Assembly (NCBI GenBank): GCA_032127075.1
Contig: JAQAZZ010000008.1
Span: forward strand, 7,724 to 71,723
Source: Micrococcales bacterium
Lineage (GTDB): Bacteria; Actinomycetota; Actinomycetes; S36-B12; GCA-2699445
Reading direction: 5' to 3'
DNA: 64,000 bases
Shown: in pieces, positions 1-64,000 of the stretch
Layout of the letters: every line of letters starts with the position of its first letter
Position numbering within the stretch: position 1 is the stretch's first letter
The notes under the pieces: generated by a model
What the model was told of the DNA's origin: nothing
Databases searched by the model: none
Seen by the model: the letters and a program-made list of their open reading frames with translations, nothing else
Made by a program: the position numbers and the translations under genes

Positions 1-447
1 GACCCCCCGGCCTGCCCGGAGGCCGTGGAGGCCATCGAGGCGGCCGACGTGATCGTCCTCGGGCCGGGCTCGTGGTACACGTCGGTGATTGCACCGTTGC
101 TCGTGCCGGAGCTGCTGGCAGCAGTCCGCGCAAGCGGAGCCCGCCGCGTCATCGTTCTCAACCTCGTCGCCCAGCGGGGGGAGACCTCCGGATTCACGCC
201 CGAGCGCCACCTGTCGGTTCTGGTCGACCAATTCGGCTCCTTCGCGGCCGACACCGTCATCGCCGACCCTCGAAGCGTGGGCAACGTGGCGGGCCTGGAG
301 ACGGCCTGCCGGGACCTCCTCGGGGCCGACCTGCTGATACGCCCGGTGTCGTCGGTGAGCAGCGGCCCCGGGGTTCACGACCCCGACCTGCTGGCGGCGG
401 CGTTCACGGAAGTCGCAGGGCGTGGCAGGATTCCCCCATGGCGCTGA
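1..447 (+). CDS. YvcK/CuvA-like gluconeogenesis factor (CofD/UPF0052 family), C-terminal part; 5' end lies outside the window
   Basis: Frame-1 ORF is open from base 1 to TGA 445-447. It carries [22 protein letters not shown], typical of the YvcK family. It sits directly upstream of whiA, the conserved arrangement. Confidence 0.8.
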
Positions 448-1418
448 CGGCGGAAGTCAAAGATGAGTTGAGCCGGGTGCAGGTCACCAAGTCCTGCTGC
501 CGCAAGGCCGAAGTTGCCGCGATGCTGCGCGTGGGCGGGAGCCTGCATGTGATCAGCGGGCAACTCGTGGTGGAGGCGGAGTTCGACACCGGCACCATCG
601 CCCGGCGGATCCGCGCGAACATCGCGGATCTGTACGGCCACGACGTGACGTTGTCGGTCGTGCAGCCCACCGGGCTGCGGCGGGGTGCCCGCTATGCAGT
701 GCGCGTGGTGGACGGCGGTCCCTGGTTGGCCCGCCAAGTCGGCCTGGTCGATGGCCGGGGGCTCCCGGTGCGTGGACTGCCGCCATCGGTGGTGGCCGGT
801 GCGCCGTGCGACGCCGAGGCGGTCTGGCGGGGAGCTTTCCTGGCCCGCGGGTCTCTGACCGAACCCGGCCGATCGTCGTCTTTGGAGATCAGTGCGCCGA
901 GCCAGGAGACGGCGTTGGCGCTGGTCGGGGCGGCTCGCCGCCTCGGCATCGCCGCCAAGGCCCGCGAGGTGCGCGGCACAGAGCGGGTCGTCATCCGGGA
1001 TGGGGAGGCGATCGGAGACATGCTCACCCGGATGCAGGCCCAACAGTCGCGGCTCACGTGGGAGGAGCGCCGGATGCGCCGGGAGGTGCGGGCCACGGCC
1101 AATCGGCTCGCCAATTTCGACGACGCCAACCTGCGCCGATCCGCGCGCGCCGCGGTCGCAGCGGGGGCACGGGTGGAGCGGGCCTTGCAGATCCTCGGCG
1201 ACGATGTGCCGGATCACCTCGGCGATGCGGGGAGACTGCGTATCGAGCACAGCCAGGCGAGCCTGGAGGAGTTGGGTGCGCTGGCGGCACCGCCGCTGAC
1301 CAAGGACGCCATCGCGGGCCGAATCCGGCGGCTGCTGGCCATGGCCGACAAGAAGGCTGCCGAGGAGGGCATCCCCGGCACTGAGGCGAGCCTCACCGAA
1401 GACATGCTGGAGGATTAG
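438..1418 (+). CDS. whiA: Sporulation/cell-division transcription regulator WhiA
   Basis: Start trimmed from track ORF 72..1418 to ATG 438 ([31 protein letters not shown], the canonical WhiA N-terminus). It overlaps the yvcK stop by 10 nt. Length 326 aa. Confidence 0.9.
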
Positions 1419-1467
1419 CAAATCGCGCCGAAGGTGCAACACCGCTTCGCTACTGTCAGGGTATTGA

Positions 1468-2550
<1,083 letters not shown>

Positions 2551-2561
2551 CCGGCCGCGGG

Positions 2562-3752
2562 ATGCACACTCTCGACGACCTCGACGTCACCGGGAAGCGG
2601 GTGCTCGTCCGGGCCGACCTCAATGTGCCCATGTCGGACGGTGCCATCACCGATGACGGCCGAATCCGCGCCAGCGTCCCGACGCTGTCCGCGCTCACCG
2701 ATCGCGGTGCCCGCGTGATCGTCGCCGCACATCTGGGCCGGCCGAAGGGGCAGGCGGTACCCGCCTTGTCGCTGGCCCCGGTGGCCCAACGGCTCGGTGA
2801 GCTGTTGGAACGGCCGGTCGGCTTCGTCGCCGACCTCACCGGTCCCGACGCCCAGGCGGCGGTCGCGGCGATGCAGGACGGCGACGTCCTTGTGCTGGAG
2901 AACGTGCGGTTCGACCCCAGGGAGACGAGCAAGGATCCGCGGCAGCGCGGCGAACTCGCTGACGAGCTCGCCGGCCACGCCGAGGCCTACGTCAGCGACG
3001 GCTTCGGCGTCGTGCACCGCGAGCAGGCCAGTGTCACGGATGTGGCGCGCCGCCTGCCCCACGGCGCCGGCCGGCTTGTGGCCGCGGAGTCGGAGGTCTT
3101 CACCAAGGTGCTGTCGGACCCGGATCGCCCGTACGTGGTGATCCTCGGCGGCGCGAAGGTCAGCGACAAGCTGGGGGTCATCGGCAACCTGCTCGGGTCG
3201 GTGGACCGGATCCTCGTCGGCGGTGGCATGTGCTACACGTTCCTGGCCGCCGAAGGCTACGACGTCGGCGACTCGCTGCTGGAGTCCGACCAGATCGACA
3301 CCATCAAGGGTGTTCTCGCGGACGCCCGGGAGCGGGGAGTTGACGTCGTGCTGCCGGTTGACATCGTCGTCGCCCGGGAGTTCGCGGCCGATGCCGAGCA
3401 CAAGACCGTCCCAGTGGCCGGTATCGAGTCCGGTTGGATGGGCCTGGACATCGGACCTGAGACGGTGGACCTGTTCCGCAGCCGTTTGGCCGATGCCCGC
3501 ACGGTCGTGTGGAACGGTCCCATGGGCGTGTTCGAGATGCCGAGTTTCGCCAACGGGACCCGCGCCATCGCCGACCTGCTGTCGGAGTCGCCCGCATTCA
3601 CCGTCATCGGCGGCGGCGACAGCGCCGCGGCGATACGCACCTTCGGCATACCCGATGACAAGTTCTCGCACATCTCCACCGGCGGTGGCGCGAGCCTGGA
3701 GTTCCTGGAGGGCAAGACGCTGCCCGGCCTGGCTGTACTGGAGGAGTCCTGA
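2562..3752 (+). CDS. pgk: Phosphoglycerate kinase
   Basis: Start trimmed from track ORF 2001..3752 to ATG 2562 ([24 protein letters not shown]). Also carries [10 protein letters not shown] and [18 protein letters not shown]. Confidence 0.95.
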
Positions 3753-4537
3753 TGACAGATCGCAGACCGCTGATGGCGGGCAACTGGAAGATGAATCTGA
3801 ACCACCAGGAGGCGATAGCGCTGGTCCAGAAGCTGGCCTTTTCGCTGACGGAGTCCGACCTCACCGAGGTCGAGGTGGCGGTGCTGCCGCCGTTCACCGA
3901 CATCCGATCGGTTCAGACACTCGTCGATGCGGACAACTACAAGATCAAATATGGCGCCCAGGATGTGTCCGTCCACGAATCGGGCGCCTATACCGGCGAG
4001 GTGTCGGCGTCGATGCTCAGCAAGTTGGGCTGCACTTTCGTCTGTGTCGGGCACAGCGAGCGGCGCGAGTACCACGCGGAGGGCGACGACGTCGTCAATG
4101 CCAAGGCGCGGATCGCACTCGACCACGGACTCATCCCCGTGGTGTGTGTCGGCGAGACCCTGGACATCCGCCAGTCCGGGGAAGCGGTGCCGCACACCCT
4201 CGAGCAGGTGCGGGGCAGCCTGTCGGGGCTCGTGGAGCGGATGGGCGAGAACCTGGTGATCGCCTACGAGCCCGTCTGGGCCATCGGCACCGGTGAGGTG
4301 GCGACCCCGGAGGACGCCCAGGAGGTTTGTGGCGCGATCCGCGAATTCCTCCGCGAGCAGCACGGCGACGCCGCTGCCGACAGCGCGCGGATCCTGTACG
4401 GGGGATCGGTGAAGTCGGCCAACGTCGCGGGCATCATGGCCAAGCCGGACATCGACGGCGCCCTGGTGGGCGGGGCGAGTCTGGACGCCGACGAGTTCGT
4501 CGCCATCTGCAAGTTCCCGCAGCACCCGCCCGTGTAG
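3752..4537 (+). CDS. tpiA: Triose-phosphate isomerase
   Basis: Motifs [18 protein letters not shown] and [11 protein letters not shown]. The ATG overlaps the pgk TGA by 1 nt. Confidence 0.95.
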
Positions 4538-4574
4538 CCCGTGGGCTACGCTGGGGGCCGGCGAAGGAGCGAAC

Positions 4575-4811
4575 GTGACGATTGTTCTCCAGGTGGTGCT
4601 GGTGGTGACCAGCCTCGCCCTCATCGGCCTGATCCTGCTCCACAAGGGCAAGGGCGGTGGCCTCTCCGACATGTTCGGTGGCGGGATCAGCAGCAACCTC
4701 GGCGGATCGTCGGTTGCGGAGAAGAACCTGGACCGCATCACGATCATCATCGCCGTGCTGTGGGCCGCCGCCATCATCGGACTCGGTCTGATCGTCAGTG
4801 CCGGTAGCTGA
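4575..4811 (+). CDS. secG: Preprotein translocase subunit SecG
   Basis: 78 aa with two TM segments and LLHKGKGGGLSDMFGG, typical of SecG. It follows tpiA, the conserved position. Confidence 0.85.
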   Translation: MTIVLQVVLVVTSLALIGLILLHKGKGGGLSDMFGGGISSNLGGSSVAEKNLDRITIIIAVLWAAAIIGLGLIVSAGS

Positions 4812-4923
4812 CACAGCAGGGATCGACGGCGACGCGCCGGGCACGGGTGCCGTGCGACGCCGTGGCCACTGCATACAGTCGGACGTCGACGAGACGAAGA
4901 TCTTGTCTGGAGAGGGGTGACCA

Positions 4924-5262
4924 GTGGCAAGTGGACAGGCGATCCGGGGCAGCCGCATAGGTGCGGGTCCCATGGGAGAGGCGGAACGGGGGGAGTCAGC
5001 CCCGCGCGATTTGGTGTCGTTCTGGTGCGCCAACGGGCATGAGTCGACTCCCAGTTTCCTCAAAGGTGCCAGTATCCCGGCGAACTGGGATTGTCCCCGC
5101 TGCGGGTGGCCAGCGGGCCGCGACCGGGAGAATCCACCGGAGCCGCCCAAAGTGGAGCCCTACAAGACTCATCTGGCCTACGTGAAGGAGCGGCGCAGCG
5201 ATTCTGATGCTGAGGCGATTCTCAGCGAGGCGCTGCAGGATCTGCGCGACGACTCGTTCTGA
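4924..5262 (+). CDS. rbpA: RNA polymerase-binding protein RbpA
   Basis: Motifs IRGSRIGAGPMGEAERG, VSFWCANGHE, WDCPRCGWPAG and YKTHLAYVKERRS match the RbpA core and sigma-interaction regions. Confidence 0.85.
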   Translation: MASGQAIRGSRIGAGPMGEAERGESAPRDLVSFWCANGHESTPSFLKGASIPANWDCPRCGWPAGRDRENPPEPPKVEPYKTHLAYVKERRSDSDAEAILSEALQDLRDDSF

Positions 5263-5299
5263 TCCCGGGCCGGGTTCTTCCGATCGCCGTCACCCGAGT

Positions 5300-6076
5300 T
5301 CAGGACCGTCGTCGTCGGCGGTCGGGCAGATCCGCCCCTGCTGCCTCGTCTATGAGCGCAAGCGTGCGCAGCCGACCGACCGCCCCGGCGGCCGGATATC
5401 GCCGGGGGTCCGCCGGTGCCGTCAGGGCCCCCGCCAACGCCGCGCTTTTCTCCCCGCCCGCCGCGACAAGCCAGACCTCCGCCGCCGAGCTGATCAGCGG
5501 CAAGGTGAAAGAGATGCGGGTTGGCGGTGGTTTGGGGGAGTCCAGCACCGCGACGACCGTGGCATCGGCTGTCGCGGTCTGCGGCCGGCCGGGGAAGAGC
5601 GACGCGACATGGGCGTCCGGACCGACCCCGAGCATCAGCACGTCGAAGCGGGGCAAGCTGCGGCCCTGCTCGCGCGCCACAGCGGACAACTGGGTGGCAT
5701 GCCCCGCGGCGGCGGCGGTGACGTCATCACCCCACGCGCCGTCGGCGGCGGGCATCGCATGGACTCGCACCGGGTCTGGCTGAACGGCGTCGAGGAGTGC
5801 CGCGCGGGACTGGGTCTCGTTTCGTTCGGGGTCGCCCGCGGCCAGGAAGCGCTCATCCCCCCAGTAGAAGTCCACCCGCCGCCAGTCGACGGCGTGGGCA
5901 GCCGGGTTGGCGGCCACCGCCTGCTGGCACCGGGTCCCCATCCCCCCACCGGTCAGCACCACGCCCGCATCGCCGAAGCGGACCTGTGCGTCGACGATTG
6001 CGGTGATCAGCCGGGCGGCGACGGAGGCCGCCAGCGACTCGGCATCCGGGTGCACGATGACATGGGCTTCTGCCAT
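5300..6076 (-). CDS. pgl: 6-phosphogluconolactonase
   Basis: Motifs VVLTGGGMG and FYWGDERF, with downstream VLMLGVGPDAHVASLFPG. It is the last gene of the tal-zwf-opcA-pgl chain. Its ATG overlaps the opcA stop by 1 nt. Confidence 0.85.
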   Translation of the reverse strand: MAEAHVIVHPDAESLAASVAARLITAIVDAQVRFGDAGVVLTGGGMGTRCQQAVAANPAAHAVDWRRVDFYWGDERFLAAGDPERNETQSRAALLDAVQPDPVRVHAMPAADGAWGDDVTAAAAGHATQLSAVAREQGRSLPRFDVLMLGVGPDAHVASLFPGRPQTATADATVVAVLDSPKPPPTRISFTLPLISSAAEVWLVAAGGEKSAALAGALTAPADPRRYPAAGAVGRLRTLALIDEAAGADLPDRRRRRS

Positions 6077-7023
6077 CAGGCCGACCCGTCAGTGTTCGCC
6101 GAAGACTCCGGCAGCGGTTCGGTCCCCACCGCGTCCAGCGCCGACAACGCCTCGCCGTAGATATCGTCAGGGGTGAGCCGGCGCAGTTCCTCCGCCACGA
6201 GTTCCCCCAGTTCCCGGCGCGGCAGGGCGAGAGTGGCCGGCGGCATCCCGGCGATCGTCAGCGTGGCCTCGCGGCCGTCAGGCCGTTCCAGGCCGATCTC
6301 GCCATCTTCGGTGAGCAGGCGCACGGCAGTGATTCCGGGGCCGTCGCTGTCGAGGACGCTCACCGGGACATCCAATCGGCTGTGCAGCCAGGCTGCGAGC
6401 AGGTGGGCCGCGGCCAGCGACCACTTCACGTGGACCTCGGCGCCCACGATCCGGGGATGTGCGATGTCCAGCGTGGCGGCCAGCAGCGTGCGCCACAGTG
6501 TGATCTGGGTCCAGGCGAGGTCGGTGTCGCCCGGCCGGTAGCCGGACACGCATCGGCTCAGGGCAGCAACCTGGTCCGTTGCGGCCATGGAGTTGCTGAT
6601 TCGGCGCTGAGCGTGAGAGCCGATCGGATCTTCGGCTGGGACTGCCGGCGCGTCGCGGGGCCACCAGGCGACCACGGGTGTGTCCGGCAGGAGCAGCGGG
6701 ATCGCGACCGAGCCGGCGTGGCTGGACAGATCGCCGCGCAGCCGCATGACGATGAGTTCGCCCGGCCCGTCGTCCCCTCCCACGGAGATCTCGGCATCCA
6801 GCCGGGAGAACGGGCCGTCCGGCCGGGGGATCAGCACCAAGATGCGCATCGGGTGTTCGTGAGCCGCCTGGGTTGCCGCCACGGTCGCGTCGGCCTGGCT
6901 GGCCTCGTCGGCCAGGACCAACAGGGTCATCACCATCCCGGTGGCGGGCGCGCCCAGGCGGTGACGCTCGCGGGTGATCTCGGACGAGACCAAGTTCCCG
7001 GTGGTGTTCTCCAGCCGGATCAT
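6076..7023 (-). CDS. opcA: Glucose-6-phosphate dehydrogenase assembly protein OpcA
   Basis: Start trimmed from track ORF 6076..7611 to ATG 7023 ([16 protein letters not shown]). There is an ATGA overlap with the zwf stop. Position after zwf is conserved in Actinobacteria. Confidence 0.85.
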   Translation of the reverse strand: MIRLENTTGNLVSSEITRERHRLGAPATGMVMTLLVLADEASQADATVAATQAAHEHPMRILVLIPRPDGPFSRLDAEISVGGDDGPGELIVMRLRGDLSSHAGSVAIPLLLPDTPVVAWWPRDAPAVPAEDPIGSHAQRRISNSMAATDQVAALSRCVSGYRPGDTDLAWTQITLWRTLLAATLDIAHPRIVGAEVHVKWSLAAAHLLAAWLHSRLDVPVSVLDSDGPGITAVRLLTEDGEIGLERPDGREATLTIAGMPPATLALPRRELGELVAEELRRLTPDDIYGEALSALDAVGTEPLPESSANTDGSA

Positions 7024-8549
7024 GGCCTCCTCCAGGTGCGCCCGTCCGCGGCCATCATCCGATACGCCGATTTTGGTCCCCAGCCCCCAGAGGTGTACTC
7101 CTCCGGCTGTCCGCGCGACGCCCAGTGATCCAGGACGGGGTCGAGGATCTTCCAGGACAGTTCGACCTCTTCGTGGCGGGGGAACAGGGGAGGGTCGCCC
7201 AGCAGGACGTCGAGGATGAGTCGTTCGTACGCCTCCGGGGAGGCCTGGGTGAAGGATTCCCCGTACTGGAAGTCCATGTTGACGTCCCGCACCTCCAGCA
7301 CCGTGCCGGGAACCTTCGAGCCGAACCGGACGGTCATCCCCTCGTCCGGCTGCACCCGGAACACGATGGCGTTGTGGCCGAGCTCTTGCACCGCTGTGGC
7401 GCTGAACGGCAGATGCGGCGCGCGCTTGAAGATGATGGCGATCTCGGTGACCCTGCGCCCCAGCCGCTTGCCGGTCCGCAGGTAGAACGGCACACCGGCC
7501 CAGCGGCGGTTGTCGATGTCCAGGCGGATCGCGGCGAAGGTCTCGGTGATGGAGTCCGCGGGAATACCGTCTTCCGCCAGGTACCCCTTCACCGGCACGC
7601 CGCCCTGCCATCCCGCACCGTACTGGCCACGGGCCGTGTGCTGATCCAGGTCGTCGGGCAGCACCACCGAGCGGAGCACCTTCTCCTTCTCGATCCGGAC
7701 CGAGTCGGCGGAGAAGCCGGCGGGCTCCTCCATGGCTGTCAGCGCCAGCAGTTGCAGCAGATGGTTCTGGATCACGTCCCGGGCGGCGCCGATGCCGTCG
7801 TAGTAGCCCGCCCGGCCGCCGATGCCGATGTCTTCACCCATGGTGATCTGCACGCTGTCGACATAGTGGCTGTTCCACAGCGGCTCGAACAGGTTGTTCG
7901 CGAACCGGATGGCCAGCAAGTTCTGGACGGTCTCCTTGCCCAGGTAGTGGTCGATCCGGAACACCGAGCCGTGCGGGAACACCGAATCGACCACCCGGTT
8001 GAGTTCACGGGCGGATTCCAGATCATGCCCGAAGGGTTTCTCGATGACCACCCGGCTCCACGACTTGCCGTCGTGGGAGGCCAAGCCGGCGGAATCCAGA
8101 TGCTCGGTGACAACGCTGAAGAAGCGCGGGGGGATCGAGAAGTAGAAGGCATGGTTCCCGCCGGTACCGCGGTCGCGATCCAGATCGCCGAGCACCTCGG
8201 CAAGAGTCACGTAGTCGGCCGGCTCCGCCAGGTCGCCGGCGACGAACCGGATGCCCTGCGACAACTGCGACCACACGTCCTCGCGGAAAGGGGTCCGTGA
8301 GTGTTCGCTGACGGCGTCGTGGACGATCTGGGCGAAGTCCTGGTCCTCCCAGTCGCGCCGGGCGAATCCGACCAGCGCGAAATTGGGGGGGAGCAGGCCG
8401 CGGTTGGCCAGGTCATAGATGGCGGGCATGACCTTCTTGGTCGCGAGGTCCCCCGTCACACCGAAGATCACCATGCCGCACGGCCCGGCAACTTTGGGCA
8501 GCCGCAGATCCCGCGGGTCGCGCAGTGGGTTGGCGGCTCCGCCCGTCAT
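7020..8549 (-). CDS. zwf: Glucose-6-phosphate dehydrogenase
   Basis: Motifs [20 protein letters not shown] and EKPFGHD. Length 509 aa. ATGA overlap with the tal stop. Confidence 0.95.
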
Positions 8550-9670
8550 GCGACGGCAGCGTTCTCACGCTGGGTGAGGGCCCGCTGCAGGTTGTCCAAC
8601 AGGTCCACCCAGGCGACGACGAACTTCTCCACTCCCTCGTCGAGCAGCACCGCGAAGACATCTTCCATGTCGATCCCCACGGCGGCCAGATCGGCGAAGA
8701 CCTGCCGGGCATCGCCGATGCGGGGCTTCACCGTGTCACCGCTGATGTCACCGTGCTCGGCTACGGCCTCCATCGTCGCCCCCGGCATGGTGTTGACCAC
8801 GCCCGCGGTCACCAGATCGACCACATAGCGCGTGTCGTCGTAGCGCGCGTCCTTGACGCTGGTGGACGCCCACAACGGCCGTTGCGGCCTGGCTCCTCGT
8901 GCCGTCAGAGCCTGCCAGCGGTCCGATGCCATCGCCTTCTCGAACTCGGCATAGGCAATTCGAGCGTTGGCGATGGCAGCTGCGCCCCGCAGCCTCTCCG
9001 CCTCCGGTGTGCCGATCCGATCGATACGTTTGTCCACTTCGCTGTCCACCCGGCTCACGAAGAAGGAGGCGACGGAGTGGATGGTGCTGAGGTCGCGGCC
9101 ATCGTCGCCGGCGCGTTCCAGGCCGGTCATCCAGGCGTCCATCACCCTGACATAGACCTGTGGGCTGAAGATCAACGTGACGTTGACGCTGATCCCCTCG
9201 CTGAGAGCCTGGGTGATGGCCGGCAGCCCCTCGTCCGTTCCCGGGATCTTGATCAGGACGTTCGGCCGGTCCACCGTCCAGTGCAGCGCCCTCGCCTCTG
9301 CAATTGTCGGGCCCGCGTCACGGGCATATCGGGGGTCCACCTCGATAGACACCCGGCCGTCCTCCCCCCCGGTGTCCTGCCAAACGTCCCGCAGCAGATC
9401 GCAGGCGTCGCGCACGTCGGCGGCAGTGATGGCTCGAACTGCCTCACCCCGGCTCACGCCCCGCGACGCCAGGTCGCGCAACTGATCCTCGTAGGCGCCG
9501 GCCTCACCGGTGATCGCCTTGTTGAAGATCGCCGGATTGGTCGTCACCCCGGTGACGCAGTCATCGGCCACCAGGCGGGACAATCCGCCGCTGCGCAACC
9601 TGTCGCGGTCCAGATCATCGAGCCAGATGGACACTCCCGCGTCCGCGAGGGCCTGCAGTCGTTCCGACAT
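8546..9670 (-). CDS. tal: Transaldolase (long actinobacterial type)
   Basis: N-terminus [25 protein letters not shown], plus VTTNPAIF and LIKIPGT. Length 374 aa. Confidence 0.95.
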
Positions 9671-9795
9671 CGGGTCCTCCTCGGGCCGGCTTCCCGGCAG
9701 ATGGCCGCTTCCCGTGGGCCGGGTGTCAAACAGAGGCTATCGACCCGCCACCGGAGTCGCCAGAGGAAGCGGGTGAACATCCGGCGTCGGCTGCC

Positions 9796-11868
9796 TCAAC
9801 CGGCCGCGGCGACGGATTCCTGGGCCGCGGCCACCACAGCGTCGGCTGTGATGCCGAAGTTCTCCAGCAGCAGGGCACCGTCGGCCGAAGCGCCGAAATG
9901 GTCGATACCCACGGCGCGGCCGTTGGTGCCCAGGTACTTCCACCAACCGCCGGATGCGCCGGCCTCGACCGATACCCGCGCGGTGACGGCCGCCGGCAGC
10001 ACTGATTCCCGGTAGTCCGCTTCTTGGCTGTCGAACCATTCCAGGCAGGGCATGGAGACCACCCGGGCCGCGACCCCCTGCTCCCGGAGCGTGTCGGCAG
10101 CAGCCAATGCCACGCTGACCTCCGAGCCCGTTGCAAGGAGCAGCACCTCCGGCTGTCCGTCGCTGTCGGCCAGGATGTAGGCGCCGCGCGCAACTCCCTC
10201 GACGTCGGCGTAGGTGTTCCGGTCCAGGGTCGGGACCGCCTGCCTGGTCAGGACCAGCCCGGCGGGTTCGCCGCGTTCGAGGATTGTCCGCCACGCGACC
10301 GCAGTCTCGTTGGCGTCAGCGGGCCGCACGATGTTGAGGTTCGGAATCAGGCGCAATGCCCACAGATGCTCGATCGGCTGGTGGGTCGGACCGTCCTCAC
10401 CGAGGCCGACGGTGTCGTGGGTCCACACGAACGTCGCCGCAACGTCCATGAGCGCCGAAAGGCGGACCGCCCCCCGCATGTAGTCGCTGAATACCAGGAA
10501 GGTCCCGCCGAAGGGCTTGCAGAGCCCAGACAGCGCCATTCCGTTGACGGCGGCGCCCATCGCATGCTCCCGGACGCCGAAGTGCAGGATCCGCCCGTAG
10601 GGCGAGTTGGGCCCGGCGAAGGGAGAGTCGGGTTTCACGTCGACGCTGTCGGGGAGGAACGATCCGCTGCCCTTGATCGTGGTGAGGTTGCTCTCCGCGA
10701 GATCCGCCGAGCCGCCGACGAACTCCGGCAGGGCGGCGGCGATGGATTGGATCACCTCGCCCGACGCCTTGCGGGTCGCCATGGGCTTCCCGGCGGGGAA
10801 CTCCGGCAGATCGATCTCCGGCAGTCGGCCCGACTGGATGCGGTCCAGCAGCGCCGCACGATCCGGGTTGGCGGAGCGCCAGGTGTCGAAATCTTGATCC
10901 CATCGGGCTCGAAGGGCAGCGCCTCGCCGCTTGACGTCGCGGGCGTGGGCCAGGACATCGTCGGCAACGGCGAAGGACTCCTCCGGATCGAACCCCAGCG
11001 CCTCTTTGGTCGCGGCCACCTCGTCGGCGCCGAGCGCCGCGCCGTGGGCGAGGTAGGTGTTCTGCTTGTGGGGGGCGGGCCAGCCGATGATAGATCGCAG
11101 TCGGATGAAGGTGGGCCGGTCGGTCGTAGCCCTGGCCGCGGTGAGTGCCCGGTGCAGGCCCTGGACATCCACCGATCCGTCGTCTGCCAGTGCGACCTCA
11201 TCGGTGTGCCAGCCGTAGGCGCGGTATCTTGCGACAACGTCCTCGCCGAAGGCGATCGCGGTGTCGTCCTCGATGGAGATGCGGTTGTCGTCCCAGATAA
11301 TCGTGAGGTTGCCCAACTGCTGGGTGCCGGCCAGGGACGACGCCTCCGACGAGATCCCCTCTTCGAGGCAGCCGTCGCCAGCCACAACCCAGATGCGGTA
11401 GTCGAACGGACTGGTCCCGGGCGCGGCGTCCGGGTCGAACAGGCCCCGCTCATATCGCTGTGCCATCGCCATGCCGACGGCGTTGGCAACACCCTGGCCC
11501 AAAGGTCCGGTGGTGGTTTCGACGCCGACCGTATGGCCGTACTCGGGGTGGCCGGGGGTGAGGCTGCCCCAGGTGCGGAAGGCTTGCAGATCGGACAGCT
11601 CCAGGCCGTACCCGGATAGGAACAGCTGCGTATACAGCGTGAGGCTGGAGTGTCCGCACGACAGGACGAACCGATCTCGACCCAGCCACTTCGCGTCGCT
11701 GGGATCATGGCGCAGGAAGCGCTGGAAGAGCAGGTACGCGGCCGGAGCCAGGCTCATGGCCGTGCCCGGGTGGCCGTTGCCGGTCTTCTGGACAGCGTCT
11801 GCCGCAAGCAGACGAGCGGTGTCCACCGCTCGGCTGTCCAGTTCGCTCCACTCAAGCCTCTGATTCAC
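9796..11868 (-). CDS. tkt: Transketolase
   Basis: Motifs [30 protein letters not shown] and [23 protein letters not shown] start at 11868. Length 690 aa. Confidence 0.95.
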
Positions 11869-12039
11869 GTGGTTCCCTCCACCGCGACGGGACCACCATC
11901 GGCGCCGTCTCCGCCGCAGCCTAGCGAGCGGGTCGGTCCCATGGCGTGCCGCTGCGGCGATCCGGGGCGGCTAGACTGACTCGAGTCCGCTTCCGGTGCC
12001 CAGCAGGTTGCGGCGAGGTGTCGGCGAACGGAGAAGCGG

Positions 12040-12993
12040 GTGACAGCCATCGACCCGAACGATTCCGTACGCGTCGGGGGGTCCCGCGGCCGGCAGCCGA
12101 AGGCCCGCTCGGGCGGGCGCTCCCTGCGGGGGCGGTTCGGGGCCTACGTGGCGTTGACCAAACCTCGGATAATCGAGTTGCTGCTCGTCACAACGGTCCC
12201 GGCCATGCTGCTGGCTGCTGGGGGCTGGCCCGACCTGTCGGTTGCGCTGGGCACGCTGGTGGGCGGAGCCGCCGCTGCCGGCGGCGCCAATGTCTTCAAC
12301 TCCTACATCGATCGCGATATCGACGCCGTCATGCACCGCACCGGCGCACGGCCGCTGGCAACGGGAGCCTTGCCGCCGCGCAACGCATTGGTCTTCGCGT
12401 GGATCCTTTCGGCGCTATCCGTGGTCGTGCTCGCCGTGACGTCGAATCTGCTGGCCGCCGCGCTCGGCGCCCTGGCGATCGTGATGTACGTCGTCGGATA
12501 CACCCTGCTGCTGAAGCGGCGCACATCGCAGAACATCGTGTGGGGCGGCGCCGCGGGGTGTATGCCGGTGCTCATCGGCTGGTCGGCCGTGACAGGAGGC
12601 TTGAGCTGGGCGCCGCTGGTCCTGTTCCTGATTGTGTTCTTCTGGACCCCGCCCCACTACTGGCCGCTGTCCATGCGGTACCGCGAGGACTACGCGGCCG
12701 CGAACGTGCCGATGCTGCCGGTCGTGGAAGAGAACGGCGTCGTGGCGCGGCGCATCGTGCGATATTCGTGGGCCATGGTCGCGGCGTCGTTGCTGTTGAT
12801 CCCGGTCGCCCCGATGGGGTGGTTCTACGCTGTCGCCGCTGTTGTCCTGGGTGTGGCATTTCTGGCGGAAGCCTACGGGCTGCGCCGGCGGGTGGGCAGC
12901 GCCCGCCTTCGACCGATGCGGCTGTTCCACGGCTCGATCACCTACTTGTCGCTGCTCTTCCTCGCGGTGGGGATCGACCCCTTCCTCACCTGA
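12040..12993 (+). CDS. ctaB: Protoheme IX farnesyltransferase (heme O synthase)
   Basis: Motifs [29 protein letters not shown] and FFWTPPHYW. Multi-TM protein. GTG start; the N-terminal extension is uncertain. Confidence 0.9.
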
Positions 12994-13114
12994 GCGGCCG
13001 CTGTTGCGGCGACGGAACGGCGATGGAACATGTGAAGCCGCCCTCGGTGCCGCGCCTCATCGCGGCGTCGGCGGAGGGGGCGTGGGTGCTTCGGCAACGC
13101 CGAAGGTGGCAGTT

Positions 13115-14116
13115 CTAGGACGCGGGCGAAGACTGCAGTTCCGCACCGCGGCTTCGCCCCGGTTCCCCGCCGGGTTCGGCGGAGCCTCGCCGGCGCAGCG
13201 ACATCCGCAGCCGCAGGACGCCGATCCATATCAGGCAGGCGAGCAGCATGTGGACCGCGACGGCCAGCCACGGCAGCCCCGTGAAAAGCTGCAGGTAGCC
13301 CACGGCGCCGTTGGCGACTGTGATCACGGCCAGCAGCCACGCCCGTCGCCGGGCCTGGAGCGGTGCCGCCACCAGGTGCAGCGCCAAGACCAGGCCGACC
13401 AGCAGCCCGACGAACAGGAACACGGTGTCGGCGTGAATCCACGCAGCCACCCGTTGGTCGATCCCGAACCGGTGGCTGACGTCGGCGTCGCCGGAGTTCG
13501 GGCCGCTGCCGGTCACCACCGTCCCCAGGGTGATGATGACCAACGCCAGGAGGACCAAGGCGTCGCTCAGACGGCGCAACTCGGCGCGGACCAGCGGTGT
13601 GACCGGCTGATCGCCGTCATCGCGGGCGCGCTCCACAAGCACGGTTGTCCCGGCGATGATGGCTATCGACAGCAGGAAGTGGCCGGCCACGACGGCCGGG
13701 TGGAGGCCCGTCAGCACAGTGATGCCCCCCAGGACGGCCTGCGCCAGTGTGCCGATGAAGGGGACGGCTGCCAGCAGCAGCAGGGGGCGCCGGGCAGCGC
13801 CGCCGGACGACCTGACCCGCTTCGCCCACGCCAGGGCGCCGACTACCGCCGCAAGCGCCAGCGCCGCGAGCACGAAGGTGAGGGTCCGGTTGCCGAACTC
13901 CACGAGTTTGTGCCACGACTCCTCCTGTCGGGAGGTGGGGAGCAGCGACCCGTCGACACACTCCGGCCACGTCGGACAGCCCAGACCCGATCCCGTCAAC
14001 CGGACCAAGCCGCCGGTGACCACGATTCCCACCTGTGCCACGAGATTGGCCCGGAAGATGTTCAGCAACCACCGCGGCGCCGCACCGTGGTGGACCAAGG
14101 GTCGCGTTTCGGTCAC
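13115..14116 (-). CDS. ctaA: Heme A synthase (COX15/CtaA family)
   Basis: Motif GGLVRLTGSGLGCPTWPEC, multiple TM segments, and His residues in TM helices. The GTG start forms a GTGA overlap with the upstream phosphatase stop. Confidence 0.85.
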   Translation of the reverse strand: MTETRPLVHHGAAPRWLLNIFRANLVAQVGIVVTGGLVRLTGSGLGCPTWPECVDGSLLPTSRQEESWHKLVEFGNRTLTFVLAALALAAVVGALAWAKRVRSSGGAARRPLLLLAAVPFIGTLAQAVLGGITVLTGLHPAVVAGHFLLSIAIIAGTTVLVERARDDGDQPVTPLVRAELRRLSDALVLLALVIITLGTVVTGSGPNSGDADVSHRFGIDQRVAAWIHADTVFLFVGLLVGLVLALHLVAAPLQARRRAWLLAVITVANGAVGYLQLFTGLPWLAVAVHMLLACLIWIGVLRLRMSLRRRGSAEPGGEPGRSRGAELQSSPAS

Positions 14117-14928
14117 GGATCCAGGGTACGCGGGACGGGTCGGGCCTTCGCCGCCGCGCCGACCAGCAGTCGCCGCGCGAGCCGTTCCCGGAAGTCAGCG
14201 GGCAGGCCGAGACCGGACGTCAGGTATCGATCGAGGGAGCCGAACTCGGCAGCCATCGCGGCCAGTGACGCTTCGAGGTACTCGGGGAAGACGGCCAGCG
14301 CCACATCGAGGCCGGAAACATCGCCCCCTTCTGCTTCGACCAGTTCACGGTACGGCGCGAACAACGCGGCGACTTCGGGGCCGCTGGCCAGGTAGTCGGA
14401 CATCACATCGTCGATATCCACGTTCAGGCTGAGCAGCACCAGCGCCGCGACCCAGCCTGTCCGGTCCTTGCCTGCCGTGCAGTGGATCAGGACCGGTCCG
14501 GCGGCGGGTTCGGCAAGGTCCACGAGCAGGCGACCCGTCTCGCGGCGCGAGCTGGACAGGGTGACGAACGACCGGTACCCGTGCAGGAAGATCGCGCGCA
14601 GGTCGCGCGCAGTGACGTTGCGCTCCTGCGGTGAGAGGGCTGCTGTGGCGATCCGGCCCAGGGTCGCCGGTCCATCCTCCGGTTCGTCGGCGAGGAGGTC
14701 GGCTGTCCTGACGCGACTGGCCGCGGGTACCGCCGCCGGTCGGTGCTCCCGCTCGGCTGCGGTACGCAGGTCGTAGACGTCGCTCACCGCCAGGGCGTCG
14801 AGTGCCGCGGCGTGAGCGGGCTCGGTCGGTGCGGCCGAGCGGAACAGGAGTCCGCTGGCGACGGCCGCACCGGAGCGGGTGCGGATGCCGCCGAGGTCAC
14901 GTCCGTTGGGCAGCGCGGCGATGCTCAC
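14113..14928 (-). CDS. Protein tyrosine/serine phosphatase (Y_phosphatase3-like, CX5R active site)
   Basis: Start trimmed from track ORF 14113..15633 to GTG 14928 (VSIAALPNGRDLGG). Active-site loop is VLIHCTAGKDRTGW. GTGA overlaps occur at both ends, with the ABC-2 permease stop and the ctaA start. Confidence 0.75.
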   Translation of the reverse strand: MSIAALPNGRDLGGIRTRSGAAVASGLLFRSAAPTEPAHAAALDALAVSDVYDLRTAAEREHRPAAVPAASRVRTADLLADEPEDGPATLGRIATAALSPQERNVTARDLRAIFLHGYRSFVTLSSSRRETGRLLVDLAEPAAGPVLIHCTAGKDRTGWVAALVLLSLNVDIDDVMSDYLASGPEVAALFAPYRELVEAEGGDVSGLDVALAVFPEYLEASLAAMAAEFGSLDRYLTSGLGLPADFRERLARRLLVGAAAKARPVPRTLDP

Positions 14929-15701
14929 GATGTCCAGCGGAACCAGCGGTGCACCACGCCGGCACCCGCCCCGGCCCAGGCGAGGAGCACGAGGCAGGAC
15001 GCCGCGACCGATCCGAGATCCACGCTGGTGGACATGGCCGACCGGAGCCCGTCGGCGAGGGCTGCGGACGGCAGCACGGAGATGAACGCCGCCCACGGGC
15101 CGGGGAGGCTGCTGGTGGGGATGATCACTCCGCCGGCGAGCAGCAGAAGCACGTACACCGCGTTGGCCGCCGCCAGAGTCGCCTCGGCCCGCAGGATTCC
15201 CGCCAGCGCCAGCCCGAGGGCCGCGAACGCCAGCGTACCCAGCGCCAGGACGGGGACCGCTGCGATGGCCGTGCCGGAGGTGCGCCAGCCGAGCAGCAGC
15301 GCGACGGCACCGATCACCGAGATCTGCAGGACCTGGATCCCGAGCACCGCGAGCGACTTGGCCAACAGCAGGCCGGTGCGGGACAGCGGCGTCGTCCCCA
15401 GGAACTTGATGGCCTCGGAGCGCCTGTCGAATCCGGTGCTGATCGCCAATGCGGTGAAGGCGCTGGACATGACCGCCAGCGCGATGACTCCCGGCACCAG
15501 GATGTCGAGGCGGTCGGCCCGGGTCTGCACACCGAGGGAGACGAAACTGGTCAGCGACAGGCCCACCAGCAGGACGACGGGAATGACCAGGGTCAGCAGG
15601 ATCTGCTCCCCGTTGGCCATCATCAGACGCCATTCCAACCCGGCCTGGGACGTGACGATCCGCGCCGGGGCGGCGGTCCCGCCGCGGGCGGCGATGCTCA
15701 T
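14925..15701 (-). CDS. ABC-2 type transporter permease
   Basis: Start trimmed from track ORF 14925..16034 to ATG 15701 (MSIAARGG...). About 6 TM segments, 258 aa. ATGA overlap with the ATPase stop. Confidence 0.8.
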   Translation of the reverse strand: MSIAARGGTAAPARIVTSQAGLEWRLMMANGEQILLTLVIPVVLLVGLSLTSFVSLGVQTRADRLDILVPGVIALAVMSSAFTALAISTGFDRRSEAIKFLGTTPLSRTGLLLAKSLAVLGIQVLQISVIGAVALLLGWRTSGTAIAAVPVLALGTLAFAALGLALAGILRAEATLAAANAVYVLLLLAGGVIIPTSSLPGPWAAFISVLPSAALADGLRSAMSTSVDLGSVAASCLVLLAWAGAGAGVVHRWFRWTS

Positions 15702-16720
15702 CGTGCCACCTCCCTGGCCGGGGACGTGAGGTCGAGGAACACCTGTTCCAGGTTGCGCTGCGACACCGTCAACTCCTCGGCGAGGACGCCGCGCTCTGCG
15801 CACCACGCCGTCACCGCGGCGAGTGTCGCCGGCGCGATATCGGAACCAGAGAGCCGATAGCGCCCCGGCAGGTCCTCGCTGAGTTCGAAGCCGCCCGGCA
15901 GGGCCCGTAGGAGCGCAGCCCGTTCCAGGTGGGGTGCGGCGCGGAACCGCAGCGTCTGGCCAGCGGGATCGGCGGTGAGGTCCGCGGTGGTCCCGCTGGC
16001 AACGCACCGGCCCCGGTCCACGATGACGATCCACTCCGAAAGCCGTTCCGCCTCTTCCAGGGAGTGGGTGGACAGCGCAACCGAGGTCCCACTGTTCCGC
16101 AGTTGCTCGATCAGCTCCCAGATCTGCCTGCGGGTACCGGGGTCCAGTCCGGAGCTGGGTTCGTCCAGGATCGCCAGCCTCGGTCGCCCGACGATCGCGC
16201 AGGCGAGTTTCACGCGCTGCTGCTCACCGCCGCTCATCCGCCGGTAGGGCGTGCGGCCGATTCGGTCCAACTGGACCCGCTGGAGCAGGTCCGGCACCGG
16301 CATCGGGTTGCGGTAGAACTTCGCCACATGCCCCACGGCCTGTGCAGCGCTCGCCCCGGACCACACCCCGCCGCGCTGCAGCATGACACCGACATCGGCC
16401 CGTGCTGCTGCATCGGCACGCCAGGGATTGCGGGCGAGTACCGATACCCGGCCGGAGTCCGGGGGCTGCAGACCGGCGCAGATCTCCAGCGCCGTGGTCT
16501 TTCCTGCGCCGTTGGGTCCCAGGATCGCGGTGATGCGGCCGTCGGGCACCGCCAGGGTCAACCCATCGAGTGCGACGGTGTCGCCGTAGGCCTTGCGGAC
16601 GTCCGTGAGATCCACGGCGGGTTGACGAGGTGTCACCGGATCAGTGTACGTAGCGCCGGACGGTGCGGCAGCCTCGCTCGACGTCGAACTGTCTCGACGG
16701 GCGCCGGTGGCGAGAATCAC
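15698..16720 (-). CDS. ABC transporter ATP-binding protein (partner of the ABC-2 permease)
   Basis: Walker [10 protein letters not shown], signature MSGGEQQRV, Walker [13 protein letters not shown]. The start may lie downstream of 16720, for example within the VTPRQ region. Confidence 0.85.
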
Positions 16721-16755
16721 TCTGGCAGCCCCTTTTGCGCCGCCGGGTATTTAGG

Positions 16756-16769
16756 CAACAATGGTGTTG
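16756..16769. promoter_or_regulatory. Candidate SufR operator, perfect CAAC-N6-GTTG palindrome
   Basis: CAACAATGGTGTTG lies in the 48-bp gap between the ABC ATPase gene and sufR. Its last base is the first base of the sufR GTG. The motif equals the SufR site reported for cyanobacteria and, as I recall, Streptomyces. Confidence 0.5.
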
Positions 16770-17503
16770 TGAAAATACCGACCCAAGCCAGCCGCCGGGT
16801 GGCAAGGTCGCTGCTGGTGGATGGTCCGGCCACTGCCCCGGAGTTGGCCGAGAGGCTGGACATGACGCCTGCGGGGGTGCGGCGGCACCTGGACACCCTC
16901 CTTGCAGACGAGCTCATCGAATCGGGCGAGCGACCCGCCTTCGGGCCGTCGCCGTCGCGCGGCCGCGGTCGGCCGCCGCGGGTCTACTCCATCGCAGAGG
17001 CGGGTCGGGAGTTCTTCGAACGCGGCTACGACGACCTTGCGGTGTCGGCGCTGCGCTTCCTGCGCGAAAGCGGCGGCGACGAGGCGGTGGCCCTGTTCGC
17101 CGCCAAGCGTGCGGATGGGATGGAGCAGCGCTACCTTCCGCTGCTGCGCGAAGCAGCGTCGGTGCCGGAACGGGCGAGGCGGTTGGCAGCGGCGCTCGAC
17201 GGCGACGGGTTCGCGGCGTCGGTGTCCCAGCCGCAGGCCACACCCGCCGCCGGCGGGGCTGCCGCGGCCCTGCAGATCTGCCAGCACAACTGCCCCGTGT
17301 CCCACGTCGCCGCGGAGTTCCCCGAACTGTGCCGGGCCGAGACCGACGCCTTCGCCCGGTTGCTCGGCACCAACGCGACCCGCATCGCCACGATCGCCCA
17401 CGGCGACGGTATCTGCACGGCCGTGGTGTCCGGCACCGCTGTCGACGCCCACGACGAGTCTGCCGCCGTTCGACGACGACCCGAGGAGAGGATCACGTCA
17501 TGA
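16769..17503 (+). CDS. sufR: Fe-S cluster biogenesis transcriptional repressor SufR (ArsR/DeoR-like HTH with a C-terminal Cys cluster)
   Basis: Start trimmed from track ORF 15929..17503 to GTG 16769. HTH is [27 protein letters not shown]-terminal cysteines are [19 protein letters not shown]. It lies directly upstream of sufB with an ATGA overlap. Confidence 0.8.
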
Positions 17504-18909
17504 CCAACCCCGCCGACCAGCTTGAAGGTCTCGGCACGTATGAGTACGGCTGGAGCGACACTGACGCCGCCGGCGCCATTGCCCGCCGCGGCCTCAACGA
17601 GGATGTCGTCCGCGACATCAGTGCCAAGAAGGACGAGCCGCAATGGATGCTCGATCTGCGGCTGAAGGGGCTGCGCCTGTTCGAGAAGCAGCCGATGCCC
17701 GCCTGGGGCGCTGATCTGTCGGGCATCGACTTCGACACGATCAAATACTTCGTGCGCTCCACCGAGAAGCAGGCGGCTTCTTGGGAGGATCTGCCCGAGG
17801 ACATCAAGAACACCTACGACAGGCTCGGCATCCCCGAGGCGGAGAAGCAGCGCCTCGTCGCAGGCGTGGCCGCGCAATATGAGAGCGAAGTGGTCTATCA
17901 CAAGATCCGGGAGGACCTCGAGGAGCAGGGAGTCATCTTCCTCGACACCGACACCGCGCTGAAAGAGCACGAAGACGTCTTCAAGGAGTATTTCGCCTCG
18001 GTGATCCCCGCAGGGGACAACAAGTTCGCCGCGCTCAACACCGCCGTATGGTCCGGCGGGTCGTTCATCTACGTGCCCAAGAACGTGCACGTGGAGATCC
18101 CGCTGCAGGCGTACTTCCGCATCAACACCGAGAACATGGGCCAGTTCGAGCGCACCCTGATCATCGTCGACGAGGGTGCCTACGTGCACTACGTCGAAGG
18201 GTGCACCGCGCCGATCTACAGCACCGACTCGCTGCACTCCGCAGTCGTGGAGATCATTGTCCGCGACGGTGCCCGGTGCCGCTACACCACGATCCAGAAC
18301 TGGTCCACCAACGTGTACAACCTGGTGACCAAGCGGGCCCAGGCGCATAGGGGCGCCACCATGGAATGGGTGGACGGCAACCTCGGTTCCAAAGTCACCA
18401 TGAAATACCCGGCTGTCTGGCTGATGGGGGAGCACGCCAAGGGCGAGACCCTCTCAGTCGCCTTCGCCGGGCCGGGCCAGCACCAGGACGCAGGCTCGAA
18501 GATGGTCCACGCGGCGCCGAACACGTCGTCGTCGATCGTCAGCAAGTCGGTGGCCCGCGGTGGCGGCCGCTCGTCCTACCGCGGCCTCGTCCAGGTGCAG
18601 AACAACGCCACCGGGTCGGCCAGCACAGTGCGCTGCGACGCGCTGCTGGTCGACGACATCAGCCGGTCGGACACCTACCCCTACAACGACATCCGCACCG
18701 ACGACGTCTCCATGGGCCATGAGGCCACTGTGAGCCGCGTCAGCGAGGATCAGCTCTTCTACCTGCAATCCCGCGGCATTCCGGAGGACGAGGCCATGGC
18801 GATGATCGTGCGCGGCTTCATCGAGCCGATCGCGCGGGAGCTGCCGATGGAATACGCCCTCGAGCTCAACCGGTTGATCGAGATGCAGATGGAAGGGGCC
18901 GTCGGATGA
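17500..18909 (+). CDS. sufB: Fe-S cluster assembly protein SufB
   Basis: Start trimmed from track ORF 16663..18909 to ATG 17500 ([20 protein letters not shown]). Long conserved blocks include [23 protein letters not shown] and [15 protein letters not shown]. Confidence 0.95.
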
Positions 18910-20029
18910 CCGTCCCCGCAACCGATCTCGGTCCCCGGCTCTCATCGTTCGACCCAGCGGCCTTCGAGATCCCCTCGGGCCGGGAGGAGGCTTGGCGTTT
19001 CACCCCCATGCGCCGCCTGCGCGGCCTCCATGTCGAAGCCAAGTCCCGTGGCGGGGTCGCCTACCTGCCTGGGGCGGAATCAGCCGATCACGTGGCGGTC
19101 GTGGGCCGCGACGACCCCGCCCTCGCACTGGCCGCACCGCCCACGGATCGCGTATCGGCGCTGGCCTGGTCCGCTTTCGACTCCGCGGCGGTGATCTCGG
19201 TGGGGCCCCGGGAGACTCTCGCGGCACCCGTCGTGCTGACTGTGCGGGCTGAGGGCGGCGAACATAGCTTCGGCCACGTGATCGTCGACGCCGGACCGGA
19301 ATCGGTGTCCACGGTCGTGATCGACCACACCGGAGCGGGGGCCTACGCCGGCGACACCACGGTGCATGTCGCCGACGGCGCCCGCGCGACTGTGGCGGTC
19401 CTGCAGCAGATGGACGACGACGCAGTCCTGGTGGGCAATGTTCGCGCGAGCCTGGGGCGTGACTCGTCGTTGCGCTGCGTGGCGGTCACCCTCGGCGGGG
19501 ACGTGGTCCGGCTGAACACGTCAGTGGCCTACACCGCCCCGGGCGGGGAAGCGGAGTTGCTGGGGGCCTTCTTCGCCACGTCCGGCCAGCACCAGGAGCA
19601 TCGGCTCTTCGTCGACCATTCCGTGCCCGACTGCGCCAGCGAGGTGACCTACAAGGGCGCCCTGGCAGGAGCGAAGACCCACACGGTGTGGGTGGGTGAT
19701 GTGCTCATCCGCGCGGCCGCCACCGGCACCAGCACGTACGAGACCAACCGCAACCTGGTGCTGACCCATGGGGCGCGCGCCGATTCGGTGCCGAACCTGG
19801 AGATCGAGACCGGGGAAGTGGTCGGGGCCGGGCACGCCGCAGCCACCGGGAGGTTCGACGACGAGCAGCTGTTCTATCTGCAGTCCCGGGGCATCCCCGC
19901 GGACGAGGCGCGGCGCCTGGTCGTCCGCGGTTTCTTCGCTGACATCGTCCGTCGCATCGGCGTGGCCGAGGTCGAGGCGCCGTTGATCGCGGCCGTGGAT
20001 CGGGAGTTGTCCGCGATCGGAGCGGGCTC

Positions 20030-20033
<4 letters not shown>
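18906..20033 (+). CDS. sufD: Fe-S cluster assembly protein SufD
   Basis: Motifs [11 protein letters not shown] and [30 protein letters not shown] overlaps on both sides. Confidence 0.9.
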
Positions 20034-22432
<2,399 letters not shown>

Positions 22433-22433
<1 letters not shown>

Positions 22434-22906
22434 TGGATATGCAGGCCATGTACCAGGAGGTGATCCTGGACCACTACCGCAACCCGCACGGTCGCGGCCT
22501 GCGAGACCCCTACGGCGCGGAGGTGTTCCATGTGAACCCCACGTGCGGCGACGAGATCACCCTTCGGGTGGCGCTCGGCGAAGGGGACGACCCGGTCGTC
22601 GAGGACGTCTCGTACTGGAACCAGGGCTGCTCGATCTCGCAGGCCAGCGCCTCGATGCTCTACGACGAGGTCGTGGGCAAGACGGTCTCGCACGCCTTCG
22701 CCGAACTGGACGAGTTCGTGGACCTGATGCATTCCAAAGGGCAGGCAGAGCCGGACGAGGAGGCTCTGGGCGACCTCACGGCCTTCAGCGGTGTCGCCAA
22801 GTACCCCGCGCGGGTGAAGTGTGCGTTGCTGGCGTGGATGGCGCTGCGTGACGCGGTCGAGCAGATCCGTGGCCCCGAAGGGGCGCCGACGAGGGAGAGG
22901 GTATGA
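22433..22906 (+). CDS. sufU: SUF-type Fe-S scaffold / sulfur acceptor SufU (NifU N-terminal family)
   Basis: Start trimmed from track ORF 21581..22906 to ATG 22433. Motifs YQEVILDHYRNPHGRG, NPTCGDEI, GCSISQASASM and KYPARVKCALLAW. Confidence 0.9.
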
Positions 22907-23226
22907 CAGAGCAGACGATCACCACCGTGGACGACGTGATGGAGGCGCTGTACGACGTCGTGGATCCGGAACTGGGGATCAACATCGTCGATCTGGGCCT
23001 CATCTACGGCGCAAGCGTGGATGAGGAGAACCGGGCGATCATCGACATGACGCTGACCTCGGCGGCCTGTCCGCTGACCGATGTCATCGAGGACCAGACC
23101 CGCAACGCGCTCGACGGTGTCGTGGCTGAATTCGTCATCAACTGGGTGTGGATGCCGCCGTGGGGCCTGGACAAGATCACCGACGACGGCCGCGAGATGC
23201 TGCGGGCCCTGGGATTCAACCTCTGA
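22903..23226 (+). CDS. sufT: DUF59/SufT-like Fe-S assembly protein
   Basis: 107 aa. Motifs VVDPELGINIVDLGLIY and MTLTSAACPLTDVI. It is the last gene of the suf chain, with an ATGA overlap. Confidence 0.85.
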   Translation: MTEQTITTVDDVMEALYDVVDPELGINIVDLGLIYGASVDEENRAIIDMTLTSAACPLTDVIEDQTRNALDGVVAEFVINWVWMPPWGLDKITDDGREMLRALGFNL

Positions 23227-23293
23227 GGTGTCCGCCGCGGACCGCGGGCCGGGTTCGGTGGAACGCCGGTGAATGTCCGCGCGTTTGCAGCGG

Positions 23294-23983
23294 CTACCAC
23301 GTGTTGGGGTCGTCGCCGGTGGTCTCAAACGCGGTTCGGCTGTCCAGTTCCAGAATGAGCGCCGGGATCAAGCCCTGGACGAGGTATTCGTAGTCGTCCG
23401 GCGTTCCCACGAGGCGGGTCAGGGTGAACACCCGCCCCCGTCGCTCCTCCTCCAGCTGCACCGACAGCAAGTCGGTGCCGGCCGGATCGACGACGCGCGC
23501 CGTTCCGTCCCGGAGGTTTCGGGCCTTGGCGAGCATCCTTGCGCGGGGGCGGCCGCCCAGCTGCATCGAGATGTTCACCGTGCTCATCGCGCCCACGCCG
23601 TGCCAGCCCACGCGACCGACCTCGGTGTCGCCGGCGAGCAGCAGAGTTCCCTTGAGGCTCTGCTTCACCAGCAACCACAAGGCGTTCTGCATATCCCAGA
23701 CCCCCGCGGTCCGGCCGCCGAATCCCAAGCTCTGTCGGGCCACCTGGCCCACCTGGGTGCCCGCGCGATCCACGATGGGCCACGGGCCCGAACCGAAGCG
23801 GAAGTAGCGCAGATACCCGGATCGCAACCCGAGTCCCGCCTCGCCGGGCGGGGACGGCCACCCCGGTGGGTCCTCGGCCTGCACCCCCCCGTCTGCGACT
23901 GCCGCGGTCCATGCCGAACCGTCCCAATACCGCAGTTCGTGCCGACCGCTGGGGTCGGATTGCCATGACGGGGCCACATCCAC
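23294..23983 (-). CDS. Hypothetical protein with an N-terminal DUF2510-type motif
   Basis: N-terminus WQSDPSGRHELRYWDGSAWT is the DUF2510 signature. The C-terminal ~170 aa is unassigned. Codon third positions are GC-rich in this frame. Confidence 0.7.
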   Translation of the reverse strand: MDVAPSWQSDPSGRHELRYWDGSAWTAAVADGGVQAEDPPGWPSPPGEAGLGLRSGYLRYFRFGSGPWPIVDRAGTQVGQVARQSLGFGGRTAGVWDMQNALWLLVKQSLKGTLLLAGDTEVGRVGWHGVGAMSTVNISMQLGGRPRARMLAKARNLRDGTARVVDPAGTDLLSVQLEEERRGRVFTLTRLVGTPDDYEYLVQGLIPALILELDSRTAFETTGDDPNTW

Positions 23984-24063
23984 GGACCCAGCGTAGGGCC
24001 GTGGACCGCAACCAGCCTCGGGGTCCGTGGTTTCGGGTGACCGCGGTGGGGCATAGTCGGACA

Positions 24064-25659
24064 GTGATCAATGTTGCCGCACTCGAGCTGCGGGCGGGCG
24101 CCCGGTTGCTGCTGGGTGACGCCACCTTCCAGGTGGGCGACGGCGACAAGGTGGGTCTCGTCGGCCGCAACGGCGCCGGCAAGACGACTCTGACCCGCGT
24201 CCTGGCAGGGGAGTCGCTGCCGGCGGGCGGGACAGTCAGCCGATCCGGCGGTGTCGGCTACCTGCCGCAGGATCCGAGTTCCGGCGATCTCGACCAGGTG
24301 GCCCGCGACCGGATCCTGTCGGCCCGCGGCATCCACGAGGCCCGCACCCGGATGCACCGGGCGTCGGAGCGGATGGCCAGCAGCAACGACGAGGCCAGGG
24401 ACAAGGCGATGCGGCGCTACGCCAACGCAGAGGAGGAGTTCGTCCGCCTCGGCGGCTACGCGGCGACGGCGGAGGCGGAGTCGATCGCCAGCAACCTGGG
24501 CCTGCCGGACCGGGCGATGGCCCAGCCGTTGCGGACGCTGTCCGGCGGTCAGCGGCGGCGCGTGGAACTCGCTCGGATCCTTTTCGCAGAGGTGCCGACA
24601 CTGCTGCTCGACGAGCCCACCAACCATCTCGACGCCGACTCGATCCTCTGGCTGCGGGGATTCCTCAAGGCGTTCGACGGTTCGGTCGTGGTGATCAGCC
24701 ACGACGTGGATCTGCTCGCCGCGACGGTCAACCGGGTCTTCCACCTCGATGCCACCCGCGCGGTGCTCGAGATCTACAACACCGACTGGAAGCGATACCT
24801 GAAGCAGCGGGAGGTGGATGAGCGGCGCCGCCGCCGCGAGCAGGCCAACTCCGAGAAGCAGGCGCAGGCCCTGCGCAACCAGGCCGAACGGATGCGCGCC
24901 AAAGCCACGAAAGCGCGCGCAGCCCAGGTGATGCTGAAGCGGGCCGATCGGCTCATGGACGGCGTCGAGGTGCGGCAGGCGGAGCGGGTGGCCCGATTGC
25001 GGCTGCCCAAGCCGGTGCCGTGCGGCCGGGTGCCGTTGACGGCGGCGGAGTTGAGCAAGTACTACGGCTCCCTGGAGGTCTTCACCGATGTGGACCTGGC
25101 GATCGATCGCGGCTCGCGCGTGGTGATCCTCGGCCTCAACGGCGCCGGCAAGACCACCCTGCTGCGCATCCTCGCCGGGGTTGACGACCCGGACACCGGA
25201 AAGGTCGTTCCGGGACACGGGCTGCGCCGCGGCTACTACGCACAGGAGCACGAGCAACTCGATCTCGACGCCAGCGTGTTGGCGAACATGGTGGGTACGG
25301 CGGCGGCCATCGGCGAGCAGCGGGCCCGGGATGTCCTCGGTTCGTTCCTGTTCAGCGGCGACGATGTGGACAAGCCCGCCAGGGTGCTGTCCGGTGGGGA
25401 GAAGACGAGACTCGCGCTGGCGATGCTCGTCGTGTCCGGCGCCAACGTCCTCCTCCTGGACGAGCCGACCAACAACCTCGATCCGGCCAGCCGCGCGGAG
25501 ATCCTCGCGGCCCTGCGGGACTACGAGGGTGCGGTTGTTCTCGTCACGCACGATGAGGGTGCCGTGGCGGCCCTGAGTCCGGAACGTGTGCTGCTGCTCC
25601 CCGACGGCGTGGAGGACCATTGGGGGCCCGACTACTCGGAACTGGTGGCGCTCGCCTGA
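24064..25659 (+). CDS. ABC-F family ATPase (two nucleotide-binding domains, no TM domain)
   Basis: Start trimmed from track ORF 23866..25659 to GTG 24064 (VINVAALELRAG). Walker A GRNGAGKTT and GLNGAGKTT, two LSGG signatures, and a charged linker RREQANSEKQAQALRNQAERMRAKA. Confidence 0.9.
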   Translation: MINVAALELRAGARLLLGDATFQVGDGDKVGLVGRNGAGKTTLTRVLAGESLPAGGTVSRSGGVGYLPQDPSSGDLDQVARDRILSARGIHEARTRMHRASERMASSNDEARDKAMRRYANAEEEFVRLGGYAATAEAESIASNLGLPDRAMAQPLRTLSGGQRRRVELARILFAEVPTLLLDEPTNHLDADSILWLRGFLKAFDGSVVVISHDVDLLAATVNRVFHLDATRAVLEIYNTDWKRYLKQREVDERRRRREQANSEKQAQALRNQAERMRAKATKARAAQVMLKRADRLMDGVEVRQAERVARLRLPKPVPCGRVPLTAAELSKYYGSLEVFTDVDLAIDRGSRVVILGLNGAGKTTLLRILAGVDDPDTGKVVPGHGLRRGYYAQEHEQLDLDASVLANMVGTAAAIGEQRARDVLGSFLFSGDDVDKPARVLSGGEKTRLALAMLVVSGANVLLLDEPTNNLDPASRAEILAALRDYEGAVVLVTHDEGAVAALSPERVLLLPDGVEDHWGPDYSELVALA

Positions 25660-25760
25660 CGCGTGGGTGAAGCGCAGCGTTCGAGTCGCATCCCGCATGT
25701 TGTTGCCGCGATCATGGTCAGCAGGCGCCCGCTCGGGGGCGGGACAGGTAGGAGGTGGCC

Positions 25761-25994
25761 GTGACGGCTATCGCAAAAGGACAGCGCATCACCGGTGCGG
25801 AACGGGAGAAGCTCGCGAAGAAGTTGAAGAAGAGCTACGAATCCGGGAGCAGCATCCGGGAACTCGCGGCTGAGACGCAGCGGTCGTACGGTTTCGTCCA
25901 CCGAATCCTGAAGGACGCCGGCGTGCAACTGCGCGGGCGCGGAGGTGCCACCCGGGGCAAGGCGAAAGCGGCGGACGGGGGCAAGGCACAATAG
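25761..25994 (+). CDS. Small helix-turn-helix DNA-binding protein (conserved actinobacterial)
   Basis: AGGAGG at 25750-25755 favours GTG 25761 over the track start 25755. Putative HTH is SIRELAAETQRSYGFVHRILKDAGV. The C-terminal tail is basic. Confidence 0.7.
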   Translation: MTAIAKGQRITGAEREKLAKKLKKSYESGSSIRELAAETQRSYGFVHRILKDAGVQLRGRGGATRGKAKAADGGKAQ

Positions 25995-26000
25995 GGCCCC

Positions 26001-26798
26001 ATGGAGCTACCCTTCCCCGAGAGCGCCGACGGGGTCCGCGTCCTCATCGACGGACCGGTCATGCGCATCACGTTGTGCTCGCCCAACAACCGCAACGCCC
26101 AGAGTCCCGCCCTGTGGCGGCGGCTGCAGGCGGCGGGGGAATTCGCCGCAACCGAGGGTATCGCCGTGGTGGTGCTCGCCGCCGAGGGCAAGAGCTTCTC
26201 CGCCGGGCTGGACCGGCGCATGTTCACCCCGGAGGGCATCCCCGGCCAAGGGTCGCTGATGTCCTTGCCCGATGGCAGCGATGATCACATCGACACCGCG
26301 ATCGCGGAATACCAGAAGGGGTTCTCAGTCTTCACCGACGGCCCATTCGTCAGCATCGCCCTGGTGCAGGGCCACGCCGTCGGGGCAGGTTTCCAGCTGG
26401 CGCTGGCATGCGATCTGATCGTCTGCGCCGACGACGCACAGTTCAGCATGCGGGAAGCCGCCTACGGGCTGATCCCCGATCTGACCGGCACCTCCCGGCT
26501 TGTGCGCACCGTGGGCTATGGCAAGGCGCTGCAGATCTGTGTGACCACCCGGTGGGTGGGGGCCGACGAGGCGGTGCGGCTGGGCCTGGCGACCGACGCA
26601 GTGCCCGCCGAGCAGCTGCCGAGCGTGGCCGAGGAGTATGTGGAGACCGTCGCCGGCCAGGTCCCCGGCACTGCGGCCGCGATGAAGTCGCTGCTGTCCT
26701 CGGCGGTCACCACGACCCCGCAGGAGCAGCGCGACGTGGAACGGCTTGCCCAGATCGGGCGGCTGCGCACCCTGGCGCATCTGATGGCGCACTCCTGA
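26001..26798 (+). CDS. Enoyl-CoA hydratase/isomerase (crotonase) family protein
   Basis: Crotonase-fold blocks SFSAGLD and VQGHAVGAGFQLALACDLIV. Length 265 aa. Confidence 0.85.
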   Translation: MELPFPESADGVRVLIDGPVMRITLCSPNNRNAQSPALWRRLQAAGEFAATEGIAVVVLAAEGKSFSAGLDRRMFTPEGIPGQGSLMSLPDGSDDHIDTAIAEYQKGFSVFTDGPFVSIALVQGHAVGAGFQLALACDLIVCADDAQFSMREAAYGLIPDLTGTSRLVRTVGYGKALQICVTTRWVGADEAVRLGLATDAVPAEQLPSVAEEYVETVAGQVPGTAAAMKSLLSSAVTTTPQEQRDVERLAQIGRLRTLAHLMAHS

Positions 26799-26944
26799 TG
26801 GACGGCTGATTCCACCTGGCCCGCAGCGGCCCCGCCCGCGGAACAGCCGCGGAATAGCTGGGGCACCGGTCGGGTTGCAGCCTCTGCTGCCGCCCACGCT
26901 TGCAGCGGCACAGAGTTCGCAGCGGCATCGAGGAGGCGCGGAGT

Positions 26945-28852
26945 ATGTCGATGGGACACATGGGCGGCAGCCGCGTGTCCGCCTGGCGCTCCTACAGCCG
27001 CGACCGCTCGGTGCTGCAGGAGCGGCTCCCCAAGGATCTGTGGCGGCGCATCATCCGCTACGGCAAGCCATTCCGGTCGCTGGTGATCATGTTCCTGGTC
27101 ACGCTGGTCGCCGGTTCGCTGCTGACGGTGGCGCAGCCGCTGCTCTTCCGGCGAATCGTCGATGAGGGCATCACCCCGGGCGATGCGACGGTGGTCACCG
27201 TCACCGCGGTCGCCGTCGCAGTGGTGGCGATCATCGACGCCTCGATCGGGTTGTGGGGCCGCTACCTGTCGTCGCGCATCGGTGAGGGGCTGATCTTCAA
27301 CCTGCGCGCGCAGATCTTCGAGCACGTCCAGCGGCAGTCTTTGGCCTTCTTCACCCGGGCACAGACGGGGGCGCTCGTCTCCCGGCTGAACTCCGATGTG
27401 ATCGGTGCCCAGCAGGCGTTCACGTCCACCCTCAGCGGGGTCGTGGGCAATCTCATCTCGGTCGTCCTGGTGCTGGTGACGATGTTCTGGTTGAGCTGGC
27501 AGATCACAGCGCTGGCGTTGGTCCTCGTGCCGCTGTTCCTGCTGCCCGCCCGCTGGATGGGTCGACGGCTGCAGACCCTCACCCGGCAGCAGATGCAGCT
27601 CAACGCCGACCTCAGCGCCCAGATGACCGAACGCTTCAACGTCGCCGGTGCCCTGCTGGTCAAGCTGTTCGGCCGACCGAGCGAAGAAGACGCCATGTAC
27701 CAGGAGAAGGCGGCGGGGGTGCGCGATCTGGGGGTGCGGATCGCGATGGCCAACAGGTACTTCTTCACCGCCCTGACCCTTGTGGCGGCGCTGGCTACCG
27801 CCATCGCCTACGGCGTGGGCGGAAACCTGGTGATCGGCGAGTCGATCACCCTGGGCACCCTGTTGGCGATCGTCGCGCTGCTGGCGCAGCTGTACGGCCC
27901 GTTGACCGCGCTGTCGAACGTGCGGGTCGATGTCATGACCGCTCTGGTGTCCTTCGACCGGGTATTCGAAGTCCTCGACCTCAAGCCGCTGGTGTCCGAT
28001 GCCCCGGACGCCGGGCCGCTGCCCCGGGATCGACCTGCGGCGCTGGAATTCCGTGACGTGGGGTTCACATACCCGAGGGCATCGCAGGTCTCTCTCGCCT
28101 CGCTGGAGACGATCGCCCGCGAGGGGGGTACGGCCACGGCGCACCCGCCCGCGCTGCATGACATCTCATTCACCGTGGCGCCCGGTCAGATGGTCGCGCT
28201 CGTCGGACCCTCGGGCGCGGGCAAGACCACCATCACGTCGCTGGTGTCTCGGTTGTACGACCCCGAGTCCGGACAGGTCCTCATCAAGGGTCAGGACCTG
28301 CGCGGCACCACCCAGGAATCAGTGCACAACACGGTGGGAGTTGTGACACAGGACGCTCACATGTTCCACGACACCATCCTGGCCAACCTGCGCTATGCGA
28401 GGCCCGACGCGACGGTTGACCAGATATGGGCCGCCTGCGAGGACGCCCGTATCGCCGACCTCATCCGCTCCCTGCCCCACGGGCTCGACACCGTCGTCGG
28501 TGACCGCGGCCATCGCCTGTCCGGCGGCGAGAAACAGCGGTTGGCTATCGCGCGGCTGCTGCTGAAGCGCCCCGAAGTGGTAGTGCTCGATGAGGCCACC
28601 GCCCACCTGGACAGCGACAGCGAGGCGGCGGTGCAGCGCGCCCTCGCCCGGGCGCTGCAGGGCAGGACCTCCCTGGTCATCGCCCACCGGCTGTCCACTA
28701 TCCGCGAGGCCGACCAGATCCTCGTCGTCGACTCCGGTCGCATCGTCCAACGAGGCAGCCACGAGCAGTTGCTGGCCGCCGGCGGGTTGTACGCCGAGCT
28801 GTACCGCACCCAGTTCGCCGTGGATGCGCAATCGGCGGCCACCGCACCCTAG
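26945..28852 (+). CDS. ABC exporter, fused permease/ATPase (MsbA/type IV exporter-like)
   Basis: Start trimmed to ATG 26945, 8 nt after GAGGAGG. Six N-terminal TM helices. Walker A GPSGAGKTT, signature LSGGEKQRLAIAR, Walker B VVVLDEATAHLD. Confidence 0.9.
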   Translation: MSMGHMGGSRVSAWRSYSRDRSVLQERLPKDLWRRIIRYGKPFRSLVIMFLVTLVAGSLLTVAQPLLFRRIVDEGITPGDATVVTVTAVAVAVVAIIDASIGLWGRYLSSRIGEGLIFNLRAQIFEHVQRQSLAFFTRAQTGALVSRLNSDVIGAQQAFTSTLSGVVGNLISVVLVLVTMFWLSWQITALALVLVPLFLLPARWMGRRLQTLTRQQMQLNADLSAQMTERFNVAGALLVKLFGRPSEEDAMYQEKAAGVRDLGVRIAMANRYFFTALTLVAALATAIAYGVGGNLVIGESITLGTLLAIVALLAQLYGPLTALSNVRVDVMTALVSFDRVFEVLDLKPLVSDAPDAGPLPRDRPAALEFRDVGFTYPRASQVSLASLETIAREGGTATAHPPALHDISFTVAPGQMVALVGPSGAGKTTITSLVSRLYDPESGQVLIKGQDLRGTTQESVHNTVGVVTQDAHMFHDTILANLRYARPDATVDQIWAACEDARIADLIRSLPHGLDTVVGDRGHRLSGGEKQRLAIARLLLKRPEVVVLDEATAHLDSDSEAAVQRALARALQGRTSLVIAHRLSTIREADQILVVDSGRIVQRGSHEQLLAAGGLYAELYRTQFAVDAQSAATAP

Positions 28853-28868
28853 CGGCATCGGCCCGGTT

Positions 28869-29615
28869 TCAGGGGGCTGCCTCGACCGGTACGGGGCGAT
28901 CCGCGGCCTGCTGTTCCGCTGCCTCACGGCGCAGGAAGAAGAACCAGCCGCCGATCGTGATAGCGGCGAAGAGCAACCACTGGCCCGCGTAGGACAGGTT
29001 GCGTGAGTCGGTCGGCTCGGGGGTCGGGATCGGGGTCACCGCTGCGTCCTGCGGGTTTCGCGCGGAGATGACGTACCAGGCGCTGGGTGCCGGCCGGCCC
29101 AGCAGTGCCGACAACTCGGCGGGGTTCATCGCGGTTGCCTGGCCGGCGGGAACGTCCGCGGCCCGGCGCGCGGGCTCGGGGTCAGGCAGACGGGCGAAGC
29201 CGTCCACCGCCACCTCCCCCGCCGGTGGAGCCGGCGGCGCCGCTTCGGCCGTTGCGTTTCCCTGAGCAGGGATCCAGCCGCGGACGACCCACGAGGAGCC
29301 AGCCTCGGTCCGCAGCAGGGAGGCGACCCAGAATCCGTTGCCCCCGCTGAGCGGGCGGTTGCGGATCAGCACTTGGGCTTGTGGGTCGTAGACGCCTCGC
29401 AGCGTGACGTGTTGCCACTCCACATCCGCGGAATCCGCGCGGTAGTCCGGGACTGCGGGGTCGCTGGCCATCCGTGCGGCAACCGCGTCGAACTCCACCC
29501 GCTTCTCTTCGGCGCGGTGGTACTGCCACAGGCTCAGCAGGCCGAACGCGATGATCGCGACGAAGGCGGCGGCCGTGAACGAACGCCAACGGCCGGTACG
29601 CAGCAGGGACAGCAC
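28869..29615 (-). CDS. SURF1-like cytochrome oxidase assembly protein
   Basis: N-terminal TM followed by LSLWQYHRAEEK, and a C-terminal TM segment. Architecture is typical of SURF1. GTG start. Confidence 0.8.
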   Translation of the reverse strand: MLSLLRTGRWRSFTAAAFVAIIAFGLLSLWQYHRAEEKRVEFDAVAARMASDPAVPDYRADSADVEWQHVTLRGVYDPQAQVLIRNRPLSGGNGFWVASLLRTEAGSSWVVRGWIPAQGNATAEAAPPAPPAGEVAVDGFARLPDPEPARRAADVPAGQATAMNPAELSALLGRPAPSAWYVISARNPQDAAVTPIPTPEPTDSRNLSYAGQWLLFAAITIGGWFFFLRREAAEQQAADRPVPVEAAP

Positions 29616-29624
29616 CTTGTCAGA

Positions 29625-29978
29625 CTACGTTCCGTCGCCCCGGGCTTCCGGCTCCGCCGCCGGCAGCTGACCGATGGGTACGGGTGTGATGGGCGCGGGA
29701 CCAGCGAAGTCGTCGTTCTCCCGACCCGCGTTGGCCATGACCACGGCGATGTAGGGAAGGAACACCGCTCCGGCCAGAAACACCCACCGCATCCAACCGG
29801 AAGCCACGACGGCGGCCAGGAAACAGGCCGTCCTGATCCCCATGGAGATCAGGTAGCGCTTGGTCCGCGCGCGCTGCTCCTCGCTCAACCCGGTTTGGGC
29901 TGTGGTGATGCGATGCACCTCGGTGGCTTCGGGGCCGGTGACCCGGCGGGGCCCGTGGGACTCAGCAGGAAGCGTCAT
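29625..29978 (-). CDS. DUF3099-like small membrane protein
   Basis: Start trimmed from track ORF 29625..30215 to ATG 29978. RYLISMGIRTACFLAAVV...AVFLPYIAVVMANAG matches my memory of DUF3099. Confidence 0.65.
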   Translation of the reverse strand: MTLPAESHGPRRVTGPEATEVHRITTAQTGLSEEQRARTKRYLISMGIRTACFLAAVVASGWMRWVFLAGAVFLPYIAVVMANAGRENDDFAGPAPITPVPIGQLPAAEPEARGDGT

Positions 29979-30000
29979 TTCGGTTCCTCCTCGGCCGCAG

Positions 30001-31383
30001 TCACATCGCCTCGCTGGCTGTGGACATGTTGAAGTCCGCAACGAGCAGCGGCGGCATGGTGGCCCGGTTGAAGTAGTCGCCCATCTCGCGGGCGAGGGTC
30101 CGTTCCGGTGTGCCCGAGTCCACAATACGTCCGAGCAGGGCGACCGGCGATTCGTTGAACCTGAAGTTCCCGCAAGCCCCCGCCACCTCGCCGTCGCGCA
30201 CGACGTACACACCATCCCTGGTGAGCCCGGTCAACAGCATTGTCTGCGGATCGACCACGCGGTTGTACCACAGGCACGTGACCAGGAGTCCGTTGTCCAT
30301 GCGTGCCACGACGTCGGACAGCGAACCGCCGCCGTCGGAGTGCTGCAGCATGAGGTTGTCGATGCCGGGGGAGTCGCTCAGATCCGCCAGGGCGGCCGTG
30401 TGGCGGGTGGTGATCAGGTGCTGCAGCCGCCCCCCGTCGATCCACCGGGTGGGCGTGAGCGGCAGGCCGTTGTCGAACGGGGAGGACGTCGACGACGACG
30501 CAGCGGCAGTGACGAATGTGCCGCATTCCAGCGATGGGTCGTCGGCTCGCGGGTCGCTGAAGAGCGTCACATCCCCGCCGAGGTGTTCTCCCACCCGGGT
30601 TCCACCGCCCGGCCGGGAGAAGGCGCTGCGCCCCTGGATGGCCGACTGGGCATCGGCCGACCAGTAGAGGTCGATCATCAGGTCCGCCACCGCGCTCGGC
30701 GACAGCAGCACGCGATGGCGCCCGGGCGCGACATCGACTCTGCGCTTCTGCCACGACAGCCGCTGTCGCAGTTGCCGGTCGATGTCGTCGAGCTCCACAT
30801 CGGCCAGTGAGACGGCGGCAGACCCATGCCAAGCCGATCGGCGGCCGTCGGCGGACTTCGCGGTGAGTTCCAGCCGCCCGGTCGCCTGACTGTGCCGCAG
30901 CCGTGTGCCCGCAGTTGTGCCCAGGTACGTGGTCGACAGGTCGTGCTCGGCGTATCCGAAGTGCTGGACGCCGTCGGCGCGGCCGCGCCGGAACGCTTCG
31001 CCGAGGCCGACCGCGACAGCGGACAATTCGGAAGCGCCCGTAGCGGGCGGCGGTTCGTCCCAATCGGCCGAAACTCCCCCGTCCACCAGCGGTGCCGCTT
31101 CGTCCGCGGGTGCCGCCGCAGCAGCTGCCGCGCGGGCGCGGTCCACGAGATCGTCCAGTCCTGCGATATCGCGCACCTGACCGGTGACTGTCGCGGTCGC
31201 CACGCCATCGCCCAGCGCCTGGAACGCGACGATATCGACGTCCAGCCCCTGCGTGTTCCCGTTGGTGGTCAGGCTGTTGCCCGCCCAGCGCAGATTCACT
31301 TGTGACGACGTGTCCACCAAGACAGCCATGTCCTGCCCGGCGGCGCGGCTGAGGGCGCGCTCCACGATCTCCTGCGGCTGCAT
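30001..31383 (-). CDS. TldD/PmbA family metallopeptidase (PmbA/TldE-like partner)
   Basis: Start trimmed from track ORF 30001..32256 to ATG 31383 (MQPQEIVERALS). Its ATG shares 1 nt with the upstream tldD TGA. Length 460 aa. Confidence 0.85.
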   Translation of the reverse strand: MQPQEIVERALSRAAGQDMAVLVDTSSQVNLRWAGNSLTTNGNTQGLDVDIVAFQALGDGVATATVTGQVRDIAGLDDLVDRARAAAAAAAPADEAAPLVDGGVSADWDEPPPATGASELSAVAVGLGEAFRRGRADGVQHFGYAEHDLSTTYLGTTAGTRLRHSQATGRLELTAKSADGRRSAWHGSAAVSLADVELDDIDRQLRQRLSWQKRRVDVAPGRHRVLLSPSAVADLMIDLYWSADAQSAIQGRSAFSRPGGGTRVGEHLGGDVTLFSDPRADDPSLECGTFVTAAASSSTSSPFDNGLPLTPTRWIDGGRLQHLITTRHTAALADLSDSPGIDNLMLQHSDGGGSLSDVVARMDNGLLVTCLWYNRVVDPQTMLLTGLTRDGVYVVRDGEVAGACGNFRFNESPVALLGRIVDSGTPERTLAREMGDYFNRATMPPLLVADFNMSTASEAM

Positions 31384-32918
31384 CACATCGCCCCCTCCGC
31401 CCGGCTGTTGAGGACGTTGACACCCTCGAAGACCGCCGCAGGTGCACCGTGCGACACGGGGGCGACCTGCCCCGGCTGGCCCTTGCCGCAGTTGAAGGCC
31501 CCTGCCAGCAGGTAGGTGGCTTCGCCGCCGACGGCGGACATCGACTTCCAGAAGTCGGTCGTGCGTCCCTGGTAGGCCACATCCTGCAGCTGGCCGGCAA
31601 GCCGGCCCGACTTGATGCGGAAGAATCGCTGCCCGGTGAACTGGAAGTTGTAGCGCTGCATGTCGATGGACCAGGAGTTGTCCCCGACTACGTATATGCC
31701 GTCGTCCACGCCGGCGATCAAATCTTCGGTGCTGCCCCCGGCCGGGTCGGGCAGCAGGCTTACGTTGGGCATCCGCTGCAGCGGCACGTGGGTGCCGGAG
31801 TCGGCGTAGGCGCAGCCGTTGCTCCGGGGCATTCGGGCTGCCGCGGCCATGGCCCGATCGAGCTGCACCCCCACGAGCACCCCATCGCTGATCAGCGGCC
31901 ATTCCTGTGCCGCCACCCCCTCGTCGTCCCACCCGACGGTGGACAGCCCGTGCGGAGTGGTCCTGTCGGCTCTGACATTCAGCAGCGGCGATCCGTACTG
32001 CAGGCGACCGACGTCGGATTCGGTGACGAAAGAGGTGCCGGCGTAGTTGGCTTCGTATCCCTTGATCCGGTCGAGTTCCGTGGCGTGGGCGATGGACTCG
32101 TGGATCGTCAGCCACAGATTCGTCGGGTCGATGACCAATGTGTAGCGGCCTGGCTCCACCGTGGGTGCCGCCGACTTCTGGGCGAGAAGATCGGGGATCG
32201 ATCCCAACTCGCCCTGCCAGTCCCAGGGGCCGCCGGTGGGGGCGAGGTACTCCCATCCCCGGCCGACGGGCGGGGCAATGGTGCGCATGGTCGTGAAGCC
32301 GCCGCCGGGAGTGAGCCGCACCGCCGTGAAGTCAGCCTGCAGCCGCAGCCGGTACTGGTGGATCGAGGTCCCACTCGTGTCGGCGAAGTGCACGGCCTCC
32401 CCGACCACCATGAGGGAACCGTCTGCGTGGTCCACCTCATCGGCAGCCAGCAGCGAATCGCAGCCCCAGCGCAGGAAGTCCATGCGCTCGGCGCCGGGGA
32501 CCTCGAACGGGTCCACCGCGTAGTCGCTGACCCAGCTTCCAGTGTGCGCGGGCTCGGCTGCGAGCGCGGCCGGGGCGGTCACCGTCGGAGCCGCCACGGT
32601 GGCCAGTGCCACTGCCCGCCGGGCAGCGTCGGCTGCGGAGTCCGGTGTCAGGTCCTCAGTCGCCGCGAAGCCCCAGCACCCGTTGCGCAGGACCCGTACG
32701 CCGATGGCCGCGGTCCTGTGGTCGACGTCGGCTTCGGCGGCATGGTCCCGACGGCTCTGCACCGCGGTCCGGGTGTCCACGACCCGGACATCGGCGTGCT
32801 CGCATCCGCTGACGGCGGACAACGCCGTGCGGCAGAGGGTGTCGGCGGTCGCTGCATCGATCCCATCGGTCACGCTGACATCTTGTCCTATCACCGCTGG
32901 TTGCACGCCCCGATGCAT
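31383..32918 (-). CDS. tldD: TldD family metallopeptidase
   Basis: Motifs GVRVLRNGCWGFAAT, HESIAHATELDR (HExxxH zinc site) and the C-terminal FNCGKGQPGQ. Start is set at ATG 32918; GTG 32897 is also possible. Confidence 0.85.
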   Translation of the reverse strand: MHRGVQPAVIGQDVSVTDGIDAATADTLCRTALSAVSGCEHADVRVVDTRTAVQSRRDHAAEADVDHRTAAIGVRVLRNGCWGFAATEDLTPDSAADAARRAVALATVAAPTVTAPAALAAEPAHTGSWVSDYAVDPFEVPGAERMDFLRWGCDSLLAADEVDHADGSLMVVGEAVHFADTSGTSIHQYRLRLQADFTAVRLTPGGGFTTMRTIAPPVGRGWEYLAPTGGPWDWQGELGSIPDLLAQKSAAPTVEPGRYTLVIDPTNLWLTIHESIAHATELDRIKGYEANYAGTSFVTESDVGRLQYGSPLLNVRADRTTPHGLSTVGWDDEGVAAQEWPLISDGVLVGVQLDRAMAAAARMPRSNGCAYADSGTHVPLQRMPNVSLLPDPAGGSTEDLIAGVDDGIYVVGDNSWSIDMQRYNFQFTGQRFFRIKSGRLAGQLQDVAYQGRTTDFWKSMSAVGGEATYLLAGAFNCGKGQPGQVAPVSHGAPAAVFEGVNVLNSRAEGAM

Positions 32919-33013
32919 GACGAAGCCTTCGCCGGCGGCACTGGCCCGACCCTGTTGAGCGTCGATATCGCCACGATGCCGACCACTCCCGGCGATTCCC
33001 CTAACCTGACCGC

Positions 33014-33520
33014 ATGCACACACTGCTGATCACCCGCCACGCGAAGTCGGACTGGCCGGCCGGGGTGCCCGACCATGATCGGCCCCTCGCCGGCCGCGGT
33101 CGCCGGGATGCCCCCGCGGTTGGCCGCTGGCTCGTCGGCCAAGGGCTGTGCCCTGACTTCGCAGCAGTGTCATCGGCGCGGCGAACGCAGCAGACGTGGC
33201 AACTGCTGAGCGGCGAGTTGGACTCCCGTGTCGACTGGTCCACCGAGTCGCGCCTCTATGCCGCATCTTGGCAGGCCATGCTGGACGTCGTGCGGGATCT
33301 TCCCGAGGAGGCGGCGGTGGCGGGGTTGATCGGCCACAATCCCGGTTGCGAGGACCTTGCCGCTGCGCTGGCCGGACCGCATTCGGACCCGGATGCGCTA
33401 CGCGCCCTGACCATGAAGTACCCGACCTCGGGCGTTGCGGTCCTGCGGCTGCCCGGGGCCTGGGCGACGGCTGCCGTGGGATCGGCGACGTTGGCGGCAT
33501 TCGCCGCACCCAGGGGGTGA
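33014..33520 (+). CDS. Histidine phosphatase family protein (SixA-like)
   Basis: LLITRHAKS carries the RHG-type catalytic motif, and GHNPG is also present. Length 168 aa. Confidence 0.8.
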   Translation: MHTLLITRHAKSDWPAGVPDHDRPLAGRGRRDAPAVGRWLVGQGLCPDFAAVSSARRTQQTWQLLSGELDSRVDWSTESRLYAASWQAMLDVVRDLPEEAAVAGLIGHNPGCEDLAAALAGPHSDPDALRALTMKYPTSGVAVLRLPGAWATAAVGSATLAAFAAPRG

Positions 33521-33527
33521 ATCCGCG

Positions 33528-34727
33528 TCACTGACCGCCGATCGTATGCTCGGCGGCCTCGATCTCCTCCCGCGACATTCCCATCAGGAAGAGGATCGAG
33601 TCCAGGAAGGGAACGTTGACGGCGGCGTCGGCGGCCTCCCGCAGCACCGGCTTGGCGTTGAACGCCACACCGAGTCCGGCGGCGGCGAGCATGTCCAGGT
33701 CGTTGGCCCCGTCGCCGATCGCCACTGTGCGCGACATCGGGATGCCTGCCTCAGCAGCGAAGCCGCGCAGCGCCGCCGCCTTCCCCTGCCGGTCCACGAC
33801 GGGTTCCAGCACCTTCCCGGTCAGCCTGCCGTCGACGACCTCCAGGGTGTTCGCCCGGACACGGCTCACTCCGAGTTCCGCGGCGATGGGTGCGATGACA
33901 GAGGTGAATCCGCCACTGACCAAGGCCACCTCGTGGCCGAGCCCGGTCAGCGTCCGGCACAGTGTCCGGGCCCCCGGAGTCAGCCGGATCTGACGGCGGA
34001 CATCGTCCAAGACCGACTCCGGCGCACCGGCGAGCAGGGCCGCCCGCTCGTTGAGCGACTCACGGAAGTCGAGTTCCCCGTGCATGGCCCGCTCGGTGAT
34101 CCGGGTGACTTGCTCCTGCATTCCGGTGTGGGCGGCGAGCAGTTCGATCACCTCGTCGCGGATCAGGGTGGAATCGACGTCGAGGACCACCAGCCGCCTG
34201 CCGAAACGGTCCAGCCCCACCGGCTGGACACTGATGTCCACCCCGGTGGCCGCAGCCACGCGAGCAGTCTCCCGGCGCAGGTCGGGTACGTCGGCGCCTA
34301 CCACGATGATCTCGATCGCGGTGACCGGATACGCGGCGATCCGCGAGATGCGCTCGATGTTGCCGGCGGAATCCAGGATCGCCCGGGCCACCGCCGCCAC
34401 CGCTTCGGGCTGCAGCGGGGAGGCCAGCACCACAAGTCGCTGGCGCTGCCGCCGCCTTGCCGCCGGTTCCTCGCCCACCTCGGTGACCTCGATGTCCAAG
34501 CCGAGTTGCGCCGCGAGTCCCGCGAGTCCCGTCTCGACCTGCTGGGCATCGGCTGACGGTGTCAGCAGCACCATCTGTACCAGGCGGCCCTGCACGACTG
34601 TCTGCTCCACATCGAGCACGTCGCCGTGCAGGACGTCGAAGATGCCGGCGGTGAGTCCCGGGCGGTCGCGGCCGCTCGCGGTGATGAGCAGCCGTCCGCC
34701 CCGATGCGGTGATGATGAGGGGGCCAT
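33528..34727 (-). CDS. serB: Phosphoserine phosphatase SerB with N-terminal ACT domains
   Basis: Start trimmed from track ORF 33528..35081 to ATG 34727. HAD motifs are LDVDSTLI and GDGANDLDML. The N-terminal ACT-like repeats resemble mycobacterial SerB2. Confidence 0.9.
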   Translation of the reverse strand: MAPSSSPHRGGRLLITASGRDRPGLTAGIFDVLHGDVLDVEQTVVQGRLVQMVLLTPSADAQQVETGLAGLAAQLGLDIEVTEVGEEPAARRRQRQRLVVLASPLQPEAVAAVARAILDSAGNIERISRIAAYPVTAIEIIVVGADVPDLRRETARVAAATGVDISVQPVGLDRFGRRLVVLDVDSTLIRDEVIELLAAHTGMQEQVTRITERAMHGELDFRESLNERAALLAGAPESVLDDVRRQIRLTPGARTLCRTLTGLGHEVALVSGGFTSVIAPIAAELGVSRVRANTLEVVDGRLTGKVLEPVVDRQGKAAALRGFAAEAGIPMSRTVAIGDGANDLDMLAAAGLGVAFNAKPVLREAADAAVNVPFLDSILFLMGMSREEIEAAEHTIGGQ

Positions 34728-34759
34728 GGCTTTTCCACGGTACCCATCGGTGCCGTTGT

Positions 34760-35473
34760 TCACGGGTCGCCCCCCGGCGCGGCACTGAATGCAGCCGACG
34801 CCGCGCGCCGCGCCAAGGGCCGCAGCCGCCGTACGGGTTCCGGGGGCGCCTTGCCCAGGCGCTGGGCCAGACGCCCCGCTGTTCCCGTGAGCCACCAGAC
34901 CCGCAGCGCCGCATCGGCCACTTGGCAGGCGCGGGCAGGAATCCCCGGCGGCGGCGCCGGAGGGCTGAACCGGCGGTAGTCGTCGAGTTCCGCGAGAGCG
35001 TCGTCGTCGGGGGACATGGCTGGGACGCTGCGGCTGATCTCGACCATCGCCTCGCGCATGAGGCTGTGCGCCTCCGCCCACGATCCCAGGGGCGCGGCCG
35101 GGTTGCCGCCCGGTCTGCTCGGCACGGCGGTCCAGACAAGGGGAGGTGGCCCCTCGGCGGGAATCAGAGTCATGGCGGCGTCGTCGGTGACCGCCGCGAG
35201 GCCCGCGCTCACCGCGGCCCGCGCCACCTCGGCGGGACCTGGCACTCCGACCGGGTCGGCCGGTTCCACGATGGCCAAGGTCAGACGGTGGATTCCCCGG
35301 CCACGCAAAGCGCCGACCAGGCCCGGGCCTGACACGGCGCCGTCGGCAAGGCCGTGGAACGATCCCGTGAGCAGGGCCGCGGCGTCATCGGGTGAGCAGG
35401 TCTGGGCCAGCACCGCGTTCGCCCACCACACCGTCTCTCCGGCACTCACCGCGCGGGACACCTCAATGGGCAT
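34760..35473 (-). CDS. Hypothetical protein (no family recognised)
   Basis: Start trimmed from track ORF 34760..35677 to ATG 35473 (MPIEVSRAVSAGE). Third-position GC bias supports this frame. It is on the same strand as serB and 32 nt upstream of it. No obvious SD. Confidence 0.5.
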   Translation of the reverse strand: MPIEVSRAVSAGETVWWANAVLAQTCSPDDAAALLTGSFHGLADGAVSGPGLVGALRGRGIHRLTLAIVEPADPVGVPGPAEVARAAVSAGLAAVTDDAAMTLIPAEGPPPLVWTAVPSRPGGNPAAPLGSWAEAHSLMREAMVEISRSVPAMSPDDDALAELDDYRRFSPPAPPPGIPARACQVADAALRVWWLTGTAGRLAQRLGKAPPEPVRRLRPLARRAASAAFSAAPGGDP

Positions 35474-35505
35474 GCTCAACGGTAGCCGCGGGTAGGGTTG
35501 CGCGG

Positions 35506-36288
35506 GTGAGCACGGTGATCCGGCTGGACTCCGCCACCGTTGTGCGCGGTGGTCGCCCCATCCTCGACAATGTGACCCTCGAGGTGGGAAGCGGGGAGCG
35601 CTGGGCGGTCCTGGGCCCCAACGGGGCGGGCAAGACCACGATGCTGGACCTGATGTCCACGAGGATCCATCCGACATCGGGGACCGTGGCGGTCCTGGGG
35701 GAGGCCCTGGGCCTGGTGGATGTCTTCGAGTTGCGCCCCCTCATCGGGGTCGTCTCCAGCCGATCCTCCGACCACGTGCCCGCGTCCGAACCGGTGCGGG
35801 ACGTCATCATCACCGCGGGGTGGGCCGTCTCGGGCCGCTACTGGGAAACGTACGACGACATCGACCTGAAGCGGTGCGACGAACTGCTCCACCTGATGGG
35901 GCTCGAAGACTTGGCCGACCGCAGGCTGGGCACGCTGTCCGACGGCGAGCGGAAGAAGGTCCTGCTCGCCAGGGCGCTGTTCCCCAACCCGGAACTGCTG
36001 CTGATGGACGAACCGGCCGCCGGGCTCGACATGGGAGCGCGGGAGAGCCTCCTGGGGCGGCTGTCGGCCATCGCACAGGACCCCACGGCGCCGGTGCAGG
36101 TCATGATCACCCACCACGTCGAGGAGATCCCCGCCGGGTTCTCCCATGCGTTGCTGCTTCGCGACGGCCACATGCTGGCAAGCGGCCCCATCGACACCGT
36201 CATCACCGATGAGAACCTGACGGCCGCCTTCGGCACCCCGTTGCTGGTGAGCAAGGTGTTCTCGCGGTTCTGGGCGTTCGGCACCTGA
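35506..36288 (+). CDS. ABC transporter ATP-binding protein with no adjacent permease
   Basis: Start trimmed from track ORF 35392..36288 to GTG 35506. Walker [10 protein letters not shown], signature LSDGERKKV, Walker B LLLMDEPAAGLD. Confidence 0.85.
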   Translation: MSTVIRLDSATVVRGGRPILDNVTLEVGSGERWAVLGPNGAGKTTMLDLMSTRIHPTSGTVAVLGEALGLVDVFELRPLIGVVSSRSSDHVPASEPVRDVIITAGWAVSGRYWETYDDIDLKRCDELLHLMGLEDLADRRLGTLSDGERKKVLLARALFPNPELLLMDEPAAGLDMGARESLLGRLSAIAQDPTAPVQVMITHHVEEIPAGFSHALLLRDGHMLASGPIDTVITDENLTAAFGTPLLVSKVFSRFWAFGT

Positions 36289-36332
36289 ACTCCCCACGGG
36301 TGGATTGGGGGGAAAGGGCATAGCCTAGAGAC

Positions 36333-36758
36333 ATGGATCCTTGGGTGTGGTGGGTGATCGCGGCGATCGTTCTCGGAATCGTCGAGGTCGCCACCGGAGT
36401 CACCTTCGTCGCCATGATGTTGGCGGTGGGCGCCTTGGCCGGCGCCGGTACGGCCGCCGTCACAGGATCGGACTGGCTTCCCTGGGTGGTGTTCGCCGTC
36501 ACCAGCACCACCATGCTCGTCTTCGCCCGCCCGGTCGCCCACCGGCACCTTCGCCAGCCCATCGAGATGAGATCCGGCACCGCCGCACTGGTCGGCGCGG
36601 ATGCGGTGGTCACCCAAGAGGTGAACGCCGCCGATGGTCGGGTGAAACTGCGCGGTGAGGTGTGGTCGGCCCGAAGCTTCGACCAGCAGAGTGTCTTCCC
36701 GGTCGGGGACAATGTCCAGGTGCTGGCTATCGATGGCGCAACCGCCCTGATCGGCTGA
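36333..36758 (+). CDS. NfeD family membrane protein
   Basis: Three N-terminal TM segments and a C-terminal OB-like GRVKLRGEVWSARS. It lies directly upstream of the SPFH gene, the classic NfeD-stomatin operon. Confidence 0.8.
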   Translation: MDPWVWWVIAAIVLGIVEVATGVTFVAMMLAVGALAGAGTAAVTGSDWLPWVVFAVTSTTMLVFARPVAHRHLRQPIEMRSGTAALVGADAVVTQEVNAADGRVKLRGEVWSARSFDQQSVFPVGDNVQVLAIDGATALIG

Positions 36759-36791
36759 ACGGAACCTCCCTAGCGGGAGCAGAAAGAGAGG

Positions 36792-37697
36792 TTGGGGCAG
36801 ATGGAGTTCCCAGTAGGACTGATATTCGGCGTCCTCGTGGCGGTCCTGGTGGTGATCGTGCTGTCGCGCACCGTCCGCATCGTCACGCAGGCCCATGCGG
36901 GAATCGTGGAGCGGTTGGGCCGCTACCAGCGCACTCTGAATCCGGGCTTGAGCCTGCTGATCCCGTTCGTGGACAGCTTGAAGCCGTTGATCGACATGAG
37001 GGAGCAGGTCGTCAGCTTCCCGCCGCAGCCGGTCATCACCGAGGACAACCTGGTGGTGCAGATCGACTCAGTGATCTACTTCCAGGTGACCGACCCGAAG
37101 GCCGCCTCCTATGAGATCAACAACTACATCCACGGCGTCGAGCAGTTGACCGTCACCACCCTGCGCAACGTCGTCGGCGGCATGGACCCCGAGCAGACGC
37201 TGACCTCGCGCGAGGACATCAACATGGCGTTGCGCGGTGTGCTGGACGAGGCCACCGGCAAGTGGGGCATCCGGGTCAACCGGGTGGAGCTGAAGGCCAT
37301 CGACCCGCCCCCCTCGGTGCAGGAGTCGATGGAGAAGCAGATGAAGGCTGAGCGGGACAAGCGCGCGGCGATCCTCAGCGCCGAGGGCGCCAAGCAGGCG
37401 GCGATCCTGAAAGCCCAAGGCCACCGGGAGGCGGAAGTCCTCAGCGCGGAGGGGGACGCCCGGGCCCGGGTGCTGCGCGCGGAGGCCGAGGCCGAGGCCA
37501 TCAACCGAGTGTTCTCCGCGATCCACCGCTCCGACGCCGACGACCAGGTGCTGGCCTACCAGTACCTTCAGGCGCTTCCCCACATCGCCAACGGCACAGC
37601 GAACAAGGTGTGGGTGGTCCCCGCCGAGCTCACCAAGGCGATGGACTCCCTGGGTCGCGCCTTCGGCCCCGCGGGTGAGCGGGCGAAGCCGGAATAG
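36792..37697 (+). CDS. SPFH/band-7 (stomatin/prohibitin-like) protein
   Basis: N-terminal TM, then IVERLGRYQRTLNPGL and ITEDNLVVQIDSVIYFQV, then a coiled-coil AERDKRAAILSAEG. The start could instead be ATG 36801. Confidence 0.9.
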   Translation: MGQMEFPVGLIFGVLVAVLVVIVLSRTVRIVTQAHAGIVERLGRYQRTLNPGLSLLIPFVDSLKPLIDMREQVVSFPPQPVITEDNLVVQIDSVIYFQVTDPKAASYEINNYIHGVEQLTVTTLRNVVGGMDPEQTLTSREDINMALRGVLDEATGKWGIRVNRVELKAIDPPPSVQESMEKQMKAERDKRAAILSAEGAKQAAILKAQGHREAEVLSAEGDARARVLRAEAEAEAINRVFSAIHRSDADDQVLAYQYLQALPHIANGTANKVWVVPAELTKAMDSLGRAFGPAGERAKPE

Positions 37698-38541
37698 GCT
37701 TCGCACCGCTGTCGCCCCCTGGGGGGAGCACGATCTGCCGACCATCACTATCGACGATCCCGCCGACGGGCGGCTAGACGAGTACACCAGGCTCACCGAC
37801 GTCAGACTCCGCTCGGTCCGGGAACCGGCCGAGGGGCTGTTCATGGCCGAATCGGTGGCCGTGATCGAGCGGGCGGTGGCTGCCGGCTACCCCGTCCGTT
37901 CCATCCTCACCGAACCCAAATGGCTCCCGCCGCTGGCGGGGGTCCTGGCACGGCGGCCCGACACCCTGGTCTACCTGGGCACCGAGGACGTCATCCGTGC
38001 CACGACCGGGTTCCGGCTGCACCGAGGACCCATGGCGGCGATGCAGCGCCTGCCCCTCCCGCCTCCGGCTCAGGTAGTGGCCGGAGCCCGCCTGATCGTG
38101 GTCCTCGACGGGTTGGTGGACCACACCAACGTCGGGGCGGCGTTCCGTTCGGCGGCGGCCTTCGGCGTCGGCTCGGTTCTGGCCACCGCCACATGTGCCG
38201 ACCCGCTGTACCGCCGCAGCGTGCGGGTGTCGATGGGAACGGTCTTCCAGGTCCCGTGGACCCGGATCGGCGACCCCGCGGACCTCTTCGGTGTCACAAC
38301 CCTCGCCCTCACGCCCGATCCGGATGCGGCCGCCCTGGACGAGGCCCTGGACGCCGCCGAGCCCCCGCTGGCGTTGATCGTCGGATCCGAGGGCCCGGGA
38401 CTCGCCGCCCCGGTGCTGGGTGCAGCCGACCACCGGGTACGCATCCCGATGGCGCCGGGGGTGGATTCACTGAACGTGGCAGCCGCTGTCGCGGTGGCCT
38501 GTTATGCCGCCGGATCGGCTGTTGGGCGTGTCAGCCGCTGA
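37675..38541 (+). CDS. TrmH/SpoU family RNA 2'-O-methyltransferase
   Basis: Motifs DGLVDHTNVGAAFRSAAAFG, IVGSEGPGL and IPMAPGVDSLNVAAAVAV. The GTG start overlaps the SPFH 3' end by 23 nt, so the start is uncertain. Confidence 0.8.
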   Translation: MSGRSRNRLRTAVAPWGEHDLPTITIDDPADGRLDEYTRLTDVRLRSVREPAEGLFMAESVAVIERAVAAGYPVRSILTEPKWLPPLAGVLARRPDTLVYLGTEDVIRATTGFRLHRGPMAAMQRLPLPPPAQVVAGARLIVVLDGLVDHTNVGAAFRSAAAFGVGSVLATATCADPLYRRSVRVSMGTVFQVPWTRIGDPADLFGVTTLALTPDPDAAALDEALDAAEPPLALIVGSEGPGLAAPVLGAADHRVRIPMAPGVDSLNVAAAVAVACYAAGSAVGRVSR

Positions 38542-39931
38542 TGGGATCGGCGGCCGCGGGCTCCGGCTCCTGGCCCCCGAACGTCTCCCCATGCCTCTTG
38601 CGGCGCCACAGGATGTACACGTACAAGGGGACCCCGATCATGATCAGCATGAAGAGCCAGTAGATGTCCTGCGCGCCACCGCCGTAGAACGCGAAGATGG
38701 TGAACAGGGTTGCGATAACGGCGACGGCCAGCTTCCGGGCGAAATGGCCCACGGGAACCTTCCCCCGGTCGAGGAGCAGCCACTTCAGCTCAGCGGCGGC
38801 CGAGAAGGCATAGGACACCATCGTGGCGACCGCCGACACCAGCACCAGCTGCGCAACGGCGTCGCCCAGGCTGCCCCCGGTGTACTCCAGCAGGAGGAGG
38901 CTCGAGGCCAGCACGCCGGAGATCAAGAGCCCGAGCGAGGGCGCGTGCCTGATGTTCAGCCGGCCGAACGCCTTGGGCGCCAACCCGTCGAACTCGGCGG
39001 CCATCGGGATCTGGCCCGACAGCAGGATCAGCCCGTTCATCGCTCCCAGGCAGGACACGACGGCGACGGCGGCCACTGCCGTGCCGGCCCATTCGCCGAA
39101 CATATTCTCCGCGGCCAGGCTGAACGCCGCATCGGTAGTCTGCAGGTCGGCGTTCGGCACGGCGCCGAAAACCGCGGCGGTGCTGAGCAGGTAGACCGCT
39201 GCGGCCGCCAGTGTGCCGATCAGGGTGGCCCGGGGGATGGTCTTGTCGGGTTCGTGCACGTCGCCCGCCGGGACGGTCGCGGCCTCGATGCCGATGAAGG
39301 AGAAGAGCGTGTACGCCATCACAGACGTCAGCACCTCCAACGTCGGCAGTTCCGAGGCGCTGAACTCGCCGAGGTTGGCCGCATCGAAGGCGATGAAGCC
39401 CAAGGTGCCGATGAGGGCCAGCGGCACAACCTTCAGGATCGTCAGAATCAGCGAGGTCATGCCGCCGGCGACGACGCCACGGGTGTTGATGACCGTCAGC
39501 AGTGCGATCGCCCCCACCGCCACGGCCGCGGAGATCAGCCGATTCTCAACCACTGCGGGGATCAGCACGCCCATGTAGACCACCAGCGACGATGCGATGG
39601 CGCCGATTCCCACCCATGCCCCGATCCAGTAGGTCCACGCCGACTGGAAGCCCACAAAATCGCCGAAACCGTGCCGCGCGAAAGCATAGGGTCCGCCCAC
39701 ATCCGGCGTGCGCCGGGCCAGCGAAGCGAACACCAGCGCCAGCATGACGCTGCCCAGGGCGGTGATGCCGAATCCGACCAGGCTGATGGGGCCGAACTGG
39801 GCCAGGAACGTGGGCTGGGTGAAGATGCCAGCCCCCACTATGGTGCCGGTCACCAGGGCTGTGGCCGGCCATAGGGTGAGGCCCTTGGCCTGGTAGTCGG
39901 TCTCGCCGGTTTCCTGCGCGGTGGTCGACAT
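38531..39931 (-). CDS. APC superfamily amino acid/polyamine permease
   Basis: Start trimmed from track ORF 38531..39991 to ATG 39931 (MSTTAQETGE). About 12 TM segments. Contains TGTIVGAGIFTQP and GGPYAFARHGFG. Confidence 0.9.
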   Translation of the reverse strand: MSTTAQETGETDYQAKGLTLWPATALVTGTIVGAGIFTQPTFLAQFGPISLVGFGITALGSVMLALVFASLARRTPDVGGPYAFARHGFGDFVGFQSAWTYWIGAWVGIGAIASSLVVYMGVLIPAVVENRLISAAVAVGAIALLTVINTRGVVAGGMTSLILTILKVVPLALIGTLGFIAFDAANLGEFSASELPTLEVLTSVMAYTLFSFIGIEAATVPAGDVHEPDKTIPRATLIGTLAAAAVYLLSTAAVFGAVPNADLQTTDAAFSLAAENMFGEWAGTAVAAVAVVSCLGAMNGLILLSGQIPMAAEFDGLAPKAFGRLNIRHAPSLGLLISGVLASSLLLLEYTGGSLGDAVAQLVLVSAVATMVSYAFSAAAELKWLLLDRGKVPVGHFARKLAVAVIATLFTIFAFYGGGAQDIYWLFMLIMIGVPLYVYILWRRKRHGETFGGQEPEPAAADPISG

Positions 39932-40062
39932 CTTCGCCGCCTCTCGTGGACCATTCACTCGCTCGGGCGGGTGCCCGGGCCGGTTGCCCACTAACGTAGT
40001 GATCGCGTCCGCGAATCTCCCAGAAACGCCGGATGCCGTTGAAAGCCCCGAAGAGGAGTGCG

Positions 40063-40602
40063 ATGTCCGCCGATCTCACCCAGCCCCAGGGCGGCTGGCT
40101 GACGCCGGAGGCGATCAAAGAGGCGCGCGACCAGGTGCCGCTGGTCTACCTCGACGCGATCCCCGTCCGAGTTGACGAGTCCGGTCTGATCCGCCGAGTC
40201 GGGCTGCTGCTTCGCGCGACACCCGACGGCGTGCTGACCCGGATGTTCGTGTCCGGCAGGGTTCACCGGGGGGAACGGATCCGGGACGCTTTGATGCGCC
40301 ACCTGGAGAAGGACCTGGGTCCGATGGCGCTGCCTCGCATCCCCGTGGCGCCACAGCCGTTCACCGTGGCGGAGTACTTCCCCGACCCCGGTGTCACGGG
40401 ATTCCACGACCCCCGCCAGCATGCGGTCTCCTTGGCCTTCATCGTTCCCGTCTTCGGTGACTGCGAGCCGTCCCAGCAGGCGCTGGATCTGGCCTGGCTG
40501 ACCCCGGCGGAAGCTGTCAGCCCCGACGTGCTGGTGGAGTTGGTCGGCGGGCGCGACCGCCTGTTGCGCATGGCGCTGGCCCACGCGGGGGTGCTGCCCT
40601 GA
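40063..40602 (+). CDS. Nudix-fold-like protein with a degenerate Nudix box (DUF4916-like, from memory)
   Basis: ATG 40063 follows GAGGAG; the track start 40033 is also possible. GRVHRGERIRDALMRHLEKDLG aligns to Gx5Ex7REUxEExGU but lacks the REUxEE glutamates. Its stop overlaps the pta ATG. Confidence 0.65.
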   Translation: MSADLTQPQGGWLTPEAIKEARDQVPLVYLDAIPVRVDESGLIRRVGLLLRATPDGVLTRMFVSGRVHRGERIRDALMRHLEKDLGPMALPRIPVAPQPFTVAEYFPDPGVTGFHDPRQHAVSLAFIVPVFGDCEPSQQALDLAWLTPAEAVSPDVLVELVGGRDRLLRMALAHAGVLP

Positions 40603-42692
40603 TGACCGCCGCGGTGTACATCGCCTCGCTGGAGCCTGAAAGCGGCAAGTCGCTGGTCAGCCTGGGTGCGATGGACGCCGCCGCCGGGCGCACCGCTCGG
40701 GTGGGCTTCTTCCGTCCGGTGATCGCCTACGGCGACAAGCAGGATCCCGTGATCGAGATGATGCGGTCCCGCTACCGGCTCGCACAGTCCTACGAGTCCT
40801 CCTACGGGGTGACAACCGCCGAGACCAGGGGGGTGGGGGAGAGCGTCGACCCGGCGCTGGTCCATCGCATCCTCGCCAAATACGAGGGCCTCGCACGGGA
40901 CTGCGACCTCGTCATCATCGAGGGGACCGACTACTCGGGGGCCTCGGCTGCTTTCGAGTTCGCCCTCAACGCCGACATCGCAGCTCACATGGGTGCTGCC
41001 ACCGTGCTGGTCGTCCGGGCCCACCAGCACCGCAAGGATCAGTTGGTGGGTGCCCTGACGGCGGCTCGGACAAGCCTGGAGGAGCGGCACGAGGCCATCT
41101 TCGGGTTCGTGATCAACAGGGTGCCCCCGGAAGACATGCGGGAAGTCGCCGGGCTGGTCGAACAGGCCGATGGGACGCCGGTGTGGCTGCTGCCGGAAGA
41201 GCCGGCACTCGGTCGGCCCAATCTCGGCGAGATCGCGGCGGCGGTTTCGGCGCGCACGATCGCCGGGGGCCCGGACGGGCTGCGCCGGGAGATCGAGCAC
41301 GTCATGGTCGCGGCGATGACGCTGCCCCACCTGATGGAGCGGCTGCAACCCAATTCGCTGGTCATCGCCCCGGGCGACCGGTCAGACGTGCTGCTGCTGG
41401 CACAGGCATCGCGGTTGGGCTCCGGCCTGCCGGCCATCGCCGGGCTGTTGCTGACCGGCGGCTACGCGCCCGACGACGTTCTGATGAAGTTCACCCGGGC
41501 GATGGGCGACGTGTCCGTGCCCACCCTGTTGACGGACCGTGACACCTATGCGACCGCTGATGCCGTTTCGCACGCGCAGGGAACCCTGGAAGGTGGCGAC
41601 GAGCGGCGCATCGCTTTGGCGCTGCGGATCTTCGAGGACCACGTCGACATCGATCGGCTGACCCAGCGGTTGCGCGGCACCAGGAGCGTCCAGGTCACGC
41701 CGGTCATGTTCGAGCGGCGCCTGGTCGCCCGGGCCAGGGCCGACCGGCAGCACGTTGTCCTGCCCGAGGGAACCGACGACCGCATCCTGGTGGCAGCCGA
41801 CCGCATCATGCGGCGGGATGCCGCGGCGCTGACCGTGCTGGGGGATGTCGACGACATCGCGACACGCGCGGAACGACTCGGGGTGGACCTGTCCGGCGTC
41901 CGCGTGGTCGATCCGGAGTCCAGCCCCGAGCGCCACCGCTACGCCGAGGAGATCCTGCGGCTGCGCGCTGCCAAGGGCATCGCGGCGGAGACGGCGTGGG
42001 AGTTGTCGGGGGATCCGTCCTGGTTCGGGACCTTGATGGTGCAGTGCGGCGACGCCGACGGAATGGTCAGTGGAGCGGCCCACACCACCGCCGACACCGT
42101 GCGGCCGGCGCTGCAGATCATCCGCACTTCACCGGGCATCTCGGTGGTGTCCAGCGTCTTCCTCATGGCGATGCCCGACCGCGTCCACGTCTACGGCGAC
42201 TGTGCCGTGCTGCCCGACCCCAACGCGGAGCAACTCGCCGACATCGCGATCTCCTCGGCGGGCACAGCCGCCGCCTTCGGGGTCGAACCGCTCGTAGCCA
42301 TGCTGTCGTACTCCACGGGAGTTTCCGGGGCGGGTGCGGACGTGGAGAAGGTTGCCCGGGCCACGGAACTGGTCCGGAAACGTGCCCCCGAGCTGCCGGT
42401 TGAGGGGCCGATCCAGTTCGACGCCGCGGTGGATCCGAGGATCGCCGCCTCGAAACTGCCCGAATCGACCGTCGCCGGGCGGGCGACCGTGTTCGTCTTC
42501 CCGGATCTCAACACGGGCAACAACACCTATAAGGCGGTGCAGCGCACATCCGGGGCGCTTGCGATCGGCCCGATCCTGCAGGGCCTGCGGCTGCCGGTCA
42601 ACGACCTCAGCCGCGGTGCCACTGTCGACGACATCGTCAACACCGTGGTCATCACCGCCATCCAGGCGCAGGGCATCGGGGAGAGGAACTGA
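40602..42692 (+). CDS. pta: Phosphate acetyltransferase (long form with N-terminal DRTGG/CobQ-like domain)
   Basis: 696 aa. The C-terminal PTA domain carries VLPEGTDDRIL, MVSGAAHTTADT and DLSRGATVDDIVN. Confidence 0.95.
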   Translation: MTAAVYIASLEPESGKSLVSLGAMDAAAGRTARVGFFRPVIAYGDKQDPVIEMMRSRYRLAQSYESSYGVTTAETRGVGESVDPALVHRILAKYEGLARDCDLVIIEGTDYSGASAAFEFALNADIAAHMGAATVLVVRAHQHRKDQLVGALTAARTSLEERHEAIFGFVINRVPPEDMREVAGLVEQADGTPVWLLPEEPALGRPNLGEIAAAVSARTIAGGPDGLRREIEHVMVAAMTLPHLMERLQPNSLVIAPGDRSDVLLLAQASRLGSGLPAIAGLLLTGGYAPDDVLMKFTRAMGDVSVPTLLTDRDTYATADAVSHAQGTLEGGDERRIALALRIFEDHVDIDRLTQRLRGTRSVQVTPVMFERRLVARARADRQHVVLPEGTDDRILVAADRIMRRDAAALTVLGDVDDIATRAERLGVDLSGVRVVDPESSPERHRYAEEILRLRAAKGIAAETAWELSGDPSWFGTLMVQCGDADGMVSGAAHTTADTVRPALQIIRTSPGISVVSSVFLMAMPDRVHVYGDCAVLPDPNAEQLADIAISSAGTAAAFGVEPLVAMLSYSTGVSGAGADVEKVARATELVRKRAPELPVEGPIQFDAAVDPRIAASKLPESTVAGRATVFVFPDLNTGNNTYKAVQRTSGALAIGPILQGLRLPVNDLSRGATVDDIVNTVVITAIQAQGIGERN

Positions 42693-42695
42693 TCC

Positions 42696-43871
42696 ATGCC
42701 GCAGGTCCTGGTCGTCAACGCCGGCTCGTCCTCGCTGAAGTTCGCCGTCCTCGACCCGGCAACCGGCCAACGGGCCGCCGAAGGCATCGTGGAACGGATC
42801 GGGGAGCCTGATGCGACGATTCGCTTCGCTGCCGGCGACGGACCGGTGCAGCGCAGCACAGCGGAGATCTCGGACCACATCGTTGCCTTTGCGGCTGCCC
42901 GGCAGCTGCTTGCCGACAGCGTTGCGGAGCTGCCGGAAGTGGTGGGCCACCGAGTGGTGCACGGCGGTGACCGGCTCACGCGCCCCACGGTCATCGATGA
43001 TCAGGTCGTCGAGCAGATCGTGGACTGCATCCCGCTGGCTCCCTTGCACAATCCCGCCGCGTTGAGCGGAATCGCGGCCGCTCTGCAGCAGTTTCCCGAC
43101 GCCGTCCACGTGGCCGTGTTCGACACCGCCTTCCACGCCACCATTCCGGCATCGGCGCGTGAATACGCCATCGACCGAACCGTCGCCGAGGCGCACCATA
43201 TCCGCCGCTACGGCTTCCACGGCACATCGCACGACTACGTAGCGCGCCGAGCCGCCGAGTTCCTCAACCGCGACCCCGCGGAGGCCAACCTCATCACTCT
43301 CCACCTGGGCAACGGGGCCAGCGCCTGCGCGGTGCGCGGCGGGCGCAGCGTGGAAACATCCATGGGAGTGACGCCGTTGGAGGGGCTGGTCATGGGGACC
43401 CGCAGCGGCGACATCGACCCGTCGGTGCCCGTCATGCTGGTGCGTGCGGGCTGGGACGCTGACGCCGTGGACGATCTGCTCAACCGCAACGGTGGCCTCA
43501 AGGGGCTGTGCGGCGCCAACGACATGCGCGAGATCCGATCAAGGGCGGACTCGGGAGACGCCGCGGCCCGGTTGGCGCGCGATGTGATGGTCCACCGGCT
43601 GCGCAAGTACCTGGGGGCCTACGCGTTCGTGCTGGGCCGGGTCGATGCGGTGGTGTTCACCGCCGGGATAGGGGAGCACAACGATTGGGTGCGCGCCAAT
43701 GTCTGTCGCGATCTCGCGGGTTTCGGGATAGAGATCGATGAATCCGCCAATACGGCCCCCGGGGATGAGCCGAGGGTCATCTCGGCGCCCGGGGCGCCGG
43801 TGGCGGTGCTGGTGATTCCCACCGACGAGGAGTCGGCCATCGCCGCGGCGGCTCAGGATCTGGTCGGCTGA
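42696..43871 (+). CDS. ackA: Acetate kinase
   Basis: Motifs VLVVNAGSSSLKF, HRVVHGG, RRYGFHGTSH and FTAGIGEH. Confidence 0.95.
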   Translation: MPQVLVVNAGSSSLKFAVLDPATGQRAAEGIVERIGEPDATIRFAAGDGPVQRSTAEISDHIVAFAAARQLLADSVAELPEVVGHRVVHGGDRLTRPTVIDDQVVEQIVDCIPLAPLHNPAALSGIAAALQQFPDAVHVAVFDTAFHATIPASAREYAIDRTVAEAHHIRRYGFHGTSHDYVARRAAEFLNRDPAEANLITLHLGNGASACAVRGGRSVETSMGVTPLEGLVMGTRSGDIDPSVPVMLVRAGWDADAVDDLLNRNGGLKGLCGANDMREIRSRADSGDAAARLARDVMVHRLRKYLGAYAFVLGRVDAVVFTAGIGEHNDWVRANVCRDLAGFGIEIDESANTAPGDEPRVISAPGAPVAVLVIPTDEESAIAAAAQDLVG

Positions 43872-43919
43872 GAGTTGCCGCCAGCAACGTGACGGCCCCC
43901 CCGACTACTCTGGTGGTAC

Positions 43920-43939
43920 GGCGGGAGAGGACTCCCGCC
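43920..43939 (+). terminator. Candidate stem-loop after ackA
   Basis: GGCGGGA-GAGGAC-TCCCGCC gives a 7-bp GC stem. It lies 49 nt after the ackA stop and has no U-tract. Confidence 0.35.
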
Positions 43940-43956
43940 CCACGGGGGAGTGGAAG

Positions 43957-44613
43957 ATGGCTGGTGACGGCGAACGACGAGGGACCGCGATCACGGTGGC
44001 GGTCATAGAAGACCATATTCTGGTGCGTGACGGTTTCGTCTCAGCGTTGACGGAGTCCGGATTCATTGTGGCCCATGCGGGCGCGTCCCCTGCCGAGTTG
44101 TTGCGGCGCGACATCGAAGTCGATGTTGTGCTGCTCGATTTGGACCTCGGGGCGGAGGGCGCGGCGACGCCGGAGGACGTCAGCGCCATGAACAAGCGCG
44201 GGTGGCGCGTGCTGCTGGTCTCGGCCATGGCGCAGCAGAGCCAGGTCCGGGCGTTCCTGCGCGCCGATGTGGCGGGCTATGTCCCCAAGTGGGAGTCGCG
44301 AGACACCCTCACCAAGGCGATCCGGGATACGGCGGACGGGGCGGACATGACCTCGCGCGAGCTTGCGGGGATCATCTTCGCCGACGACGATCCCCAGCGG
44401 CCGCCGCTGTCCGAGCAGGAGCAGGTGGCGCTGCGGCTGTATGCGTCTGGCCTGAAGATGTCGTCGGTCGCCCGGCACATGAACGTTTCCCCGCACACTG
44501 CCAAGGAGTACATCAAAAGGGTGCGGGAGAAGTACGCCGCGGCCGGCCGCGCGGCTCCCACCAAGACCGATCTGTACCGCGAAGCAGTGCGCGATCACCT
44601 CTTGGACGAGTAG
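43957..44613 (+). CDS. NarL/LuxR-family response regulator, orphan (no kinase gene in the vicinity)
   Basis: Receiver residues are present: IED acidic pair, LLDLDLG phospho-acceptor Asp, VSAM, YVPK. The C-terminal LuxR HTH is LSEQEQVALRLYASGLKMSSVARHMNVSPHTAKEYIKRV. Confidence 0.85.
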   Translation: MAGDGERRGTAITVAVIEDHILVRDGFVSALTESGFIVAHAGASPAELLRRDIEVDVVLLDLDLGAEGAATPEDVSAMNKRGWRVLLVSAMAQQSQVRAFLRADVAGYVPKWESRDTLTKAIRDTADGADMTSRELAGIIFADDDPQRPPLSEQEQVALRLYASGLKMSSVARHMNVSPHTAKEYIKRVREKYAAAGRAAPTKTDLYREAVRDHLLDE

Positions 44614-44841
44614 CTGCGTCCGCAAATGTCAGGTGAAGAGGGGACACGGACCTGCTGATTCCGCAGCTTGTCAGCGCGCACAATCAAAGTGGATGCAGAG
44701 CTACGGGGGTGCGCTGGATCCGTGAAGCGGGTGTCGGGTTGTTCCCGGCGCCCGCTTCGCCGATTGCCGCGACTATCCTGTAAGCCCGCGTCACCCCGCA
44801 TCCTGGGGGATGCCGGTGTCCACAGTCAGGAAGTCACGCCG

Positions 44842-46275
44842 ATGAACCAACCGGTCCCCAAGCCGCGAACCTACCGCGTGCGGACCCTCGGCTGTCAGAT
44901 GAACGTCCACGACTCGGAGCGGATGGCGGGGCTGTTGGAAGCGGCCGGCTACCGTCCCGCACCCCCGGACGCCGACGCAGACCTTGTCCTCATCAACACG
45001 TGCGCGGTGCGAGAGAACGCCGACAACCGGCTCTACGGCAACCTGGGACACCTCGCCGCTCGCAAGCGGGACAACCCCGGCATGCGCATCGCTGTCGCAG
45101 GGTGCCTGGCGCAGAAGGACCGCGACACGATCCTTCACCGAGCGCCGTGGGTCGACGTCGTGCTGGGCACCCACAACATCGATGCGCTCCCGGTGCTGCT
45201 CGAAAGGGCGGAGCGGCTCGGCGAATCGCAGGCCGAATTCGCCGAGACGTTGCAGGCCTTCCCCTCGGACCTCCCGGTGCGCCGGCAGTCCGCCCACAGC
45301 GCCTGGGTGTCGATCAGCGTGGGGTGCAACAACAGCTGCACATTCTGCATTGTGCCGTCGCTGCGCGGGCGGGAGCGGGACCGCCGACCCGGGGACATCC
45401 TCGCCGAGGTCGGTGCCCTTGCCGAGCAGGGGGTGCGGGAGGTGACTCTGCTCGGTCAGAACGTGAACGCCTACGGTGTCGAGTTCGGCGACCGGCATGC
45501 GTTCGCCGATCTGCTGCGCGCGGTGGGTGGCGTGGCGGGCATCCAGCGGGTCCGCTTCACCAGTCCCCATCCCCGGGACTTCAGCCCTGAAGTGATCGAA
45601 GCGATGGCGGAAACGGACGCGGTGATGCCACACCTGCACATGCCGCTGCAGAGCGGCTCCGACGACGTGCTGCGACGTATGCGCCGCTCGTACCGGGCGG
45701 AGAGATTCCTGGGGCTCGTGGAGTCGGTGCGTGCCGCGATCCCCGAGGCCGCGATCACGACCGACATCATCGTGGGGTTCCCGGGGGAGACCGAGGCTGA
45801 TTTCGAGCAGACCTTGGCTGTGGTGGGTCGAGCGCGTTTCGCCGACGCGTTCACCTTCCAGTACTCACCGCGGCCGGGAACCCCTGCGGCGGGGTTCCCC
45901 GATCAGGTGCCGGCCGATGTCGTGGCACAGCGATACCGGCGGCTCGCCGAGGTGGTGGCGGACATCGCCTGGGACCAGAACCGGGGGTTCGAGGGCCAGG
46001 TGGTAGAAGTTATGGTCTCCGATTCGGGCGGTCGAAAAGACAGCGCGACGAAGCGTCTGACAGGCCGGGCGAGGGACAACCGCTTGGTTCATTTCGCGCC
46101 ACCGCCCATACAGGTGCAGCCTGGCGATCTGGTAGCCGCGCGGATCACGCGCGGAGCGCCCCACCACCTGCTGTCCGATGAACCCGGGGTGTTGCTCGGT
46201 GAGGGAACGCACGACCCGTCGTGCCGCAGACCCGACAGTGCGGTGGTTCTGGGGATTCCCACACTGAGGCGATAG
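44842..46275 (+). CDS. miaB: tRNA-i6A37 methylthiotransferase MiaB (radical SAM)
   Basis: Start trimmed from track ORF 44668..46275 to ATG 44842 ([26 protein letters not shown]). Radical-SAM motif is [16 protein letters not shown] domain lies at the C-terminus. Confidence 0.95.
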
Positions 46276-46318
46276 GCAACTGCTGCGCGCCCGGGAACCC
46301 CCGGCGCGCAGCAGTTGC
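46276..46318. terminator. Perfect 16-bp inverted repeat between convergent miaB and the MT0933-like gene; likely bidirectional terminator
   Basis: GCAACTGCTGCGCGCC (46276-46291) and GGCGCGCAGCAGTTGC (46303-46318) flank an 11-nt loop. The repeat begins immediately after the miaB stop. Confidence 0.7.
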
Positions 46319-46323
46319 TCCGC

Positions 46324-46824
46324 TCACTTGTCGCTGCTGGCGTCCTCAGCCGCAGATTGGGCCTGCTGCGCGGCGTCTGCGGCAGCGTCCGTAGCGCTTT
46401 GGGCCGCACCGCTGACCGTCTCCTTGGCGCTCTGCAGGCCGCCGACGGCCTTCCCGGTCAACTCGTCGACCTTGTCGGTGACGCTGGACAGTTTGCCCCC
46501 GGTCTTCTCATCGACGAAGTCGGTGGCCTTGTCCACTGCGTCGGACAGCCGGTCGCCGTGGGTGTCGGCGAGGTCGGAGACCATCTCCCGAGCCTGCTCA
46601 GCCATCTGCTGGGCCTGCTCTTGCAGGTGCTGGGCAGCCTCGCTGGCCTTGGCGGCCATCTCGTTGGCTCGCTCGCCGCCGCGGGTCTCGGACAGTTCGG
46701 CCATGATCTGCTTGGCCTGCTCTACCATCTGCTGGGCCTGGTCCTGCAGTGTCTGGGCGGCTTCGGTGGCCTTGGCGGCCGTCTCGTTGGCCCGGTCTTT
46801 GATGTTCTCTGAAGCGTTGCTCAT
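46324..46824 (-). CDS. Repeat-containing hydrophilic protein with a C-terminal MT0933-like 'antitoxin' motif
   Basis: 166 aa, with no Cys, Trp, Tyr or Pro. DKATDFVDEKTGGKLSSVTDKVDE resembles the MT0933/Rv0909-type family as I recall it. The N-terminal half is a 41-aa tandem duplication. Confidence 0.7.
   Translation of the reverse strand: MSNASENIKDRANETAAKATEAAQTLQDQAQQMVEQAKQIMAELSETRGGERANEMAAKASEAAQHLQEQAQQMAEQAREMVSDLADTHGDRLSDAVDKATDFVDEKTGGKLSSVTDKVDELTGKAVGGLQSAKETVSGAAQSATDAAADAAQQAQSAAEDASSDK
46560..46805. repeat. Two copies of a 123-nt in-frame tandem repeat inside the MT0933-like gene
   Basis: GCCTGCTCAGCCATCTGCTGGGCCTGCTCTTGCAGGTGCTGGGC... starts at 46592. GCCTGCTCTACCATCTGCTGGGCCTGGTCCTGCAGTGTCTGGGC... 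starts at 46715. The period is 123 nt (41 aa). Confidence 0.8.
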
Positions 46825-46884
46825 TGGGCGTTGGCCCTCCTGATCAGTGGACGTGACGTGTGCAGCCTAGGGGATCATGAGGGG

Positions 46885-47862
46885 ATGATGCGCGAGGAAA
46901 CCCCGGGAATCGAGGCCGATGCACCAACCCCGGTTGTTGTCGTCACCGGGCCCACCGCATCGGGGAAGACGGAGCTGGCCATTTCCCTCGCCGTGAGGCT
47001 GGGCGGCGAGATCGTCAACGGTGACGCCATGCAGGTCTACCGGGGTCTGGACATCGGGACCGCAACACCTTCGGCGGCCCAACGGGCACGAGTGGCACAT
47101 CATCTCTTCGACCTCTGGGACATCACCCATGCGGCATCGGCGGCCGACTATCAGCGGGAGGCACGTGCGGTCATCCGCGACATCTGGTCGCGCGGCCGTG
47201 TTCCGCTGCTGGTGGGAGGTTCGCCGCTGTATCTGCGGACGGTGTGTGACCGCTTGGAGATCCCGCCGCGGGATCCTCGGCTGCGCCGGGAGTTGGACGA
47301 GCGGGCGCGGCGAGAGGGGCCCGCTGGGCTGCACGATGAGTTGCGCGCGCTCGACCCCGCCGCCGCCGAAGCCATCGACCCCCGCAATGTGCGCCGCGTG
47401 GTCCGGGCGCTGGAGGTTGTGCGACTCACCGGTTCGTTCCAGGCCCGGATGCCGGAGCCGCGGCCCTGGCGGCCGACGCTGTGGCTGGGCATCGATGCCG
47501 CGCGAGATGTTCTTGACGAGCGGATCGAGCGCAGGAGCCGGCAGATGTGGTCCGGTGGCCTGCTGGCCGAGACCGCTGAACTGCTCGACGCCGGTCTGGC
47601 GGCTGCACCCACGGCCGCGGGTGCGGTGGGGTACCGCCAGGCGATGTCCGTGCTGGCGGGGGAGCGGACGCCGGCCGAGGGTCTGGCCGACACGATCCGC
47701 GCGACGCGCCGGCTGGCGCGACGGCAGCAGCGCACGCTCCGCGGCGACCCGCGGATCCAGTGGGTCACAGCACCAGGTGAGGTGGAGCAGGCGCTGGACA
47801 TTCTCCGCGGAGCCCGCCTCAGCGCAGCCGGCGGTAGTACTCCGTCCCCAGCAGAGCACTGA
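46885..47862 (+). CDS. miaA: tRNA dimethylallyltransferase MiaA
   Basis: Start trimmed from track ORF 46831..47862 to ATG 46885. P-loop is GPTASGKT. Also VNGDAMQVYRGLDIGTA and HHLFD. Confidence 0.9.
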   Translation: MMREETPGIEADAPTPVVVVTGPTASGKTELAISLAVRLGGEIVNGDAMQVYRGLDIGTATPSAAQRARVAHHLFDLWDITHAASAADYQREARAVIRDIWSRGRVPLLVGGSPLYLRTVCDRLEIPPRDPRLRRELDERARREGPAGLHDELRALDPAAAEAIDPRNVRRVVRALEVVRLTGSFQARMPEPRPWRPTLWLGIDAARDVLDERIERRSRQMWSGGLLAETAELLDAGLAAAPTAAGAVGYRQAMSVLAGERTPAEGLADTIRATRRLARRQQRTLRGDPRIQWVTAPGEVEQALDILRGARLSAAGGSTPSPAEH

Positions 47863-48580
47863 AGACCGGTCGCGGAAGGCGCAGCAGCGCTGCGAGGGTC
47901 CTCACATCGGCGCCGGTCGTCTGACTCGCGTGGGCGCGCATCGCGGCGCGCTTGGCATCGACGTGGGCGCGGACATCCACCCGGTGGGTGATCTGGGCCC
48001 ACGGGGTGAAACTGGTCTCGAACTGCGCCCTGTCGAAATCCGCTGGCATCGGCAGGACCGCGTCGGCGGCCCTGGCACCCCAGGCGAACGGCTCGCGCGG
48101 CGCGGTGGCGGCGAAGACGGCGCGGGTGCCGGCGAGGATGGCCGAAGCGATACCGGCTGAATGGATCACCTTGTGATCCGGGTGGCCGTAGCCGCCGGCC
48201 TCGTCGTACACCACCAGTGCGTCAGCCTTCTCGTCGACCAGGAGCCCGCTAACCCGGTGGGCGACTTCTGCCGGGTCGGCCGCGCACAGCGTTGTCGAAC
48301 CCGGCGGCGGCACCCGCCGGCCGTCCAATCCGGAGTCGGCGTAGTGCAACAGCTCCAACCGCTGGACGCCGAGGATCCGTGCAGCCAGGCGCAGTTCGGA
48401 TTCCCGCACCTCGCCCAGCCCGGCAGAACGCAGCTCCTCGGCGGCGAGACCGGCATCGCCGCTGGTGGCGGTGACCAGCACCACACGATGGCCCTCGGCG
48501 GCGGCCCGGGCCATGGTGCCGGCCGTCAGCAGGGCCTCGTCGTCGGGGTGGGCATGGAAGAACACAAGGGTGCGCGGCAC
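47819..48580 (-). CDS. PIG-L family N-acetylglucosaminyl deacetylase (MshB/BshB-like fold)
   Basis: Start trimmed from track ORF 47819..48649 to GTG 48580 (VPRTLVFFHAHPDDEALL; AHPDDE is the family signature). Also GGYGHPDH. The 3' end overlaps the miaA 3' end by 44 nt. Confidence 0.8.
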   Translation of the reverse strand: MPRTLVFFHAHPDDEALLTAGTMARAAAEGHRVVLVTATSGDAGLAAEELRSAGLGEVRESELRLAARILGVQRLELLHYADSGLDGRRVPPPGSTTLCAADPAEVAHRVSGLLVDEKADALVVYDEAGGYGHPDHKVIHSAGIASAILAGTRAVFAATAPREPFAWGARAADAVLPMPADFDRAQFETSFTPWAQITHRVDVRAHVDAKRAAMRAHASQTTGADVRTLAALLRLPRPVFSALLGTEYYRRLR

Positions 48581-48660
48581 GTCCGTATCTTTCCCCAGCC
48601 CAACCCGGTTGGCAGCACGGGGGGCGCTAGCCTCGGGGCAACCCGGCACGAGGACGAAGC

Positions 48661-49794
48661 TTGCGGATCACCCACATCAGCGACTGCTACCTGCCCCGGC
48701 TCGGCGGCATCGAGGTCCAGGTGACCGAGTTGACCCGGCGCCAGGCCGCGGCAGGGGACCATGTCGACGTCCTCACTGCCACGCCCGGCGACGACGTGCG
48801 TTCCGGGGTCGAGCGGTTGGATGGGGTGACCGTGCACCGGGTGACCGCGCGGATGCCCTTTGAACTGCCCGTGCGCCCAAGGACCCGGGCGGCGTTGGCG
48901 CCGATTCTGGCGAGGCTGCGGCCGGATGTGGTCCATGTCCACTTGGGCCTGGTTTCGCCGTTCGCCTGGGGCGGGATCCGCGCGGCCGTGCAGGTCGGGG
49001 TCCCAGTTCTGGCGACGGTGCACAGCGTCTGGGGTGCTGGTGCGCGATCCGGCTACGGCGCCGCGAACACCCTGTTCCATTGGGGCCGAGCCGGCGTGCA
49101 GCCCGCCGCTGTCAGCCGGGTGGCAGCGGATCGGATAGCGGCGATCCTGCCGGGGGGCACGCCGGTGTTGATCACACCGAACGGTGTGGATCCGGTGCAG
49201 TGGAGCCCCGCGGGTCGGCGCGCCCCCGAGCCGGGCTCGCCGGTGGTCTTTGTCGCCGCAATGAGGCTGGCTCCCCGCAAGCGCGCCGCTGAGTTGCTGG
49301 ACATGTTCGCCGGCGCCCAGGCCAAGTGTGCCGCCGTCCAGCCGATCAGGCTGCTGATCGCCGGCGACGGGCCGCACCGGTCCAGGTTGGCCGCCCAGGT
49401 GCGCGAACGCGGGCTGTCCGCGGATGTGGAGTTCCTCGGGCGGATGCCGCGCCCCGAGTTGCGTGCGCTGTATCTCGAAAGCGATGTGTTCGTGCAGCCG
49501 TCGGTCAAGGAGAGTTTCGGCTTGGCGGCCCTGGAGGCCCGCACCACCGGGCTGCCGGTCATAGCGCGCAGCCAGACCGGTCTCACCGAGTTCATCCACG
49601 ACGGCGTCCAGGGCCTGCTCTGCGCCGACGATGAGGCCATGGCCCAGGCCATGGCCCGCATTGCCCTCGACGCGTCGCTGCGCCGTCGGATAACAGACCA
49701 CAATGTCGGCCACGAGCCCGAGCAGGTGTGGTCCCGCGTCTTGCCGGGGCTGCACGCCTCCTACGGTGCTGCCAGGCGGCGCGCGGGTCGATGA
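48661..49794 (+). CDS. GT4-family (GT-B fold) glycosyltransferase
   Basis: N-terminus RITHISDCYLPRLGGIEVQV and C-terminal ESFGLAALEARTTGLPVIA (the E-x7-E region). TTG start. It is divergent from the PIG-L gene. Confidence 0.85.
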   Translation: MRITHISDCYLPRLGGIEVQVTELTRRQAAAGDHVDVLTATPGDDVRSGVERLDGVTVHRVTARMPFELPVRPRTRAALAPILARLRPDVVHVHLGLVSPFAWGGIRAAVQVGVPVLATVHSVWGAGARSGYGAANTLFHWGRAGVQPAAVSRVAADRIAAILPGGTPVLITPNGVDPVQWSPAGRRAPEPGSPVVFVAAMRLAPRKRAAELLDMFAGAQAKCAAVQPIRLLIAGDGPHRSRLAAQVRERGLSADVEFLGRMPRPELRALYLESDVFVQPSVKESFGLAALEARTTGLPVIARSQTGLTEFIHDGVQGLLCADDEAMAQAMARIALDASLRRRITDHNVGHEPEQVWSRVLPGLHASYGAARRRAGR

Positions 49795-49822
49795 CCCGCC
49801 GGCTTGCGCCTAGTCTGGACAG

Positions 49823-50665
49823 GTGACCACCGCCGTCGGCTTCCTCAAGGGGCATGGGACGGGCAATGATTTTGTGATCCTGCCCGACCCGGCAGCCGCC
49901 CTGGATCCGACACCTGCCCAAGTCCGCGCTCTGTGCGATCGGCGCTTCGGCCTCGGGGCCGATGGCATCCTGCGGGTCGTGGCCTCCGCCGCAGCCGACG
50001 TGCCGGCGTGGATGACCGCCGGCTCCGGGTGGTTCATGGACTACCGCAACGCCGACGGCACGCTTGCGGAGATGTGCGGCAACGGGGCGCGGGTCTTCGC
50101 CCGCTACCTCGTTGCGACCGGCCTCGAAGCGGCGGGCGAGTTCCTCATAGGAACCAGGAGCGGGCCGCTGACTGCGACGGCGGCGGCGGATGGTCCGGTG
50201 GCCGTGGCCATGGGGCCCGTCGACGTGCGCGACCCGGGCGGTGTCCTGGTGGAACTGGACGGGCGCACGTGGCCGGCAACGGCTGCCTTCGCGCCCAACC
50301 CGCATGCCGTGGCGTTCGTGGAATCCATGGCTCAACTGCACGACATCGGCGGGTCGCATGCGGGGCCGGACGGGGTGTTCCCCGACGGGGTCAACGTCGA
50401 GTTCGTCGAGGTCGCGGGCCCGGGCCGGGTCGCCATGCGGGTCAACGAGCGCGGTTCGGGGGAGACCCTCTCCTGTGGCACGGGGGCATGCGCGGTGGCG
50501 GCGGTCCACCGCCGTGTCGCAGGTCTGGACTCCGACACGGTCGAGGTGAGCGTTCCGGGGGGCGAGCTGAGCGTCCGGTTCGGACCCGACGGCGCTGTGC
50601 TGTCCGGCCCTGCGCAGATCATCGCCAGCGGACAGCTGGATCCATCGTGGTGGGGATCCCGATGA
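49823..50665 (+). CDS. dapF: Diaminopimelate epimerase
   Basis: Motifs GHGTGNDFVIL, EMCGNGARV and SCGTGACA (both catalytic Cys regions). Confidence 0.95.
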   Translation: MTTAVGFLKGHGTGNDFVILPDPAAALDPTPAQVRALCDRRFGLGADGILRVVASAAADVPAWMTAGSGWFMDYRNADGTLAEMCGNGARVFARYLVATGLEAAGEFLIGTRSGPLTATAAADGPVAVAMGPVDVRDPGGVLVELDGRTWPATAAFAPNPHAVAFVESMAQLHDIGGSHAGPDGVFPDGVNVEFVEVAGPGRVAMRVNERGSGETLSCGTGACAVAAVHRRVAGLDSDTVEVSVPGGELSVRFGPDGAVLSGPAQIIASGQLDPSWWGSR

Positions 50666-52065
50666 CCGCCATCGGACCCGACGGTGAACTCCAGATCGAG
50701 GAGAGGCAGGCGCTGCGACGCTTCGACGGGCTGTCCACCGAGCTCACGGATATCACCGAGGTGGAGTACCGCCAGTTGCGGCTGGAGCGGGTTGTGCTGG
50801 TGGGGGTGTGGACGGCGGGGACATCTCGTCAGGCGATGCTCTCGCTCGCCGAACTCGCCCGGCTGGCCGAGACCGCCGGGTCGCAGGTGCTGGACGCGGT
50901 CGTTCAGCGTCGCAGCAAACCCGACCCTGCGACGTACATCGGCAGCGGCAAGGTCGAAGAGTTGGCGCTGATCGTGCGTGCAGAAGGTGCCGACACGGTC
51001 ATCTGCGACGGGGAGCTGTCACCGGGCCAACTGCAGGCGCTGGAGAAGGCCCTGCAGGTCAAGGTCGTCGACCGCACCTGGCTGATCCTGGACATCTTCG
51101 CTCAGCATGCCCGCAGCCGCGAGGGCAAGGCCCAGGTGGAGTTGGCCCAATACGAATACATGCTGCCGCGCCTGCGCGGTTGGGGGGAGACCCTCAGCAG
51201 GCAGACCGGGGGCATCGGCGCACGCCGGGGACCGGGCGAGACGAAACTGGAGATCGACCGTCGGCGGGTCCGGACCCAGATGGCCCGGCTCAGGCGGCAG
51301 CTGGCCGTCATGGCGCGCGCCCGCGATGTCCAGCGGTCGGACCGTCGCAGTCGCGCGACCCCGGCGGTGGCGATAGTCGGATACACGAATGCCGGCAAAT
51401 CGTCGCTGCTGAACCGGCTCACCGACGCCGACGTGCTGGTCCAAGACTCCCTGTTCGCCACGCTGGATCCGACGGTACGGCGCTCCCGCACCGCGGCCGG
51501 ACGCGAGTACACCGTGGCTGACACGGTCGGGTTCGTCCGGCATCTGCCCCACCAACTGGTCGCGGCCTTCCGATCCACCCTGGAAGAGGTCAAGGACGCA
51601 GATCTGCTCCTCAATGTCATCGACGGTGGGGATCCGGAACCGCTCGGCCAGTTGGCGGCGGTGCGGGAGGTCTTGGCGGAGATCGGTGCCGGGGGTGTGC
51701 CCGAGCTCGTCGTGGTGAACAAGGTGGAACTCATCGATTCCGCTGGACTCGCCGAGATCCGCCACCGGGAACCGAGGAGCATCGCGGTGTCCGCCCATGC
51801 GGGAACCGGCCTGGCGGACCTGCGGGCGACGATCGACCGGGAACTGCCGCAGCCGGGTACCCGGGTGGATGTGCTGGTGCCGTTCGCACGCGGCGAGCTC
51901 ATGTCCTCGCTGCATGAGCACGGCCACATCCTCAGCAGCGACTACACCGCGGCGGGCACCAGGGTCTCCGCGCTGGTGCCGGGCTGGCTGGCGTCCCGCC
52001 TGGATGCGCTGGACGAGCAGGACGAGCAGGACGAGCAGGACGAGCAGGACGACGGCGACGCCTGA
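50662..52065 (+). CDS. hflX: GTPase HflX
   Basis: Start trimmed from track ORF 49933..52065 to ATG 50662, with an ATGA overlap with dapF. Motifs GYTNAGKSSLLNRL, DTVGF and NKVE. The C-terminal tail is acidic. Confidence 0.95.
   Translation: MTAIGPDGELQIEERQALRRFDGLSTELTDITEVEYRQLRLERVVLVGVWTAGTSRQAMLSLAELARLAETAGSQVLDAVVQRRSKPDPATYIGSGKVEELALIVRAEGADTVICDGELSPGQLQALEKALQVKVVDRTWLILDIFAQHARSREGKAQVELAQYEYMLPRLRGWGETLSRQTGGIGARRGPGETKLEIDRRRVRTQMARLRRQLAVMARARDVQRSDRRSRATPAVAIVGYTNAGKSSLLNRLTDADVLVQDSLFATLDPTVRRSRTAAGREYTVADTVGFVRHLPHQLVAAFRSTLEEVKDADLLLNVIDGGDPEPLGQLAAVREVLAEIGAGGVPELVVVNKVELIDSAGLAEIRHREPRSIAVSAHAGTGLADLRATIDRELPQPGTRVDVLVPFARGELMSSLHEHGHILSSDYTAAGTRVSALVPGWLASRLDALDEQDEQDEQDEQDDGDA
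52012..52047 (+). repeat. Four perfect tandem copies of GACGAGCAG (encoding DEQ) at the 3' end of hflX
   Basis: GACGAGCAG is read directly four times at 52012-52047, followed by GACGACGGCGACGCC and the stop. Confidence 0.9.
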
Positions 52066-52157
52066 GCCGCGGAGTCCCGGGCCGCCTCGGTGGTACCGCC
52101 GTCCCCAGCGGGACGGTCCCGACGAGCTGCTCGCTCCGTGCCGCGTACGGTGGTCGG

Positions 52158-54089
52158 ATGACACTTCCGGCGCTCGACCTGTTGGACCGCATCGTCGAGT
52201 CCATGTCCGGCACCCGGCGGCCGAACCAGGAGCAGATGACCGCCGCCGTCGCCGAGGCGCTCGACGACGGCCGCGTGCTGCTGGTGCAGGCGGGCACCGG
52301 CACCGGCAAGTCCCTGGGCTACCTCGCCGCTGCCGTTTCGGCTGCTCGGTCCGACGGTCTGCGCACCGTGGTCTCCACCGCGACCCTGGCGCTGCAGCGC
52401 CAGCTGCTCGAGCGTGACCTCCCCGCTGCGATGGATGCTGCCGCCGACCCCGGAATCTCTGCGGCGGTGCTGAAGGGCAGGGGCAACTACTTGTGTCGGG
52501 CCAGGCTGGCGGGCCGCGGCGTTGATGAATCGCAGGAGGAACTGGGTGTGGCGGTGGTCGGCGGAGGGCTGGAGCGGCAGGCCGCCGAACTCCGGCAGTG
52601 GGCTGACGAGACCCGGACCGGCGACCGTGATGACTTCCGGCAGCCCGTGGACTCCAGGGTCTGGCGCGCGCTGTCGGCCACCGGAAGGGAATGTGTGGGA
52701 CCGAGCCGGTGTGCCTTCGCCGCCGACTGCTTCAGCGAACAGGCCAAGCAGCGAGCCGCGGCCGCCGACATCGTGGTCACCAATCACGCCCTTCTCGCCC
52801 TCGATGCCCTGGATGACGCGGCTCTGCTCCCCGAGTACGACGTGCTCGTCATCGACGAGGGCCACGAATTCGCCTCGCGGGTGACCGCGGCTGGTACCGA
52901 GCAACTCGGCGCGACCCAGGTGGAGCGGGCGATCGCGGCCGCACGCCCGCTGGTGCAGCCGGATCCGCTGGAGCGGCTGAAGGAGGCTGCCGACGGGCTG
53001 GCGACCGCGGTGGATTCCCTGCCCGACGAGCGGCAGCGGCTGACCCGCACACCGCCGGCGGTGGTGGCGGCGCTGGCCTCCCTGCGCGACGCCTGCACAG
53101 TGGCCGTGGGTTCCCTGCCACGCGACGACGACTCAGATTCCCACCGCCGGCACCGGGCCACGGCGGGTCTGACCGACGTCCACGACATCGCCGGGCGGTT
53201 GATAGCAGCGGCCGAGCGGGACGTCGTGTGGTTCGGTGGGTCACGGGATCCCCAGCTCTACGTGGCTCCGCTGAATGTGGGCGGGTTGGTCGGTGACTAC
53301 CTGCAGCAGCGCCGCGCCGCCATCCTCACCAGCGCCACGCTGACCGTGGGAGGCCGCTTCGAGACGGTCGCCGGCGATCTGGGCCTGGGCGCGGAGTGGA
53401 CCGGCATCGATGTCGGATCCCCGTTCGACTACCACCGCCAGGGGATCCTCTACATGGCCGCCGACCTGCCCGGGCCCGGACGGGACGGGCCGTCGGAGGT
53501 GATGCTCGACAGGCTGCGCGAACTTGTCGGTGCCGCGGGCGGCCGAAGCCTGGTGCTGCTGTCGTCGTGGCGAGCCGTGGAGCGCGTCGCGTCGCACCTG
53601 GCGGACAACCCCGTGCCGGACGCCGAACTGCTGGTGCAGCAGCGGGGGGATCCTGTGGCGGGATTGGTGGCACGGTTCGCCGACGACGAGACCAGCGTGC
53701 TCGTCGGCACCATGTCGCTGTTCCAGGGTGTGGATGTGCCCGGTCGCGCCTGCATCAGCGTCATCATCGACCGCATCCCCTTCCCCCGGCCGGACGACCC
53801 GGTTCTGCAGGCCCGGGCCGAGAAGGTTGAGCAAGGCGGCGGCAACGGATTCATGACCGTGTCCGTGCCACGTGCCGCGCTGCTGCTGGCCCAGGCGTCC
53901 GGACGGCTGATCCGCAGCGACGAGGACCGGGGGGTTGTCACTGTCTTGGATCCACGGCTCGCGACCGCACGCTACGGCGGCTACCTGCGGGACTCCCTGC
54001 CGAGGTTGTGGGCGACCACGGACGCAGACGTCGCAATCGCGGCTCTGCGCCGGTTGGCGGCCCGGCAGGCTGCTCCGGCGACGTCATAG
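52158..54089 (+). CDS. dinG: DinG/Rad3-family ATP-dependent DNA helicase (Fe-S type)
   Basis: Walker A AGTGTGKS and DEGH box (VIDEGHEF). Four Cys residues between them (YLC, ECVG, RCAF, DCF) suggest an Fe-S domain. Length 643 aa. Confidence 0.85.
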
Positions 54090-54791
54090 TCGCCGGAGCA
54101 CCGAGACCACCTTTCCCATGATGCGGGCGTGGTCGCCGGGGATGGGCTCGTAGGCAGGATTGGCGGGCAGCAGCAGCACCCGGCCGTCCTTTCGCGACAG
54201 CGTCTTCACCGTGGCTTCGTCGTCGAGCAGTGCGGCGACGATCTCGCCGTTCTCAGCGTTCGGCTGGGACCGCACGACCACGTAGTCGCCATCGCAGATG
54301 GCTGCGTCGATCATCGAGTCGCCCTTCACCTCGAGCATGAACAACTGCCCCTCGCCGACGAGTTGCCTGGGCAACGGGAACGTATCCGCCAGGCTCTGCT
54401 CGGCAAGGATCGGACCGCCCGCCGCGATGTGACCCACGAGCGGAACCATGGCCACGGAGTCGGGGATCGAGGCCGGCGGCGGTGTGGCCGCGGGCTTCAC
54501 CTCTGGCTCCCGCAGCGGCTCTGCACCATCGGTCACCAGCAGCGCTCGCGGGGTATTGGGGTCGCGGTGCAGGTAGCCCCTGTTCTGCAGCACCCGCAGC
54601 TGGTGGGCCACGCTCGAGGTGCTGGTCAGCCCCACGGCCTCGCCGATCTCGCGCACGCTGGGTGGGAAACCCTTGGCGCTGACGCTGTCGCGGATGAAGT
54701 CGAGGATGCGCCGTTGCCGCGATGTCAGCAGCGGTACCGGTGCATCGTGCCCGGGTGCTCGCCGCCCGCCCGATTTCGTGTCTCCACCCAT
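54084..54791 (-). CDS. lexA: SOS repressor LexA
   Basis: Motifs [42 protein letters not shown], cleavage-site region VGHIAAG, and GDSM...KTL (Ser/Lys dyad). ATG 54791 follows GGGAGG; the track TTG 54821 is less likely. Confidence 0.95.
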
Positions 54792-54863
54792 CGCTACCTC
54801 CCAAGCCCTGCCGGTCGCCAACTGCTCCGGTCGTGTCTAGCGTGGCACGGCGGCGGCGCCGTT

Positions 54864-54879
54864 TCAAACAAATGTTCGA
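54864..54879. promoter_or_regulatory. SOS box 1 (15/16 match to actinobacterial TCGAAC-N4-GTTCGA)
   Basis: TCAAACAAATGTTCGA lies 73 nt upstream of the lexA ATG, in the lexA / LysM-gene divergent region. Confidence 0.75.
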
Positions 54880-54921
54880 AAGTCTCTTTACCCGTGTCGG
54901 ACCGTGCTGATAGGACTGACC

Positions 54922-54937
54922 TCGAACGGGTGTTCGA
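54922..54937. promoter_or_regulatory. SOS box 2 (perfect TCGAAC-N4-GTTCGA)
   Basis: TCGAACGGGTGTTCGA lies 50 nt upstream of the LysM-gene ATG. Confidence 0.85.
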
Positions 54938-54986
54938 TATGTTCGAAGGGCTCGAACGGTTCGGCTCCCGGGGTTGGAGGTGCGTG

Positions 54987-55379
54987 ATGAGTGCGACAAC
55001 GTTGATGGGGCCGACCGCGGTGGCCCCGGGCCTACCGGCGTGGGCACGCTCCCGGCGGATTGTGCTGCTGCGCAGGTGGGCCGGGGTGGCCCTGGCGGTG
55101 CTGCTGGTCTTCGTTTCGGCCGGGAGCCTGCTCCCGCGCCTTGCGCAGGCGACCCCCGACGGCGTTCCGGTGGCCGTCGGTGACGGGGCCGTTGTGCAGT
55201 CAGGCCCCGCGCTGATCTCCCATCGCGTGGTGCCTGGCGACACGCTGTGGGACCTGGCAGTGCGGGTATCGGCCGGAGACGACCCGCGGACTGCCGTGGA
55301 GCGCATCAGGCAACTCAACAACCTGGGCTCGACCGGGCTGCAGGTGGGTGACGAGGTGCTTCTGCCCGCAGGGGGCTGA
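54987..55379 (+). CDS. LysM-domain membrane-anchored protein (Rv2719c-like SOS-regulon member)
   Basis: Start trimmed from track ORF 54129..55379 to ATG 54987, 6 nt after GGAGG. It has a TM anchor and the C-terminal LysM HRVVPGDTLWDLAVRV...IRQLNNL. Its position between lexA and nrdR is conserved. Confidence 0.8.
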   Translation: MSATTLMGPTAVAPGLPAWARSRRIVLLRRWAGVALAVLLVFVSAGSLLPRLAQATPDGVPVAVGDGAVVQSGPALISHRVVPGDTLWDLAVRVSAGDDPRTAVERIRQLNNLGSTGLQVGDEVLLPAGG

Positions 55380-55447
55380 GCCTGGGCGCATCGATTCGCA
55401 ACACACGCCGGTTTCCCCTTGCGCATCCGTCGCCCAGGGCCTAGGTT

Positions 55448-55497
55448 CCCTACATCTAGTAGTTACACACGTGTTATTCATCCACAGGTTGTGGTGG
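55448..55497. promoter_or_regulatory. Candidate NrdR operator pair or promoter region of nrdRJ
   Basis: Palindromes are CTAC-N5-GTAG (55450-55462) and CCACA-N3-TGTGG (55482-55494). Their centres are 32 bp apart, the spacing typical of tandem NrdR boxes. ACACGTGT (55467-55474) lies between them. Confidence 0.35.
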
Positions 55498-55597
55498 GTA
55501 GTGCACAGGAGATCCCCAGGAAACCCCCAGGGATATCCACAGAAATGTCCACAGCGGCACCCAGCGTGGTGTCCATGCAGCCAAGGAGGTGGACCAG

Positions 55598-56056
55598 ATG
55601 AACTGCCCTTTCTGCCGGGAGTCCGACTCGCGGGTCATCGATTCGCGCGCCACCGACGACGGTGCGTGCATCCGCCGCCGGCGCCAGTGCACCAACTGCG
55701 ACCGGCGTTTCACGACCCTGGAGACACCCAGCCTGAACGTGATCAAGCGCAGTGGCGTTTCCGAGCCTTTCAGCCGCGGCAAAGTGATCTCGGGCGTGCG
55801 CAAAGCCTGCCAGGGTCGCCCCGTCGGCGAGGATGACCTGGCGTTGCTCGCCCAACGGGTGGAAGACACCATCCGACAGTCCGGCATGGCGGAGATCCCC
55901 AGCGGCGAGGTCGGCCTGGCGATCTTGGCTCCGCTTCGCGACCTCGACGAGGTGGCCTATCTGCGTTTCGCGTCCGTCTACCGCGGCTTCAGCTCTTTGT
56001 CGGACTTCGAGAAGGAGATCACGTTCCTGCGCGACGACCGGCACGCCCCGCACTGA
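55598..56056 (+). CDS. nrdR: Transcriptional repressor NrdR (Zn-ribbon + ATP-cone)
   Basis: ATG 55598 lies 8 nt after AAGGAGG; the track start 55589 is rejected. [17 protein letters not shown]...[10 protein letters not shown] is the Zn ribbon. The ATP-cone follows. Confidence 0.95.
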
Positions 56057-56124
56057 CAGCCCGTCCCCAGCACAACACACCCGCCCCACCAACTTCCCCC
56101 CCGTTCGAAACAAGGAGACCGAGG

Positions 56125-58944
56125 ATGACGCAAACCCCCCATGACGAGACAGTGTCGGGCCAGACCGCACCGACCCGCCGGAACCGCTCACGCGGACTTC
56201 CGATCAAGCGCGTGTTCAGCACCGAAGGGGTTCACCCCTATGACGAGGTGACCTGGGAGCGGCGCGACGTCGTGCAGTCCAACTGGAAGACGGGCGAGAC
56301 GGTCTTCGAGCAGCGCGGAGTCGAGTTCCCCGAATCGTGGAGCGTGAATGCCTCCACGATCGTGACGTCGAAGTACTTCCGGGGTGCGCACGGCTCCGAC
56401 GCCAGGGAATGGTCGCTTCGGCAGTTGATCGACCGCGTGGTCGACAGGTACGTGACCGCGGGCAGGGAGAACGGCTACTTCCCCGCCGACGCCGATGCCC
56501 TTGTGTTCGGCGAGGAGCTGACCTGGCTGCTGCTGCACCAGTACTTCTCCTTCAACTCCCCGGTGTGGTTCAACGTGGGCACCTCCAGCCCACAGCAGGT
56601 GAGCGCCTGCTTCATCCTGTCGGTGGACGACACCATGGACTCGATCCTGAACTGGTACCGGGAAGAGGGCCTGATCTTCAAGGGCGGCTCCGGTGCTGGG
56701 CTGAACATCTCTCGGATCCGGTCTTCGAAGGAGTTGCTGCGCTCATCCGGCGGAACCGCCTCGGGCCCTGTGTCGTTCATGCGTGGCGCCGACGCCAGCG
56801 CCGGAACCATCAAGTCGGGAGGGGCGACACGACGTGCGGCCAAGATGGTCGTCCTCGACGTGGACCACCCCGACATCGAGGAGTTCATCGAGACGAAGGT
56901 CCGCGAGGAGGAGAAGATCCGGGTCCTGCGGGATGGCGGGTTCGACATGGACCTCGGCGGCAAGGACATCGCGTCTGTCCAGTACCAGAACGCCAACAAC
57001 TCCGTGCGCGTCTCCGACGAGTTCATGCGGGCGGTGGAGGGCGACGACGAGTTCGGTCTGAAGGCGCGCACCGACGGCACGGTGGTCGATACCGTCAATG
57101 CGAACAAGCTCTTCCGCTCGATGGCGGAGGCGGCTTGGGCCTGTGCGGACCCCGGTATCCAGTACGACGACACCATCAACGACTGGCACACCAACCCGGA
57201 GAGCGGCCGCATCACCGCGTCCAACCCGTGTTCGGAGTACATGAGCCTGGATGACTCCTCGTGCAATCTGGCTTCGCTGAACCTGATGAAGTTCCTGGCC
57301 GCCGACGACAGCTTCCAGGTCGAGCGCTTCGTCAAGGCCGTCGAACTTGTGATCACCGCGATGGACATCTCGATCTGCTTCGCGGACTTCCCGACCGAGG
57401 CGATCGGGAAGACCACCCGCGACTACCGGCAGCTCGGCATCGGGTATGCGAATCTCGGGGCTCTGCTCATGGCCGCGGGACTGCCGTACGACTCCGACGG
57501 CGGCCGTGCGCTGGCAGCGGGAATCACCTCGCTGATGACAGGCGTCGCCTACCGTCGCAGCGCCGAACTGGCGGGGGTCGTCGGCCCCTACCAGGGGTAT
57601 GCGCGCAACGCCCGGGCACACGCGCGAGTCATGCGCAAGCATTCTGCGGCCACCGACGCCGTACGGTCGGTTTCCACACTGGACCGGGACGTCCTGCGGG
57701 CCGCGGCGGACTCGTGGCACAAGTGCCTGGAGATCGGGGAGAAGAACGGCTGGCGCAACGCCCAGGCGAGTGTTCTCGCCCCGACGGGGACCATCGGTTT
57801 CATGATGGATTGCGATACCACCGGCGTCGAACCTGACTTCTCGCTGGTCAAGTTCAAGAAGCTCGTCGGCGGCGGATCCATGCAGATCGTCAACAACACA
57901 ATCCCGCGGGCGCTGCGCAAACTGGGCTACGCGGGGGAGACCATCGAAGCGGTGGTCGAACATATCGCCGAGCACGGCAACGTAGTCGGCGCCCCCGGCC
58001 TGCGTGACGAGCACTACGCGATCTTCGACTGTGCCGTGGGTGATCGGGCAATATCGCCGATGGGCCATGTCCGGATGATGGCCGCCGTCCAGCCGTTCCT
58101 TTCCGGAGCGATCAGCAAGACCGTGAACATGCCGAGCGAGGCGAGCGTCGACGACGTGGCGGAAATCTACTTCGAGGGATGGCGCCTCGGGCTGAAGGCG
58201 CTGGCAATCTACCGGGATGCCTCCAAGGTGGGTCAGCCGTTGTCGGAGTCGAAGAGTTCGACCGCTGCGGAGGATGTGCCGGTGGTGCAGGGCCCGGTGC
58301 GGAGGCGTCTGCCGAAGAAGCGCCCCTCGCAGACGATCTCCTTCACCGTCGCCGGCGCCGAGGGCTACATGACGGCCGGCTCCTATCCCGACGACGGCCT
58401 CGGCGAGGTGTTCCTGAAGCTGGGCAAGCAGGGCTCCACCCTGGCTGGCGTCATGGATGCCTTCTCCATCGCGGTGTCCATCGCGCTGCAATACGGCGTG
58501 CCGCTCGAGGCGTTCGTGTCGAAGTTCGTGAACATGCGATTCGAGCCCGCCGGGCTGACCGATGATCCGGACATCCGCATGGCGCAGTCCATCATGGACT
58601 ACATCTTCCGCAGGCTGGCGCTGGACTATCTGCCCTACGAGGACCGGGCGGCGCTGAGCATCTTCACCGCTGAAGAACGGGCGGCTGCCCTGGCGGGCGA
58701 GCAGTCCGCGACGCCGGACGCAGAGGTGCAGCCCGATGGGGACTCGCTCCCGCAGCAGGTGGCGACGCCCGCTGCATCGGCTGGCGCCGATCCGGTGGCA
58801 CCGCACTCCACCGCCGAGCTGCTGGAGGTCATCACGGGCAAGTCTGCGGATGCGCCCCTGTGCCTGACCTGCGGCATCAAGATGCGTCCGGCGGGATCGT
58901 GCTACGTGTGTGAGGGATGCGGCTCCACCAGCGGCTGTTCCTAG
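56125..58944 (+). CDS. nrdJ: Class II (adenosylcobalamin-dependent) ribonucleotide reductase
   Basis: 939 aa. Motifs TSKYFRG, SACFIL, SNPCSEY and the C-terminal Cys-rich tail CLTCGIKMRPAGSCYVCEGCGSTSGC. AAGGAG precedes the ATG. Confidence 0.95.
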   Translation: MTQTPHDETVSGQTAPTRRNRSRGLPIKRVFSTEGVHPYDEVTWERRDVVQSNWKTGETVFEQRGVEFPESWSVNASTIVTSKYFRGAHGSDAREWSLRQLIDRVVDRYVTAGRENGYFPADADALVFGEELTWLLLHQYFSFNSPVWFNVGTSSPQQVSACFILSVDDTMDSILNWYREEGLIFKGGSGAGLNISRIRSSKELLRSSGGTASGPVSFMRGADASAGTIKSGGATRRAAKMVVLDVDHPDIEEFIETKVREEEKIRVLRDGGFDMDLGGKDIASVQYQNANNSVRVSDEFMRAVEGDDEFGLKARTDGTVVDTVNANKLFRSMAEAAWACADPGIQYDDTINDWHTNPESGRITASNPCSEYMSLDDSSCNLASLNLMKFLAADDSFQVERFVKAVELVITAMDISICFADFPTEAIGKTTRDYRQLGIGYANLGALLMAAGLPYDSDGGRALAAGITSLMTGVAYRRSAELAGVVGPYQGYARNARAHARVMRKHSAATDAVRSVSTLDRDVLRAAADSWHKCLEIGEKNGWRNAQASVLAPTGTIGFMMDCDTTGVEPDFSLVKFKKLVGGGSMQIVNNTIPRALRKLGYAGETIEAVVEHIAEHGNVVGAPGLRDEHYAIFDCAVGDRAISPMGHVRMMAAVQPFLSGAISKTVNMPSEASVDDVAEIYFEGWRLGLKALAIYRDASKVGQPLSESKSSTAAEDVPVVQGPVRRRLPKKRPSQTISFTVAGAEGYMTAGSYPDDGLGEVFLKLGKQGSTLAGVMDAFSIAVSIALQYGVPLEAFVSKFVNMRFEPAGLTDDPDIRMAQSIMDYIFRRLALDYLPYEDRAALSIFTAEERAAALAGEQSATPDAEVQPDGDSLPQQVATPAASAGADPVAPHSTAELLEVITGKSADAPLCLTCGIKMRPAGSCYVCEGCGSTSGCS

Positions 58945-59200
58945 ATGCGATCCGGCGGACCCGACGCGGCCCGCGCAGTCCTACGGCGCGCAACAGCGTC
59001 CGTAGCGTGCTTGCGCGGGCCTGCGTCCGGGAGGCCCAGCCGGACGGATCGCGGTGGGCAGTTGCTGGTCTCGATCTGAAACACTCGCCAGTCCTGTGGC
59101 ATTTGCGGTGAGGCAGGACTCGGTGGGTGTTTCGCTGGGGGTGGCGGTTGATCCCGTTGGTCCTGCAGCCGCGGCGAGGGTGACACCGCTGGCTCGGCTG

Positions 59201-59668
59201 TCAGGCGGAGCCGCCTTGGTGGCCGTCCAGGGACAAAGCCGCCTTGGCGAAGCGGACGATCCCGGCGATCACTGCGATGGCCGATCCCACAGCGGCGAAG
59301 ATCAGGCCGATGCGCAGTCCCACTTCCACGCCCTCATTGGGCAAGATGAACGGCCAGGTCCGGATCAGGGCGACCAGGATCGCGGTGGCGAACGCGGCAC
59401 TGACCGCGTCGCCCAGACCCTTCAGCCATTCCGGATCGCTCACGAGATAGCACAAGTTGAGAAGGATCCCGAACACGAGCGAGGTGTTGACCAGCCCGAC
59501 AACGGAGTCGGCCTGCGGGGTGAGGAATGACAGGCTCTGCCATCCCGGCCACCCGTTGATCAGGAGCAGCAGGAGGGCATTGAAGGCAACGGCTGCGGCG
59601 TACCCGACTGCGCGCCAGCCGACGGGGGAGTGCCTTCTGTCGAGGTCTGTTCGCACGGCGGTGGACAT
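59201..59668 (-). CDS. Small integral membrane protein (about 4 TM), family not recognised
   Basis: Start trimmed from track ORF 59201..60469 to ATG 59668, preceded by GAAGGGG. Only this C-terminal part has hydrophobic TM-like segments and GC3 bias. Confidence 0.6.
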   Translation of the reverse strand: MSTAVRTDLDRRHSPVGWRAVGYAAAVAFNALLLLLINGWPGWQSLSFLTPQADSVVGLVNTSLVFGILLNLCYLVSDPEWLKGLGDAVSAAFATAILVALIRTWPFILPNEGVEVGLRIGLIFAAVGSAIAVIAGIVRFAKAALSLDGHQGGSA

Positions 59669-59785
59669 GATGACCCCTTCCATCTCCATGCTAGGCCGCC
59701 GCGTGCCCGGACACCGGCCGGGTGCGGCTTGGCTGCCCGAGAGCGCCGGGGCGGGATTTGCGTTCGGCGGGCGTAGGCTGAGGCG

Positions 59786-60541
59786 GTGCGCCGCGCCATC
59801 CGGATCCTGCTGATCATGACGGTTGCCGCGAGCGCGGTGGTGGTCGTGATTCGGGGGCCGGAAAGTGCGCTGTCGCTGCTGCACAGCACCTTCCGGCCGT
59901 GGGACGGACCCCCGCCGGGGCTCGGGGAGCTCGACCGGAGGATCCTGCCTGCTGTCCGGGTGCCCGGGGTCAAGCGCACATCGGGGTTCATGAACGTCCA
60001 TCCCGATGGGACGCCGGTGACGTTCTCCCCCTGTCGGCCGTGGCCTGTGGTCGTCAATGTCCGCAAGGGACCCCGCGGCGCCGCGGGCGTTGTGGCTGAT
60101 GCCGTGGCCCAGATCCAGGAGGCCACCGGAGTCAGGTTCGTCGTCGAGGGCCGCACCGACGAGAGGGTGCGCATCGACCGTCCGAACTACCAGCCGGAAC
60201 GTTACGGCGACAGGTGGGCCCCCCTCCTTGTGGGCTGGGCGCCGACCAGGGGCGACCTGCCGGCAGGTCGCGGCGGGCCGGGATTGGCGGAAAGGATGCT
60301 GGGGCAGGCGCAGTACGTCACGGGTGTGGTCCAGATCGACCCATCCGCCGGTTTCAACGCCGACTCGGGCACGCTGCGGGCGCTGTTGTTGCACGAACTG
60401 GGCCATGTGGTGGGACTGGCGCACTCCGACGATCCCCGTTCGCTGATGTATCCCACGAACCATGGGCAACTGGATTTCACGGCCGCGGATCGTGCAGGGC
60501 TGGCCCGGCTGGGCCGAGGGGACTGTTCATCGTCCTACTGA
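59786..60541 (+). CDS. Secreted or anchored metzincin (matrixin/M10-like) zinc metalloprotease
   Basis: N-terminal signal/anchor is ILLIMTVAASAVVVVI. HELGHVVGLAHS matches HExxHxxGxxH, and the Met-turn is SLMYP. Confidence 0.8.
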   Translation: MRRAIRILLIMTVAASAVVVVIRGPESALSLLHSTFRPWDGPPPGLGELDRRILPAVRVPGVKRTSGFMNVHPDGTPVTFSPCRPWPVVVNVRKGPRGAAGVVADAVAQIQEATGVRFVVEGRTDERVRIDRPNYQPERYGDRWAPLLVGWAPTRGDLPAGRGGPGLAERMLGQAQYVTGVVQIDPSAGFNADSGTLRALLLHELGHVVGLAHSDDPRSLMYPTNHGQLDFTAADRAGLARLGRGDCSSSY

Positions 60542-60645
60542 TCGTCGTACGACTGGTCATCGTCCTACCGGGCGGGCTCCCCACGGCGCCCGTCCGGATC
60601 CGGTGCAGGGTGCCCGGCTGCTGACGGCGCCCCTACGATGGGGAA

Positions 60646-61824
60646 ATGCCCGCTGAACCCGCAGACCCCGCCGGCTCCGCCGGAGCCGATGAGGCACCGG
60701 ATGGCCCCCTCGAGCCGGCGGCGTCGCAACACCTCGACGAGGAACCGCAGCTGAGCGATGAGGAGGCCCGCCAACACCTCGGTGTCTCCGGGGGTATCGA
60801 TCGCCGCAAGAGCATCATCGGCGGAATCGTCGCGGTGGTGTTCCTCGCCATCGTCTTCACCAGGGTGATCCCCCAGATCGGCGACTATGCCCAGGCCGCG
60901 GAGTACATCCAGGCGATGACGGCGGGGGCGATCGCCGCTCTGGTGCTGATAGTGATCTGGTACCAGTTCGTCTACGGCTGGCCGTTCGTGGCGGCCACTC
61001 CGGGTCTGAGCTACAAGAACGGCTTCGTCGTCAACCAGTCCGCCTTCGCGGTGTCCAACGGGATCCCCGCCGGCGGTGCTTTCGGCCTGGGGCTGCAGTA
61101 CGCGCAGCTGACCTCGTACCGCGCGACTCCCACCGCGGCCACCGCCGCGATCGGGGCGACCGGCGTGTGGAGTGTGTTCGTCACCCTCTTCCTGCCGGTG
61201 ACGGGTGTCGTGGCGCTGTCGCTGTCCGGTGATGATGCGGGCGGTTACGTCGGAGCAGCGGCCATCGGCATACTGGCGCTCGCTGCGGCGGTCGTGGTCT
61301 TCGGGCTGATACTGCGTTCAGAGAGCAACGCGTTGCGCATCGGGGGCTTCGCCGACAAGGTCATCAACGGTGTGATCCATCGGTTCCGCAAGGAGACGAC
61401 CATCGACATCACCGCCCAGGTGCTCAAGTTGCGCCATGACATCGTCGGGCTGGTCCGGCGCCGCTGGCATGTGATCACGCTGGTCCAGATCGCGGTGTCC
61501 TGGTCGCAGTTCGCGATCCTCTACGTGGCCCTGGTGGGAGTCTCCGGCGATGTCGGCGCCCCGCCCATCCTGTTGGCCTACGGCTGCTGGGCCATCGCCC
61601 AGATCGGAATCATGATCCCGTTGACCCCCGGCGGCCTCGGAACCGTCGATGCGGTGATGATCGGCCTGATGACGAGTTTCGGCATCGACAGCGGAATCGC
61701 CACCGCCGCCGATCTGGTGTGGCGGGCATCCTCGTACATCCCGCAGATCATCATCGGGCTCGTAGCGATCTTCTACTGGCGCTGGGATGTCAACCACAAG
61801 CGCCGCAGGGCCGTGCCGGCCTGA
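60646..61824 (+). CDS. UPF0104 / lysylphosphatidylglycerol-synthase-TM-like (flippase-like) membrane protein
   Basis: An acidic N-terminal tail is followed by about 8 TM segments. PLTPGGLGTVDAVMIGLM is typical of the family as I recall it. Confidence 0.7.
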   Translation: MPAEPADPAGSAGADEAPDGPLEPAASQHLDEEPQLSDEEARQHLGVSGGIDRRKSIIGGIVAVVFLAIVFTRVIPQIGDYAQAAEYIQAMTAGAIAALVLIVIWYQFVYGWPFVAATPGLSYKNGFVVNQSAFAVSNGIPAGGAFGLGLQYAQLTSYRATPTAATAAIGATGVWSVFVTLFLPVTGVVALSLSGDDAGGYVGAAAIGILALAAAVVVFGLILRSESNALRIGGFADKVINGVIHRFRKETTIDITAQVLKLRHDIVGLVRRRWHVITLVQIAVSWSQFAILYVALVGVSGDVGAPPILLAYGCWAIAQIGIMIPLTPGGLGTVDAVMIGLMTSFGIDSGIATAADLVWRASSYIPQIIIGLVAIFYWRWDVNHKRRRAVPA

Positions 61825-61833
61825 CAATTTGCC

Positions 61834-61879
61834 GAACCCGGAGATCCGGCGGCTTCCCCTCCGCCGAACCTCCGGGTTC
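61834..61879 (+). terminator. Nested stem-loop after the UPF0104 gene
   Basis: GAACCCGGAG (61834-61843) pairs with CTCCGGGTTC (61870-61879). An inner CGGCGG/CCGCCG stem sits inside. It lies 10 nt after the stop and has no U-tract. Confidence 0.45.
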
Positions 61880-62024
61880 TAGGCACGACCCTAGGGGTTG
61901 GGCGACCGCTGCGGCCCGCCCGACACGCCGCAGCCGGAGCGTCCACAGCTGCCCCCGGGTCTGAGTTGTCCACGGGTGTGCAGCGGCTCGGTGAGGTGCG
62001 TAGATCCTCGACGACTGTTGCCGA

Positions 62025-63026
62025 ATGAACCTGCACCCGTGCCCCCTCGTCCGCACCACCCGTTTCGACCCCGCCCCGTGGCTTGTGGCGATCCCCTACC
62101 TGGTGGGCTACAACCCGGTGCTGAGCCTCGTCTGCGTGATGACCGACGGGGACAGGATCGTGGTGGTCGGCCGGTTGGACTGGCGCGACGCGGTACGGGA
62201 TCCGCGTGGGGTCGCCGCTCAGATGGTCCGACGCTCGCAGCATTCCGGCGCCACCGGCGCGATGCTGGTGGCGGTTCGCCCGGAATCCCCCGCCGGAGCC
62301 CCCGCGGCTCTCCGTGTCATCGGCGAGGTGTTCGCGAACAGCGGTGTGGATGTCATCTGGCAGGGTTGGATCACTTCCGAGCAATGGCGCAGCCCCGACT
62401 GCGACGGTGCCGGTTGTGCGCCGCACTTCCTGCCTGAGCCATCGTCCTCCGATCTCGTGCTGGAGTTGATCCTGGCCGGCGCGGCGCCGGCTGCAACGAG
62501 GCAAGAAGTCCTGGCCGAGGTCGCGCCAGCACCGGCCCAGGACCGACTGCCCGACGTCGTCGGGGCCGCAGACGGCTTGGAATCGTGGCGGGACCGGGCC
62601 GTGGCCGACTTCATGGAGCTTGTGGTCGCCGACGCGGTGCCGAACGACGACGACGTCGCACTGCTCGCGGCCGCTTGCCACGACATCAGGGTTCGCGACA
62701 CCGTGCTGCACCGAATCACCACGACAGGCAGCGGCGGCTGGGGAGCGGTGTGGCGGCTGACCACAGCCTCGATGCGGCGCGCCCCGCTCAGCCATGTCGC
62801 CAGTTTGGGAGCCGTCGCTGCGCTGGCCGCGTGGCAGATGGGGGACGGTCTGCGGGCAGGGGAGGCCCTCACCCGGGCGCGGGAGGCCGACCCCGACCAC
62901 AGCCTGTGCCAACTGCTGCAGCGGTCGCTGGATGGGGGGTATCCGCCTTCCGTCTGGGGTCAGGTGATGGCAGGGCTCACCGAGGAGGAATGCCGCTACG
63001 GCCGGGACCGCGACGCGGCTGCGTGA
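62025..63026 (+). CDS. DUF4192-like protein
   Basis: 333 aa. The N-terminus PWLVAIPYLVGYNPVLSLVCVM resembles the DUF4192 N-terminal block as I remember it. No catalytic motif was recognised. Confidence 0.65.
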   Translation: MNLHPCPLVRTTRFDPAPWLVAIPYLVGYNPVLSLVCVMTDGDRIVVVGRLDWRDAVRDPRGVAAQMVRRSQHSGATGAMLVAVRPESPAGAPAALRVIGEVFANSGVDVIWQGWITSEQWRSPDCDGAGCAPHFLPEPSSSDLVLELILAGAAPAATRQEVLAEVAPAPAQDRLPDVVGAADGLESWRDRAVADFMELVVADAVPNDDDVALLAAACHDIRVRDTVLHRITTTGSGGWGAVWRLTTASMRRAPLSHVASLGAVAALAAWQMGDGLRAGEALTRAREADPDHSLCQLLQRSLDGGYPPSVWGQVMAGLTEEECRYGRDRDAAA

Positions 63027-63067
63027 TCCGCTGGACGTCGTCGCAGGCATCGGCTATCTTTTTCCCA

Positions 63068-63173
63068 GGTCATGAGTCCCAGCGACAAGCTCCGGCTTGC
63101 TGGGCAGCAACCCTCCGACCGCGGTGGGGTGCTCCGGGTGAGGACCAGGTCGACAAGTCGGCAAGCGCGGGTC
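63068..63173 (+). promoter_or_regulatory. SAM-IV riboswitch aptamer
   Basis: The sequence is GGTCATGAGTCCCAGCGACAAGCTCCGGCTTGCTGGGCAGCAACCCTCCGACCGCGGTGGGGTGCTCCGGGTGAGGACCAGGTCGACAAGTCGGCAAGCGCGGGTC. It matches the remembered SAM-IV consensus blocks. The distal hairpin is shortened. It lies upstream of metY, the typical context. Confidence 0.85.
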
Positions 63174-63206
63174 TTGGTACACAAGGCCCCAGAACAGGTG
63201 GTCACT

Positions 63207-63245
63207 ATGTGTTGTTGTCGAATGATCGGTGTCGCCGGGGCCTGA
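63207..63245 (+). CDS. Candidate poly-cysteine leader peptide MCCCRMIGVAGA
   Basis: The ORF reads atg tgt tgt tgt cga atg atc ggt gtc gcc ggg gcc tga. AGGTGG lies 5 nt upstream. It sits between the SAM-IV aptamer and metY. Confidence 0.45.
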   Translation: MCCCRMIGVAGA

Positions 63246-63411
63246 GCGGCGCTTCACTGCGCTCCCCGGTCGACCGCGTGCGGCACTGCTGCCGTCCACG
63301 CCCATCCAGCGGTCAGATCTGCCCGCTCCATGGCCCCGCGCCGAACCCAGCCAAGAGTCAATCAGCGAAAAATCAGTCACCCTCGAAAACCATCATCAAG
63401 GAGAAGCACCA

Positions 63412-64000
63412 ATGAGCGACGCATGGTCGTTTGAGACCAAACAGATTCACGCCGGCCAGACCCCGGACGAGGCGACCAACGCCCGGGCGCTGCCGATCTA
63501 CCAGACAACTTCGTACACCTTCAACAACACCAACCACGCGGCGGATCTGTTCGCGCTGAAGGAACTCGGCAACATCTACACCCGGATCATGAATCCGACT
63601 CAGGCGGCGGTCGAGGACCGGTTGGCAGCCCTCGAAGGCGGTGTCGGGGCACTGCTGGTCGCCAGCGGGCAGGCAGCAGAGACGCTCGCGATCCTCAACA
63701 TCGCGGAGGCCGGGGACCACCTTGTATCCAGCCCCAGCCTCTACGGTGGCACCTACAACCTCTTTCACTACACGCTGCCGAAGCTCGGCATCGAGGTGAG
63801 TTTCGTCAGCGACCCGGACGATCCGCAGGCTTGGCGGGATGCGGTGCGACCGAACACGAAGCTGTTCTTCGCCGAGACGATCGCCAACCCGAAGAACGAC
63901 GTTCTGGACATCGAGGCGGTGGCGGGGATCGCGCACGAGGCCGGAGTCCCGCTGGTCGTCGACAACACGGTGGCAACGCCCTACCTGATCCAGCCGCTGA
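63412..64000 (+). CDS. metY: O-acetylhomoserine sulfhydrylase (MetY; PLP-dependent), N-terminal part; 3' end lies outside the window
   Basis: Not in the ORF track because it runs off the window edge. AAGGAGAAG precedes ATG 63412. The translation reads MSDAWSFETKQIHAGQTPDEATNARALPIYQTTSYTF...NIYTRIMNPT...SPSLYGGTYNLF... Confidence 0.95.
   Translation, partial: MSDAWSFETKQIHAGQTPDEATNARALPIYQTTSYTFNNTNHAADLFALKELGNIYTRIMNPTQAAVEDRLAALEGGVGALLVASGQAAETLAILNIAEAGDHLVSSPSLYGGTYNLFHYTLPKLGIEVSFVSDPDDPQAWRDAVRPNTKLFFAETIANPKNDVLDIEAVAGIAHEAGVPLVVDNTVATPYLIQPL

Follow-up and report, generated by a model that had tools for sequence, protein, structure and literature searches.

The window analysed here, a 64,000-nt stretch of DNA, ends within metY. 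The metY product was identified as a Cys/Met PLP enzyme (Pfam PF01053, E 1.2e-62), and its best NCBIfam match was NF005872, bifunctional O-acetylhomoserine/O-acetylserine sulfhydrylase (E 5.7e-114). In relatives, metX lies downstream of metY. The gene is preceded by a leader of about 345 nt in total, the features of which are listed below. The preliminary description had given positions for a hairpin, a Shine-Dalgarno (SD) sequence, a 12-codon ORF and the metY start, and direct reading of the sequence placed all of them identically.

63055-63060, plus strand: -10-like promoter hexamer TATCTT (TANNNT), 7 nt upstream of the aptamer
63068-63173, plus strand: SAM-IV riboswitch aptamer (RF00634), full length, from the covariance model match
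63165-63170, plus strand: aptamer 3' tail GCGCGG, containing the 3' strand of pseudoknot PK-2, from alignment to the conserved tail of the Rfam model
63169-63189, plus strand: putative switching hairpin, 5' arm GGGTCTTG (63169-63176), loop GTACA, 3' arm CAAGGCCC (63182-63189), from the sequence
63196-63203, plus strand: SD region of the mini-ORF, AGGTGG (63196-63201) followed by TC, from sequence reading
63207-63245, plus strand: leader ORF MCCCRMIGVAGA, 12 codons, ATG at 63207, stop TGA at 63243-63245
63231-63274, plus strand: stem-loop predicted by RNAfold, 5' arm GTCGCCGGGG (the end of the leader ORF), 3' arm CCCCGGTCGAC, enclosing a small hairpin
63246-63411, plus strand: untranslated spacer of 166 nt, C-rich and G-poor, a candidate Rho loading region by composition, most extreme at 63290-63400
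63398-63403, plus strand: metY SD sequence AAGGAG in an A-rich stretch, mostly unpaired by folding prediction
63412-64000, plus strand: 5' part of metY, cut by the window end, ATG at 63412, from Pfam and NCBIfam matches

In the covariance-model search, RF00634 matched 63068-63173 along its entire length (model positions 1-116 of 116) with 109.6 bits (E 2.6e-19) against a gathering score of 38, so that the confident SAM-IV aptamer claimed earlier was recovered. No Rfam match other than SAM-IV was found in the 64-kb window. Judged from this match, the metY leader contains a SAM-sensing riboswitch of the SAM-IV class, and 61 of 80 related loci likewise have such an element in front of metY. The TATCTT hexamer is the only plus-strand TANNNT within 61888-63742; in 59 of 60 related leaders a TANNNT hexamer begins 10-16 nt (mostly 13) 5' of aptamer position 1. 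The aptamer lies in the 5' UTR of metY, and the SD sequence and ATG that begin 23-34 nt past its end open the leader ORF, not metY.

In the cryo-EM structure of SAM-IV, the 3' end builds PK-2 (PMC6890682). The window sequence is capable of the same pseudoknot, having a P3 loop with CCGCG and a tail with CGCGG at 63166-63170, both aligned to conserved RF00634 positions. The last two G of the GCGCGG tail also belong to the hairpin that follows, which overlaps the final 5 nt of the aptamer and whose 5' arm overlaps the PK-2 strand. A hairpin is found at the equivalent place in nearly all related leaders. Its 3' arm together with the next C reads GGCCCC (63185-63190), which is proposed to be an anti-SD, as the SD region can partner it in an alternative helix, GGCCCC / GG(t)GGTC. 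Homologous sequences (GAGGTC or GGAGGTC) precede the gated start in uORF-type and short leaders alike. Duplexes between 3' arm and SD had a mean energy of -11.9 kcal/mol when both came from the same leader, compared with -9.7 kcal/mol for cross-lineage pairs (p 4e-4). In the window leader the value was -9.0 kcal/mol, and the helix has only 6 bp, with a bulge. These energies, together with the platform common to the leaders, lend support to masking of the mini-ORF SD by the ligand-bound aptamer.

When the tail was blocked in thermodynamic folding, the MFE structure switched to the anti-SD/SD helix in many relatives. Mean SD accessibility across the leaders fell just from 0.44 to 0.37, and in the window the model gave 0.22 in both states. 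SAM-dependent masking of the SD was therefore rejected as a conclusion from folding alone, given the small mean drop and the unchanged window. Another candidate pairing, between the platform GGCCCC and GGGGCC at the end of the ORF ('segment 1:2'), occurs in the window and in relative L003 but in no other relatives, and was treated as chance because of this absence.

The identity of the start codon under riboswitch control was indicated by the spacing of starts across the family. The uORF start lies 36-45 nt past the GCGCGG tail in 22 leaders, and 12-13 nt past the aptamer end in two Nocardia; in 16 uORF-free leaders it is the metY start that lies 35-51 nt from the tail, preceded by the same GGAGGTC-type SD. 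Within Mycobacterium one common platform precedes metY in some leaders and the mini-ORF in others. Because metY in the short uORF-free leaders begins at the same offset, behind the same SD/anti-SD platform, the riboswitch appears to gate whichever start is there. The suggestion that it gates the Cys mini-ORF rather than metY directly is thus well supported by the comparison of leaders. For annotators, it follows that the first start codon past a translational riboswitch need not belong to the regulated gene.

Of the 11 sense codons that follow the start in the window leader ORF, three encode Cys and one encodes an internal Met; the run reads TGT three times (63210-63218), CGA (63219-63221) and ATG (63222-63224). 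The comparison of metY leaders that had been called for showed that 24 of 61 SAM-IV/metY leaders of other species have a short ORF at this distance from the aptamer tail, with conservation of Cys codons. In 26 tabulated ORFs of the family, 54 of 199 sense codons encode Cys where 4.8 were expected, an enrichment of about 11-fold (binomial P ~1e-40, a value inflated by the relatedness of the compared sequences); the remaining two frames contain 9 and 2 Cys codons. The family ORFs use TGT 51 times and TGC 3 times, contain 12 internal ATG codons, and show CGA-ATG repeatedly. In the coding ORFs of the window TGC is used 24 times and TGT 9 times, and CGA makes up 28 of 423 Arg codons; TGT and CGA are thus minor codons of this genome.

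The Cys and Met codons are kept while adjacent codons, ORF length and stop type vary; for the Cys codons this is seen in sister pairs such as L020 (MCCLPCCC-TGA) and L026 (MCCSICCC-TAA), with L008 and L014 as a further example. The placement of the Cys codons differs, being N-terminal, C-terminal or single, and their number falls to one in L001, L022, L038, L044 and L070, and to zero in L040 and L042. L001 is the closest relative of the window, and its ORF, MFCSLRMR, with a single Cys codon, counts against the composite reading developed below. Carriers of the tandem are Nanopelagicales-like MAGs, Nocardia, Aldersonia, Mycobacterium and Mycolicibacterium, the cultured ones including Nocardia halotolerans, Aldersonia kunmingensis and Mycolicibacterium peregrinum. 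The low-GC relatives L020, L026 and L027 possess a second mini-ORF, through which coupling to metY looks translational, suggesting that the downstream mechanism varies within the family. A corresponding second uORF was considered in the window (ATG at 63330), and was discarded as it lacks an SD and is not conserved.

Cys/Met-rich leader peptides of this family also occur without a riboswitch, namely in L037, L011, L066, L080 and the sister lineage L002. The L002 leader has no aptamer and consists of a homologous ORF (...CMCCRMISIVGA) followed by the terminator CCCCGGCGAATAGTCCGGGG-CTTTTCTTTT. Its ORF aligns with the 3' two-thirds of the window leader ORF, and the alignment remains conserved through CCCCGG at 63264-63269. 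As the peptide in L002 stands without a riboswitch and is followed by a classical intrinsic terminator, it looks like an attenuator module. The helix predicted for 63231-63240 and 63264-63274 in the window is homologous to an antiterminator-like helix of L002, which folds alike; in the window there is no terminator at this place for the helix to compete with. A conserved stem over the stop of the leader ORF had seemed recurrent by eye, but pairing of the stop region with downstream sequence across the family was not above that of dinucleotide shuffles (combined p 0.48), and the stem was kept solely as a homology with L002.

The spacer between the leader ORF and metY contains 66 C and 40 G (C/G 1.65). 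Its 100-nt windows have C/G ratios of 1.55-2.05, corresponding to the 98th to 99.9th percentile of plus-strand windows, and the gaps of the family average 1.57, compared with 1.22 in metY coding sequence. Terminator scans detected no intrinsic terminator on the plus strand within 62800-63500 and none in the other tandem leaders, and no TANNNT hexamer is present inside the spacer. The earlier characterization of the spacer as C-rich, G-poor and free of a U-tract terminator is in line with these data. It had also been noted that GAGCGG and CAGCGG could each pair with CCGCTC; these complementarities are present, but no evidence was found that they are conserved or exceed chance in this GC-rich leader, and these pairings were not supported.

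The metY SD was predicted to be unpaired with a probability of 0.47-0.63, with or without a ribosome modelled on the leader ORF. The idea that the leader ORF hides the metY SD or start was rejected, as accessibility showed no consistent change under the modelled ribosome and duplex energies equalled those of shuffled sequences. With a ribosome halted at codons 2-6, the RNA further downstream is in the state that it has with no ribosome, and a purely structural attenuator would therefore read the 'SAM-bound' and 'Cys-starved' states alike, which counts against the composite reading below; no upstream segment that distinguishes these two states was found in the window leader. Taken together, the open metY SD, the shuffle-level pairing of the uORF, the position of the spacer in the top 1-2% for C/G, and the lack of a terminator or TANNNT favour transcriptional control over SD occlusion in the window, as far as the folding models indicate.

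We consider it fairly probable that the metY leader as a whole is a composite sensor, in which two separable modules read two signals. In the first module, binding of SAM would stabilise the pseudoknot, whereby the hairpin would lose its outer G-C pairs. The freed 3' arm, GGCCCC, would then pair with the SD region GGTGGTC of the first downstream start and block initiation; in the window this start would be that of the 12-codon leader ORF, not of metY. The second module would be the leader ORF itself, if translated, with its slow, sulfur-reporting codons (three rare UGU, a rare CGA for Arg, and AUG for Met). With such codons, the speed of the ribosome through the ORF would report the charging of tRNA-Cys and probably of tRNA-Met, and would decide whether expression continues over the 166-nt spacer into metY, and into metX in relatives.

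Given that there is no terminator hairpin, that the metY SD is open, and that the spacer is C-rich and G-poor, this decision would most likely be taken by Rho, during transcript elongation. On its own, the Rho-dependent step is a tentative proposal, which is consistent with the composition; the stretch of the spacer richest in C (63290-63400) stays uncovered in all states, and this counts against protection from Rho by a 12-codon ORF. By analogy with L002, stalling at the Cys and Met codons should favour read-through, and rapid completion of the ORF should favour termination. Two or three sulfur signals would thus probably be read one after the other by this leader. In the most elaborate version, which we regard as almost evenly balanced, SAM-IV would license entry to a peptide reading both charged tRNA-Cys and charged tRNA-Met, and expression of metY-metX would require both low SAM and a shortage of sulfur amino acids. 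The modules found alone and together would then constitute a fusion series, and an ancestral intrinsic terminator would have been replaced by a Rho-type spacer in the lineage of the window.

An unlikely alternative, though the most probable of the rivals, is that SAM is the sole signal. The mini-ORF would then be a translated 'landing pad' that averts polarity or decay at low SAM, and its Cys codons would be uninformative or might only slow the ribosome. This explanation draws on the fact that the evidence for a gated start needs translation but not Cys sensing, and on the leaders named above that have a single Cys codon or none. It leaves unexplained why Cys codons are so strongly enriched, with Met enriched too, and why both are kept while adjacent codons drift. 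The position of the homologous peptide in L002, where a classical terminator attenuator follows it, also argues against it, as do the Cys-rich short ORFs that are proven Cys-responsive attenuators in mycobacteria (10.1101/834739).

Those mycobacterial ORFs are the basis of a second alternative, translational attenuation of the poly-Cys type, which we regard as quite improbable for the window. Here the untranslated ORF would hide the SD or start of metY and a ribosome stalled at Cys codons would free it, with no part for Rho. The mechanism has been shown for Ms5788A, and a transcriptional fusion of Ms5788 with its own SD gave no response (10.1101/834739). In relatives with short gaps (L014 and mycobacterial leaders) an ACAACA beside the metY SD complements UGUUGU, and in L030 the metY SD was predicted to pair with the ORF end and to open from 0.23 to 0.52 under a modelled ribosome. 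In the window, on the other hand, the metY SD was predicted to be open in all states, no complement of the ACAACA type is present, and the uORF pairs with the metY start region no better than shuffled sequences do (window p 0.25, family p 0.38).

The strong bias for TGT over TGC in GC-rich genomes would be explained if the UGU run were an RNA element, either as the U-rich tract of a SAM-induced terminator built on the anti-SD/SD helix, or as a partner of ACA-rich sequences in the platform. In the window, L012, L020 and L026 the terminator scan indeed flagged the anti-SD/SD helix with TGTTGT after it, and in the MFE structure of the window AGAACA upstream of the SD pairs with UGUUGU. The U-rich run begins, however, 6-10 nt past the helix and not at its foot, and the bases between are often U-poor. 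Moreover, the run is always in frame with an SD-preceded start and is followed by a stop within 12 codons, TGC is present in L002, L004, L012 and L038, and the Cys codons stand at differing positions in the ORFs. We therefore give this explanation a low probability.

Only a slight probability is assigned to an overlapping ORF in the +2 frame as the functional uORF. It would run for 69 codons from GTG at 63209 to TGA at 63413-63415, using the same SD, spanning the spacer and overlapping metY by ATGA, so that termination-reinitiation could occur as in uPPE2-PPE2 (PMC11260477). This frame has no stop from a point upstream of the aptamer up to the metY start, and the layout is the same in L074 and nearly so in L057. 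Across the family, frames open over the gap numbered 13 compared with 13.9 expected in shuffled spacers, and in the window each of the three frames is open, where 0.67 is expected per frame; a long frame kept open for ATGA coupling was rejected since open frames occur at chance frequency. Most relatives, in addition, have no start in that frame or an early stop.

That the mini-ORF arose by chance in a long 5' UTR, with the riboswitch acting on metY by a long-range route, is very unlikely and the least probable of these explanations, and by the comparison of leaders the mini-ORF is not a chance ORF: short ORFs are easily found and that of the closest relative L001 is degenerate, but 24 leaders have the ORF at the same aptamer offset, an in-frame stop is reached within 12 codons in spite of the scarcity of stops at this composition, and the Cys enrichment is very large even when relatedness is allowed for.

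Riboswitches and leader-peptide attenuators are usually regarded as alternative controls of biosynthetic operons. In the window leader both types appear to be wired serially, in an arrangement that recurs in 24 of 61 SAM-IV/metY leaders. If functional, a single mRNA would integrate the methyl-cycle end product SAM with the charging of both sulfur amino acids. The regulated enzyme stands at the branch where sulfide enters homocysteine, and possibly cysteine via its bifunctional activity. The natural series, comprising leaders with the riboswitch only, with the peptide only (once with a textbook terminator) and with both, makes the evolution and logic of composite leaders directly testable. If the three-input reading is true, this Actinomycetota series shows the fusion of a riboswitch with a ribosome-mediated attenuator. 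Riboswitch-gated uORFs and poly-Cys attenuators are already known kinds of control, and the tandem is a variant of both. No description of a SAM-IV riboswitch in tandem with a uORF or leader peptide was found in full-text literature searches, which covered poly-Cys sORF, Mtb uORF/Term-seq, B12-uORF, VapC4 and ncRNA-discovery papers and did not extend to the original SAM-IV paper (Weinberg 2008); the preliminary description had likewise known of none.

The B12 riboswitch of Mycobacterium tuberculosis ppe2 controls an upstream ORF, uPPE2 (Kipkorir et al. 2024, PMC11260477). There an actinobacterial OFF riboswitch masks the SD of a short uORF instead of that of the main gene, and expression of the main gene hinges on events at the uORF, as is proposed for the window; neither leader has an intrinsic terminator. 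The two differ in aptamer and ligand (SAM-IV and B12), and uPPE2 runs into the PPE2 start and acts through termination-reinitiation, whereas the window ORF ends 166 nt short of metY. Unlike the window ORF, uPPE2 was not described as enriched in codons for amino acids of the pathway.

Leaderless polycysteine short ORFs act as cysteine-responsive attenuators in mycobacteria (Canestrari et al. 2020, 10.1101/834739). They share with the window ORF the consecutive Cys codons and the position upstream of Actinomycetota sulfur-metabolism genes, and the event sensed in them, ribosome stalling at Cys codons, is the one proposed here. They are located at the 5' end of the transcript and have no riboswitch, whereas the window ORF begins about 140 nt into the transcript, behind a SAM-IV aptamer of 106 nt and an SD. 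In those ORFs the Cys tract base-pairs with the SD of the gene downstream; such a pairing was tested in the window (by folding, and by duplex energies compared with shuffles) and not found.

The Salmonella mgtA leader combines an Mg2+-sensing RNA with the proline-codon ORF mgtL and acts via Rho (review PMC12360218). As proposed for the window, a single leader thus combines two inputs, a small molecule or ion sensed by the RNA and tRNA charging sensed by a short ORF, and its output runs via a rut site and Rho instead of an intrinsic terminator. The phylum and the RNA are unrelated, and translation of the mgtA ORF reshapes the leader structure, whereas the window aptamer is wholly upstream and appears to license ORF initiation serially. 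The tnaC system (review PMC12360218) likewise has a short ORF followed by a long untranslated C-rich spacer, where the behaviour of the ribosome would decide Rho termination. Free tryptophan causes the tna ribosome to stall at the stop codon, beside the rut site. The window ORF differs in carrying its putative regulatory codons at the 5' end, and tRNA charging would be what it senses.

Attenuators of the trp/his type, and that of L002, resemble the window leader in that the leader ORF carries codons for the pathway products and its stop is within a segment that pairs with the adjacent downstream one. They differ in that the window lacks both the 3' arm of a terminator and a U tract, and in that initiation of its ORF would be under riboswitch control. 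In Streptomyces lividans, the metL leader peptide (…GARCMCRRMCAF) is located upstream of metNIQ (PMC8079986). It too is a Cys/Met/Arg-rich leader peptide in front of an actinobacterial methionine gene, but was reported to be leaderless and to have no riboswitch, and it regulates a transporter operon. In sequence it has the C-R-R-M-C character that is also seen in L076 (MCCRRMCSR), and it has the CRM core in common with the window ORF.

A full-length match to the SAM-IV riboswitch family (Rfam RF00634; 109.6 bits, gathering score 38) was found upstream of metY, and the aptamer is a full member of this family. It was the only Rfam family matched in the whole 64-kb window. The preliminary description had placed a hairpin, an SD-preceded Cys mini-ORF and the metY SD and start downstream of the aptamer, and reading of the sequence confirmed all of these positions:

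63055-63060, + strand: TATCTT, the only + strand TANNNT hexamer between 61888 and 63742
63068-63173, + strand: SAM-IV aptamer, with the 3' tail GCGCGG
63169-63176 / 63182-63189, + strand: hairpin GGGTCTTG / CAAGGCCC, overlapping the final five aptamer bases
63196-63201, + strand: AGGTGG, SD of the mini-ORF
63207, + strand: mini-ORF start ATG, followed by three TGT codons, CGA and ATG
63243-63245, + strand: mini-ORF stop TGA (encoded peptide MCCCRMIGVAGA)
63398-63403, + strand: AAGGAG, SD of metY
63412, + strand: metY start

The metY product is a Cys/Met PLP enzyme (top NCBIfam match, bifunctional O-acetylhomoserine/O-acetylserine sulfhydrylase), and metX is the next gene in relatives. This sulfide-assimilating enzyme is itself nearly cysteine-free: in MetY coding sequences from 23 loci and the window, only 2 of about 11,000 codons counted were Cys codons.

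In 59/60 leaders the aptamer is preceded at about 13 nt by a TANNNT hexamer, and this fixed distance suggests that transcription is likely to start at the first one or two aptamer bases. Since the window has a lone hexamer at this position, aptamer, mini-ORF, spacer and metY very probably form a single transcript. TANNNT is strongly depleted in this genome (98 observed in 64 kb, about 181 expected). The upstream neighbour gene (62025-63026) ends 29 nt before the hexamer; its product belongs to the DUF4192 proteins (Pfam, E 2.9e-39).

For comparison, 80 loci encoding close MetY relatives were collected, one genome per species. Rfam identified a SAM-IV element before metY in 61 loci, and nhmmer recovered the identical 61. 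Two main architectures were observed. In the short type metY starts close behind the aptamer, 35-51 nt past the GCGCGG tail in 16 leaders and nearer still in some Nanopelagicaceae. In the mini-ORF type (24 of the 61 leaders) an SD-preceded ORF of 5-12 codons with conserved Cys codons occupies this same position, 36-45 nt past the tail (in two Nocardia, 12-13 nt past the aptamer end), and metY follows 34-295 nt downstream. The other leaders are longer and have no Cys ORF; two of these (L040 and L042) carry a short Cys-free ORF at the same position. Three of the compared loci (L009, L019 and L035, about 1386-1500 in each) have 116-118 nt from tail to metY, no upstream ORF and a common segment (...CCGGACCARCGUCACACCCGCAACRGCCC...) that may be another type of add-on element. 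In L003, whose spacer measures 295 nt, a motif similar to the leader-ORF core CGAATG is repeated within the spacer at 1340-1490 (two copies of GCATGCGAATCACGATCGGAATGCC, followed by several of CCGAATGC or CCGAATAC).

The window mini-ORF encodes MCCCRM..., and relatives encode MRCCCRM, MSCCPRM, MSCCRRM, MRCCPM, MCCCCRM, MSCCRM, MKCCHR, MCCLPCCC, MCCSICCC, MCSSCH, MCCRRMCSR, MSCCRR (Aldersonia), MCCCRS and MCCCPS (Nocardia), MCMCP (Mycolicibacterium peregrinum) and VRSC(R/Y/H) (Mycobacterium). In 26 short ORFs (the 24 mini-ORFs and the two Cys-free ORFs), 54 of 199 sense codons were Cys codons (composition predicts 4.8), and counts of 9 and 2 were obtained in the other two frames. TGT accounted for 51 of the 54, and of the internal codons 12 were ATG, with a recurrent CGA-ATG pair. 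In coding ORFs of the window, Cys is encoded less often by TGT (9) than by TGC (24), and CGA is rare among Arg codons (28/423). Sister pairs retained the Cys codons while adjacent codons, ORF length and even the type of stop codon drifted (L020 MCCLPCCC-TGA vs L026 MCCSICCC-TAA; L008 vs L014), which is the signature of regulatory codons, not of a functional peptide. This pattern is unambiguous, although kinship of the sequences inflates formal P values.

The platform between tail and first start codon is alike in both architectures, consisting of a hairpin directly after GCGCGG, a C run, GAGGTC or GGAGGTC, and the start. Within Mycobacterium it stands in front of metY in five loci (L061, L047, L073, L069, L045) and in front of the mini-ORF VRSC... 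in four (L038, L044, L056, L070). This comparison supports the earlier proposal that the riboswitch gates the mini-ORF and not metY directly. According to the solved structure of SAM-IV (PMC6890682), the tail supplies the 3' strand of pseudoknot PK-2; its last two G also contribute the first two hairpin pairs. The hairpin 3' arm and the C residues after it are complementary to the SD region, with 9/10 pairs in mycobacteria (ACGGGCCCCC vs GGAGGUCCGU) and -9.0 kcal/mol in the window (GGCCCC vs GG(u)GGUC). The duplex of a leader's own arm and SD averaged -11.9 kcal/mol, compared with -9.7 kcal/mol when arm and SD were combined across lineages with different hairpins (p 4e-4, 36 leaders). SAM would thus stabilise PK-2, upon which the hairpin would fray and its freed 3' arm would mask the SD of the first start codon. 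Such masking is the likely switch mechanism; blocking the tail flipped the MFE structure to the arm/SD helix in many relatives and left the folding model of the window unchanged.

Short ORFs rich in Cys and Met also precede metY in several of the 19 loci lacking SAM-IV:

L002, 1330-1433: MSSLQMCMCCRMISIVGA
L037, 1257-1367: MSSQMCRMPGMRQCDRP
L011: MASQMCMPC...
L066 and L080: peptides ending ...RRMCR

These ORFs, in which a TGT-CGA-ATG core recurs, appear to be an undescribed family of Cys/Met leader peptides. In Streptomyces lividans a comparable peptide rich in Cys, Met and Arg (…CMCRRMCAF) is reported upstream of metNIQ (PMC8079986). Judging from these loci, the leader peptide is a module independent of the riboswitch.

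The leader of L002, the second-closest relative (MetY identity 86%), aligns with that of the window from TGTTG(T/C)CGAATGATC through GGGGCCTGAGC to CCCCGG. A textbook intrinsic terminator of L002 (CCCCGGCGAATAGTCCGGGG then CTTTTCTTTT) has CCCCGG as its 5' arm, and the ORF end CGUCGGGG is able to pair with this arm as an antiterminator, indicating that the window-homologous peptide there belongs to a classical attenuator. The antiterminator would survive stalling of a ribosome at the Cys/Met codons and would be disrupted by a ribosome that has reached the stop codon. Terminator scans and the L002 alignment revealed neither a terminator 3' arm nor a U tract in the window leader, which retains the predicted L002-type helix (63231-63240 with 63264-63274).

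Pairing of the mini-ORF with the metY start region, and a stop-codon stem as a family feature, did not exceed shuffles. Open frames spanning the spacer occurred at chance frequency, including that of GTG 63209. This +2 frame (63209-63415) begins with a GTG overlapping ATG 63207 and has no stop before the TGA of the ATGA that it shares with the metY start; shuffles showed that, with stops this scarce, chance is expected to leave such a frame open. Nearly all metY genes of the set start with ATGA or GTGA. The preliminary description had considered alternative structures downstream of the mini-ORF. The metY SD lies in an A-rich stretch and is predicted to be open with or without a ribosome on the mini-ORF.

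The spacer had been described as C-rich and G-poor around 63290-63345 and free of a U-tract terminator; its counts are C 66 and G 40, and the scan gave no terminator. C/G in 100-nt windows reached 2.05 (99.9th percentile of the window), and family gaps averaged 1.57, compared with 1.22 in metY coding sequence. The most skewed stretch of the window, 56001-56160 (+), exceeds the metY spacer, with C/G up to 2.7 per 100 nt. With a ribosome stalled at codons 2-6, downstream RNA folded as it did without a ribosome, so the 'SAM-bound' and 'Cys-starved' states would look the same to a purely structural device. In every modelled state the spacer was naked where it is richest in C. Given no terminator, an open metY SD and no internal promoter, Rho control of transcript elongation is the most economical reading and is plausible for the window spacer. 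This reading fits known actinobacterial leaders (PMC11260477; PMC12360218).

The individual parts, SAM-IV among them, are known. Cys leader peptides were predicted in 2005 (PMC1262725), and poly-Cys attenuator ORFs are known in mycobacteria (10.1101/834739). A riboswitch gates an upstream ORF at Mtb ppe2 (PMC11260477), and mgtA/mgtL leaders combine an RNA sensor, a codon-rich ORF and Rho (PMC12360218). In a literature largely without subscription papers, no account was found of a Cys/Met leader peptide coupled in series to SAM-IV or to any other SAM riboswitch. The arrangement is widespread, modular and present in cultured species, its functional steps all being read from sequence. The window leader falls outside three known types, since it is not leaderless and has no SD occlusion (unlike the Canestrari type, 10.1101/834739), has no terminator (unlike a classical attenuator) and has no stop/start overlap (unlike the uPPE2 type, PMC11260477).

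Coupling in low-GC relatives looks different from that of the window, and clearer. In four Nanopelagicales-type loci, a second mini-ORF between the Cys ORF and metY has its SD sequestered in a stem that immediately follows the Cys ORF:

L020, 1392-1490
L026, 1386-1490
L027, 1393-1503
L010, 1362-1461

The anti-SD-like 5' arm GCACCUCCAC begins right after the Cys ORF, and the SD lies in the 3' arm. The second mini-ORF peptides are conserved (MRPTNNPHTQF, MRPTNEPNTQL, MRYFVFQ..., MRYFKIQ...), and their stops overlap or lie beside the metY SD or start. The stem would be opened by a ribosome occupying the last Cys codons. The coupling looks like a translational relay in three steps. In leaders with a short gap (L030, L014 and mycobacteria) the metY SD region has its complement in the Cys codons or at the end of the ORF, resembling the proven Ms5788A mechanism (10.1101/834739). 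Across these comparisons, then, the upstream module is conserved and the output stage variable.
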